A stretch of DNA of 55,297 nt from Prorocentrum cordatum (lineage: Eukaryota). This document shows, piece after piece, positions 1 through 55,297 of the stretch. The stretch's first letter is position 1. The number at the start of each line of letters is the position of its first letter. The notes beneath the pieces were generated by a model, which worked only from the letters and a program-made list of their open reading frames with translations, ran no database searches and was not told the DNA's origin. Where the stretch lies: the NCBI GenBank assembly GCA_963575745.1, contig CAUYUJ010000168.1:62001-117297 (forward strand), read 5' to 3'. The position numbers and the translations under genes are program-made.

Positions 1-635
1 TTTATGAGACTGCAAGAGTTTCGCGGATTGAGGGCGGGTGGTTTCCAGAATGTGGCTCTCGCCTGAGCGCGGCGCATACTCGTTTTGAATGTTTGGAAGA
101 GTTTCGCGGATTGAAGGCGGGTGGTTTTCAAAATGTGGCTCTCGCCTGAGCGCGGCGCACATTCGTTTTAAACATTTGCAGGAATTCACGGATTGAGGGC
201 GGGTGAATTTCAAAATATGGCTCTCGCCAGATTGAGGGCGGGTGGTTTTCAAAATGTGGTTCTCGCCTTAGCGCGGCGCACATTCGTTTTAACATTTGCA
301 AGAGTTTCACGGATTCCCATCGTCAACGTACCAGACATGGTGTTTTGGAAGGATTCAGGATTATGCGGGTGCAACAGTTACGTTGATTCTCTGTGTTGAA
401 GTCCTTGGAATGGCGTTCTGGCACGATTCAGGATCGTCAAAACGCAACACTTCGGTTGATCCGTGGCATTGGAATCCAAAGAATCATGTTTTGGCATGCT
501 TCAGGGTCTTCAAACGGTTGTCTTCCAACGAAGCAGTTCCCTCAATGGACATGAACCGTTGTAGGGGCCTGTGAAGAGGGAGCTTGGAGGGAGGGTTTAC
601 TCCAACATCCTTGATGACTCTTGGGTTTGCACTGG
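1..635 (-). mobile_element. Family A non-autonomous element (83-bp internal satellite), truncated by the window edge
   Basis: Reverse complement of 23823-24615 and 29728-32270. ~82-83-bp units at 1-300, a shared unique arm at ~300-635, and the terminus ACTGG abutting (CTC)n. Confidence 0.8.
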
Positions 636-873
636 TCCTCCTCCTCCTCCTCCTCCTCCTCCTCCTCCACGTGCAGCCGCTGCGCGACTGGCGAGCACGT
701 GCAGTCGCTACGCGAGGCCTGCCGATGCGCACGGCCCCGGAGGGCCCTGCCGGTGTCTGGCAGGCCCGGCGGCGCCGGCGCGGCCGGCCCGCGGGCGCCC
801 CCGCGCTCCCCGGCGCCGCGCCGCCCATGGCGGAGGCGAGGCACGGCGCTGCGCCCGGCGGCGAAGCGTTGAG

Positions 874-1036
874 TTAGGTCGGGCATGTCCTCCTACAGGC
901 GGATTTCGGAAGAAAAATCAAGCGTAGCCCACAAGTATTCCAACATGATCAAACATGGCCACACGAAGAACGTCCCCCGAGGAAACTTTGACGATCTTTA
1001 AAATGTTCCTCCTGTAGAGGGACATGCCCGACTTAA
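874..1036. mobile_element. MITE family M1 (26-bp TIR, 8-bp TSD), copy 1
   Basis: TTAGGTCGGGCATGTCCTCCTACAGG ... CCTGTAGAGGGACATGCCCGACTTAA, with flanks GCGTTGAG / GCGTAGAG. Confidence 0.85.
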
Positions 1037-1044
1037 GCGTAGAG

Positions 1045-1218
1045 TCAGGTCTGGCATGTCCTCCCATAGGCGGATGTTGGAATAGCAGTAATAACATGAA
1101 ATAGAGGCAAAGCAGTAAGTAATCAAACGTAGTCAGACAAGCGCGAAACATCGTCCCAAGACTATTCTCTGGACTATTCTCGAGTGTTCCTCCTGTAGAG
1201 GGACGTGCCCGACTTCAG
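1045..1218. mobile_element. MITE M1 copy 2, tandem to copy 1
   Basis: Same TIRs, degenerate. Flanks GCGTAGAG / GCGTGGAG. Confidence 0.8.
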
Positions 1219-1367
1219 CGTGGAGATCTCCGACAACATGGCTTTTTGGCAATCCTTTGCTCCTGGGTCTTGGCCTCTCGGGCTGTCTGGGAAGGTGGTC
1301 AGAGAAACGCCCCAGCTCGGGCGCGGACCCCTGGGGGGCGGTAGTGGGGGAGGGGGCGCGCAGCGCA

Positions 1368-1655
1368 AGGAGGAGGAGGAGGAGGAGGAGGAGGAGGAGG
1401 CGGAGGCGGAGGAGGAGGAGGAGAAGGAGGAAGGATGAGAGAGGAGGAGGAGGAGGAGGAGGAGACAGGAGGAGGAGGAGGGAGGAGGAGGAGGAGGAGG
1501 AGGAGGAGGAGGAGGAGGAGGAGGAGGAGGAGGAGGAGGAGGAGGAGGAGGAGGAGGAGGAGGAGGAGAGGAGGAGGAGGAGGAGGAGGAGGAGGAGGAG
1601 AGGAGGAGGAGGAGGAGGAGGAGGAGGAGGAGGAGGAGGAGGAGGAGGAGGAGAG
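1368..1655. repeat. (GAG)n microsatellite, one of many GAG/CTC tracts in the window
   Basis: Seen directly. Similar tracts at ~24620, 32270, 34550, 46000, 48220-49640 and 51230-52550. Confidence 0.95.
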
Positions 1656-2077
1656 GGTAAGGAAAGTGCGCCTTGCGGGCCCGAAGGGTCCCCTTCTGGA
1701 CCCTGATGGGGGCCCCTTCAGGTGCCCTCAAGGGTCTCTTGTCTGCAGCCCTCGCTGCACCCCCCCCCGTCTCTACCGCACCCCCAATGCGCGCTCCCCA
1801 ACCATCGTGTGGTTTCTTCAGTCCGGGCGGCTTGCCTCGACCTCGGCCTCCAGGGCCCGTTGTTGAGGGCCCTGGGACGGCCCACGCGGGATCTGGGGTG
1901 AAGACCTGGCCCTGGGGGAAGTTGCAACCCAACGACTTTTCATCGATCTCAGTCTCTGGGGGGTGCTGCCGAAGAACACAAGTGCTAGCCAGCGTGGTCC
2001 CCAGACAGGGTGCTTCTAGCAATCGATGTGGTGCAACACATGCACACACATATGTATGTGCATATAAAAAGATAGAC

Positions 2078-2121
<44 letters not shown>

Positions 2122-2864
2122 GCATGTATGCATGCATGCATGTATATCTATCTATATATATACACATCTACAGATGTATGTGGTGCAATCTATGTGGTGC
2201 ACTCTACGTGGTGCACACTACATGTTGAACAATCTACGTGGAGCGGTCTGTGGGGCGCACTCTTTGTTGTGCAACATCTGTGGTGCAGTCCATGAAGTGC
2301 AATCTATGTGGTGCATTCCATGTGGTGCAATCTGTGTGGTGCATTCGACGTGGCGCAATCCTTGTCGCGGCGACGAGGCGGCGACGGCGGGCACAAGGCC
2401 GCCAGACCGGCACACAAACCCAGACGACGGGCGGCGAAAAGGCGGTGACGGGGCGGCGACGGCGAGTCCATAGCCGCCGGACCGGCCGGACGGCCCAATT
2501 CTTTAGAGCACGAGTAAGAACCCGTAAATGCAAGCCCCGTTAGGGGAAAAACTCGAGCCTGGTTTGTTCAATCTGGGCGGTGTTCCGGGATGCTGTCCAG
2601 GACCGCCACAAACTGACAGGGCGACAAATTGGCCCCGGGGGGAGTCCATATCTTTTTTATTTGATTTCGGCCTCTGGGGCTTGCTTTCGAGGCTCATCAG
2701 GAAAACCCCTGGCATAGTTTTTCAATCCTGCCAGTCTTCCTTGATTTCGGCCCCCGCGGCCTGTTCCCGGGCCTCGTGGCCGCCAAAAGCGGGCCTGAGG
2801 GCCCCGGGGAGGGGACCGGGAGCGCTGTAGAGAAACAGCGAGCGGCATAAACGTACACGCTTGG

Positions 2865-2970
2865 AGCTCCGGGCGGATTTCTTGGATCTGCGCTGCAGCC
2901 CCCTCCCTGGTCGGCGCTGGAGGCGCCGCCAGGGGGGCCCCGCGCCGATCCAAGCAGTCGGCGCGGACCT
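2865..2970. mobile_element. Short MITE family G
   Basis: Inverted ends TCCGCGCGGATTTCTTGGATC / GATCCAAGAAATCCGCGCGGA (degenerate here). Other copies at 28853-28996 and 52937-53060. Confidence 0.6.
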
Positions 2971-3001
2971 CAAAGCTTGTATGTTGAATATGCGCATCTT
3001 T

Positions 3002-3754
3002 CCCAACCATCCTGTGGTGTTGGGCCCTCGTTTCGAAGAGACAGCGCCCAGCGTCACTCCTTCTCTCCTCCTCCCCCTCCTCCCTCCTCCCCCTCCTTGC
3101 GTCTGCCCTCCGCATGTCTGTGTTTCGACACACCCCTCACACATTTCGGGGCCCCATAGGCAGCTCCATCGAAGGCGCCAGTGGGAGGGTTCGCATGGCA
3201 CCACCGCGCCCATTTCGGCACAGCCCTCACACGCTTCGTGGCTCCGTAGGGGGCTCCACCGCAGGCCCCAGTGGGAGGTTCGCATGGCACAGCCGCCTAA
3301 TTGCGGCACACCTCTCGCACGCTTCGTGGCCCCATCAAGTGGCAGGGTTCGCATTGCACAGCTGCCCCGTTTCGGCACACTCCTCACACGTTTCGAGGCC
3401 CTATAGTGAGCTCTACCGAAGGCCCCCGTGGCAGGGTTCGCATGGCACCACCGCGCCCATGTCGGCACACTCCTCACACGCTTCGTGGCTCCGTAGGGGG
3501 CTCCACCGAAGGCCCCAGTGGCAGGGGTCGCATGGCACCACCCCGACCATTTCGGCACACCCTTCACACGTTTCGTGGCCCCATAAGGGGCTCCACCGCA
3601 TGCCCCAGTGGCAGGGTTCGCATATTGCCACCGTACCCACGTCCGCACACCACTCACACGTTTCGTGGCCCCATAAAGGGGGCTCCACCGAAGGCGGGGC
3701 TCACAACTGCGGCACTCACAACTGCATCTGGTTGAGTCCTTCGCCAGGATAATT
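3002..3754 (+). mobile_element. Family B Helentron/HINE-like element with 77-bp satellite
   Basis: 5' CCCAACCAT..GTTGGG hairpin, ~77-bp tandem units, and a 3' TGGTTGAG followed by a short stem-loop and TT. Same ends as 30162-31763. Confidence 0.7.
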
Positions 3755-5301
3755 TGTTCGTCTTCGCCTCTTCGGGCCGCGAACTGAAAAAGCCACGTCG
3801 TGGGATGTCTGGGGAGTAGAAGCCTGCCGGGGGCCGCGCCAGGATCTCGAGGGCGGCAGCGGTTGGAGGTCTGGGGAACGAGTGCAGAAGGAGAACGAGA
3901 AGGGGGGAGGAGCACGAGGAACACGCATTCGGGAGAACACGCCGGCAGCGATGCCATCACAAAGCGCGGCAGAATAAGCAGCGAGAAGCACATCGGCGTT
4001 TAAGCAACGGACCCCTTGGGCTTTCCCGGCGCGCGAGACTCTTCCTGCCCAAGAAGTCCCCAAGATCGCTCGAAATGCCCCACAATCCCCCCGGAAAGCC
4101 CCAACACAGCCCAGAAGGGCCCCTAGACGACCCCGAGGCTCCCAAGACGGCCCAAAACGCCCCGAGAGAGCTTTGGAAGGAAAACCTCCGGAAGGAAAAC
4201 TCCAACAACCATTTCAAACCCATGTCGCCAGCAGGCCCGAAAGAAGCCACAACGAAGCCCCTAAGACGCCCAAAAATACCTCCAAATCGCTCCCACGAAA
4301 CCCCCAAAGACGTCGAACCTGCCTGCAAGGGCTCCCTAGAGGCTTCCCCAGAGCCCGATGACCACCAACAGCAATAAGCATGAGGGGTCGGCGGATGTGG
4401 CACAAGCCCGCAGAGTCACGACCCCTCCATTTTCGTCGTCTCCGGCCTCTGGGGGCCCTCGCTGGGCCCCGGGACCGCCAGAACATGACTCACGAGGAAC
4501 AGCTGGCCCCGGGGGCAAGGGTATGGGGCCTCCCGGGGGGCCTGCTCTCGGGGGAGGCCCCCGAGGCCCCCCGGGCCCCCCTTGGCGTCGCGCTCCGCGG
4601 CGACACGTGACACACGTCGTCGCCCTCGCGCCCTCGCGCCGAGGCCCTGGCTGGCGAGGGGCGCAGCTCTCCTGCCCGGCCCGCGGCGCGCGGAGGGGAG
4701 TCGTCTTCGCGCCCGTGCGGGCGACCGGCGCGGCCCTGCGGATGGGAGCGGTCGCATCCCCCGGGAGAGGCGTGCTCGCTCGAGCGGGAGACCTCGGAAT
4801 CGTGGCGCAGCGAGGTCCACGGCCGGGTGCCTTGGGCGTACCCTACCCGCCTGCGTCGTCTCCCGGCGAGCAGCTGCGAGAGAGCTGATCTCTCTCTCTC
4901 TCTCTCGTTCTGTCTTTCTTTCATTTTTTTCCTCTCTCTCTCATGTGTCAATGGTCTGGGCGTGGGCTCAGCGTCTCAAATGTTGACAGCACCGTCCGTT
5001 CAGCCCGTGCTGGAGTACCCCAAGGCCCATGCAATCCTGAGAAATACAAAGTCTTGTGAGGTTCTGAGAAAGCTGCTCCCGTACAACTTCCAGGAATTCC
5101 TGGGGAGGTCGCCCTCTGGAAGTCCAGCCGGCCCCAAGACGAACTCTTCTAGAGGCAGGAGGCCCCCCCAGACGGGCCAAGAGGGCCCCAGGAGGCCCCC
5201 AAGACTGTCCAAGAAGACTCCGAGCCGTCCGCAGATCGCTCCGAGACGCCCAGGGCGACCTCCAAGATGTCCCCAATGAGTCCCCCAAGACGCGCCAAGA
5301 C

Positions 5302-5491
5302 TCCAGTCGGGCCTGTCCCCCTACAGGGGGATATTCGACGGAAAATTAAAAATACCCCCAAGCTAATCAAAAAATAATAAAAAATAGTCTGGGGACTATT
5401 TTTTAGTATTTTTTTGTACCTTTTTGGGGTATTTGTGGGGTATTTTTTTCCTCGTCGCAAATCCCCCTGCAGGGGGACACGCCCGACATAA
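5302..5491. mobile_element. MITE M1 copy 3
   Basis: M1-type TIRs and a perfect 8-bp TSD GCCAAGAC (5294-5301 and 5492-5499). Confidence 0.85.
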
Positions 5492-6035
5492 GCCAAGACG
5501 GTCTCCGCAGGCTTTGCAAGGATGCGGCCGACGAGGCCAGGCACTCGAGGCCGTGAGGGATGCGGGCCAGGGTGCGGGCCAGCATGCGGACACTGCCACG
5601 GGAGCCTTCCGGCGGAGCTCCTGGCGGGGCCGCGAGGCGTGCGACGGGTGCTCCGAGATGGGCGGCGGGACGCCTGCGAGCCCTGCGCCGGACGAGTCGC
5701 ATCGGCGGACGTCAGGGCGTATGTTGTGCGTGTGCCCACTGGCGTGGCCGCGATAGCGGCCTCCTCCTCCTCCTCCTCCTCCTCCTCCTCTCCCTCCTCT
5801 CCCTCCTCCCCCTCCTCCTCCTCCTCCTCCTCCTCATCATCATCGGCGATGCACCAGCGACGCATCGGCGATGTCGGCGATGCATCGGCGCCGTCGACGT
5901 GGAGCACATCGGGCTCCACATCGAGCCGCATCGCCGATGCATCGGCGATGCGGCGCGATCCTCCGACCCCATCTAGGAAGCCTAGAACATCGGCCGACGT
6001 CAGGTGTGTGGGTGTGGTGCGCGCGCCCACTGGCG

Positions 6036-6484
6036 TTGGGTCGGGCATGTCCCCCTACAGGCGGATTTTGGGCGAAAGATAAAAAACGACCCCCAAAAAG
6101 ACACCCAAATGGTCCAAACATAATAGAAGAATCTGGCTCAGGCTATTTTTTGACTATTTTTGGGTGTTCTTCTCGGCTACACGCAAGAGTGACCCTGGGT
6201 AAGAGTGACCTTTGGTGCGCGACTCAACGGGGCGCGTGGGGTGGCAAAACACAAAGCGCAAGACGCTACTATCGCATCGCGCTCGGCGGTCGGGGGAACC
6301 CCATGGGCCCGCACCAAAGGTCACTCCGGCGAAGGGCCACTCTTGCGTCTAGTCGATCTTCCTGTAGAGGGACGACCCCCAAAAATACACCCAAATGGTC
6401 CACAAATAATAAAATAATCTCGTTCAGGCCATTTTTTGACTCTTTTTGACTGCTCTTCCTGTAGGAGGGACGCGCCCGACCTGC
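6036..6484. mobile_element. MITE M1 copy 4 with a nested MITE
   Basis: TSD CACTGGCG / CACCGGCG. An empty-site equivalent CCCACTGGCGTGGCCGCG occurs at ~5736. Confidence 0.75.
6177..6351. mobile_element. MITE nested in M1 copy 4 (AAGAGTGACC subrepeats)
   Basis: ACGCAAGAGTGACC ... GGCCACTCTTGCGT inverted ends. Second copy at ~35686-35853. Confidence 0.65.
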
Positions 6485-6761
6485 CACCGGCGTGGCCGCG
6501 AGGCTCCCCTGCGGGGCAGCCGGCCGACGCCCGGGCGGCGGCAGCCCGCGCGCGGGGAGGCCCACGAGGCGCCCGCCGGGCACCCAATGGGCGCGGAGAG
6601 CCCGGCGGCACCCCCGCGGGACGCGCGGAGAGCCGAGGCGGAGGTGATGCGACGCTCGGGCACGAGTGCCGAAATCCCCGGGACCCCAGCTGAGCGAGGA
6701 AGCCCAGGGGTACCCTGACGAAGAGCATGTGGCTTCCGGAGGCGCGCCCCCTAATGGTACA

Positions 6762-6940
6762 CCAGATCTCGTAAGAAAGGGAGGGGGGTCTCATTTCGGG
6801 GGGGGTCTCTTCCAGGCTATCTCGGAGGGCCTGGGGGGGGGTCTGGGGACGATGTTTTGGAGGGTTCTCCCAACGGGGGGGGGTCTGAAATGGCTTGTCT
6901 TGGAGGGTCCAGACCCCCTCCCTTTTATAACGAAATCTGG
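6762..6940. mobile_element. MITE with ~30-bp imperfect TIR
   Basis: CCAGATCTCGTAAGAAAGGGAGGGGGGTCT versus AGACCCCCTCCCTTTTATAACGAAATCTGG. Confidence 0.55.
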
Positions 6941-7072
6941 ACTACACACTGCAGACGTAGAAGCTCCTCGCCTCGTGGGGGCAGCTCTTCACGGCGTGCG
7001 CGCGCCGCCAATCGCGGCGGCGCGCTGAGGCCGGCCCCCCGCGGGTCCCGGCGCAAAGGCGCGGGAACCTGT

Positions 7073-7265
7073 CGGGGGCGCGCAAACATGGATTAGCGAT
7101 CCATGGATCTGGCGCGCGTTCGCGGGATCCGTGGATTGGGGGGAGGCGCCCGCCCCGAGGGGCGGCCGGTGCCGCCTCGCTCGGCGGCGGAGATCAAGGA
7201 TTTCCCATGGAAACGGGGCCCGTGCCTGATCCACGCCCCCTTGATCCATGTTTGCGATCGCCTGA
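7073..7265. mobile_element. MITE family C
   Basis: CGCAAACATGGAT ... ATCCATGTTTGCG inverted ends. Homologous copy at 34322-34512. Confidence 0.7.
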
Positions 7266-7268
7266 AAA

Positions 7269-7473
7269 TGGGGTCCAGCTGAAAGAGGGTGGTGCCATAG
7301 ATTTTTGGGCAACTGTATTGCAACTGTACTGCGCCAAACATTTGCGTTGCCATGTACTGCAACCGGTGTGTTGCACGCCAGACAGAATGTATCGCACACC
7401 CAAATCTAATGCAACCCCCGACAACTCGACTGCACCAAATCTATTGCACCACCCCCTTTTTGCTGGACATCCT
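7269..7473. mobile_element. MITE family D
   Basis: GGGGTCCAGC..GGTGGTGC / GCACCACC..GCTGGAC ends. Homologous copy at 52085-52314. Confidence 0.65.
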
Positions 7474-7942
7474 TCTGGCTTAACCAGAAGACAGACAGTC
7501 AACGTGCTTGCAGCTTGGGAGCCTTTGGGGATGCGCTTCGGCTGCCTTTGGGCCGTCATGGGCGGCCCCTGCGCCGCGTTGGGCCCATCCTGGGCCCCTG
7601 CGGACATCTCGGGGAACACAGGAATCGTCTTGCAGACTGTCTTGGGACCTCTGAAGGGGTAGCTTGGCCATCTTTGGGGAAGGGAGCCTCCACGGGATCT
7701 ACTTGGGACTCACTGGAGCCCCGTCGTGGACTCCTCTTGGGGCCTTCTGACGCCCCTGTGCCGTCTTGGGCGGTTCTTTGGGCCGTGTTCGGTCCATCAG
7801 GGGCCCTGCTGACATCTTGGGGAGCACTAAAGTTAGAGGCCTCCCATCTAGGAGGCCTAGAAATTCTTGGGCCGTGTTCGGTCCATGAGGGGCCCGGCGG
7901 ACATCTTGGGGAGCACTGGGGCCGTCTTGGAGGCTCTCTGGG

Positions 7943-8091
7943 TTAGGTCGGGCATTTCCTCCTGTAGGCGGATATTGGAAGAAAAATGAAACACAGTCAG
8001 AAATAATAACAGAGCGCGCGAGAAATCGCCACCAGGCTATTTTGTTACTGTTCTTGCAAATTTCTCTTGTAGAGGGACATGCCCGACTTAA
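7943..8091. mobile_element. MITE M1 copy 5
   Basis: TTAGGTCGGGCATTTCC ... GGGACATGCCCGACTTAA. TSD degenerate. Confidence 0.8.
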
Positions 8092-8624
8092 CACTAGGGC
8101 CGTCTTGGAGGCCCTCTGGGGCCATCTGAAGATTTGGGTGACCCAGAAGGGGGTCCAGCTGGCGGAGCCTGAGGGGGCCGCCTCGGGGGAGGGGAACTGC
8201 CAGTATACAGGGGTGGCTGCTGCGCCCCGCCCCCGCCCAGGGTCTCCGTGGTATAGTGCGGGCGCGGGCGCAAGAAACCATCGCAAGAAACTCAGCCCTG
8301 AAAACCCGCGCGCGAGGTGCACCTGAAGAGAACAACTGCTCTGACTGCCGCGGGAGGTCACCACGCAGCGCGCGGAGCGAAGAAACCAAGGGTGCCCTGA
8401 CGAACAGCATATGGTTTCTTCATGCACGCCCCCACTGTGTGCGTGTGCACGTGTGCACACATAGAGGGCAGAACATCTGGGTCCGGGTGCTTTTTCCTCG
8501 AACATAGTTGCCGCGCGCGCATCTGCAAACATGCACATATACACTTTCATGGATCGTGGTGCGCACATGTATGTACACACGCATATATATATATATATGA
8601 TTGGAGATGAATCCAGTATAATAT

Positions 8625-9585
8625 GTTCAATTAATTTAATTTATTTAACTTATTTAATTCATTTATGTTGGCTAATTAAATAAATTAAACAAATTCTATT
8701 TATTTAATTTATTTATTTTATTTAATTTATTTAATTTATTTAATTTATTTTTTCGGCCTCCCTGGCGGAGATCACGGCAGGCTTCAGGTGCACCCGAATT
8801 TATTTAATTTATTTAATTGCTGCGTTTTAAATAAATTAAATAATTAAATAAATTAAATAATATATTGGGCCCTGGCGATCGCCAGGCTCTCCGCCAGATA
8901 GGCCGAGAAATAAATTAAATAAATTAAATAAATTAAATAAATTAAATAAATCAAATAAATAGAATTTATTTAATTTATTTAATTTATTTAATTTATTTAT
9001 GTGAGTTAATTAAATAAATTAAATAAATTCTATTTTTTAAATTTATGTAATGTATTTAATTTATTTAATTTATTTAATTTATTTTTTCGGCCTCCCTGGC
9101 GGAGATCACGGCAGGCTTCAGGTGCACCCGAATTTATTTAATGTATTTAATTGCTGCGTTTTAACTAAATTAAATAATTAAATAAATTAAATAATATATT
9201 GGGCCCTGGGGATCGCCAGGCTCTCCGCCAGATAGACCGAGAAATAAATTAAATAAATTAAATAAATTAAATAAATTAAATAAATCAAATAAATAGAATT
9301 TATTTAATTTATTTAATTTATTTAATTTATTTATGTGGGTTAATTAACTAAATTAAATAAATCCCATTTATTTAATTTATTTAATTTATTTAATTTATTT
9401 AATTTATTTTTTCGGCCTCCCTGGCGGAGATCATGGCGGGCTTCAGGTGCACCCGAATTTATTTAATTTATTTATTTGCTGCGTTTTAAATAAATTAAAT
9501 AAATTAAATAAAATAAATAAATTAAATAAATTAAATAATATATTGGGCCCTGGCGATTGCCAGAACCTCCGCCAGATAGGCTGAG
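8625..9585. repeat. AT-rich foldback-like tandem repeat (~330-bp unit x3) built of 9-bp TTATTTAAT subrepeats in alternating orientation
   Basis: GC cores TCGGCCTCCCTGGCGGAGA (~8753, 9087, 9412) are near-inverted to TCTCCGCCAGATAGGCCGA (~8888, 9222, 9567). Confidence 0.85.
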
Positions 9586-9899
9586 ACGGCGACGACGGCG
9601 CCAGAAAATATTAAAAGTGCGGTACCCCCGGTCCCTGGGCCACCGCCTCCTTGGCATGTTTTTTCTCATATTATGCCTCCGCCTTCTCCCTACTATTTTT
9701 ACTCCTCCTCCTCGTCCTCCTCCTACTCTTTCATTTCTTCCTGGTCTGCCAGCGTTTACGCAGGGAGCGGTAATCGTGCCGCCGCTCGCAGACGTGAACT
9801 CTACAGTGCTTTTTTGTTCGGTACCCCCGGGGCCTGGGCCACCCCCGACGACCATGACGACGACGACGACGACGACGACAGGGGCAGCGGGCGCGACGA

Positions 9900-10143
9900 C
9901 GACGGCGAGGACGGCGGCGGCGGCGGTGGAGGCGGCGGCGGCGGCGGCGAAAGCGAAGTCGGCGGAAGTGTCCGGGAGCGCGCCGTCCGGACACTTCCAA
10001 AGACTCTGGACGACGATGACGACGACGACGGCGACGACGGCGGCGGCGGCGGTGGAGGCGGCGGCGGCGGCGGCGAAAGCGAAGTCGGCGGAAGTGTCCG
10101 GGAGCGCGCCGTCCACACACTTCCAAAGACTCTGGACGACGAT

Positions 10144-10160
<17 letters not shown>
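9900..10160. repeat. 126-bp tandem duplication rich in GAC/GGC
   Basis: GAAAGCGAAGTCGGCGGAAGTGTCCGGGAGCGCGCCGTCC occurs twice, 126 bp apart. Confidence 0.8.
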
Positions 10161-10177
<17 letters not shown>

Positions 10178-11029
10178 CCAGAAAATATTGAAAGTGAAAA
10201 TATGATATATTGTTTATTAGTTAATTTTTTCCCGTGCTCTTCTCCCGCCAAGGCCGAAGGAAAAATCGGTCGTGAGTGGTGAGATAATACCGTGCCGTCC
10301 GCTTCCGGAGGCTTCCAAAACCCAGCGGAGGCTGCCACGGAAATGTCCGGAGGCCCTTGGGGGCCTCCCTGGGGCCTGCCAGGCTTCTCTGGGGGCGCCC
10401 AAAATAAGTGGTACAAGCATGGGTTCCAAACGATAAGTTTTACCACTTATTTTGAGGGCCCTCTTGGACCTCTCTTGGGCTTCTTGGGGGCCCATTGGTC
10501 GTCTTGCGCCATATTGTTGGGTTTCTTGGCTTTTTTTTTCCGCCGTGTTGGGGCGATCACTGCAGTCTGCGGGTCTCCTAGTATCATCGCGAGGCCGTCT
10601 TGAGGTTGTACTGTCATGGTCCGAACCACTCGGAGGTTCGAGGATCGAACTTCGGGGAACGAGGTACAGCCCGAAAACCAACCGAACGACGGAGGGGGGG
10701 GAACTGGGAGGAGGAGGAGGAGAAGGAGGAGGAGGAGGAAGAGGAGGAGGACGACGACGACGACGACGACGAGGACGAGGAGGACAAGGAGGACGAGGGA
10801 GGGGAGGAGGAGAAGGAACAGCAGCAGCAACATCAGAAAGTGTCTGTGACAATTCAGTGACGGTCCCTCCTGATCGGGGTACAACAAAATCGCCCGTTTA
10901 TGTTGTACCCGCTCGCTGCTGGGAGGGCGAAGAGGTTGGCCTCGGGGGGGGGGTGGCGTGATGAGTTTTTTGCTTTCCTAGAACACCCTCCCATTCTCCT
11001 TCTCCTCCTTCTCCCGCTTCCTTCCCCTA

Positions 11030-11455
11030 TGCCATACCTACCATACCATATCAGACCTACCATACGATACATCACATACCATATTACACCAGATCTACCA
11101 TACCATACCATATTTACCATACCATACCATACCATATCACAGCACTCGTACCATGCCATACCATAATATTTATCAGGTTTCGTGTCCCTCCCACCCTTCC
11201 TCGGTGGCTCCGCCTGAGCGAGGAGAGTCGGCGAATACAATAGTATTTATCAGATTTCGTGCTCCTCCCACCCCTCCAGGGAGGCACCGCCTGAGCGATG
11301 AGGGTGTACGCATACCATACTATTTATAAGGTTTCGTGCCATCCCTCTTCTCCAAGAGGCCCCGCCTGAGCGAGGAAGGTATACGAATACCGTATCACTT
11401 ATCAGGTTTCGTGCCCCCTCCCACCCCTCCAGGGAGGCCCCGCCTGAGCGAGGGG
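11030..11455. repeat. (ATACC)n microsatellite followed by four ~76-bp units
   Basis: TTATCAGGTTTCGTG...CGCCTGAGCGAGG recurs at ~11170, 11247, 11323 and 11399. Confidence 0.75.
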
Positions 11456-11511
11456 ATAGAGCTGCAGCCGTATCTCCCTCGAGATATCACCCTTTTGGCG
11501 TGGCTCGGCAT

Positions 11512-13838
11512 CAGTTGTAAATAAAAAGAGGACGCTCTGCCACTTGGAGCCGCCCAGGGGCGATCTCGATGGCTTTTGGAAGCACGTTGGAACTATCTTG
11601 AACTATCTTGAGTTATATTGAACGATATTGGAGGCCATGTTTGCCTTTCTGGGACCCTCTTGAAACCATCCTTGGCCATCTTGGACGCTCTAACGCCTTG
11701 CGCGTCGCCCTGTCCTCGCTGGTAAACAGATCTACCTTACTTTTGTTCATTAACGTATACAGAAATACCATGTCATAGATGGTTGGTCGCTGGAAAGAAA
11801 GCGAGGTAGATTTGTTTACCAGCTGTTTTTGGGCAAAGTTGCATGCTGTTGCTTTATCCAAACACTCGGACGATGTGCTTGCCGCGGTGGCCGGCCTGCC
11901 TCCTCCCTCCCTCGTCGTCGTCGTCGTGACCATCGTCAGCGCATGTGTTCTTATCGCAATTGATTGGAGAGGCCTTACGGCCGGTGCCGCCGACCCTGGA
12001 CGTCGACGACGACGACGACGACGACGACGACAACGGCGGCCTATGTGTCCACAGTGCCCGCTCGTACGCTCTGCCACCTATGCGTGCGCGTGCGGCTCGC
12101 TGGCGTGCTCTGCCGTCAAGGACGTCAGAGTCATCATCCCCAATTCCCAGTAAGTTGAACGCTACAGTTGTAAATAAAAAGGGGACGCTCTGCCACTTGG
12201 AGCCGCCCAGGGGCGATCTCGATGGCTTTTGGAAGCACGTTGGAACTATCTTGAACGATCTTGAGTTATATTGAACGATATTGGAGGCCATGTTTGCCTT
12301 TCTGGGACCCTCTTGAAACCATCCTTGGCCATCTTGGACGCTCTAACGCCTTGCGCGTCGCCCTGTCCTCGCTGGTAAACAGATCTACCTTACTTTTGTT
12401 CATTACGTATACAGAAATACCATGTCATAGATGGTTGGTCGCTGGAAAGAAAGCGAGGTAGATTTGTTTACCAGCTGTTTTTGGGCAAAGTTGCATGCTG
12501 TTGCTTTATCCAAACACTCGGACGATGTGCTTGCCGCGGTGGCCGGCCTGCCTCCTCCCTCCCTCGTCGTCGTCGTCGTGACCATCGTCAGCGCATGTGT
12601 TCTTATCACAATTGATTGGAGAGGCCTTACGGCCGGTGCCGCCGACCCTGGACGTCGACGACGACGACGACGACGACGACGACAACGGCGGCCTATGTGT
12701 CCACAGTGCCCGCTCGTACGCTCTGCCACCTATGCGTGCACGTGCGGCTCGCTGGCGTGCTCTGCCGTCAAGGACGTCAGAGTCATCATCCCCAATTCCC
12801 AGTAAGTTGAACGCTACAGTTGTAAATAAAAAGGGGACGCTCTGCCACTTGGAGCCGCCCAGGGGCGATCTCGATGGCTTTTGGAAGCACGTTGGAACTA
12901 TCTTGAACGATCTTGAGTTATATTGAACGATATTGGAGGCCATGTTTGCCTTTCTGGGACCCTCTTGAAGCCATCCTTGGCCATCTTGGACGCTCTAACG
13001 CCTTGCGCGTCGCCCTGTCCTCGCTGGTAAACAGATCTACCTTACTTTTGTTCATTAACGTATACAGAAATACCATGTCATAGATGGTTGGTCGCTGGAA
13101 AGAAAGCGAGGTAGATTTGTTTACCAGCTGTTTTTGGGCAAAGTTGCATGCTGTTGCTTTATCGAAGCACTCGGACGATGTGCTTGCCGCGGTGGCCGGC
13201 CTGCCTCCTCCCTCCCTCATCGTCGTCGTCGTGACCGTCGTCAGCGCGTATGTTCTTGTCACAATTGATTGGAGAGGCCTTACGGCCGGTGCCGCCGACC
13301 CTGGACGTCGACGACGACACCGACGACGACGACAACGGCGGCCTATGTGTCCACAGTGCCCGCTCGTACGCTCTGCCACCTATGCGTGCACGTGCGGCTC
13401 GCTGGCGTGCTGTGCCGTCAAGGACGTCTGAGTCATCATCCCCAATTCCCAGTAAGTTGAACGCCACAATTGTAAATAAAAAGGGGACGCTCTGCCACTT
13501 GGAGCCGTCCTGGGGCGATCTTGATGGCTTTTGGAAGCACGTTGGAACTATCTTGAATTATCTTGAGTTTTATTGAACGATCGTGGAGGCCATGTCTGCC
13601 TCTCTGGGACCCTCTTGAAGCCATCTTTGGCCATCTTGGACGCTCTAACGCCTCGCGCGTCGCCCTGTCCTCGCTGGTAAACAGATCTACCTCACTTTTG
13701 TTCATTCACGAATACAAAAATACCATGTCATGGATGGTTGGTCCTTGGAACAGAAAGCGAGGTAGATTTGTTTACCAGCTGTTTTTGGGCAAAGTTGCAT
13801 GCTGTCGTTTTATCGAAGCACTCGGACGATGTGCTTGC
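11512..13838. repeat. Head-to-tail tandem array, ~652-bp unit (3 full units plus 1 partial)
   Basis: Unit starts CAGTTGTAAATAAAAAG at 11512, 12165 and 12817, and CAATTGTAAA at 13467. The ORF track shows identical translated ORFs at the same period. Confidence 0.95.
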
Positions 13839-14181
13839 TCGGATCTTCCCTTCAGTCCGTCTTCGAACTCTCCCCCAAACCCTCCCCCCTTCGATTCCGC
13901 CAACCGAGACAGGCGCCCGGAGCGAGACGCTGGCTCGAGCCGCCGAATTACGCTGTTGGCACGAGCCGCCTTGGCCTCGCGGGCGCCCCTCGCTCCATTC
14001 GACTCCAGATCTTCGGCGGGATGATTTATTCAATCTTGATATTTTTTACTTTTTCGGCCGCTGGGGGCAATCTTCGGCCCCCCGGGACCACGAACGGCTT
14101 GCCCCCCCCAAAAAAAAAAACATGGCAAGGATCCGTATATGTTGGGGCCGCGGAGTTTGAATCAATCAGATCGTCGGAGGT

Positions 14182-15300
14182 ATGGGACCACAAGATTCGG
14201 CTCAAGATCCGTCAATGTCATCGATGTTTCAAAATGCGACCTACAATCCAGAGAAGTGCGTCTATGTTGGTCGAGCCACTCGCGATGGTGAGCGCATGTG
14301 CTGGTCGGGGGCGAATGAAATTGCGGTGGCGGAGAAGGTCCGTAAATTTACAAAGACTCGGTCTCTGAAAGACATGCTGGCGCCGGGCCACAGTGTTAGG
14401 GAGTTGCCCAAATGTCTTCGAGAGGAGCCTCAAGATGTCGCAAAGAACCCTAGACGGACTCCGCCCAATGCCCGGGCGCAATTGGTCATCCGGTTGATGT
14501 GCTTGCTGTACGCTCGTGGAGCATGCGCTAAGATTCCATTGTTACGGGCTGCCGACATCGCTGGGCTGCGGCTTTCAAAGCAAGAGCTAGATGACAACGA
14601 GTATACTGGCTTGCATGCAATGAGGCATCTAATCGTTTTGCATCAATTATGGACACCTCGGCGCATGGCATCAGCGATGTCACACTTGAAAGCGCGCGGA
14701 AGCATGAAAGATGCACTGCAACGTATAAGCGCGCAGAGCAGCAAATCTCAGCAAACAGAAATCGACAGAGATGAAATAGCCATGTTGGTTCCTGGGTTAT
14801 GTCGACGCATCACCAAACCGAGCAACATAGTCAAATGGTTTGATACATACGAGAGTTGGGAAAAGCTTACCAGCGCAGCAGCTATGTGCTGCGAGTATTT
14901 TCACAACGGCCGTGGGACTATCACGACGCAGGCGTGTGATCTCATGGTATCGCAGCTTCGACCAGTTGACATGGTTGGTGACTACACTGCTCCTCATTGT
15001 GTTCGGAGTTTAGCTGCAATCTTCCATCGCAAGATAGCATTAGGTTCTGTATGGGGCAGCATGTTGATGAGCGATCGCAGTGTGGCTGCCATGCTTAAAG
15101 TGCTAGGTAATCCTTCCCCAGTGGAGCTGCTCGAGTGGTTGGGGCGGTCTGGTATTCGAAATACGCCTACTATTCCCGACGATGCTGGGGCGCTTGCTCT
15201 ATTGCTCTGCGAGACACATCAAGTCTATGCGAAATTGACGAAGAGAAGGTTTACCCTCTGTGCTTTCGTGAAGAAACTTGGAAGACTTTCGCCAAAGTGA
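14182..15300 (+). CDS. Intronless 372-aa hypothetical protein, possibly HhH DNA-glycosylase-fold / aGPT-Pplase-like; true start uncertain
   Basis: Only long ORF with non-repetitive, globular-looking composition, in DNA less GC-rich than its surroundings. Contains LRPVDMVGDYTA (HhH-like) and a C-terminal LLCETH. Confidence 0.6.
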   Translation: MGPQDSAQDPSMSSMFQNATYNPEKCVYVGRATRDGERMCWSGANEIAVAEKVRKFTKTRSLKDMLAPGHSVRELPKCLREEPQDVAKNPRRTPPNARAQLVIRLMCLLYARGACAKIPLLRAADIAGLRLSKQELDDNEYTGLHAMRHLIVLHQLWTPRRMASAMSHLKARGSMKDALQRISAQSSKSQQTEIDRDEIAMLVPGLCRRITKPSNIVKWFDTYESWEKLTSAAAMCCEYFHNGRGTITTQACDLMVSQLRPVDMVGDYTAPHCVRSLAAIFHRKIALGSVWGSMLMSDRSVAAMLKVLGNPSPVELLEWLGRSGIRNTPTIPDDAGALALLLCETHQVYAKLTKRRFTLCAFVKKLGRLSPK

Positions 15301-15360
15301 AAAAGTATTCGCTCAAGAACAAGGTTTATGAATCCGCCGCTGTTGTGCTGACGCATATGG

Positions 15361-15535
15361 GCATGCTGTAGTCTATCGAAGCATTCGGACGATGTGCTCG
15401 CCGCGGTGGCCGGCCTGCCTCCTCCCTCCCTTGTCGTTGTCGTCGTCGTGGTCATCGTCAGCGCATGTGTTCTTATCACAATTGATTGGAGAGGCTTTGC
15501 GGCCGGTGATTCCGACCCTGGACGTCGACGACGAT
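15361..15535. repeat. Resumption of the 652-bp unit downstream of the ORF
   Basis: GCATGCTGT...GGACGATGTGCTCGCCGCGGTGGCCGGCCTGCC...GACCCTGGACGTCGACGACG matches the interior of the unit. Confidence 0.9.
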
Positions 15536-15549
15536 GTCGGGGCCATGAC

Positions 15550-15895
15550 GCTATAGGGCTATAGGCCTATAGGGCTATGGGGCTATAGGGCTATGGGGCT
15601 GTAGGGCTATAGGGCTATTGGGCCATTGGGCGATTGGGCTATAAGGCTATAGGGCTAGGGCTATAGGGTCGTCGTCGTGGTCGTGGTCGTGGTCGTGGTC
15701 GCGGTCGTCGTCGTGTTCGTGGTCGCGGTCGTCGTCGTCGTCGTCGTTGTCGTTGTCGTCGTCGTCGTCGTGGTCGTGGTCGTGGTCGCGGTCGTCGTCG
15801 TCGTGGTCGTAGTCGCGGTCGTCGTCGTCGTCGTCGTCGTTGTCGTCGTCGTCGTTGTTGTCGTCGTCGTGGTCGTCGTCGCGGTCGTCGTCGGC
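15550..15895. repeat. (GGGCTATA)n then (GTC/GTG)n simple repeats
   Basis: Seen directly. Confidence 0.85.
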
Positions 15896-16756
15896 GTCGC
15901 GTCGGCGAGGAGAGCGCGGCGGGCGAACAGGTTGGCCTCGGGGGGGGGCCGTGAGCATATATACATGGCAGTGAGTTTTGGCAGCGGCCTTGTTTTCAGG
16001 GCCTGTGTCCGGGAGTGTTTCAGATTGTGTTTCAGGTTTCGTTTCAAATTATGTTTGAGGTCAGTGTTCAGGGCCCTTCTTCTTCGGCGGAGGTTGGCGG
16101 AAGTTTCGCGCGCCCGGCGGAGTTGCAACGGGGGGGGCCCCGCGGAAGCTGGCGTGAGCCGGAGGAAGCAGCACGAGAATACGCATTATCCATTGGCGCT
16201 GCCGCGCGATTCCGCCACCGCGCTCGGGCGGGCGCCCGCGGGGGGGGGGCAGGCGCGGAGTGGGGCCAGGAAGGGAGAATCCACGGAAGTTCTTACCCCT
16301 GCCCTGGTATTTGGAGGCATTTTGTGTTTGGAAGGCCAAAAAGACAGGGACTTGATGTTAAAAATAAGCCCCATCTTGGGATCGATGCGTCGGGGGGGCC
16401 TAATTATTGCTTCGCAAGGAGAGAGAGGGCCCGAGACACACCTACCGCTGCACGCGCGGTGGCGGATACCGAATGTCGGGGTCGCGCCACGCTCCTCGAG
16501 CGCCGCCCGCCCATGCGAGCACCGCCGCCGCCGCCGTTGCCGTGGCGCCGCCGCCGCCGGGTTTGCCGCCGCGACCGCCGCCACCGCCGTCGCGGTCGTC
16601 GTCGTCGTCGTCGTCGTCGTCGTCCGTCCCAGCTCGGCCGGCCCGCCGGCTCGGCTCGGCCCGGCCCGGCTCGGCCGGCGGTGGGGGAGGGAGGAGGAGT
16701 GGGACGATGGAACAGAACAGGAAGGAGGAGGAGGAGGAGGAGGAGGAGGAGAGGAG

Positions 16757-16791
<35 letters not shown>

Positions 16792-16954
16792 AGAGGAGGA
16801 AGAGGGAGAAATGAGTGAGGAGGCGCGGGGGGGGGGACATGCGCAGGGGAAGGCGGATGAGGACTACATGGAGGAGCAGGCGTTCGCAACCCGCGTAGCA
16901 TCCAGGCAGAAGGCGAGGAGGAGGAGGAGGAGGAAGAAGTGGAGATGGAGGCCC

Positions 16955-17640
16955 GTTTCGCCTGAGACATCCTCACAACTTTGGGTTCCGAGACGCCCTG
17001 ACCTGAGTTGGTCGGACCACTTTCGCCGGAGAATTCTTCGAAGTTCTGACCTCGGAGGAGCCCTGCCCTACGGTGGTCCGAACACTTCCGCTTGAGACAT
17101 CCTCGCAACCCTGGGTTGCGAGAGGCCCTGAGGTCAGGCGTTCAGGCCGCTTTCGCTTGAGATACCCTCGCAACTCTGACCTCGGAGTTGCCCTGCCCAA
17201 TGAATGGCCCAGGAATGTTCGCCTGAGACATCCTCGCAACTCTGGGTTGCGAGAGGCCCAGAGGTAATTAAGGTGCTCAGGCCACTGCCGCCTGAGACAT
17301 CCTCGAAACTCTGATCTCGGATATGCCCTGAGTTCAGGTGTTCAGGCCACTTTCGCGTGAGACCTCCTCCGAACTCTGACCTCGGAGGTGCGCTGCCCCA
17401 TGGTGGTCCGGGCACCTTCGCCTGAGACATCCTCGCAACTCTACGTTGCGAGAGGCCCTGAGCTGAGGTGTTCAGGCCACTGCCGCCTGAGGCATCCTCC
17501 GAACTCTGACCTCGAAGATGCATTGCCCCAAGGTGGTCTGGCCACTTCCGCCTGAGACCCTCGCCACTCTGAGATGCGAGATGCCCTGAGCAGGTGGTCT
17601 GGCCACTACCGCCTGAGACATCCTCACAACTCTGACCTCT
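16955..17640. repeat. ~65-bp minisatellite (CGCCTGAGACATCCTCGCAACTCTG...), about 10 units
   Basis: Recurrent CCTGAGACATCCTC with two alternating subtypes. Confidence 0.85.
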
Positions 17641-18309
17641 TAGGGCCTCTTGGGGGGCCTTTTGGGCACTCTTGGCCACGGCCCAGAAACAAAATCAAAC
17701 CAGGGCCCAGAAACAAAACTTGAAACAAACCTGGAAACAAAACTTGAAACAAAACCCTTGAAACAATTGTCCGGCTGGGGAGCCGCCTGTGGTGAGGCAC
17801 CGCCGCATATACTGACCACAACGACGCTTGCCACGACGACGGCGTAAGTGATGATGAGGATGGTGATGATGATGATCACGCTGGTTTCGATGATTACGAT
17901 GCTGATGATGATGGCGATGAAGATGCGTAGGAGGAGCAGGAACAGGAGGAGGAGGAGGAGGAGGGAGAGCAGGAGGGCGAACAGGATGATGAGGGAATGG
18001 GAAGAGAAAATCGAAAAGTCGGCGAGAGTTCTGCTGAGGAAGAGGGCACGAGAAACGATGGAGGGAGAGGGTGAGGAAAAGAAGAACGAAACTGAATCAT
18101 TCTAAAAAGAGGATGAAGCAAATCCGAAAATACATGATAAGGGTAGTGATGGAGTGGAACCACAGAAAAAAAGGGAACGCACATTATACCACAATCCTCC
18201 CCTCACATATATATATGTATATATACATACTTTATATATATACATATATATACATATATATATATATGTATATGTATATGTATGTGTATATATATATATA
18301 TATATATAT

Positions 18310-19550
18310 CCGTAAGGGCTTCGCCCCCTGCCGCCGGCCCCCTCTCTCGGAGAATGGGCCATGGAAGAGCTAAGTCATGAGGCTTGGCGCTGTCGTGAAG
18401 CAGTATCGAAACTTCATGCGAAGCCGATTCGCAATCAGCAAAACCAACTGATCACAAGAGGGGTTACCACACCTGGCGATTGGTAAGACGTGTATGGTTT
18501 ACGGGCTTGGTTACCACACCTTGCGATTAAAGGGCCGAGGGAGTTCTCGCAGTTTGGGTTACCACGCCTTGCGATGGATGTGCGTGAGGGGTGGCACCGA
18601 ATTTCAGAAATGTGGCAAATCCCCTGTGTTTTTGGACCCTGACCCCGCGGATCTGCGTGAGGGGTGGCACCGAATTTCAGAAATGTGGCAAATCAGAAAT
18701 GTGGCAAATCCCTTGTGTTTTTGGACCCTGACCCCGCGGATCTGCGTGAGGGGTGGCACCGAATTTCAGAAATGTGGCAAATCCCATGTGTTTTTGGACC
18801 CTGACCCCGCGGATCTGCGTGAGGGGTGGCACCGAATTTCAGAAATGTGGCAAATCCCATGTGTTTTTGGACCCTGACCCCGCGGATCTGCGTGAGGGGT
18901 GGCACCGAATTTCAGAAATGTGGCAAATCCCATGTGTTTTTGGACCCTGACCCCGCGGATCTGCGTGAGGGGTGGCACCGAATTTCAGAAATGTGGCAAA
19001 TCCCATGTGTTTTTGGACCCTGACCCCGCGGATCTGCGTGAGGGGTGGCATCGAATTTCAGAAATGTGGCAAATCCCGTGTGTTTTTGGACCCTGACCCC
19101 GCGGATCTGCGTGAGGGGTGGCACCGAATTTCAGAAATGTGGCAAATCCCTTGTGTTTTTGGACCCTGACCCCGCGGATCTGCGTGAGTGGTGGCACCGA
19201 ATTTCAGAAATGTGGCAAATCCCATGTGTTTTTGGATCCTGACCCCGCGGATCTGCGTGAGGGGTGGCACCGAATTTCAGAAATGTAGCAAATCCCTTGT
19301 GCTTTTGGACCCTGACCCCGCGGATCTGCGTGAGGGGTGTACATTTCGAGCTCCCCCAGCAATTCAGACAACGCGCCCAGGGGGTGCTAAAAATCCCGTT
19401 TGGGCCTCCCCCCCCTCGCGCGGTCAATCAACTAGTTACAGTAACCAGCAAGAAGCAGAACTGTAACACTGGAAACTACAACCTACGACTGGTACAGGAA
19501 ACTGCGAACCTCGCGCCTACAGCCTGGTGGCCCCGCAAGGGGGCCGGCGG
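18310..19550 (-). mobile_element. Helentron/HINE-like element with 73-bp satellite, inserted in a (TA)n tract
   Basis: Perfect 13-bp inverted pair CCGCCGGCCCCCT (18331-18343) / AGGGGGCCGGCGG (19538-19550). Hairpins GGGC-TTC-GCCC and GGCCCC-GCAAG-GGGGCC at the ends. (TA)n on both sides. Confidence 0.7.
18576..19339. repeat. 73-bp tandem satellite, about 10 near-identical units
   Basis: GCGTGAGGGGTGGCACCGAATTTCAGAAATGTGGCAAATCCCATGTGTTTTTGGACCCTGACCCCGCGGATCT repeated. Confidence 0.97.
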
Positions 19551-19552
19551 AT

Positions 19553-19602
<50 letters not shown>

Positions 19603-21459
19603 GTATGCACGCAAGGTGTGGTGAGTTCTGTGCAGATAACGGTGTATGCGATGTATGAACGCACGTGCACGCCTGCTAGATCTTCGGGCTTGTGCAAGGT
19701 ACACGCGCACCTACGCACACACAGTATTTAGGGGCGTTGACCTGAGGAACTCTGAATAAGGAACGGGGCCCCTTTCTCCCATAGGTTGAACTTCGATTGC
19801 CCATGGAAAACCTCAGGAAAACCAGAGGATCACTGTAAAACAACTACGGAACACGGAGCCCCTCCCGAACGACAAGGGTTCCTTCTTCAGGGCCCCGACT
19901 GTACACACACACAAGCAATTGCACCAAGCGAGCCGGCCCGTGGCACGTGCGGGCAGCCGCGGGGACCCCGCGCCGCTGCGCGCGCCTTTTTTTTGCGGCG
20001 GCGGGCGACCGCCGAAGTGCCGGGGCGCCCGGGCGCCGCTCTGCACCCCCTGTCTCTGATACGCGGCCCGTGCGGCGACAATCAGGGGGGCGTAAGACCC
20101 GGGTACAGGGGACTCGGAAATCCCCGACGAGGTCGTCAAACAAATGACGAGGCCGAGCCTGCATTTTGACGAGGCCTCCCGCTGCAGACATCCCACGAAA
20201 CTCCTACTCGTCAAAATCCGAGTCGCGGTCGTCAAAAAACGATGGCGAACCCGAGTCCAGGCAAACCCGGGTCTTACGCTCCCCCGAGACAAGAACGGAG
20301 CTCTCCCGCGAGCGTGCGCACGGCCAGGGACGTCCGCCTCGGCGCGCCGTGGGGCGGCATGCCATATATGCCCTGCCGGGGGGGGGGGGGGGCGTGCCGC
20401 TCCGCTCCGCCGGGGGCAGGCGGCGGGGAGAACCGCGCAGCGGTGTTGGCGCTCGGTGACTGGGGCAGGGGCAGCGCGTCGCGCCGAGGCGCGGTGGGCC
20501 AGAAGCGGCGGCGCGACACGCTGAGCCAGAGCTCCCGACCGTATGGGGGCCTCGCACATGGGGTCCGAGCAGATGGGGTCGGAGGATCGCGCCGCATCGG
20601 CGACGGCGGGCTCGAGAACGTCGGGCGACGCATCGAGCCGAGCCGCGTCGCCGAGGCACTGGCGATGCGGCACGATCCTCCGACCCGACCCGCTCGGACC
20701 CCATCAGGGAGGCCTGGAGTACAGCGACCTGACGCGGTGGCTGCTCGACGCGGGCCGCCAGCGCGGCACGCCGCGCGTGGGAGAGAGGGCGCTTGCGCGC
20801 GACCCTGCGCGGGAAGGTCGCTCGCGAGTGCCCGCGATGGAGCCCGCTTTTGCGCCGCGCGCCCTGTGAAAGACGCCCGGCGACCTGGGGGAGGGTTGGC
20901 GGTGCGCGCGGGCTGGGGACGGGGCGAGGTGGGGTGGGCCTTCCGGGGCAGCACGACGAGCGAACATCACACGCCCGCACCCACAGGGGGGGCGGAGGGA
21001 AGAGGGCTGGCAGCGGGTGTGGGCGCGGGCTGTCGGACCCCACGGGGGAAGGCTCCCGCTCGAGCGGGGGCCTCCGTCCGACGCCGCGCGCCCGTGGCCC
21101 CCTCCGCCCGCCTCGTGGCTCCGGGCCGTGTGCCCCTCGCCCGCCGAGGCAGGGGGGGCTCCTCGGAAGGGGCCCGCGGGACTCCGAGGGGGGGCCCCTG
21201 GCCGCGGCGGGAGGCTCCGAGGACGGCCCCGGAGCACGGCGGCGGCGGCGCCCGCAGGGCGAGCGCGGGCACGGGCGCCGAGCCCAGGCCGGCGCACCGC
21301 GGGGCGCGGGCGCGAGGGCCGAGCGGCCGCGGCCACGGGCCGGGCTCAGTCTGGGATGTCGACCTGGGCTGCAGGCGGCCAGCTGCTGCTCCTGCTGCTT
21401 CTACATCCCTGCCCTCCGCGCCTTGCCCCTCCGTTTATGATTTTCCAGCCTGCTCTCGC

Positions 21460-21612
21460 CTCGATCACCAGAGAGACTTTCGAGCACCAGACAAGTACCG
21501 AAGCCCGAGGGTTTTTGGCATGTCGGGCCCTGGGAGGCACTCGTCCGACACTGTTTCGACACTCTTTCCGGGTGCTCGAAATTATTCCTGGGATGTGGTC
21601 CTTAGGTGGTAC
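21460..21612. mobile_element. ~155-bp interspersed MITE-like repeat
   Basis: Reverse-complement homologue of ~47612-47770 (GGACCACATCCCAG..ATAATTTCGAGC..). Confidence 0.6.
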
Positions 21613-22247
21613 GATGGGAGCAACATCGTACCACAATCTCTCTTGCTCATAAACAAAACTCCCTCTGTCGCCGCAAGACGTGTCTCCAGGGGGCCCCCAA
21701 ACGGTGTGGTGACCACACCGTGCGGTGAATCGGTAAGGATTCGGGGCCACCGCGCGGCTGTGGGACTCGAGTCCTTCTCCGAGGATGTCTCGGACGACAG
21801 GGGCCTCCGGGGTCCCAAGACCGTGCGATGACGGACCCTGCGGTGAGGTCTTGGGGGGTGTCTGAAGGGGAACTGGGACACACAAATAAATACACACAAA
21901 TAAAAATCTTGCCTATATTTTCCCATATTTTCTGGGTTTTTGTCTTCCCCCCCACTTCCCATATTTTCCCATATTTTCCTGGGACTCGACGATTAATTGT
22001 GTCTGTGTGCTTTTTCCCCTCCTGAGTGTCGAGGTCACCGCACGGTCTGTCGCCGCGCCGTTTCGGGACGCCAAAGCCTCCGGGCGGGCCTGGCGTTCTG
22101 GCCGGAGACCTCCTCGCGCTCCGCGGTCTCGAGCCGTGGCGTCGCCCGCGCTCGCGCTCACGCGGCGGCTCGCGTTTGTCAGCGCGTTGGGTTCTCGCCT
22201 CAGCGCCTCGCGCCCTGGCCTCAACAATGTCCACCAGGCACACGGAC

Positions 22248-22248
<1 letters not shown>

Positions 22249-22330
<82 letters not shown>

Positions 22331-22420
22331 TTTTTTTTGTTTTTTGTTTTTGTTGCTTGTTTTGTTGTTTGTTGTTGTTGTTGTTGGTTTGTTTTTGTTT
22401 TATTTGACGTTTTGTTTCAA
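22249..22420. repeat. Poly-T (~80 nt) plus T/G-rich tail
   Basis: Seen directly. Confidence 0.9.
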
Positions 22421-22674
22421 TTGCATGTCTTCTAAGTGGACCATATGCAGCTGCGGAACCACTGCGCGGATGGTGGGCGGTTGCTGCTCCAAACGGGGCT
22501 CTCGTTCGAGACTTCTCCCGCAACTCGCCGCCACGCGTGCAGCTCTTGTGCAGCAGCTGCGCGGGCGAAGGGGGCAGGTCCTTCCCACAAGGGGGCTCTC
22601 GCCCGAGACCTTCTCCTCGTGCCCCCTCCGCCGGCAGCAGTTGCACGGCCGCAGGGCGCTTCCTTGCCATAGCC

Positions 22675-22904
22675 TTGGATTGGGCATGTCCTCCTCCAGG
22701 CGGATTTTGGATGAAAAATAAAGCACTTTCAACACATCATCAAAACATACCAGAACATCGTCAAAGCATCGTCCTCGGTCATGTTTATACATATGTGTAT
22801 ATATATATATATATGTGTATATATATGTGTACATATATGTTTGAATATTCCTCCTGTAGGGGGACAAGCCCGATTTCTCCTGTAGAGGGACAAGCCCGAC
22901 TTAA
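22675..22904. mobile_element. MITE M1 copy 6 with internal (TA)n and a duplicated right TIR
   Basis: TTGGATTGGGCATGTCCTCCTCCAGGCGGAT ... CCTGTAG(G/A)GGGACAAGCCCGA twice, ending ACTTAA. Confidence 0.75.
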
Positions 22905-23059
22905 CCACAACATGACGGACAAGCCCCGGCGCTCGGCGGCCCCACCTTGCCGCCATCCCTTCTCTCGGAGTGAGGGGGGGCCGAGTGGTCTTCCACCATC
23001 CCTGGGTGCGTGGGTGAACTCTGGGATCCCGTGGCCCAAGTTCTGCCTGTTTGTCGTTT

Positions 23060-23095
<36 letters not shown>

Positions 23096-23822
23096 TTCGG
23101 CGTCGTCCCCCCCGCGACCTACCCGCGACCCACCCGTGACACTCACCCCGCGTCCCGTCCCTGACGCTTGTCCGCGGTCTCGGGGCGTAGCTCGAAGGGT
23201 GGACGGCGTTCCTGTTTCAGTGCAGGGCTCCCGTCTGACCTACGTCCTCGCGCAGTGCAAGCGAGGCCGTGCAGGGACAGCTCAGGACGGGAGGGTGCCC
23301 TGCAGAATCGTTCGCACATCTTGGGCCTACCCTGGTCCTCCCTGCTGCTGCTGCTGCTGCTCCCCGTCCTCGCCGCGGGAGGTGAGGCTCGGGCGGAGCG
23401 GGGAACACCGGGGAGGGACTGGGGGCCCCTTTCGTCTCGCGCCCTGCTCACCAGGTTCCCCTCCCTGAGACGGCAGTCCGAGGAGGAGGAGGAGGAGGAG
23501 GAGGAGGAGGAGGAGGAGGAGGAGGAGGAGAGGGGGCGGACGCTCAGAGAGCAGGAGCAGAGACAGCCACCGAGGGAGGGGGCGGGGTCGAGGGCGTCTC
23601 GTCGCAGTTCTCGGCCTCTGGCAACCCGTCTCGGGCCCCTATGGAATGTCGAGCATCGATCCCGAACGAAACGCCGACGAGGGACCCCGGGAGGGGTCCA
23701 AGGGACCCGTGTTTTTGAAGCGGATTTTGTCGGGAGGCGGAGGAGGAAGAGGAGGCGAACCACCCCCACTCCAGGGACCCATTAGAAACCACCGAGGAAG
23801 TGGAGGGGGGGGAGGAGGAGGA

Positions 23823-24615
23823 CCAGTGTAAACCCAAGGGGCATCAACGATGTTGGAATCCACCCTCCCTCCAAACTCCCGCTTCATAAGCCCCTACAAC
23901 GGTTCATTTCCATTGAAGGATCTGCCTCGTTGGAAGACAACCGTTTGAAGACCCGGAAGCAGGCCTAGACATTTTTCCCGGGATTCCAACGCCACGGATC
24001 AACTTGACTATTGCGTCTTGACGATCCTGGATCGTGCCAGAACGCCATCCTTGGGATTTCAACACCGCGAATCAACGTAACCGTTGCACCCGCAAAATCC
24101 TGAATCCTTCCAAAGCGCCATTTCTGGGACGTTGATCGTGGGAATCCGTGAAGCCCTTGCACACTTTAAAAACGAATGTACGTGGCGCTGAGGCGAGAAC
24201 GACATTTTGAAAAGGAACCGCCCCAATCCGTGGAACTCTTGCAATGTTTGAATACGAATGTGCGCGGCGCTAAGGCGAGAACCACATTTTGAAAACGGGT
24301 TATATTCGATCCGTGAAATTTTTGCAATTTTCTACAATGAATGTGCGCGGCGCTAAGGCGAGAACCTCATTTTGAAAACGGTTTATCCTCAATCCGCGAA
24401 GCCCTGGCAAATTTTAGAAACGAGTGTGCGCGGCGCTAAAGCGAGAGCCACATTTTGAAAACCACCCGCTTTCCATCTGTGAAGCTGTTGCCAATTTTCA
24501 AGCTTCAGAGTCATAAATGGTATGGTGAGGACATCTCAAGCGAAACGCCCGGCTCGCCCTAAAAACTGGCCTCGAGGTGCGACAGGGGAAAATTATCTAT
24601 AAGGAAAAGGACTGG
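23823..24615 (+). mobile_element. Family A element, complete copy inside (GAG)n
   Basis: Begins CCAGTGTAAACCC and ends GGAAAAGGACTGG. Internal ~83-bp units. GAG repeats on both sides. Confidence 0.8.
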
Positions 24616-25089
24616 AGGAGAAAAGGCGGAAGAGGAGGAGGGGAAAGGAGGAAGAGGAGGGATAGGAGGAGGCCGAGGAGGAGGAGGAGGAGGAGGAGGA
24701 GGAGGAGGAGGAGGAGGAGGAAGAGGATGAGGAGGGGGAGCAGGAGCAGGAGGAGGAGGAGGAGGAGGAGGAGGAGGAGAAGAACCCCTCGAGCGCCCCC
24801 TCCCGAGGAGCCCGCCAGCTGAGGATCTGCAAGACAGGTCCCAAATCTGGCGGCGCGCGCTGGAAGGGCCCCGGTGCGAGAGGTGTGGGCGGTTTGGGGG
24901 CGGCCTCTCGAAAGGCTCGCGGGAAGCTTCGCCATCAGGAAGCAGGAGGAGCGAGGCGGGAGGAACGAAGAGGAGAAGGAGAAGAATGATGAGGAGGAGG
25001 GGGTGGAGGAGGAGGAGTAGGAGGAAGATGAGGAGGAGGAAGAGGAGGAGCAGGAGGAGGAGGGAGGGAGGGGGAGGAGGGAGGGGGGG

Positions 25090-25960
<871 letters not shown>

Positions 25961-26314
25961 AAAACCCAACTCCCGGGAATCCTGTGGGTAAAAAAACAAT
26001 ACGCGGGGGGGGGTCTACTACTCCCAGCACGCCATCAGGGGAAGAGGGAGAGTAGTATTCATATTGAGTAATTGTAGAAGTGAAGGAGGGGGAAGAGGGG
26101 GAGGAGGAGGAGGAGGAGGAGGAGGAGGAGGAGGAGGAGGAGGAGGAGGTGGAGGAAGGGCAGGAGGTTCAGGGGGAGCAGGGGGCTGGTTGGTTCGAGG
26201 AGGAGGATGAGGATGAGGAGGGGAAGAAAGAGAGCAACGGTTGGAGGCTGTTCTCTCCCGGTGGGTAGTTCAGTCCTGCAGAGCGGGGGTCCAAGGACTA
26301 GGATGACCCGATTG

Positions 26315-27290
26315 ACCCCCAAAATGCATCAGCGACTCTGCAATACACCCTCCCGTCCCACGTCCCCTCTCCAGACGTCCCTGCAAGCTTTCATTTTCGC
26401 TGAACAAAAAACTCCCCTTGAAAAACCAGCGAAATCTGGGCTGCCATTTTGGACAGAGCCCCGCTTTGAAACGGATTTGCCTTGCATTCTTCTGGCGCGT
26501 ATGCAAGACTGCGAAAATCTATGGTCATCCAGTTGCGCGAAGTGTCAAACGATTTTTCCTTTAGAAGAAGCGTCGCCCCTTGCATCAGTGTGGCTGTTGC
26601 ACAAACTCAAGTTTGAGGTCGCTAGACCCGAGGAGGTCTCACGCCACATGCGCGCGCGAAAGGGCCCGCGTAGTCTCATTAGACGAAGGATTTTCAAAAC
26701 CTGTTGTTTTCCAACGATTTCGCATGATCGCGGGCAGATATGTGGTTTCAGGTGGAAAAATAGATTGCGCACCATTCGCTGTGTATTTGTTGTAATCAAA
26801 TTTGGTTTCGGGGACTTTGATCTGGAACATGGTACAATCTATGTTAAGCATTCTATGTGGTGTGAGCTATGTGGTACAAACTATGTGCCGCAATACGGCG
26901 ACTAGGCGGCGGCGACGGGCGGCGACAAGCCTGTCGGGGTGACACACGAACCCAGCTCTTTCCTAAAGCCTAATACGAGCCCTTACTTGCGATCACTACT
27001 TAAGGGAACGATTTCGAGCGAAAGCCCCATTCTGAAAAACATTGGCCTCCGTCCTTCTAGCTGTTGCGCAGAAGCGAATGTGCGCGGTGCTGAGGCGAGA
27101 GCCACGCTTTACAAACCACGTGCCCTCCATCCTCGGAGCTGCTGCGATCGTTTAGGGGCGACAGTGCGCGGCGCTGTGACGAGAGGCGCGGTTTGAAAAC
27201 GACCCCCCTTCGACCCTGACGCCGCTGCAAGCTTTCAGAACGAACGCGCGCGGCGCTGAGGCGAGAGCCGCAGTTCAACAACCGCCTGTG
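26315..27290. mobile_element. Family H repeat with satellite units related to family A
   Basis: ATGCATCAGCGA..TGC.ATAC end and internal segments are inverted homologues of 54050-54785. Contains GTGCGCGGCGCTGAGGCGAGAGCC units. Confidence 0.5.
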
Positions 27291-28209
27291 CTCCACCCCT
27301 GAGGCTGTTGCGAGCTGTCAAGCTTCACGATCATGAGCGGGAGGGCGAAGAAAAGCAGGACGAGGAAGCGGACAACGGGAGGTGGAGGAGGCGCCACTCC
27401 GCCGCCGCCCGCTGCCCGCCTGCTGCCCACTCGCCTGGCCTTGCAGAAGTCGCCGTGGCCGTGCAGATGCCGAGGCGAGAAGGAAGCGAAGGCGGCCGCC
27501 CGTCCCCGCGCCCGGCTCTGACCGCGGGCTCGGGGCGCGCGGCCGGCCTCGTCCGTGCTCATCTCCTTCAGCGCCTCGGTGAAAGCCTGCCGCTGCTCCC
27601 CGTCTGCCCGCGAGCGCCGTGCGCCCAGCGTTCCTCCTCCTAAGATCTCCTCCTCCTCCTCCTCCTCCTCCTCCTCCTCCTCAAGTTTCCTTCCCCTTCC
27701 TCCATCCTCCTCCTGCTCCTGCCGACTGCACCTCCTCCTCCCTAGCGTCAGCTTGTGATTAACAATAACCTGGGGGGCGCGCGTGATAAAACAAGTGGTT
27801 CCCCTGCTCGGGCGAATCGCGGGGGGGGGCCCGCTAAACGGAAACGTGGGGCGGCGGCGCTGGCGACTAGCGCCGACGCCCGGCCGCCAGCGAGAAAGCG
27901 ACAGGAACAGCGCGGACTGGGAGAAGGGAGGGGGCAGGAGGCAATGGCGGCACAAACAGGGATCGTCGGCGCCGCCACCGCCGCGTTATAACCCTGTTTC
28001 GCAATCGAGCGGAACTCCCGTCGCCGCGATGAGTTCCCGCCAGGACCAGCTCTGTCGTTTTTCGGCTGCATCGGGGCCCGCCAAAGGCCCAGGGGCCCGA
28101 AAGCGGGACAAACTTGTCAGGGCCCACTTCCCGTAGGACATGCGTCCTCCTCCCCCCCTGGCCCCCCTCCCCCCCTGCTCCTCCTCTCCCCCCTTTCGAC
28201 TCTTCCAAA

Positions 28210-28730
28210 CTTGCCATTCTCAGAGAAGTGCTTCTTTTTCGTGCTCAGATGTCTAGTCACGGGTACGCGTGGGTGGTGGGCGGAGATTTCAATGTTGACC
28301 CGCCCGCGTTGGTACCTCGGTTCGGCTCAATCGGAAGAGTCCTGGCAGCCAGCCAGAAGACGACATGCAGGCAGTCGCTGCAAGGCCACACATGCGATTA
28401 CTTCGGAGTGGATGCAGGGCTGCACAGGTGAGATGCGTGTCGACGACGCCGCAGATACGTTTCCTCACCGCCCAATCGCGCTGGAGTTGCATGGGGCTGA
28501 CAGGCCTTTGTGGTGCCAGGTAGCGTGGGAGCCTCCAACTTTCGAGGCTAAGGCTCCGCCTGGTCGCAGTCGGTCCCCATGTGTTTGGAAGCCAATTCAG
28601 GAGCTGATCGACGTCGTGGATAAGGACGAGGAACTGGCGCAGGCGTGGGACGATGTGATTCTTATCGAGGCGATGAAGCACATCGGACGTGCTGGCCTTC
28701 GACACCGGCGCTGGGCGAAGTGCTCCTGAA
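28210..28730 (+). pseudogene. Non-LTR retrotransposon AP-like (EEP) endonuclease relic, frameshifted
   Basis: WVVGGDFN (GDFN), TCDYF (IDY-like) and, after a frameshift, FPHRPI (SDH-like), in the canonical order. Confidence 0.8.
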
Positions 28731-28852
28731 CGCCGCCGGAGTCCGGACTAGCGACGGGATGGTCGGTCACAGGGCGCGTGGGCGGTGGTGGCAGGAGGGG
28801 CGCGCCACCTTCGAAGAGTGAGAGTAGAAGAGCAAAACACGCCATGAACATA

Positions 28853-28996
28853 AACTCTTAGCGCTCCGCGCGAATTTCTTGGATCTGCGCTGGACCCCCC
28901 TCCCTGGCGCGCGGAGCGCGCCAGGGGCGGCGCCGAAGGCGCCGCCAGGGGGGCCTCGAGCGGATCCAAGAAATCCGCGCGGAACGTCAAGAGTTC
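28853..28996. mobile_element. MITE family G
   Basis: AACTCTTAGCGCTCCGCGCGAATTTCTTGGATC / GATCCAAGAAATCCGCGCGGAACGTCAAGAGTT. Confidence 0.7.
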
Positions 28997-29414
28997 TGGT
29001 TTAGTCAATCATGTCTTCTTCGACGGATGAAGCAAGAACGGAGCTGCGATGCGGACGCGTTCAAACCCTCGGCCGTCCTGCGTGGCGCGGCGTGCTGCTT
29101 GGACGACCGCGTGCTGCGGTGGGGGTGGGAGGCCTCGCCGCGGTGGCTCCTGCTCTGCGGCAGCTCACCGAGGTGCGCAGGATGGTGCTCGTGGACGACC
29201 GCCTCGGCGACGGCGGTCGACTTGGTGGTCGAGCGGGCCAGCAGCGCGGCCGAGGCTTTCGCCCAGGAGCGCAAAAAGAGCTGGATGGATGGGGTCACAG
29301 TGAAAACCGATAGTCAGGATGCGCGATGAGGATGCAAAGGACCTCGGGCGCCCATGCCGAAGCCTTTTGAGCGGGGCGGGCCAGCGAAAGTGCCCAGGGA
29401 TGGGCCGAGGATGG

Positions 29415-29625
29415 CCGAAGCACCCAGGATGCAAAGGGGATCCTTGGAAGAACCAAGGATGCAAGGGGATTCTTGGAAGAACCAAGGATGCGAGGGGATC
29501 CTTGGAAGAATCCAGGATGCGAGGGGATCCCTGGAAGCACCCAGGATGCGAGGGGATCCCAAGAAGAACCCAGGATGCGAGGGGATCCCTGGAAGCACCC
29601 AGGATGCGAGGGGGGATCCCTGGAA
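29415..29625. repeat. ~29-bp minisatellite (GGATGCGAGGGGATCCCTGGAAGCACCCA)
   Basis: About 7 units seen directly. Confidence 0.85.
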
Positions 29626-29727
29626 CGTCGCTCACCCAGCTTCGTTCAGCGGGGCCCGTCGGGCCCTCGGGCTCACCGAGCGCCGGAGCTCGGCAGCAGG
29701 CGCTCCGGCGACGTGGTAGCCTGTGGA

Positions 29728-32270
29728 CCAGTGTAAACCCAAGAGTCATCCACGACGTTGGAATTATCCCTCCCTCCAAGCTTCCTCTTCATAGGCCCCT
29801 ACGACGCTTCATTTCCATTGAGGGAACTGCCTCGCTGGAAGCCAACCGTTTGAAGACCTTGAAATCTGCCAACACCTCGTTCTCGGGATTTCCACGCCAC
29901 GGATCAGTCTGACTACTGCGTCCTGACGATCTGGGACTTCAACACCGCGAATTAACAAAACCTTGTACCCGCATGATCTTGAATCCTTCAAAAACACAAT
30001 TTCTGGCACGCTGACGCTAGAACCACATTTCGAAAACTACCCGCCTTCAATCCGTGAACCTCTTGCAAATTTTCGGAACGATGCGAATGCGCGCGACGCT
30101 GACGCGAGAACCACATTTTGAAAACCACCCGCCCTCAATCCGTGAAGCTCTCTCGATTTTTCCCAACCATCCTGTGGTGTTGGGTCCTCGTTTTGAAGAG
30201 ACGGTGCCCTCCGTTCCTCCTCCTCCTCCTCCTCCTCCTCCTCCTCCTCCTCCTCCTCCTCCTCCCCCTCCTCCCTCCATCGGCACACCCGTCACGCGTT
30301 TCGTGGCCCCATAAAAGGGGGCTCCACCGTAGGCCCAAATGGCTGCTCTCGCATGCGTCTCCCCCACCCGGGAGAACGTTTCGTGGCCCCATAGGGAGCT
30401 CCGCCGACGGCCCCAGTGGCTGCTCTCGCATGCGCCTCCCCCATCCAGGACAGCGTTTCGTGGCCTCATAGGGAGCTCCACCGAAGGCGCCAGTGGCTGC
30501 TCTCGCATGCGCCTCCACCCACCCAGGACAACGTTTCGTGGCCCCATAGGGAGCTCCACCGAAGGCCCCAATGGCTGCACTCACATGCGTCTCCCCCGCC
30601 CAAGACAGCGTTTCGTGGCCCAATAGGGAGCTCCACCGACGGCGCCAGTGGCTGCTCTCGCATGCGTCTCCCCCACCCAGGACAGCGTTTCGTGGCCCTG
30701 TAGGGAGCTCCACAGAAGGCGCCAATGATTGCTCTCGCATGCGTCTCCCCCACCCAGGACAGCGTTTCGTGGCCCCATAGGGAGCTCCACCGAAGGCGCC
30801 AGTGGCTGCTCTCGCATCCGTCTCCCCCACCCAGGACAACGCTTCGTGGCCCCATAGGGAGCTCCACCGAAGGCGCCGGTGGCTGCTCTCGCATGCGTCT
30901 CCCTCGCCCAGGACAGCGTTTCGTGGCCCCATAGGAAGCCCAACCGAAGGCCCGTGTGGCTGCTCTCGCATGCGTCTCCCCCGCCCAGGACAGCGTTTCG
31001 TGGTCGAAAGCCCAAGTGGCTGCTCTCGCATGCGTCTCCCCAACCTAGGACTGCGTTTCGTGGTCCCATAAGGAGTTCCACCGAAGGCCCCAGTGGCTGC
31101 TCTCGCATGCGTCTCCCCCGCCCAGGACAGCGTTTCGTGGCCCCATAGGGAGCTCCACCGAAGGCGCCAGTGGCTGCTCTCGCATGCGTCTCCCTCGCCC
31201 AGGACATGGTTTCGTGGCCCTATAGGGAGCTCCACCGACGGCGCCAGTGGCTGCTCTCGCATGCGTCTCCCCCGCCCAGGACAGCGTTTCGTGTCCCTAT
31301 AGGGAGCTCCACCGAAAGCCCCAGCTGCACTCGCATGCGTCTCCCCCATCCAGGACAGCGTTTCGTGGCCCCACAGGGAGCTCAACCGAAAACCCCAGTG
31401 GCGCAGTTCGCATGCGCCTCCACCCACCCAGGAAAACGTTTCGTGGCCACTATAGGGAGCTCCACCGAAGGCGCCAGTGGCTGCTCTCACATGCGTCTCC
31501 CCCGCCCAGGACAGCCTTTCGTGGCCCCACAGGGAGCTCAACCGAAAGCCCCAGTGGCGCAGTTCGCATGCGCCTCCACCCACCCAGGAAAGCGTTTCGT
31601 GGCCACTATAGGGAGCTCCACCGAAGGCCCCAGTGGCTGCACTCACATGCGTCTCCCCCGCCCAGGACAGCCTTTCGTGGCCCATAGGGATCTTCACCGA
31701 TTGCGATACTCACAACGACGGTACTCACAACTGCATGTGGTTGGGTCCTTCGCCAAGCGAATTACAACGGATGTGCGCGACGCTGACGCGAAAACCACAT
31801 TTTGAAAACCACCCGCCCTCAACCCGTGAAGCTCTTGCAAACTTTTAAAACAAATGTGCGCGGCGCTAACGCGAGAACCACATTTTGAAAACGACCGCCT
31901 TCAATCCGTGAAACTTTTGCAAAGTGTCAAAACGAATGTGCGCGGCGTTAATGCGAACACCACATTGCGAAAACCATCCGCCCTCAATCCGTGAAACCCT
32001 TCCAAAATCTTAGCACGAATGTGCGCGGCGCTAAAGCGAGAACCACATTTTGAAAACTACCCGCTTTCACTCCGTGAAGCGCTTGCGAATTTTTAAAGTG
32101 TGCGCGGCGCTAACGCGATAGCCACATTTAGAAAACGACCCGCCCTCCATCTGTGAAGCTGTTGTCATTTCAAGCTTCAAATCATAAATGAAGCGAATCG
32201 CCCGGCCCGCCCTGAAAAACTTGCCTTAAGGGTGCGACAGGGAACCGTCTTTTATAAGGAAAAGGAACGG
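29728..32270 (+). mobile_element. Family A element interrupted by a family B element
   Basis: Same termini as 23823-24615. The 83-bp satellite is split at 30161/31763. Confidence 0.8.
30162..31763 (+). mobile_element. Family B Helentron/HINE-like element with ~18 x 77-bp satellite units
   Basis: 5' TTTT|CCCAACCATCCTGTGGTGTTGGG; 3' GTGGTTGGG then TTCGC-CAA-GCGAA then TT. No TSD. Confidence 0.75.
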
Positions 32271-32423
32271 AGGAGGAGGAAGACGAGGAGGAGGAGGAGG
32301 AAGAGGAGGAGGAGGAGGAGGAGGAGGGGGGGAATTAGGAGGAGGGGGGGAACTAGGAGAAGGAGGGGGAGGCGGAGGAGGAGGAGGAGGAGGAGGAGGA
32401 GGAGGAGGAGGATGAGGAGGAGG

Positions 32424-33960
32424 AAGTGCAACTCTTGTGGAGCCGGGCGCGGCACGCTCGGCCATCAGTTCTACGACTGCGATGCTGCTCCCGCCTCTCT
32501 CAAAGACGAGAAGCAGGCGAGGCAGCCCTTCCCAGAGGATGTTTGGCAGCACGTGAGTTTCTGTGGGAGCAAGGTGCTTTTCCTCTTGGGGGCTGGGATC
32601 GGGATGTGGTTCCTCTCCTCCACGGTCTCCCTGGTATTCCTGTGAGGCTGCCGCCGCCGCTTTCCCACCCCCCTGCTCTGAACTGGGGCCCCGCCCGAGG
32701 CACTTGGGGCCCTGCGCTCTTTACCGACTGTATTGGAAGAGCGGGGTCTTTCCCCGAGGCGGCCAAATGTGATTGGAGTGTAGAGAGCACGGCCGATGGC
32801 CGGCCTCTCCGAGCGAGGTTCGGGGGGCTGCCAGGCCTGTTCCAAACTGTTCCTCGAAGTGAGCGTTGGGCTGGGCTAGAGGCCATGCGTGTTGGACGGT
32901 CCACCCTCACCATCAGCAGCGATAGCTGACACTTTGCCAAGGAGGCACAGACCTGGGACCCCGACCTTGAGTGCGGTCTCTCTCTCTCTCGGCATGCGTC
33001 CACCTTGCGAAGGTCTTTTCGCGAGTCGAGAGGACGGGTGGCGGGCCGCATCTCCTTCGTGAGCCCCAGCGCACAGGGCGCCAAGGGAGCTCGTGGATTC
33101 GGGACTCTCGGCTGATGAGCTGCACCGTTTCATTGGCAATCACTTGACATATTTCTTTGCTAAGTTCGGAGCCCAACATGTTGCTGTTACACAAGTCGCG
33201 GCCGATGCTCGGAGAGCAGCGGTGAAGGAGTGCAAGCCTACCCTTGATTTCCCTGCGCGGGCGGTTCAATTGATACGTGCCCGCCCTGAGGTCCAGGAGG
33301 ATGTCCCCCCGTCTTAGGTCGGGCATGTCCCCCTACAGGCGGATTCTGGAGGAAACATTTGAAATACCTAAAGCATGTCCGAAAATGGTCACAAGTGGTC
33401 CAAGAATCGTCTCCATACTATTCTTTGACTATTTTTGGAGATTCCCCTGTAGAGGGACAGGCCCGACTGAACCCCAGTTCAAGCAGGCCGCGAGGCAAGG
33501 CACGCAGATTGTTCCAGCTCCTGATCATGTCTTCTTTGGCCCCTGGCTCGTCCGCGGTTCAGTGCAGGCGCTGCCTGGCGTTGGCGAGGGACCCCCCTCA
33601 GTGCCAAGACGCTGCTCCAGCCTGGTGCGAAGTGCGACCAGCCCTTTTATGCTCCAGGCCCTAGCCCAGGCCGTCGAGCAGACGGGGTGGCGCTCTCGTG
33701 CGAGTGGGGACGGAGGGGGGCCTGCTACTGCTGCCGATGAGGGCGGTGGAGGTGAGCAGGATCCTCCTCGAGTGCGATGGCCACCGAGTGCCTCGCACGG
33801 GGTCGCCTTTGCGGAGCTCGGGGGCTGGTCGGCTTCCCAAGATTCGAGAGCCCAGGGGGACCCCATGTCCCCTGGCGCTCCTGAATCATGCGCGTCGGCG
33901 GGCCCGCAATTGGCTCGCTGACAGCAAGCATCCCTCACCGGGCGCCGTTCTCACCAACTC
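32424..33960 (+). pseudogene. Non-LTR retrotransposon 3' relic: CCHC knuckle plus RNase H-like domain, with stops and frameshifts, interrupted by an M1 MITE
   Basis: CNSCGAGRGTLGHQFYDC (CCHC-type), then LFTD, QTVPRSE, TISSD and GNHL..FAKFGA, matching RNase H motifs (TDGS, QT..RAE, I.SD, GN..AD..AK). Confidence 0.75.
33314..33471. mobile_element. MITE M1 copy 7
   Basis: TTAGGTCGGGCATGTCCCCCTACAGG ... CCTGTAGAGGGACAGGCCCGACTGAA. Flanks CCCCCGTC / CCCCAGTT. Confidence 0.8.
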
Positions 33961-34321
33961 CTGACTCGTTGGGCTTTCTACTAGTTCTGATTCGTGGCTG
34001 GCGCCTCTCCCCGTGAAGGGCCTCTTCGTATCTGTTCTGGCGTGCCTGCGACTCGTTTCTTGCACGCTCTATGCTGCGTCCCGCGTGCAGATTTCTGTGG
34101 TTGCCGAGCTTTTCTGATCGAGTTTGGGAAGAGGGGGTGTGTCGCGGTCCCTGGGGTGTTCGTCACAGCCCCAGGCTGCAAAAAAAATCCCCAGCTCTTC
34201 ATCCTATCGCTCCCACTCAATTTCATGCTTTCTCGCGACCCTTCCTGAAATTTCCCTCCCCCCCTTCTTGGGCAAACAACATTATTTACGGCCACTTGAA
34301 ATAATGGTGGCTCTCCCATTC

Positions 34322-34512
34322 TCGGGGGCGCGCAAACATGGATTAGTGATCTGGATTTGGCGCGCGGTCGCCAAATCCATGGATCGGGGGAGGTGCCCTC
34401 CCCAAAATGCGGCTGGTGCCGCCTCCCTCGGCGGCGGAAATCCGCGATCTCCCATGGAAACGGGACCCGTCGCTGATCCACGCCCCCTTGATCCATGTTT
34501 GCGGTCGCCTGA
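34322..34512. mobile_element. MITE family C
   Basis: Homologous to 7073-7265. CCATTC occurs on both flanks. Confidence 0.7.
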
Positions 34513-35192
34513 CCATTCCACCCATCCCAAATCCGCTAAAAATCGGCCCCCGAGGAGGAGGAGGAGGAGGAGGAGGAGGAGGAGGAGGAGGAGGACGAGG
34601 ACGAGGAGGAGGAGGAGGAGGCGGGGAGGAGGAGGAGGAGGAGGGAGGAGGAGGAGGAGGAGGAGGAGGAGGACGAGGAGAGGAGGAGGAGGAGGAGGAG
34701 GAGGAGGAGAGGAGGAGGAGGAGAGGAGGAGACGGAGGAGGAGGAGGAGAGGAGGAGGAGGAGAGGAGAAGGAGGCGGAGGAGGCGGAGGAAGAGGAGGA
34801 GGAGGAGGAGGAGGACGAGGAGGAGGAGGAGGAGGAGGAGGAGGAGGAGGAGGAGGTTGAGGTTGCGCGAGAGAGAGAGGCTGAGAGAGAGGTTGGGCGC
34901 GCGCACTTGAAAGGGGCGCAGCGCGCCCGAGCCCGCGGCGCGGTGCCATGGCTTGCTGATGAGACTGCTGGTGCCCAGCGCGGCGCTCCGCGATGCCTGC
35001 ATCGGCACGGTCCTCGGGCAACTGGAGGCCCAGTTTATCACGGCTGGCGGCCAGTCGGAACGGGAGGTCGTGTTCACCCACGAGCTCGACCAGCTGGTCC
35101 TCGACGCGGAGGGGGGCGAAGCGGCCGCAGGTGTTGTCAGGCCGCCCTCCTTCACCACCAAGGGTGCCCACCTCTCCGCCGCGTCGGCGGAG

Positions 35193-35538
35193 GATGGAGG
35201 ATGGGCACTGGATTCCGGTGCCCCCGCAGCCCGTGGCCAAGCAGGCCCCTTGGCGCAGGGTGACCAGGGAGCCGACCAGGGACTCCCTGCGGGAGCAGAT
35301 CCTGCAGAATCGCCAGGAGTTCGAGGCCGCCAAGACGAAGGGCTCGTCGAAGCCTGCAGCCCAGGCCTGCTCTGCGGCTTCGGCGGCCAGTGCGGAGAAG
35401 GCCCCAGAGGAAGTCAAGGTCAGGATTTGGAAGTGCTCGGACCCGAGGTGCATGTTCAAGAACTTCGGGTTTCGCGAGCACTGCTGGATGTGCACTGCAA
35501 GTGCCCCTCCTCTCGAGGATGGACAGACCTCCCTTTAG
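35193..35538 (+). pseudogene. Coding relic or exon with a RanBP2-type zinc finger
   Basis: WKCSDPRCMFKNFGFREHCWMC fits W-x-C-x4-C-x3-N-x6-C-x2-C (35428-35493). Confidence 0.6.
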
Positions 35539-36778
35539 TAAAACGTGGTTTAGTGAAAACGACCTGAGGCCCAAACCTGGCGGGCGCAAGCCTGGAAAAT
35601 AACGGCCGCGGCGCCCTCTCGAGAGCCGAAAACGGACAATTCACTAATCGACGTGTCACTGTTGGGGGGTTCTGTCCGCCCCCGAAAGAGTGACCCTGGG
35701 TAAGAGTGACCTTTGGTGCGCGGCTTTTGGGGGGCCGCGGGGGGACCAAACCGGGACGCGCAGGCAGCTGCTGCTGTTTCGTTTCCAGCCATCTGGGAAC
35801 CCATCTGTGCCCGCACCAGAAGTCACTCCGGCGAAAGGTCACTCTTACGTCTAGTCGACAATACCACCCCCAAGTGGGGGGTTCCGTCCGCCCCCGATCC
35901 TCATATAACGGGGAGCAGCACTCGGCGATCCGCCGTCGGGCGGTGCAGGGAGTGCAGGCAGGCACCGAAGGGGGAGCCGCAGGGCGCCGGCCGCCGAGCT
36001 GAAGGTGCAGCAGGGGGGCCTCTGCACGGAGGAGGCGGAGGACCAGCCCACAGTGAAGGAGAGGTCGACGGTGCTGGCCGCCGAGAGGGGCACTCTCGGG
36101 GCGATCAGTTGCTGGCTGGAGGAGGAGAGCAGGTGCTGCGCGCAGTCGGTGCTGGAGCGCAGGCTGGACAGTGTTCTGACTTCTCGCCCCGCTGCTTCTG
36201 CATCGGAGGTGGTGCCTCCCAAGACGAAGAAGAACAGGTGGTCCCGCCAGCAGGACAGGGAGGCATTGGTGGAGAGCTTGATCGACCAGGTCGATGCGGA
36301 GACCAAGTAGAGGATGGGCCTCATTACTGCAGGAACGTGCTGGACTACGCGTTCATGTTGTGGAGGCGCGCCAGGTCGTCCGTGACCGCGGCTATGTCTC
36401 CACAGGCGGGAACGCTCACGATTTCAAGAACTTTAAGAGCAATGGTGTCGCCGAGCAGAGCGTCTTCTGGGGCCTCGACACGCTGGGCAATGGCACGGAC
36501 AACGGGGAAGACGAGAAGAAAGACCACGGGCATAATCCCGTGGGCGCAGGGCTCTACGGCCACGTCGGTAGCGGAGACTTGGGCTCTGACGTGTACGATC
36601 TCGACGACGACGAGTTCACAAGCGGCATCCCTGACCTGCCTCCTGTGCCGCCTGGCCTTCCTTGGATGTCGAGCCGGACGTCGTCACCGACAGCACCGTA
36701 GCTGGTGCTAAGGACGGCGACGAGTTGACCGGCGAACGCTACCGAGCGAAACTCGAAAAGTGCTGGGCCCTCTTCTCA

Positions 36779-36964
36779 TCGGGAGCGGCCAAGAGGGGGG
36801 TGTCCAAGAGGGGGCTGTGCAAATCATGACCGGCGGCATATGCGCGGCCCAGCGGGGGGGCCAGGGACGTAATGATATTGCGTCATGAAATCTGGGCAAA
36901 TATCATGGCCCCCGCCATGATATCCCCCCCCCCTAGTCATCACCCCCCTCTTTGCCGCCCCCGA
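36779..36964. mobile_element. MITE-like element
   Basis: TCGGGAGCGGCCAAGAGGGGGG / CCCCCCTCTTTGCCGCCCCCGA inverted ends. Confidence 0.5.
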
Positions 36965-37201
36965 TTCTATGGCTCGGGCAGCAGCTCTGACAAGGCGAAG
37001 GCCATGGAAGAGGTCGAGGCGATGCTTGCCATGGCCGCCGGCTGGTGAGGTGCCTCGTGCCTGCAGGTCGCGCTGAGGTGCCCCGCCGCACTTCTCGTCG
37101 CCTGCTGGCTTCGCCTCGTTTGGGCCTCTGGGTCGGTCTTCCGCTCGTGGCGGGTCGCCGCTGCCGGGCGCTGTTCGAAATACTTTCAAGCAGTGGCGAA
37201 G

Positions 37202-37402
37202 CGTCCTGGCTCGCCTATAGTCCTACCAAAGAATGTTCTGAGAACCTTTTGTGGTCTGCACGACCTGTTCTTAGAACATTTCTGGCTGGGACCGTCTTGT
37301 TTTGGCCCATCGGGTTTATGCTCTAAGAACCTTGTTTTTGTTCTTAGAACATGTGTGGGTTTTAAGGACACTTCGTGGTAGGACTATAGGAATGCCGGGA
37401 CG
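37202..37402. mobile_element. MITE with ~27-bp TIR
   Basis: CGTCCTGGCTCGCCTATAGTCCTACCA / TGGTAGGACTATAGGAATGCCGGGACG. Confidence 0.65.
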
Positions 37403-38569
37403 ATCGGTCCCTGCTCAATACTTCTTCTTCCGCCGAGCTGCGGCTCGTGCGGCGACGTGGACCCCCTGCCAATGCTCCTGCTGGCCTCAGGCAGCAGGAG
37501 CAGTAGCGGGCAGCCTGCCAGTAGGCTTTCGCTGGGCCATCGGGTTCGGCATCTGCTGCTCGGCATAGGCGGGGCTGCGTGGCCAATGTCGCCGGGCTCA
37601 GTGTTCGGCATGGCGGCCCGTTGGGGCTGCCTCGGCTTGCATGCCAGCTGTCATTGAACGACCGGTCTCATCAGAGCCCTCAGAGCCCTCCTCCTCTTCC
37701 TCCTCCTCCTCCTCCTCCTCCTTCTCCTCTCCCTCCCCCTCCCCCTCCCCCTCCTCCTCCTCCTCCTCCTCCTCCTCCTCCTCCTCCTCGGCGCCTGGTT
37801 CATCCTGTTGACGACCAGGCCGAGGTCGCCCTGCTTCGCGGCTAGCCGCCCCCAGGCCTGGCGGCGCCCGCGGCCGCCGCCGCTCGGAGGCCGCCCCGGA
37901 GCCCGCGCGCGGCCTCGGGGGCCCTGCGGCGCCGCCTGCCCCCCCCCCGCTGGGGGCTGCTAAAATGAAGGGGCCCAAGGGCACACAAATAAACATACGC
38001 GAATCCCATGACTCCCATCTCTATATAGATGTGTATATATATATATATATACCCCACATGTTTCGTGGGGTTTTGGTTTTCTTCTCTGCCGCGTCGCACC
38101 CGCGTCTCCTCCCCTCCTCCCTCCTCCCCTCCTCCACTTCCTTCCTGTCTTCACCTACGCGCAACACGTGCACGGCACGTACATGAGATACGCGTGAGAC
38201 ACGCCTGGCGTGCTCACTGCATCATACACCCAAGACGTATGCACAACATACTGGGCACATACATGAGGCACACGTTCCGATACCGCGGCACACGTATCAT
38301 ACACATACACATGACACGCCATATACAAGACGTGCGTGTAGGATTCGCGGTGCATGGCAGGAGGCTCTATGTGGGCCATGGCGCAGGGCACGGCAGGCGT
38401 GGCACTTTCTCGACACCAGAGGGGGTGCGCAGGGGGTGGTCTCTCACCGCGGTCCCTATACGCGCCAATGTCACATGGCGTAGCAGGCGTGGCACTTTCT
38501 CGACACCAGAGGGGGTGCGCAAGGGAATGGTCTCTCACCGCGGCCGTTATGCGCGCCTCTCACTCTGTG

Positions 38570-38730
38570 CGCTCCAGTCACTCCATTCACTCCAGGCGCT
38601 CTGGTCACTCCAATTACTCCAGACACTCCAGGCGCTCCAGTCAATCCAGCCACTTCAGCCACTCCGGGCGCTCAAGGCGCTCCAGTCACTCCAGGCGTCC
38701 AGTCAGTCCAGCCGCTCGAAGCGCTCCAGA
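38570..38730. repeat. 9-bp minisatellite (CACTCCAGG / CGCTCCAGT)
   Basis: Seen directly. Confidence 0.75.
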
Positions 38731-39717
38731 CATGCGTTTGATGTTCTGCCCAGAGGGCGCAGGATACATTTGCGCCATGCTGGAGATTCAGAAAAGCTGC
38801 GACGGAACGTTGGAGTATCTATTTTTATCGCACGGGAATATCTTCGGAGTAATTTCGGAAAGGCGCCATCGACGCTGGAGTATTTTTGAGAGTACTTTGA
38901 ATGTTCGAAAATATCGGCATCTTTGGAATATTTTGAAATTCAGCGCGCTGCGCTGGAGTATCTTTGGAGTATTTCGAAAAGGGACCGTCGACGCTGGAGT
39001 ATTTTGGAAATATTCTGAATTTTCGAAAATGTCGCTAGAGTATCTTTGGAGTATTTTGAATTTCGACGCTGTGCGCTGGAGTATCTCCGGAGTATGTTTT
39101 GATTTTTGTTGGATTATTTTATGACTATTTCAAATGAGGTCGCATTTGGTTGGAGTATTTTAGGAGCATTTGTAAAAGATTGGAAATCCGCCCGACTATT
39201 TTAAGACCATTTCCCGTGCTGGTGAAAACCGCGTGGAATATTATTGGAGTGTGTTACACGCGCGCGTGGCGCGTGAAATGCCCCCCATGGGGCATGTTGC
39301 GTCGGCGGCTCGCGCGTAGCATGCCGGGCCAGGGTATTATGGAGACGCGTGGGGGACGTCGGCGGTTTGTTTGGCGCGTTCGCGATGCCGCTGCTGATCC
39401 AGCGAGGGCGCGTCTTTCCTTTCGGTTTCCTGGCGGAGCTCGTCACGATGAGGGCGCGCCGCCACCTCCAGCTCCCGCCGGCGCAACGCGCGTGCTGGGC
39501 CGCTGTTCTGAAGACGCACTCGCGCAAAACTCCATGCACGGGCGAGCGCGCGTTCGCGCGACCAACCGCGCCTTTTTCGACCGCCACGGTTTTGTTCCAC
39601 TCGGCTACCGCGAAAACGAAACGACAAGATTGGTCATGGCACGCGTCGAAACAAGTCCCGCGCGCGCGCTCCGCCCGCCCGCCCCCAAACCCCGCCGCCC
39701 TCCCTCTTCTTTAACGA

Positions 39718-40420
39718 AGTTAGCCTGGCGATGGGCCCAACCACATGCAGCTGCGAGTGCCGCGCTGTGGGTACCATTCTCGGTGGAACACCCGATGGGG
39801 CCGCGAAGCGCGCGAGGGGCGCGCCGGAACGGGTGGCCCAGGCGCGCGCGGGAAGTTGCACTGGCGCCTTCGGCGGAGCTCCCTCTGGTGCAACACAGCG
39901 CGCGAGGGACGTGCCTGCATGGGCAAACGCAGCCACTGGGGCCTTCGGAAGAGCTCCCCGTGGGGCCACGAAGCGCGCGATGGGCGCGCCGAAATGGGCA
40001 TGGGGTGGGCGGGGGGCCGCGCGTGGGCATCGCCGCTGGGGCCTTCCGTGGGGCGCCACCAAACGAGCGAAGGGTGCGCCGACATGGGCATTGGGTGGGC
40101 GGGGGGCCGCATGTGGACATGGCCGCTGGGGCTCTCGGTGGAGCTCCCCGCGGGCCACGAAGCGCGTGGGAGCGCGCCGAAATGGGCGCGGCGCGGGCGG
40201 GGGCGGTGGCGGGGGGGGAGGGAGGGGGCGGGGCGCGTGCGGACATGGCCACTGGGGCCATCGTGGAGCTCCCAGTGGGGCCACGAGGTGCGCGAGGGGC
40301 CCGCCGAAACGGGCGCGCGGTGGGCAGGGGGCCGCGCGTGGACATGGCCGCTGAGGCCATCGGTGGAGCTCTCGGCTGGGCCGCGAAACGCATGAGGGGC
40401 GTGCCGAAATTGACATTCGG
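39718..40420 (-). mobile_element. Degenerate family B copy
   Basis: CCCAACCACATGCAG is the reverse complement of the family B 3' end, followed by degenerate 77-bp units. Confidence 0.6.
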
Positions 40421-41084
40421 TGGGCGGGGTGCCCATGCACAATGCAATCGCAGCGCCCGAGATGCTAAGCGCCAGCGCGCGTGCGCGCGCGCGCTCGCGG
40501 CGCGGTGCATGCATTTCTACACCGTGGGCGGCGATGTTAGGTCAAACGCCCAATGGTCAACACCCAATGTAAATCTTCATTCTCTGATCGGAAGGCGCGG
40601 TCATCTCCGCGTGGTGTAGATGACAACGTATGCGCGATGCAATGCCGCCGCGCGAGACGGCAGGCGCCCGCGCGCGCGCTCGCGGCGTGGCGTATGCGAT
40701 TCTGAACAATGGGTGGCGTTGCCCAATGGGAAACCCAATGGTTCAAACCCAACGTAAAATTTGTTTCTCGGAACGGAAGGCGCAGCCATCTGAGCGCAGC
40801 GCGTATGTGAAGGTATACGCAACGCAACGCCAGCGCGCGAGATGCCAGACACCCACGCGCGCGCGTGGCGTGGTGCATGCATGTCTATACCATGGGCGGC
40901 GATGTTAAATCGAAAACCCAATGGTCAAAACCCAATGTAAAATTTCATTCTCTGATCGGAAGGCGCGGCCATCTCAACGTGGTGTATATGAGACGTATAC
41001 GCAATGCAATGCCAACCCGCGAGATGGCAAGCGCCCGCGCGCGCGGCGTGGTGTATGCGTTTCTATGCATTGGGCTGCGATGTT

Positions 41085-43084
<2,000 letters not shown>

Positions 43085-44684
43085 CTGAAACCAAATGGTC
43101 AAAACCCAATGTAAGACATCATTTTCGGATCGGAAGGCGCAGCCACCGGAACATGGTAAATAGGAAAGCGTATGCACAATGCAATGCCAGCGCGCGAGAT
43201 GGCAGGCGCCCGGGCGCGCGCGCGCGCGCTCGCGGCGCTATCGTTTCTATGCCATGGGCGGCGATGTTAAGTGGAAAACCCAATAATCAAAACCCAATGT
43301 AAAAATTCATTCTCTGATCGGAAGGCGCGGTCATCTCAACGTGGTGTATATAAAAACGTGCACGCAATGCAATGCCAGCGCGCTAGATGGCAGGCGCCCG
43401 CGCGCGCGCATGCGCGCTTGCGGCGTGATGTCTACGATTCTATACAATGGACTGCGATTTTCAAGCTGGATACCCAACGAACGAAACCCAATGTGAACGT
43501 TCATGCTCGGGTTGGAAGGCGCAGCCATCTCAGCATCATGTATGTGAAAACCTACAGACAATGCAATGCCAGCGCGCCAGATGCCAAGCGCTCACGGGCG
43601 CGCGCGCGCGCGCCGTGGCGCATAGGTCGCCACTTGCCGCAGGTGGCAAGGCCAACCTTTCTGGCCCGCATCGGGGGCAATGCCGCAGCACGTGCTCTCC
43701 CAGCGGAGCCGTTCTTCTATCGCTACTGTGCTGTAGGCGGCCCTCGTTCACAGAGGCGGTGCTTCGTGACGGCGCGTCGCAATGTTTCGGCGCAGTCGCG
43801 GCGGCGTCGCGCGCCGCGTGGGATTGCAGCAGGGGCCTCGCGCGCGCTCTTGCGACTGTTCCTGCGACATGCTTGCTGGCGCCATCCTGCCACTTGCCAT
43901 GTTTTCGGAGACGTCCGATTGTAGCGTTGCGCTTTTCGTTGCGCCCGACGCGATCGGAAGCCTCGCCACTGGCAAGCCCGTGAGAACGAACGAAGTGATG
44001 CGCACGTCTTTCAATCCAGCCCCAAAAGCGGCGGTTATAAAACGACGCCCCATGGCATGTCGGAGAAGCACGGGAGGGAGACGCGACCAACAACGACTGT
44101 TTGAAACGGTCGAAAGAGGAGCGACGAAAGGAACCAGGAAGAAAAGTCATGAATTTGTTGATGCGCAAAGAAGGTGCGCAGGCATTGGGACGATATGCGT
44201 GGAGGAATCTTGTATTGTCTGCCGTGGAATGTGAATTCTAGTGGCCGCAAGGCCTGTTCGGGCGATGGTTGCGGCTGCGGGGGCGAACAGTGTAAACGCA
44301 ACGTCTGGGCCTCCAAAACCACGAGCGAATGTCAAAAGGGTGATCGCCGAAACAATGATGCGCCGCATCGGTTTCTACTGGCGCCGCCGCGCCGTCTGGC
44401 ATGCGATGGTAAAGCGCAGTCGATCCTCACTGTGCGCTGTGCACACACCACTTCGCTGCAAAAGCACACATGTGCCAAAACGCGGTAGCGCGAGCTGCCG
44501 CCACCACGAGCGGCGCAACAGGTCATAACGACGCCACGCGGCGCAGCATGTTTTCCAGGCGCGTGCGCCGTCTGCTAGCGAAGCTTCTGTCAAGGAGGCA
44601 ATTTCCTGGCTATTTTTTGAATATTTTGAAGATGCCTTGGAAATTCGCCGCCAGACTATTTTTTGACTATTTTGATGTACTCTT

Positions 44685-44710
44685 CCTGTAGAGGGACGCG
44701 CCCGACTTAA
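44685..44710. mobile_element. Orphan M1 right TIR with subterminal GACTATTTT repeats
   Basis: CCTGTAGAGGGACGCGCCCGACTTAA. No left TIR seen nearby. Confidence 0.7.
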
Positions 44711-45631
44711 TGTTAGATCCGTCTGGTACCCCGAGGCCTGGTGGCCCCCCGGAGGCGGACGAGGAGCAACCGCATGCCGATACTGGTGGACTTCTGGAAC
44801 GGCCCTCTCTCCAGCTTTCCGCTCCTGCTCCCCCTCCCCCTCCCCCTCCTACCTTTCTCCTTCTTGCAGAGGAGCCTCGTGCGCGCATTGAGCAGTCGTG
44901 CGCTGGCACACGAACGTGGGCGTGAGCGGCTCGCATGTTGAGAGAGCATAGCCCGTGCGCGCTATCGCTCCTTGGACTGCCGACCTCTGTTTCGGAGCCG
45001 CTTTCTTCGATCGAGCGCTGGAGGCACGTGCGTGCCGATGCTAGCAGGGCCCACTCGCACAGCGCCCCTCAGCCTGGCATTGCATCTGACAGCGGCCAGC
45101 GTGCGCCAGATGCGACCAGCGTGCAGCAGAGGTCAGTCCACAAGAAACCTGGCACAAGAAACCCAACCCTGAGACTACAGGGCGTCAATTAATTTTTTGT
45201 GTGGGAACGTCACGCTTTCCATAGCAAAGCCATCGACACCCAAGAAACCCAGGGCACCCTGGAGGCAATCAGGGTGTTTGGCATGGGTCTCCACTGTAAG
45301 GCCACATAGTGGCAGAAGGAGGCGACGTGACAGTGGCAACGCAGCAAGATTTGTGGCAGGCCTCAGTCGAGCGTGAGATGTGAGGAGCCGTGGCCCAAAT
45401 GGGCGATTTCGGAAACCCTGAAACCAAAAACGATTTCACTTCCGCCGCCTTCCGCCGAGCTTCCGCCGGCCTCCGCCACCTTCCGCGGGCGGATGCGGCC
45501 TCGTTTTACTTCCGCCGCCCCTCCGCCGATGAAGTGATGACAGCTCCTTCGACCCTCGAAGGCGAGGCCTTTTCTTGGAACGCCCTAAGTGGTGAGGCTG
45601 CGCCAGGCCTCCGTGGCTCGAAAAAGGGGTC

Positions 45632-45637
45632 TAGTAG

Positions 45638-45705
<68 letters not shown>

Positions 45706-45710
45706 TAGTG

Positions 45711-45802
<92 letters not shown>

Positions 45803-45803
45803 C

Positions 45804-45844
<41 letters not shown>

Positions 45845-45872
45845 CGTAGTCGTAGTCGTAGTCGTAGTCGTA
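45632..45872. repeat. (TAG)n microsatellite running into the gap
   Basis: Seen directly. Confidence 0.95.
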
Positions 45873-45972
45873 NNNNNNNNNNNNNNNNNNNNNNNNNNNN
45901 NNNNNNNNNNNNNNNNNNNNNNNNNNNNNNNNNNNNNNNNNNNNNNNNNNNNNNNNNNNNNNNNNNNNNNNN
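45873..45972. other. Assembly gap (100 N)
   Basis: Run of N. Confidence 1.
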
Positions 45973-46209
45973 GGAGGACGAGGAGGAAGGAGGAAGGAGG
46001 AAGGAGGAAGGACTAGGAGGAGGAGGAGGAGGAGGAGGAGGAGGAGCGAGGAGCGAGGAGGAGGAGGCGGAGGAGGAGAACGAGGAGGAGGAGGAGGAGG
46101 CGGAGGCGGAGGAGGAGGAGGAGGAGGCAGAGGAGGAGGAGGAGGCGGAGGTGGGGGAGGAGGAGGCGGAGGAGGAGGGTGAGGAGGAGGAGGAGGAGGG
46201 CGAAGAGAG

Positions 46210-47200
46210 GTACTTGCAAGGTGCGTGCAGGCTGCAACGCTCTGCTCGGCAGCCTCGAGGCTCTCATGCTCGCGACTACACGAGGCTGGAGGCCGGACAC
46301 TCATACAGCTCAGCCGCACTGCCGCGGCTACAGGAAGGCTGCGGGCTGAAGCGGCAACCGCCGCCGCACCATGTCGAGTGGTGAACTGCTCGAGCATTGG
46401 GAGCTCACGAGCCCTCTTCCCGGAACACCGTCTTCGACGAATTCGACTGCTTCAGGGTTGGGTTGTGCGGCCCACCCGCCACCTCCAGATTCTCGGAGCT
46501 CTATTCGGGGAACCACCTTGCGAGCGGGAGGGGCATACATCTCCTTCGGAGAACTCCGCCCACATGCATGCCCCTGGGCCCTTCGAGTGAAAGCTGACCG
46601 TCTCAGTCTCGCCGAAGGACTGGACGAGGAAGTGTCTGCAGAAATGTCCTGAGACTTCAGGTCGCTCATGGACGGAACGACGGCCTCTTTTTTTCGCTGG
46701 TGTGCATGTCTCTGCTTACAGATCGAGGCAGTTCACCGGCGCCATCCCTGATCCTGGGTTCGTTCCACCTGTGCCATCAGTGCCCGACGGGCCCGAGGAG
46801 GAAGTACTCATCGCAGAGCACGGTTGGACATGTTGGCTGCCTGCTCAAGAGAGCGGATCGTAAATATGTGATGCAGCTTTCCAGACACGTCGCGACCTCG
46901 TGAATCACCTCAGGGGTACACACGGACTTCGAGACATCTGCTATGCTATCACGCCTACAAAAACGCACAGGCGTCAATTGTCGTCAGGTTTTCGCTTGTC
47001 GTGTCACCGCTGCTGAACATGCTTTTGGGTCTATGTTTCGTGGTCGCTGCGATACGATCGGCCCGTCGACGCTTCGAGACCTCGTGCGTATCCAGTCCTA
47101 CGTCTGCCCCGTCTGCGAATTTGACGGCTCGAGTCTGACCGACTTGTGCGACCACCTCTGCACGCAACTTCCCTTTCGGCCGCGACCCTTCACAGAGCAT
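46210..47200 (+). pseudogene. Probable non-LTR retrotransposon post-RT region with zinc-finger relics
   Basis: RRIRLLQ..RPTRHLQILGALFG, CHQC, and CPVCEF..LCDHL, spread over several frames. Confidence 0.45.
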
Positions 47201-48897
47201 GCCAGACGGGATGGACCTGTCGGGCGCCGCGGCTCCACCGACTTGGCTCAGCGCTCCGAGCGGCACCAAGAGGCAAGGCCGAGACGGCGAAGATGGGGAC
47301 TCAGAAAAGAAGCACAAGGGCGATAGCCGAGTACGTTGCCGACCTGAAGGACACGGTGTGCATACGCAGCGATCTGCCGAACGCAACGATTGGCTTAGCG
47401 GGGGCGTGCAAGGTGGCAGGTGTGACCTACAACCAGGCGGGCTAAGAACAGAAGAGGGCACAGCGAGAGGGATAATCGGTAGACTACAAGGCTCGCGGGC
47501 CTTCCCACGTGCACATGCTGATGGTGGCGATCTTCTACGGGGCCGGCAAGCAGTTCGACGACGCTGGGGAGGCCGCACACATCAAGCTTCGGGGCGAGAC
47601 TTCTGTTGCTCACATCGTACTTTAGGACCACATCCCAGAAATAATTTCGAGCTCCCAGAAAAGTGTCGAAGCAGTGTCGAACGAGTACCTTCCCCCAGGG
47701 CCCGACACGTGAAAACCATCAGATTTCGGTATCTTATTGGTGCTCGACATTCTTTCTGGTGGTCAAGGCTGAAGTAGGTTGGAACATCAGAAGACGAGAC
47801 GAACAACACACATCATACGGAGACCTTCACCGCGGGCGTCACGGCGGCTAAGATCGGGAGGGCGTGCCCATACCTTCGCTGCAGGTGCTCAGGGCGGCGA
47901 ACGGCGAGACCCCGAAGGCCATCATCTCGATGGCGTTCCACAAGGGCACGAATATCGGCAACGTCCCCTCCGTCCAGATTGAGGCCTTGATGGGGCCAGA
48001 GGGGGGCGTATTCTTGTCGGGCGCGGCCCCGAAGGGGTTCCCTGGAGAGGGAGATCCGGTCGACGGTCGGGCCGCAGGAGAAGTAGTAGGCAGCAGCAGT
48101 CGCTATCCACATATACGAAGCGAGGCAGCAGGTAGCAGCAGGGTTCACGACCAGCAGACGAGCCAACAGCCCCAAGTCGGAACGTCGCTGCACCCCTCCC
48201 TGGCCCGCTCCCCCTCACTCCTCCTCCTCCTCCTCCTCCTCCTATTCTTCTTCTTCTTCCTCTTCTTCCTCTTGCTCGTCTTCCTGTTCCTCTTCTTCTT
48301 CCTCCTCCTCCTCCTCCTCCTCCTCCTCCTCCTCCTCCTCCCCCTCCCCCTCCTCCTCCTCCTCCTCCTCCTCCTCCTCCTCCTCCTCCTCCTCCTCCTC
48401 CTCCCCCTCCCCCTCGCCCTCCTCCTCCTCCTCCTCCGCGCTCCTCGAGCCAAATCTGGCTCCAAAGGCAATGGCAGACGTCGGGGGAGTGGCCAGACGA
48501 GGGGGGCTCAAGCTGTGGCTGCACGGCGGGGCGCCTCGGCTGCCCGCACATCTTGAGGCGAGGGGGGAGGGGGAGAAGTGCGAAGCGGCGGTGTGCCAAC
48601 GAGGAGGAGGAGGGAGGGTGACAACGAGGAAGAGGAGGAGGGGGAGGGGGACGAGGAAGAGGACGAGGAGGGTGATGATGATGAGGAGGAGGAGGAAGAG
48701 GAGGAGGAGGAGGAGGAGAAGGAGGAGAAGGAGAAGGAGAAGATGATGATGCTGCTGCTGATGATGAGGAGGAGGAGGAAGAGGAGGAGGAGGTGGAGGA
48801 GGAGCAGGCGGAGGAGGAGGAGGAGGAGGAGGAGGAGGAGGAGGAGGAGGAGGAGGATGAGGAGGAGGAGGATGAGGAAGAAAAGGAGGAGGCTGAG

Positions 48898-48932
<35 letters not shown>

Positions 48933-49249
48933 GGAAGCGGGTGGGACGGTTTGGGTCGGGGGGGGGACGAGGCACCCGGACCCTTGGAGCCTGCCCCCCG
49001 AGGGCCGCGTGCCCGTCCAGGGGAGTGCAGGCGCAGGCCTGTGCCGCTCTTCGCGGAACGTGCTGGCTACTTCGAGATGTGATGACGGGGGGGGTGCAGA
49101 TGACCATCGTACAACCGCCTCTTCCTTCTTTCTCCTCCTCCTCCTCCTCCTTCTCCTCCTCGTCCCCCTCCCCCTCCTCCTCCTCCTCCTCCTCCTTCTC
49201 CTCCTCCTCCTCTTCCTCCTTGTCCTCGTCCTCGTCCTCGTCCTAGGAG

Positions 49250-49410
49250 GAGCACGGGTGGTGGGTCTCACTGCCCCCACGGAACCTGACCCCGAAGACC
49301 CTGGAAGCTTCGGGGGGGCCGAAACGGCCAGGGGCGTTTCATTCGTGTTCCGATTACGTTTGGTGACGCTCCCACAAGATGAATCTTCCAAGCACGAAGA
49401 GAACAGAGGG
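49250..49410. repeat. Family J interspersed repeat; inverted partner at 51470-51646
   Basis: GGAGCACGGGTGGTGGGTCT..CCCACGGAACCTGACCCC..AAGCACGAAGAGAACAG. Confidence 0.7.
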
Positions 49411-49894
49411 CGGAGGAGGAGGAGGAGGAGGAGGAGGAGGAGGAGGAGGAGGAGGAGGAGGAGGGGGAGGAGAAGGAGCAGGAGCAGGAGCAGGAGAGGG
49501 GGGAAAAGATGATGAGAGGAGGAGGAGGAGGAGGAGGAGGCGAAAATGAGGAGGAAACGAGGAGGAGGAGGAGGAGGAGGAGGAGGAAGAGGAGGAGGAG
49601 GAGGAGGGGGAGGAGGAGGAGGAGGAGGAGGAGGAGGAGGAGGAGAAGGAAGAGTGAGGTGGAACGAATGAATGAATATCCCGTGGAGTCCTGTACCGAT
49701 CTCGGCCTGACTGCTCGGATTTCTGAGACTGGCCGCGTTGCAACTGCGAGGGCGTGGAGCCGGGTAGCTTCTGCTCAGCATCGTTTCGCCGAACCGTGTC
49801 CCTATCAACATCCAGACCCCCACCACTGCAGCACCCCAATTGGGGATGTACCCCTCGAGTCCCGGAGGAAACAGCCCATATCCCCATCCAGGGG

Positions 49895-51180
49895 ACGCGC
49901 TGGCCTCATTTTCGGGCGACCGCTCGTGACGAATCGTGCTCCCGCTGCAGCGCTGGCCTCATTTCCGCACTTCCGCTCGTTCCGAACCGTGCTCCCGCTG
50001 CATCGCTGGCGTCATTATTTCCAGCGCCATGCCCCAGCATGGTTTTCGGTCCTTCCAAATCGGCCCCAAGATCTAGAAAATGGCCTCCCAAAGAAACCAT
50101 CGGAAGTAATTCCACATTCGGTGTCGATTCTTTGATTTTTGGGCCGCGGACCCCCCCACTTTGGGGCATCGCCACGCCATGCTATGTCAAGCTACGCGTC
50201 CTCATTTCCGCGCTTCCGCGTTTTTTGTTTCAAAATGCTGCTCTCGCTGAAGCACTGGCCTCATTTTCGGGCTACCGCTCGTTCCGAATCGTGCTCCCGC
50301 TGCAGCGCTGGCGTTATCATTTCCAGCGCCATGCCCTGGCATGGTTTTCGGTCCTTCCAAATTGGGTCTCAAAATCTAGAAGATGCTCCACTGAAAAAAC
50401 CATCGGAAATGATTACACATTCGGTGTCGAATCGTTATTTTTTTGGGCCGCGGAAACCCCCACTTTGGGCCGTCGCCACGCCATGCTATGTCAAGCTACG
50501 CGTCCTCATTTCCGCGCTTCCGCATTTTTTTTTTGTTTTTTTTTTTTTTGTGTGTGTGTGTGTGTGTGTGTGTTTTGACTTTTTGTTGTTGTATGTGTGT
50601 GTGTTTTTGTTGTTTTCTCTTTTTCAATATGCTGCTCTCGCTGAAGCGCTGGCCTCATTTTCGGGCGACCGCTCGTGACGAATCGTGCTCCCGCTGCAGC
50701 GCTGGCCTCATTTCCGCGCTTCCGCTCGTTCCGAACCGTGCTCCCGCTGCAGTGCTGGCGTCATTATTTCGAGTGCTATGCCACGGCATGGTTTTCGGTC
50801 CTTCCAAATCGGCCCCCAAATCTAGAAAATGCCAACCCAAAGAAGCCATCGGAAGTGATTACACATTCGGTGCCGATTCGTTGATTTTTTGGGCCGCAGA
50901 AGCCCCCACTTTGGGGCGTCGGCACGCCATGCTTTGTCATGCTACGCGTTGATTTTCGACACTATGCTACGCCATGTAATGCTATGCCATGCTACGACAT
51001 CCGATTGTGCGCTTGGGGCGTCGCCACGCCATGCTATGTCATGCTTCGCGTTGATCTTCGACTCCACGCTATGCCACGTAACGCTGTGACATGCTACGAC
51101 ATCCGATAGTGCGACTAGAAAAGAGACCTACGCCATGGTAAGGGATGGGAGGGCAGCGCAGCGCACCTAGCTTGTCCTCC
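49895..51180. mobile_element. Family I repeat with ~300-bp higher-order units and ~48-bp subunits
   Basis: Recurrent CGTGCTCCCGCTGCAGCGCTGGC and ATGGTTTTCGGTCCTTCCAAAT (~50040, 50341, 50788). Confidence 0.7.
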
Positions 51181-52084
51181 TCCCCCTCCCCCGTCCTCCC
51201 CTTCCCCTTCCTCCTGAGTCCCCATCCCCTTTTCTTCCTCCTCCTCCTCCTCCTCCTCCTCCTGCTCTTCCTCCTCCTCCTCTCCCTCGCCCTCCCCTCC
51301 TCCTCCTCCTCCTCCTCCTTCTCCTCCAATTCCTCCTCCTCCTCCCACTCCAAGAGACCTCCCCTTCTTCCTCTTCATCCTCTTCCTTCTCCCCCTGCTC
51401 TTCCTTCGCCTCCTCCTCTTCCTCCTCCTGCTCTTCCTCGTCGTCCTCCTCCTCCTCCTCCATCGCCTGCTGTTCTCTTCGTGCTTGGGAAATTTGGGCC
51501 TGGGCCCTCGAGAATCGAGGAGGGATGGTCACCACACGTAATCGGAACACGAATGCAACGCTTCTGGCCGTTCCGGCCCCCCAAAAGCCTCTGGGATCTT
51601 CTGGGGTCAGGTTCCGTGGGGACAGCAAGACCCACCACCCGTGCTCCTCCTCCTCCTCCTCCTCCTCCGTCCCTTCCTCCTCCTGATCCTCCTCGCTCCT
51701 CCTAACCTCCTCAACACCTCCCCTCCACATCCCACCTCCCCCATCCCCCATCCCCCCGTCCTCTCTCCATTCCTCTTCCTAATCCTCTTCCTCACTGAGT
51801 CCCCTTTCCCACCCCCTTGCTCTTCCTCCTCCTCTCCTTCTCCTCCTCAGAAAACTAGCTCTTTAACCTCCTCCTCCTCCTACCTCCTTCGTGCTCCTGT
51901 CCTCCTGTGGCTCCTAACCTCCTCCTCCTAGCCTCCTCCCCTCCTCTTCTTCGCCACTCCTCTCCTCCTCTTCCTTCCCCTCCTCCTCCTCCTCCTCCTC
52001 CTCCTCCTCCTCCTCCTCCTCCTCCTCCTCCTCCTCCTCCTCCTCCTCCTCCTCCTCCTCCTCCTCCCCTTTGGTTCTTCCACA

Positions 52085-52314
52085 AAGGGGGTCCAGCTGG
52101 AGGGGGGTGGTGCACATGATTTGGGGTAATTGCATTGCAAATGTATTGCGCCAGAGAATTGTATTGCGTTGTATTGCAACTACTGCATGGCACGCGGAAA
52201 TGCAGCAATACATTGGCGCACTGGAACGTAATGCGCGCCCCCGATTTATTGCAGCCCCTCAAATCTCTTGCACCAGATCTACTGCACCACCCTTTTTTCG
52301 CTGGACTCCCCTTA
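52085..52314. mobile_element. MITE family D
   Basis: AAGGGGGTCCAGC / GCTGGACTCCCCTT ends. Homologous to 7269-7473. Confidence 0.7.
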
Positions 52315-55297
52315 TGGGGTCAACCAGATCCTCCTCCTCCTCCTCCTCCTCCTCCTCCTCCTCCTCCTCTTCCTCCTTTTCCTATTCCTCCTCCTCCGCC
52401 TCCTCCTCCTCCCCCTGCTCCTGCTCCTACTCCTCCTCTCCTCCTTCCTCCTCCTCCTTCCTCCTCCTCCTCCCCCACCCTCCTCCTCCACCCTTCCTCC
52501 CCCTCCACCTCCACACACCACCTCTCCTCCTCCTCCTCCTCCTCCTCCTTCATAACCCTCCCCTCTCCCCCGCGCGGACGCTCCACGCTCCCAGCGCAAC
52601 TCCGCCACACCGCCCAGGCCTCCCGGAACCTCCCGGAACCTCCCCGGGGACCCCTCGGGATGAGGACGCCTCGGGGCACGGCCCCCAGACGTGCCCGCGC
52701 CGCGAGAGGGGAGAAGCCCCCTGCCGCGAGGCTCCTGGCCACCTGGCGGCCTCCGAAGGGCCCCCGCGGAGCCCCGAGGCCGTCCCCAGACGGCCTCGAA
52801 GAAGAGCCCCGAGCGCCGAGCCCCGAGACCGTCAACAAACAGCCCCGAGCCCCGAGCCCCGAGATTCTGGACGAGGAGCCAGCCTCGAAGAGAGGAAGCA
52901 CACAAACAGAAAGGCACAAGCAGAAACGTTCGACGGTCCGCGCGGGCTTCTCGGATCGGCGTGGGGCCTGTCCCCAGCGGCGCTTCCGGCGCCGCCCCTG
53001 GCGCGATCCGCGCGCCAGGGAGGGAGGTTCCGCGCCGATCCAAGAAATCCGCGCGGAACTCAGAACAATTATGCTTATGCAACTTGCGCATTCTTCCTTT
53101 ATCCTCGTCGCCCTGCGCGCCAGAAGTTGTGCTGAGGGCTCTTGGGATGGGGAGATAGCGTCGGCGTGGAGGGCCGTCGAAAAACCCTGGAACCCGCGCG
53201 GAATCCGGGCTCCGACCCACAAGTCTGGCCAGTCTGTGGCCCATTTTGCCCGGGGGGCCGGACAACCGCGACAGTTCAAGCCCTGCATCGTTTATTCCCT
53301 CCTCGACGTCGAGGGGAAGGGGTCGGTACCTCGGGGCCCCGTAGTGGCAAGCAGGCTTTCCGAGCACCAGATGAGTGAGAGGGGAAGGGAGGAGGAGGAG
53401 GAGTAGGAGGAGGAGGAGGAGGAGAGGAGGAGGCTGAGGGGATGGAGGAGTGAGGAGAGAGGAGAGAGAGAAGTAGGAGTAGGAGTAGGAGGAGTAGGAG
53501 GAGGAGGAGGAGGGGTCTGGGGCCCAGCTGCGGCGCTCGCTCCTGGGGGGGGGTGGTGGGGAGGGGGCGTGCGCGGGCCCTGTCGAAGGTGCTGTCCTCG
53601 ACCCCGATGCCGACCAGGCCCTCGCGCAGTCTGTCGAGCCTCTTCCTGCGGGTGCGCGGCGCCAGGTCCGAGGAGGAGGAGGAGGAGGAGGAGGGGGGGG
53701 GGAGGAGGAGGAGGAGGGGGAGGATGAGGAGGGGGAGGAGGAGGAGGAGGAGGAGGAGGAGGAGGTGGCGGAGGTCGACGCTGCGCCTTCTCCTCAAGTG
53801 GTTGACGTCTCCCTCCTCCGACTTTTTTTTCTGCTCCACGTGGCCTGTCCTTTCTGCGCCTCCAGATGCCCCCCCGGGGACCTCCATCTCTTCTCCCTGC
53901 ACAAAGAAATCCTCCCCGTCGCACCCGCAGACGTGTCGGCAGGACGGGCCAGGCGTTTCCTGAGACATCCTCACCACTTACGATCCTGAAACTTGGAAGT
54001 TCGCGACAGCTACAAGGGTGGAATACGGGCCGTTTCCAAAACGGGACTCTCACCTCAACGCCGCGCACATTCGCCTTACCATCTTGCAGCAATTACAAGG
54101 ATGCAGGGCGAGCAGTTTTCAGAGTAGCGCCGAGCGCAGTCGCTTCAACATGTTCCAACAATCGCAAATATGGAAATTTTACTGCTTTGTAAATGCGGGT
54201 CTCGCGGTAGCGCCGCGCACATCCGTCTTAAACACATGCATCATTTACGAGGATGGAGGACGGTTCCTTTCAAAATGGGGTTTCTGCCTTGGCGGCGCAC
54301 ACATACGTTGAAACAGTGAGACAACTTCGAAGATGGAGGGCGGTTCCTGTTCAAAAAGGGGGGCTCGCCTTAGCACCGCGCCACGCACATTCGTTTAAAT
54401 AATTAGCAGCAGGTGCAAACATGGACGACACATTTTCTGGTGTGTCGAACTATGGCTCTCAAAGGAGACGTCCTGGATGTGGACGGTCGGAAGTGGAAGC
54501 TCGTGCAACAGTTGTACGGACGGGCGGCGTTTCTTTCTGCAATCTGGGGGCCTCGCTGGCATCTCCTTGAATTGTATGGCAGTGCCTTTTCTCTTTCCTG
54601 ATTGCGCCCTGTAAGTATGCAGTGCAACTCCTTGCCAAAACGGAACTTTCGCCTCAATGGCAGGTCCACAGGATGCTGTTTCCTGCGGTGAAGAGGAAGG
54701 CTTGTAGGGACTCGTGAGGAAGGGACCTGGGATGTGTGTGTGTGTGTGTGTGTGTGTATCGCAGCATCGCTGATGCATCTTGGGCTTACTTCCTCCTCCT
54801 CCTCCTCCTCCTCCCTCCTCCTGAAGCGGGCGTGCCGCTATAACGTCCTCCTCCTCTTCCTCCTTCGAACATGTGCCTATGCTTTCTGTCTTCTCTTGCG
54901 CCTCCACGTGCCTCCGGGTACCTTTCCTCCTCCTCTTTTTTATTCTTCCTGTTTCATTCGTAATTCATCCTTATGGTGTCCCTGAATGTTGACGCTTGCG
55001 ACAACTGCAAGAACAGAGGAAGGAGGGCTCTCGCCTCAGCGCCGCGCGCACTCGTAATGTCAATCCTTGCAGCAGTTACCAGGGTTGAGGGGTTGTGGTT
55101 TTCGACATTGGACTCTCGCTTCAGCGCCCCGTGCATTGGTCTTCAACGGTCTTGAACGTTCGCAGCAACCGCGTCGACGGAGCGCGGATCCCCTCTTAAG
55201 AGCGGGCTCTCGCCCCACTGCCGCGCACATTCGTCTTAAACGCGTGCAGCAATTGTGAGCGTGGTGAGGAGGGAAAGGAGGAGGAGGAGGAGGAGGA

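What the first reader, a model, noticed from the sequence alone, without database searches (positions are those of the whole stretch)
14182..15300. Orphan intronless ORF with HhH-like and terminal LCE motifs: a candidate 5hmU/DNA base-modifying enzyme carried as mobile cargo
Seen: this is the only long complex ORF in 55 kb. It is uninterrupted and less GC-rich than its surroundings. It contains LRPVDMVGDYTA (14956-14991), resembling the HhH turn L-xx-LPGVG-xx-TA, and about 78 aa later DAGALALLLCETHQVY near the C-terminus. Established: phage HhH-glycosylase-fold proteins of the aGPT-Pplase clades (5hmdU DNA kinase and amino acid:DNA transferase) have an HhH-like G-x-F/Y motif followed by a C-terminal LCE/LCK/LCN helix and act on 5-hydroxymethyluracil DNA; dinoflagellate DNA is rich in 5hmU. 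Inference: if the host is a dinoflagellate, this could be a mobile-element-borne 5hmU reader, modifier or glycosylase, pointing to an undescribed eukaryotic base-hypermodification or anti-silencing system. The motif resemblance is by eye only.
Basis: partly seen in the sequence, partly recalled or inferred. Interest (0 to 1): 0.72.

Follow-up and report, generated by a model that had tools for sequence, protein, structure and literature searches.

The report
Broken algal copy of phage-like DNA-modifier
The ORF is a real but frameshift-truncated copy of an expressed protist gene whose protein has the DNA-glycosylase-like fold, and a conserved cysteine, of the phage enzymes that decorate 5-hydroxymethyluracil in DNA, which hints at undescribed thymine chemistry in dinoflagellates.

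The parts
14182..15300 (+). ORF as it stands in the window (372 aa), ended early by a frameshift
14215..14217 (+). ATG of Met12, the likely true start. It is the first in-frame ATG after the 14001->14190 joint and matches the N-terminus of homologue P0002
   Evidence: inference
13943..14001 (+). Upstream leader exon present in the X2 contig. It has no ATG, and it overlaps the first exon of the P. cordatum gene model P0146 (13920-14006)
14002..14189 (+). 188-nt stretch skipped in the X2 contig (intron-like, non-canonical ends AC..CC, position ambiguous by 2 nt). It contains a C8-A11 run
14449..15297 (+). All-helical HhH-glycosylase-fold domain (residues 90-372 here, 90-407 in intact copies)
14977..14985 (+). 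G266-D-Y268 hairpin motif (HhH-like). G and Y are conserved in the family
15205..15213 (+). L342-C343-E344. The Cys falls by register on catalytic Cys247 of PaMx11 gp46
15289..15297 (+). Single remaining copy of the 9-nt direct repeat at the site of the 34-nt deletion
   Evidence: (table 5c)
15291..15371 (+). Out-of-frame remnant that encodes the last 26 residues and the true stop codon of the intact protein
13839..15360 (+). 1522-nt gene-bearing segment that interrupts one unit of the 652-bp satellite
   Evidence: (X1 contig joins 13836->15400)
13797..13838 (.). Left copy of the 42-nt direct duplication of satellite sequence
15361..15401 (.). Right copy of the duplication (88% identical). It overlaps the last three codons and the stop of the intact frame
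11351..13838 (.). 652-bp tandem satellite, about 3.8 units. It resumes at 15361

Best explanation
The ORF is a decaying genomic copy of an expressed protist nuclear gene. It carries a 34-nt deletion with frameshift and two private amino-acid changes. The intact protein has about 396-407 aa. It has a poorly conserved N-terminal region followed by a ~310-residue all-helical domain of the helix-hairpin-helix DNA-glycosylase fold. This domain is best read as a divergent eukaryotic branch of the phage aGPT-Pplase / amino acid:DNA transferase (AADT) superfamily that Pfam does not detect. Shown: the gene is real and its family is conserved. The fold is confidently predicted, and its best solved match is the phage 5-PmdU glycinyltransferase. 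The GxY hairpin and the Cys-Glu pair are conserved. Inferred: the protein binds DNA, flips out a thymine-derived base (5hmU or a derivative, abundant in dinoflagellate DNA), and uses the Cys343 thiolate to attack C6 and enable chemistry at the C5 substituent, as AADTs do. The donor, the leaving group and the product are unknown. The window's own copy lacks the last two helices of the domain and is probably inactive.
Confidence: 0.55

Rival explanations
1. The domain is an ordinary HhH-superfamily hydrolase: a DNA glycosylase or lyase of the AGOG/OGG type (possibly removing 5hmU or oxidised bases), or a DUF2419/QNG1-like nucleoside hydrolase. It would share only the fold with phage AADTs.
Against: The 28 language-model neighbours that carry a Pfam family are all in the aGPT-Pplase clan and none is an HhH-GPD family. 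No HhH-GPD Pfam match appears even at E<=10. The strongest family-specific conservation is a Cys-Glu pair on the helix where AADTs have their nucleophile, not the Lys/Asp pattern of glycosylases.
Confidence: 0.2
2. The protein belongs to the aGPT-Pplase superfamily but is not a transferase. It would be a base-flipping reader or accessory module for modified thymine, like the clade-1 helical domain that accompanies phage 5-hmdU DNA kinases. It would recruit other factors to 5hmU-marked repeats.
For: It has the LCE triplet seen in clade-1 M6 gp55, not the E-T-x-L-C-K motif of clade 2. The clade-2 Glu at C-4 is absent. In M6, gp54 plus gp51 were sufficient and gp55 was dispensable in lysate reactions (PMC8989533 passages). 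5hmU marks repeats in Amphidinium (PMC11572971 abstract and passages).
Against: The near-invariant Cys-Glu pair argues for chemistry rather than binding alone. No partner kinase domain is fused or adjacent. Language-model scores for ADDT clusters (0.96) are not lower than those for HMUDK_hel clusters (0.95).
Confidence: 0.15
3. One reading: the gene is cargo of a mobile element that inserted into the satellite.
For: A 1522-nt gene-bearing segment interrupts one satellite unit and is flanked by a 42-nt direct duplication of the target. Uninterrupted units exist (X1 contig joining 13836->15400). The ORF's GC and GC3 are lower than the surroundings. At least three sequence variants of the gene exist.
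Against: No transposase, integrase or reverse-transcriptase domain occurs in 111 ORFs. No terminal inverted repeats or LTRs bound the insert. There is no 3' poly(A), and the dinoflagellate spliced-leader search gave 0 hits at <=3 mismatches. 42 nt is long for a target-site duplication, and it overlaps the gene's own last codons. The same picture arises if the 652-bp unit is a gene-deleted derivative of a longer tandem gene repeat. No relatives were found in IMG/VR viral contigs. A relative lies among housekeeping genes.
Confidence: 0.1

Closest known systems
Clade-2 aGPT-Pplase / amino acid:DNA transferases (Pfam PF18724 ADDT): PaMx11 gp46 (PUGT, PDB 8z2m/8z2n), M6 gp51, ViI gp247
   Different: About 10% identity, with no HMM or hhalign significance. 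Glu243 and Thr244 (C-4, C-3) are replaced by Ala/Leu, while Glu and Thr follow the Cys (C+1, C+2). By simple offset the phosphate-pocket residues are not recognisably kept (not tested at residue level). The hosts are eukaryotic, there is an extra N-terminal region, and no neighbouring 5-HMUDK, PLP or radical-SAM genes were found.
Clade-1 aGPT-Pplase / HMUDK_hel (Pfam PF18723), e.g. M6 gp55
   Same: It has the same L-C-E triplet on the C-terminal helix and a G-x-aromatic hairpin upstream. Language-model neighbours score 0.95.
   Different: There is no HMM match. hhalign gives probability 0.49%. gp55 also keeps Glu at C-4. No associated kinase was seen.
AGOG / OGG / AlkA / EndoIII HhH-GPD DNA glycosylases
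   Different: There is no Pfam HhH-GPD match. No canonical GxG hairpin with a catalytic Lys/Asp signature was identified. None of the 28 language-model neighbours that carry a Pfam family is from these families.
Queuine salvage enzyme DUF2419 (QNG1), PDB 7ugk/7u07
   Different: The rmsd is high (6.5-7.8 Å). There is no sequence or language-model link. Its substrate is a nucleotide rather than DNA (recalled).

Membership tests
aGPT-Pplase clan (PF18724 ADDT / PF18723 HMUDK_hel / PF18746 aGPT-Pplase3) | Match to one of the Pfam HMMs at or above the gathering score | tested here: not met
   0 families at E<=10 for the ORF. 0 of 19 family proteins hit these families at E<=1. As a positive control, M6 gp51 scores 1.4e-46 and gp55 8.1e-56.
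aGPT-Pplase clan | Profile-profile similarity to phage ADDT or HMUDK_hel | tested here: inconclusive
   hhalign gives probability 0.35% / E 0.17, 0.66% / E 0.087 against 121 ADDT sequences, and 0.49% against gp55. The alignments were shallow (Neff 3-4), and only M6-like ADDTs of >=53% identity were available.
aGPT-Pplase clan | HhH-glycosylase-like helical fold closest to a solved AADT | tested here: met
Clade-2 AADT | Conserved nucleophilic Cys on the C-terminal helix (Cys247 of gp46 and gp51) | tested here: inconclusive
   The Cys is conserved in 12 of 14 sequences and in 7 of 7. Equivalence to Cys247 follows only from the register of the last aligned residues (model 264 with chain 257, model 263 with chain 256). 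No residue-level superposition was available, and hhalign did not align the two Cys helices.
Clade-2 AADT | Essential proximal Glu (Glu243, C-4) and Thr244 that bind the metal | tested here: not met
   Position C-4 is Ala/Thr and C-3 is Leu in the family. An invariant Glu sits at C+1 instead. The roles of Glu243 and Thr244 come from PMC11472151 and the mutagenesis from PMC8989533.
Clade-2 AADT | Genomic association with a 5-hmdU DNA kinase and other hypermodification genes | tested here: not met
   No Pfam-recognisable gene occurs in 111 window ORFs. The neighbours in L009 are isocitrate dehydrogenase, an RNase 2-5A/CCCH protein and an ABC ATPase. No Walker A motif occurs in 60 family-related proteins. 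The host's whole genome was not searchable.
HhH-GPD DNA glycosylases | HhH motif followed by a catalytic Asp (with or without Lys), and a Pfam HhH-GPD match | tested here: inconclusive
   The fold is shared. There is no Pfam match. An acidic residue (D298, D/E in the family) lies 32 residues after Gly266, but its equivalence was not established.
Mobile-element cargo (DNA transposon, LTR, Helitron or retrogene) | Element-encoded transposase, RT or integrase; terminal repeats; a short target-site duplication; poly(A) or a relict spliced leader for retrogenes | tested here: not met
   No such domain was found. No TIR or LTR lies at the insert ends. The spliced-leader search gave 0 hits, and no 3' poly(A) is present. 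Only a 42-nt direct duplication was found.

The most novel reading that the evidence does not exclude
Dinoflagellates, and some other marine protists, may have a nuclear cysteine-dependent enzyme related to phage amino acid:DNA transferases. It would convert 5hmU, or a phosphorylated form of it, in chromosomal DNA into a further hypermodified thymidine not yet described, or it would covalently read 5hmU at repeats. This would be the first thymidine hypermodification pathway of the phage type in a eukaryote.
Probability: 0.17. Interest if true: 0.9.

Novelty: new variant of a known kind. Interest (0 to 1): 0.62.

Why it matters
Dinoflagellate DNA replaces a large share of its thymine with 5hmU. 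According to the abstract and passages of PMC11572971, the enzyme that makes 5hmU was identified only in 2024. In those passages I found no mention of a reader ('reader' 0 occurrences) and only two reference-type mentions of hypermodification. A conserved eukaryotic family with the fold and the key cysteine of the phage enzymes that act on 5-(phospho)hydroxymethyluracil gives a concrete candidate for what happens to 5hmU next. It can be tested directly with a recombinant protein and nucleoside mass spectrometry. It would also extend a superfamily known from phages and bacteria into eukaryotes. My searches of the held library found no paper linking aGPT-Pplase, AADT or thymidine hypermodification enzymes to eukaryotic genes. 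Iyer et al. 2013, which defined the family, could not be read and may already mention eukaryotic members.

Tried and rejected
- Chance ORF: rejected, because there is a 99% identical protein, a conserved family and a confident fold.
- Whole-genome search: no genome is held for this window, so copy number, kinase co-occurrence and dN/dS could not be computed. Only 4 substitutions separate the copies seen (3 non-synonymous, 1 synonymous), too few for dN/dS.
- PHROGs: 0 families.
- tblastn against 50,697 phage records: one hit, at E=3.
- Second word-index search with alignment A2: returned only 2 already-known proteins.
- IMG/VR viral contigs: 28 pattern matches, 0 relatives.
- Rfam: 0 matches in the window.
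- Dinoflagellate spliced-leader motif: 0 hits at <=3 mismatches.
- Expression: no RNA holder is listed among the sequencing runs. X10, guessed to be RNA, has one 172-nt contig at 14430-14601. I do not count either as evidence on expression.
- X2 run type: it is not on record, so the 188-nt skip may be splicing or a DNA variant.
- Foldseek: no match at E<=0.001 in BFVD or PDB.
- N-terminal AP2-like domain: the window's residues 12-73 and the N-terminus of P0002 give no Pfam hit at E<=10. Only the relative P0018 gives a sub-threshold AP2 match (E 3.6e-4, 21.2 bits against a cut-off of 33.3).
- Earlier findings of this scan: three look-ups returned nothing.
- Host label: the EukProt name 'Pyramimonas sp. 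CCMP1952' conflicts with the Prorocentrum cordatum cluster-mate. I favour the dinoflagellate because its gene model includes the window's upstream exon, but this is not settled.

Full report
**Observation**

The ORF is at 14182..15300 on the + strand and has 372 aa. The two motifs translate exactly at the stated coordinates: LRPVDMVGDYTA at 14956-14991 and DAGALALLLCETHQVY at 15181-15228.

Length alone is not special in this GC-rich window, which has 36 ORFs of at least 250 aa. Three other features set this ORF apart:
- It has the highest residue entropy of the 163 stop-to-stop ORFs of >=150 aa.
- None of the 111 ORFs of >=180 aa, this one included, reaches a Pfam cut-off.
- Its GC is 0.512 (GC3 0.52) against 0.588 for the window.

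The rest of the window is largely tandem repeats: 51 TRF rows with a score of at least 200. Rfam finds no RNA gene.

**The gene is real, not an orphan, and broken in this copy**

A word-index search found two relatives:
- P0001, 407 aa, 99% identical over the whole ORF. EukProt labels it Pyramimonas sp.
- P0002, 400 aa, 38% identical.

P0001's 90% cluster also holds P0146, a partial 431-aa protein of Prorocentrum cordatum on an 844-kb contig. The first exon of P0146 is encoded at window 13920-14006. The window therefore most likely comes from this dinoflagellate or a close relative. The conflicting EukProt label is not resolved.

P0001, P0146 and P0002 all continue for 35 residues or more beyond the window's stop, and that tail is conserved. 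The window encodes the last 26 of these residues out of frame at 15291-15371.

Contigs from four public runs were laid on 13780-15450. They showed the following:
- X1, X2 and X6 (three studies) all carry 25 extra letters plus a second copy of a 9-nt repeat at 15289-15297. The window therefore has a 34-nt deletion between direct repeats, and this creates the premature stop.
- Two letters are private to the window: 14237 and 14440, both non-synonymous.
- One X2 contig joins 14001 to 14190. This removes 188 nt with non-canonical ends, including the ATG at 14182. The run type is unknown, so this may be splicing or a DNA variant.

If the X2 joint is splicing, the real start is Met12 (ATG 14215). 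That matches the N-terminus of P0002.

**Context**

A 652-bp satellite runs from about 11351 to 13838. Similarity to the satellite stops at 13838 and resumes at 15361. The 42 nt of the unit are present on both sides, at 13797-13838 and 15361-15401, 88% identical. An X1 contig shows the uninterrupted unit, joining 13836 to 15400.

The gene-bearing 1522 nt are therefore either an insertion with a long duplication, or the 652-bp unit is a gene-deleted derivative of a longer tandem repeat. I cannot tell which.

Nothing else marks a mobile element:
- There is no transposase, RT or integrase domain.
- No terminal repeats bound the insert.
- There is no 3' poly(A).
- There is no spliced-leader relic.

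**Family**

An exhaustive phmmer search over 1.84 billion representatives found 23 proteins at E<=1e-3, 6 at E<=1e-10 and none at E<=1e-30. None has a Pfam domain: 0 of 19 scanned reach a curated cut-off.

Only three members carry names: the Pyramimonas label, Prorocentrum cordatum, and the pelagophyte Chrysophaeum taylorii. Most come from short marine contigs.

Eight metagenome loci encode relatives. In the longest, L009, an 878-aa long form lies between a monomeric isocitrate dehydrogenase with EF-hands, an RNase 2-5A/CCCH protein and an ABC ATPase. That is an ordinary nuclear setting. No relative was found in IMG/VR or in phage records.

The conserved motifs are, in order: KxP(L/V)xRAADI, HQLWTP, LVPGLC, VGxY..H.VRS, WG...MSD.SV, SP, and D.G.L.L.LCE(T)H. 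The Cys-Glu pair is present in 12 of 14 aligned sequences. The two exceptions lose similarity upstream of it.

**What the domain is**

Sequence methods are silent. Pfam, PHROGs and PDB give nothing. hhalign against M6-gp51-like ADDT alignments gives probability below 1%, and so does gp55. The aligned stretch does place the VGDY hairpin on the phage FGPW hairpin.

Two independent, non-alignment lines point the same way.

1. ESM-Atlas neighbours. The whole protein scores 0.86. For residues 90-407 all 30 hits are viral or bacterial clusters, and 28 of them carry PF18724 ADDT, PF18723 HMUDK_hel or PF18746 aGPT-Pplase3, with a top score of 0.96. The tool states that shuffled proteins reach 0.95 about once in 100, a figure not measured for parts of proteins.

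2. Structure. AlphaFold2 with the family alignment gives a confident all-helical model: pLDDT >90 for most of residues 90-407, and 88.7 for the window's own residues 90-372. VIA-align results were:

|---|---|---|---|---|
| 48,161 PDB representatives, full-length model | 8z2m (PaMx11 gp46, 5-PmdU glycinyltransferase) | 9.3 (rmsd 4.3) | 218 | 39 |
| 48,161 PDB representatives, domain model | 8z2m | 8.7 | 208 | 88 |
| Second look at Foldseek's top 1000 chains, domain model | 8z2n (DNA complex) | 8.8 | 204 | 91 |

Close behind, within 1 Z, come AGOG, OGG and DUF2419, followed by AlkA, EndoIII, Mag1, NTHL1, MutY, ROS1 and OGG1. Of the top 21 rows, 19 share this fold class. Foldseek alone gives nothing significant. 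In BFVD, 7 of the 50 listed rows have probability >=0.5, and the 4 of these that carry a name are AADT or HMUDK-helical proteins.

The fold (HhH-glycosylase-like) is well supported. Assignment to the aGPT-Pplase branch rests on the language-model neighbours, the top structural rank and the motifs.

**Catalytic residues**

The passages I read gave the following:
- PMC11472151: in gp46, Cys247 is the nucleophile that attacks C6. Cys247 and Trp146 clamp the flipped thymine. Glu243 and Thr244 hold the metal.
- PMC8989533: mutating the conserved Cys or the neighbouring Glu abolished activity of M6 gp51 and ViI gp247.

In both domain-model alignments the last aligned pair has an offset of 7 (264 with 257, and 263 with 256). 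Both residues lie in one continuous predicted helix (246-265), so model residue 254, which is Cys343, falls on Cys247. This is an inference from register, not a printed superposition.

The positions equivalent to Glu243 and Thr244 are Ala and Leu. The family instead has Glu and Thr directly after the Cys. M6 gp55 (clade 1) also has L-C-E, while gp51 has L-C-K. The family therefore keeps the cysteine but not the clade-2 metal site. No kinase is fused or adjacent.

**Mechanism proposed**

- Shown: a real gene, a conserved family, the fold, and the conserved Cys.
- Inferred: the protein binds DNA, flips a thymine-derived base, and Cys343 adds to C6 to activate the C5 substituent.
- Unknown: the substrate (5hmU, or a phosphorylated or otherwise activated form), the co-substrate and the product.

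The window's copy lacks the last two helices of the domain (helices 371-385 and 397-403) and carries private substitutions. It is probably a pseudogene, while the intact form is the one seen in all three runs that cover the site.

**Literature**

The held library has no paper connecting these enzymes with eukaryotes. PMC11572971 (abstract and passages) reports the 5hmU-forming dioxygenase and the enrichment of 5hmU at repeats in Amphidinium. The founding paper on aGPT-Pplases (Iyer et al. 2013) was not available. What I say about it is recalled.

**Verdict**

It is wrong on 'intronless', 'orphan' and 'uninterrupted', and unsupported on 'mobile cargo'. This is a new, divergent eukaryotic variant of a known superfamily, with an attractive but untested link to 5hmU.

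Noticed in passing
window 11351-13838 and 15361-15540: A 652-bp satellite of about 3.8 units. Its last unit is split by the gene-bearing segment, with a 42-nt direct duplication at the two junctions.
   Followed up: yes
window 15540-15930: Directly downstream lie an 8-nt (GGGCTATA-like) microsatellite and then a long GTC/GTG triplet array. The X2 contig that carries the gene runs on about 184 nt beyond 15450, so the transcript or copy extends into these repeats.
   Followed up: partly
window, whole: The window is gene-poor and dominated by tandem repeats: 51 TRF rows with score >=200, many 77-90-bp satellites recurring at 3129-3695, 30296-31700 and 39958-40433, and an 83-bp family at 11-228, 24143-24498 and 31762-32164. 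There are no Rfam hits.
   Followed up: partly
proteins P0013 and P0024 (relatives): These two carry the C-terminal-half motifs (G.Y..H..R and LC[QH]) before the N-terminal-half motifs (KAPLSNANDI, QLWTP). This means either a circular permutation or an ORF that reads through tandem gene copies.
   Followed up: no
proteins P0005, P0009, P0012 and L009:6249-8882 (P0180): Long forms of 650-880 aa have a Cys/His-rich N-terminal extension (C..C ... CW.F ... HCG.F) with no Pfam match. It may be a zinc-binding module.
   Followed up: no
protein P0018 residues 1-110; window 14215-14400: The N-terminus of the relative P0018 gives a sub-threshold AP2 match (E 3.6e-4, two stretches). By eye it lines up with the N-termini of P0002 and of the window's protein. 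The model there has two short strands and a helix at low confidence. The window's own segment gives no hit.
   Followed up: partly
window 14105-14125: A C8-A11 homopolymer pair lies inside the 188-nt stretch that the X2 contig skips. Its meaning is unknown.
   Followed up: no
cluster of P0001: The same protein (>=90% identity) is labelled Pyramimonas sp. CCMP1952 in EukProt and Prorocentrum cordatum in NCBI. One of the two data sets may contain foreign sequence.
   Followed up: partly
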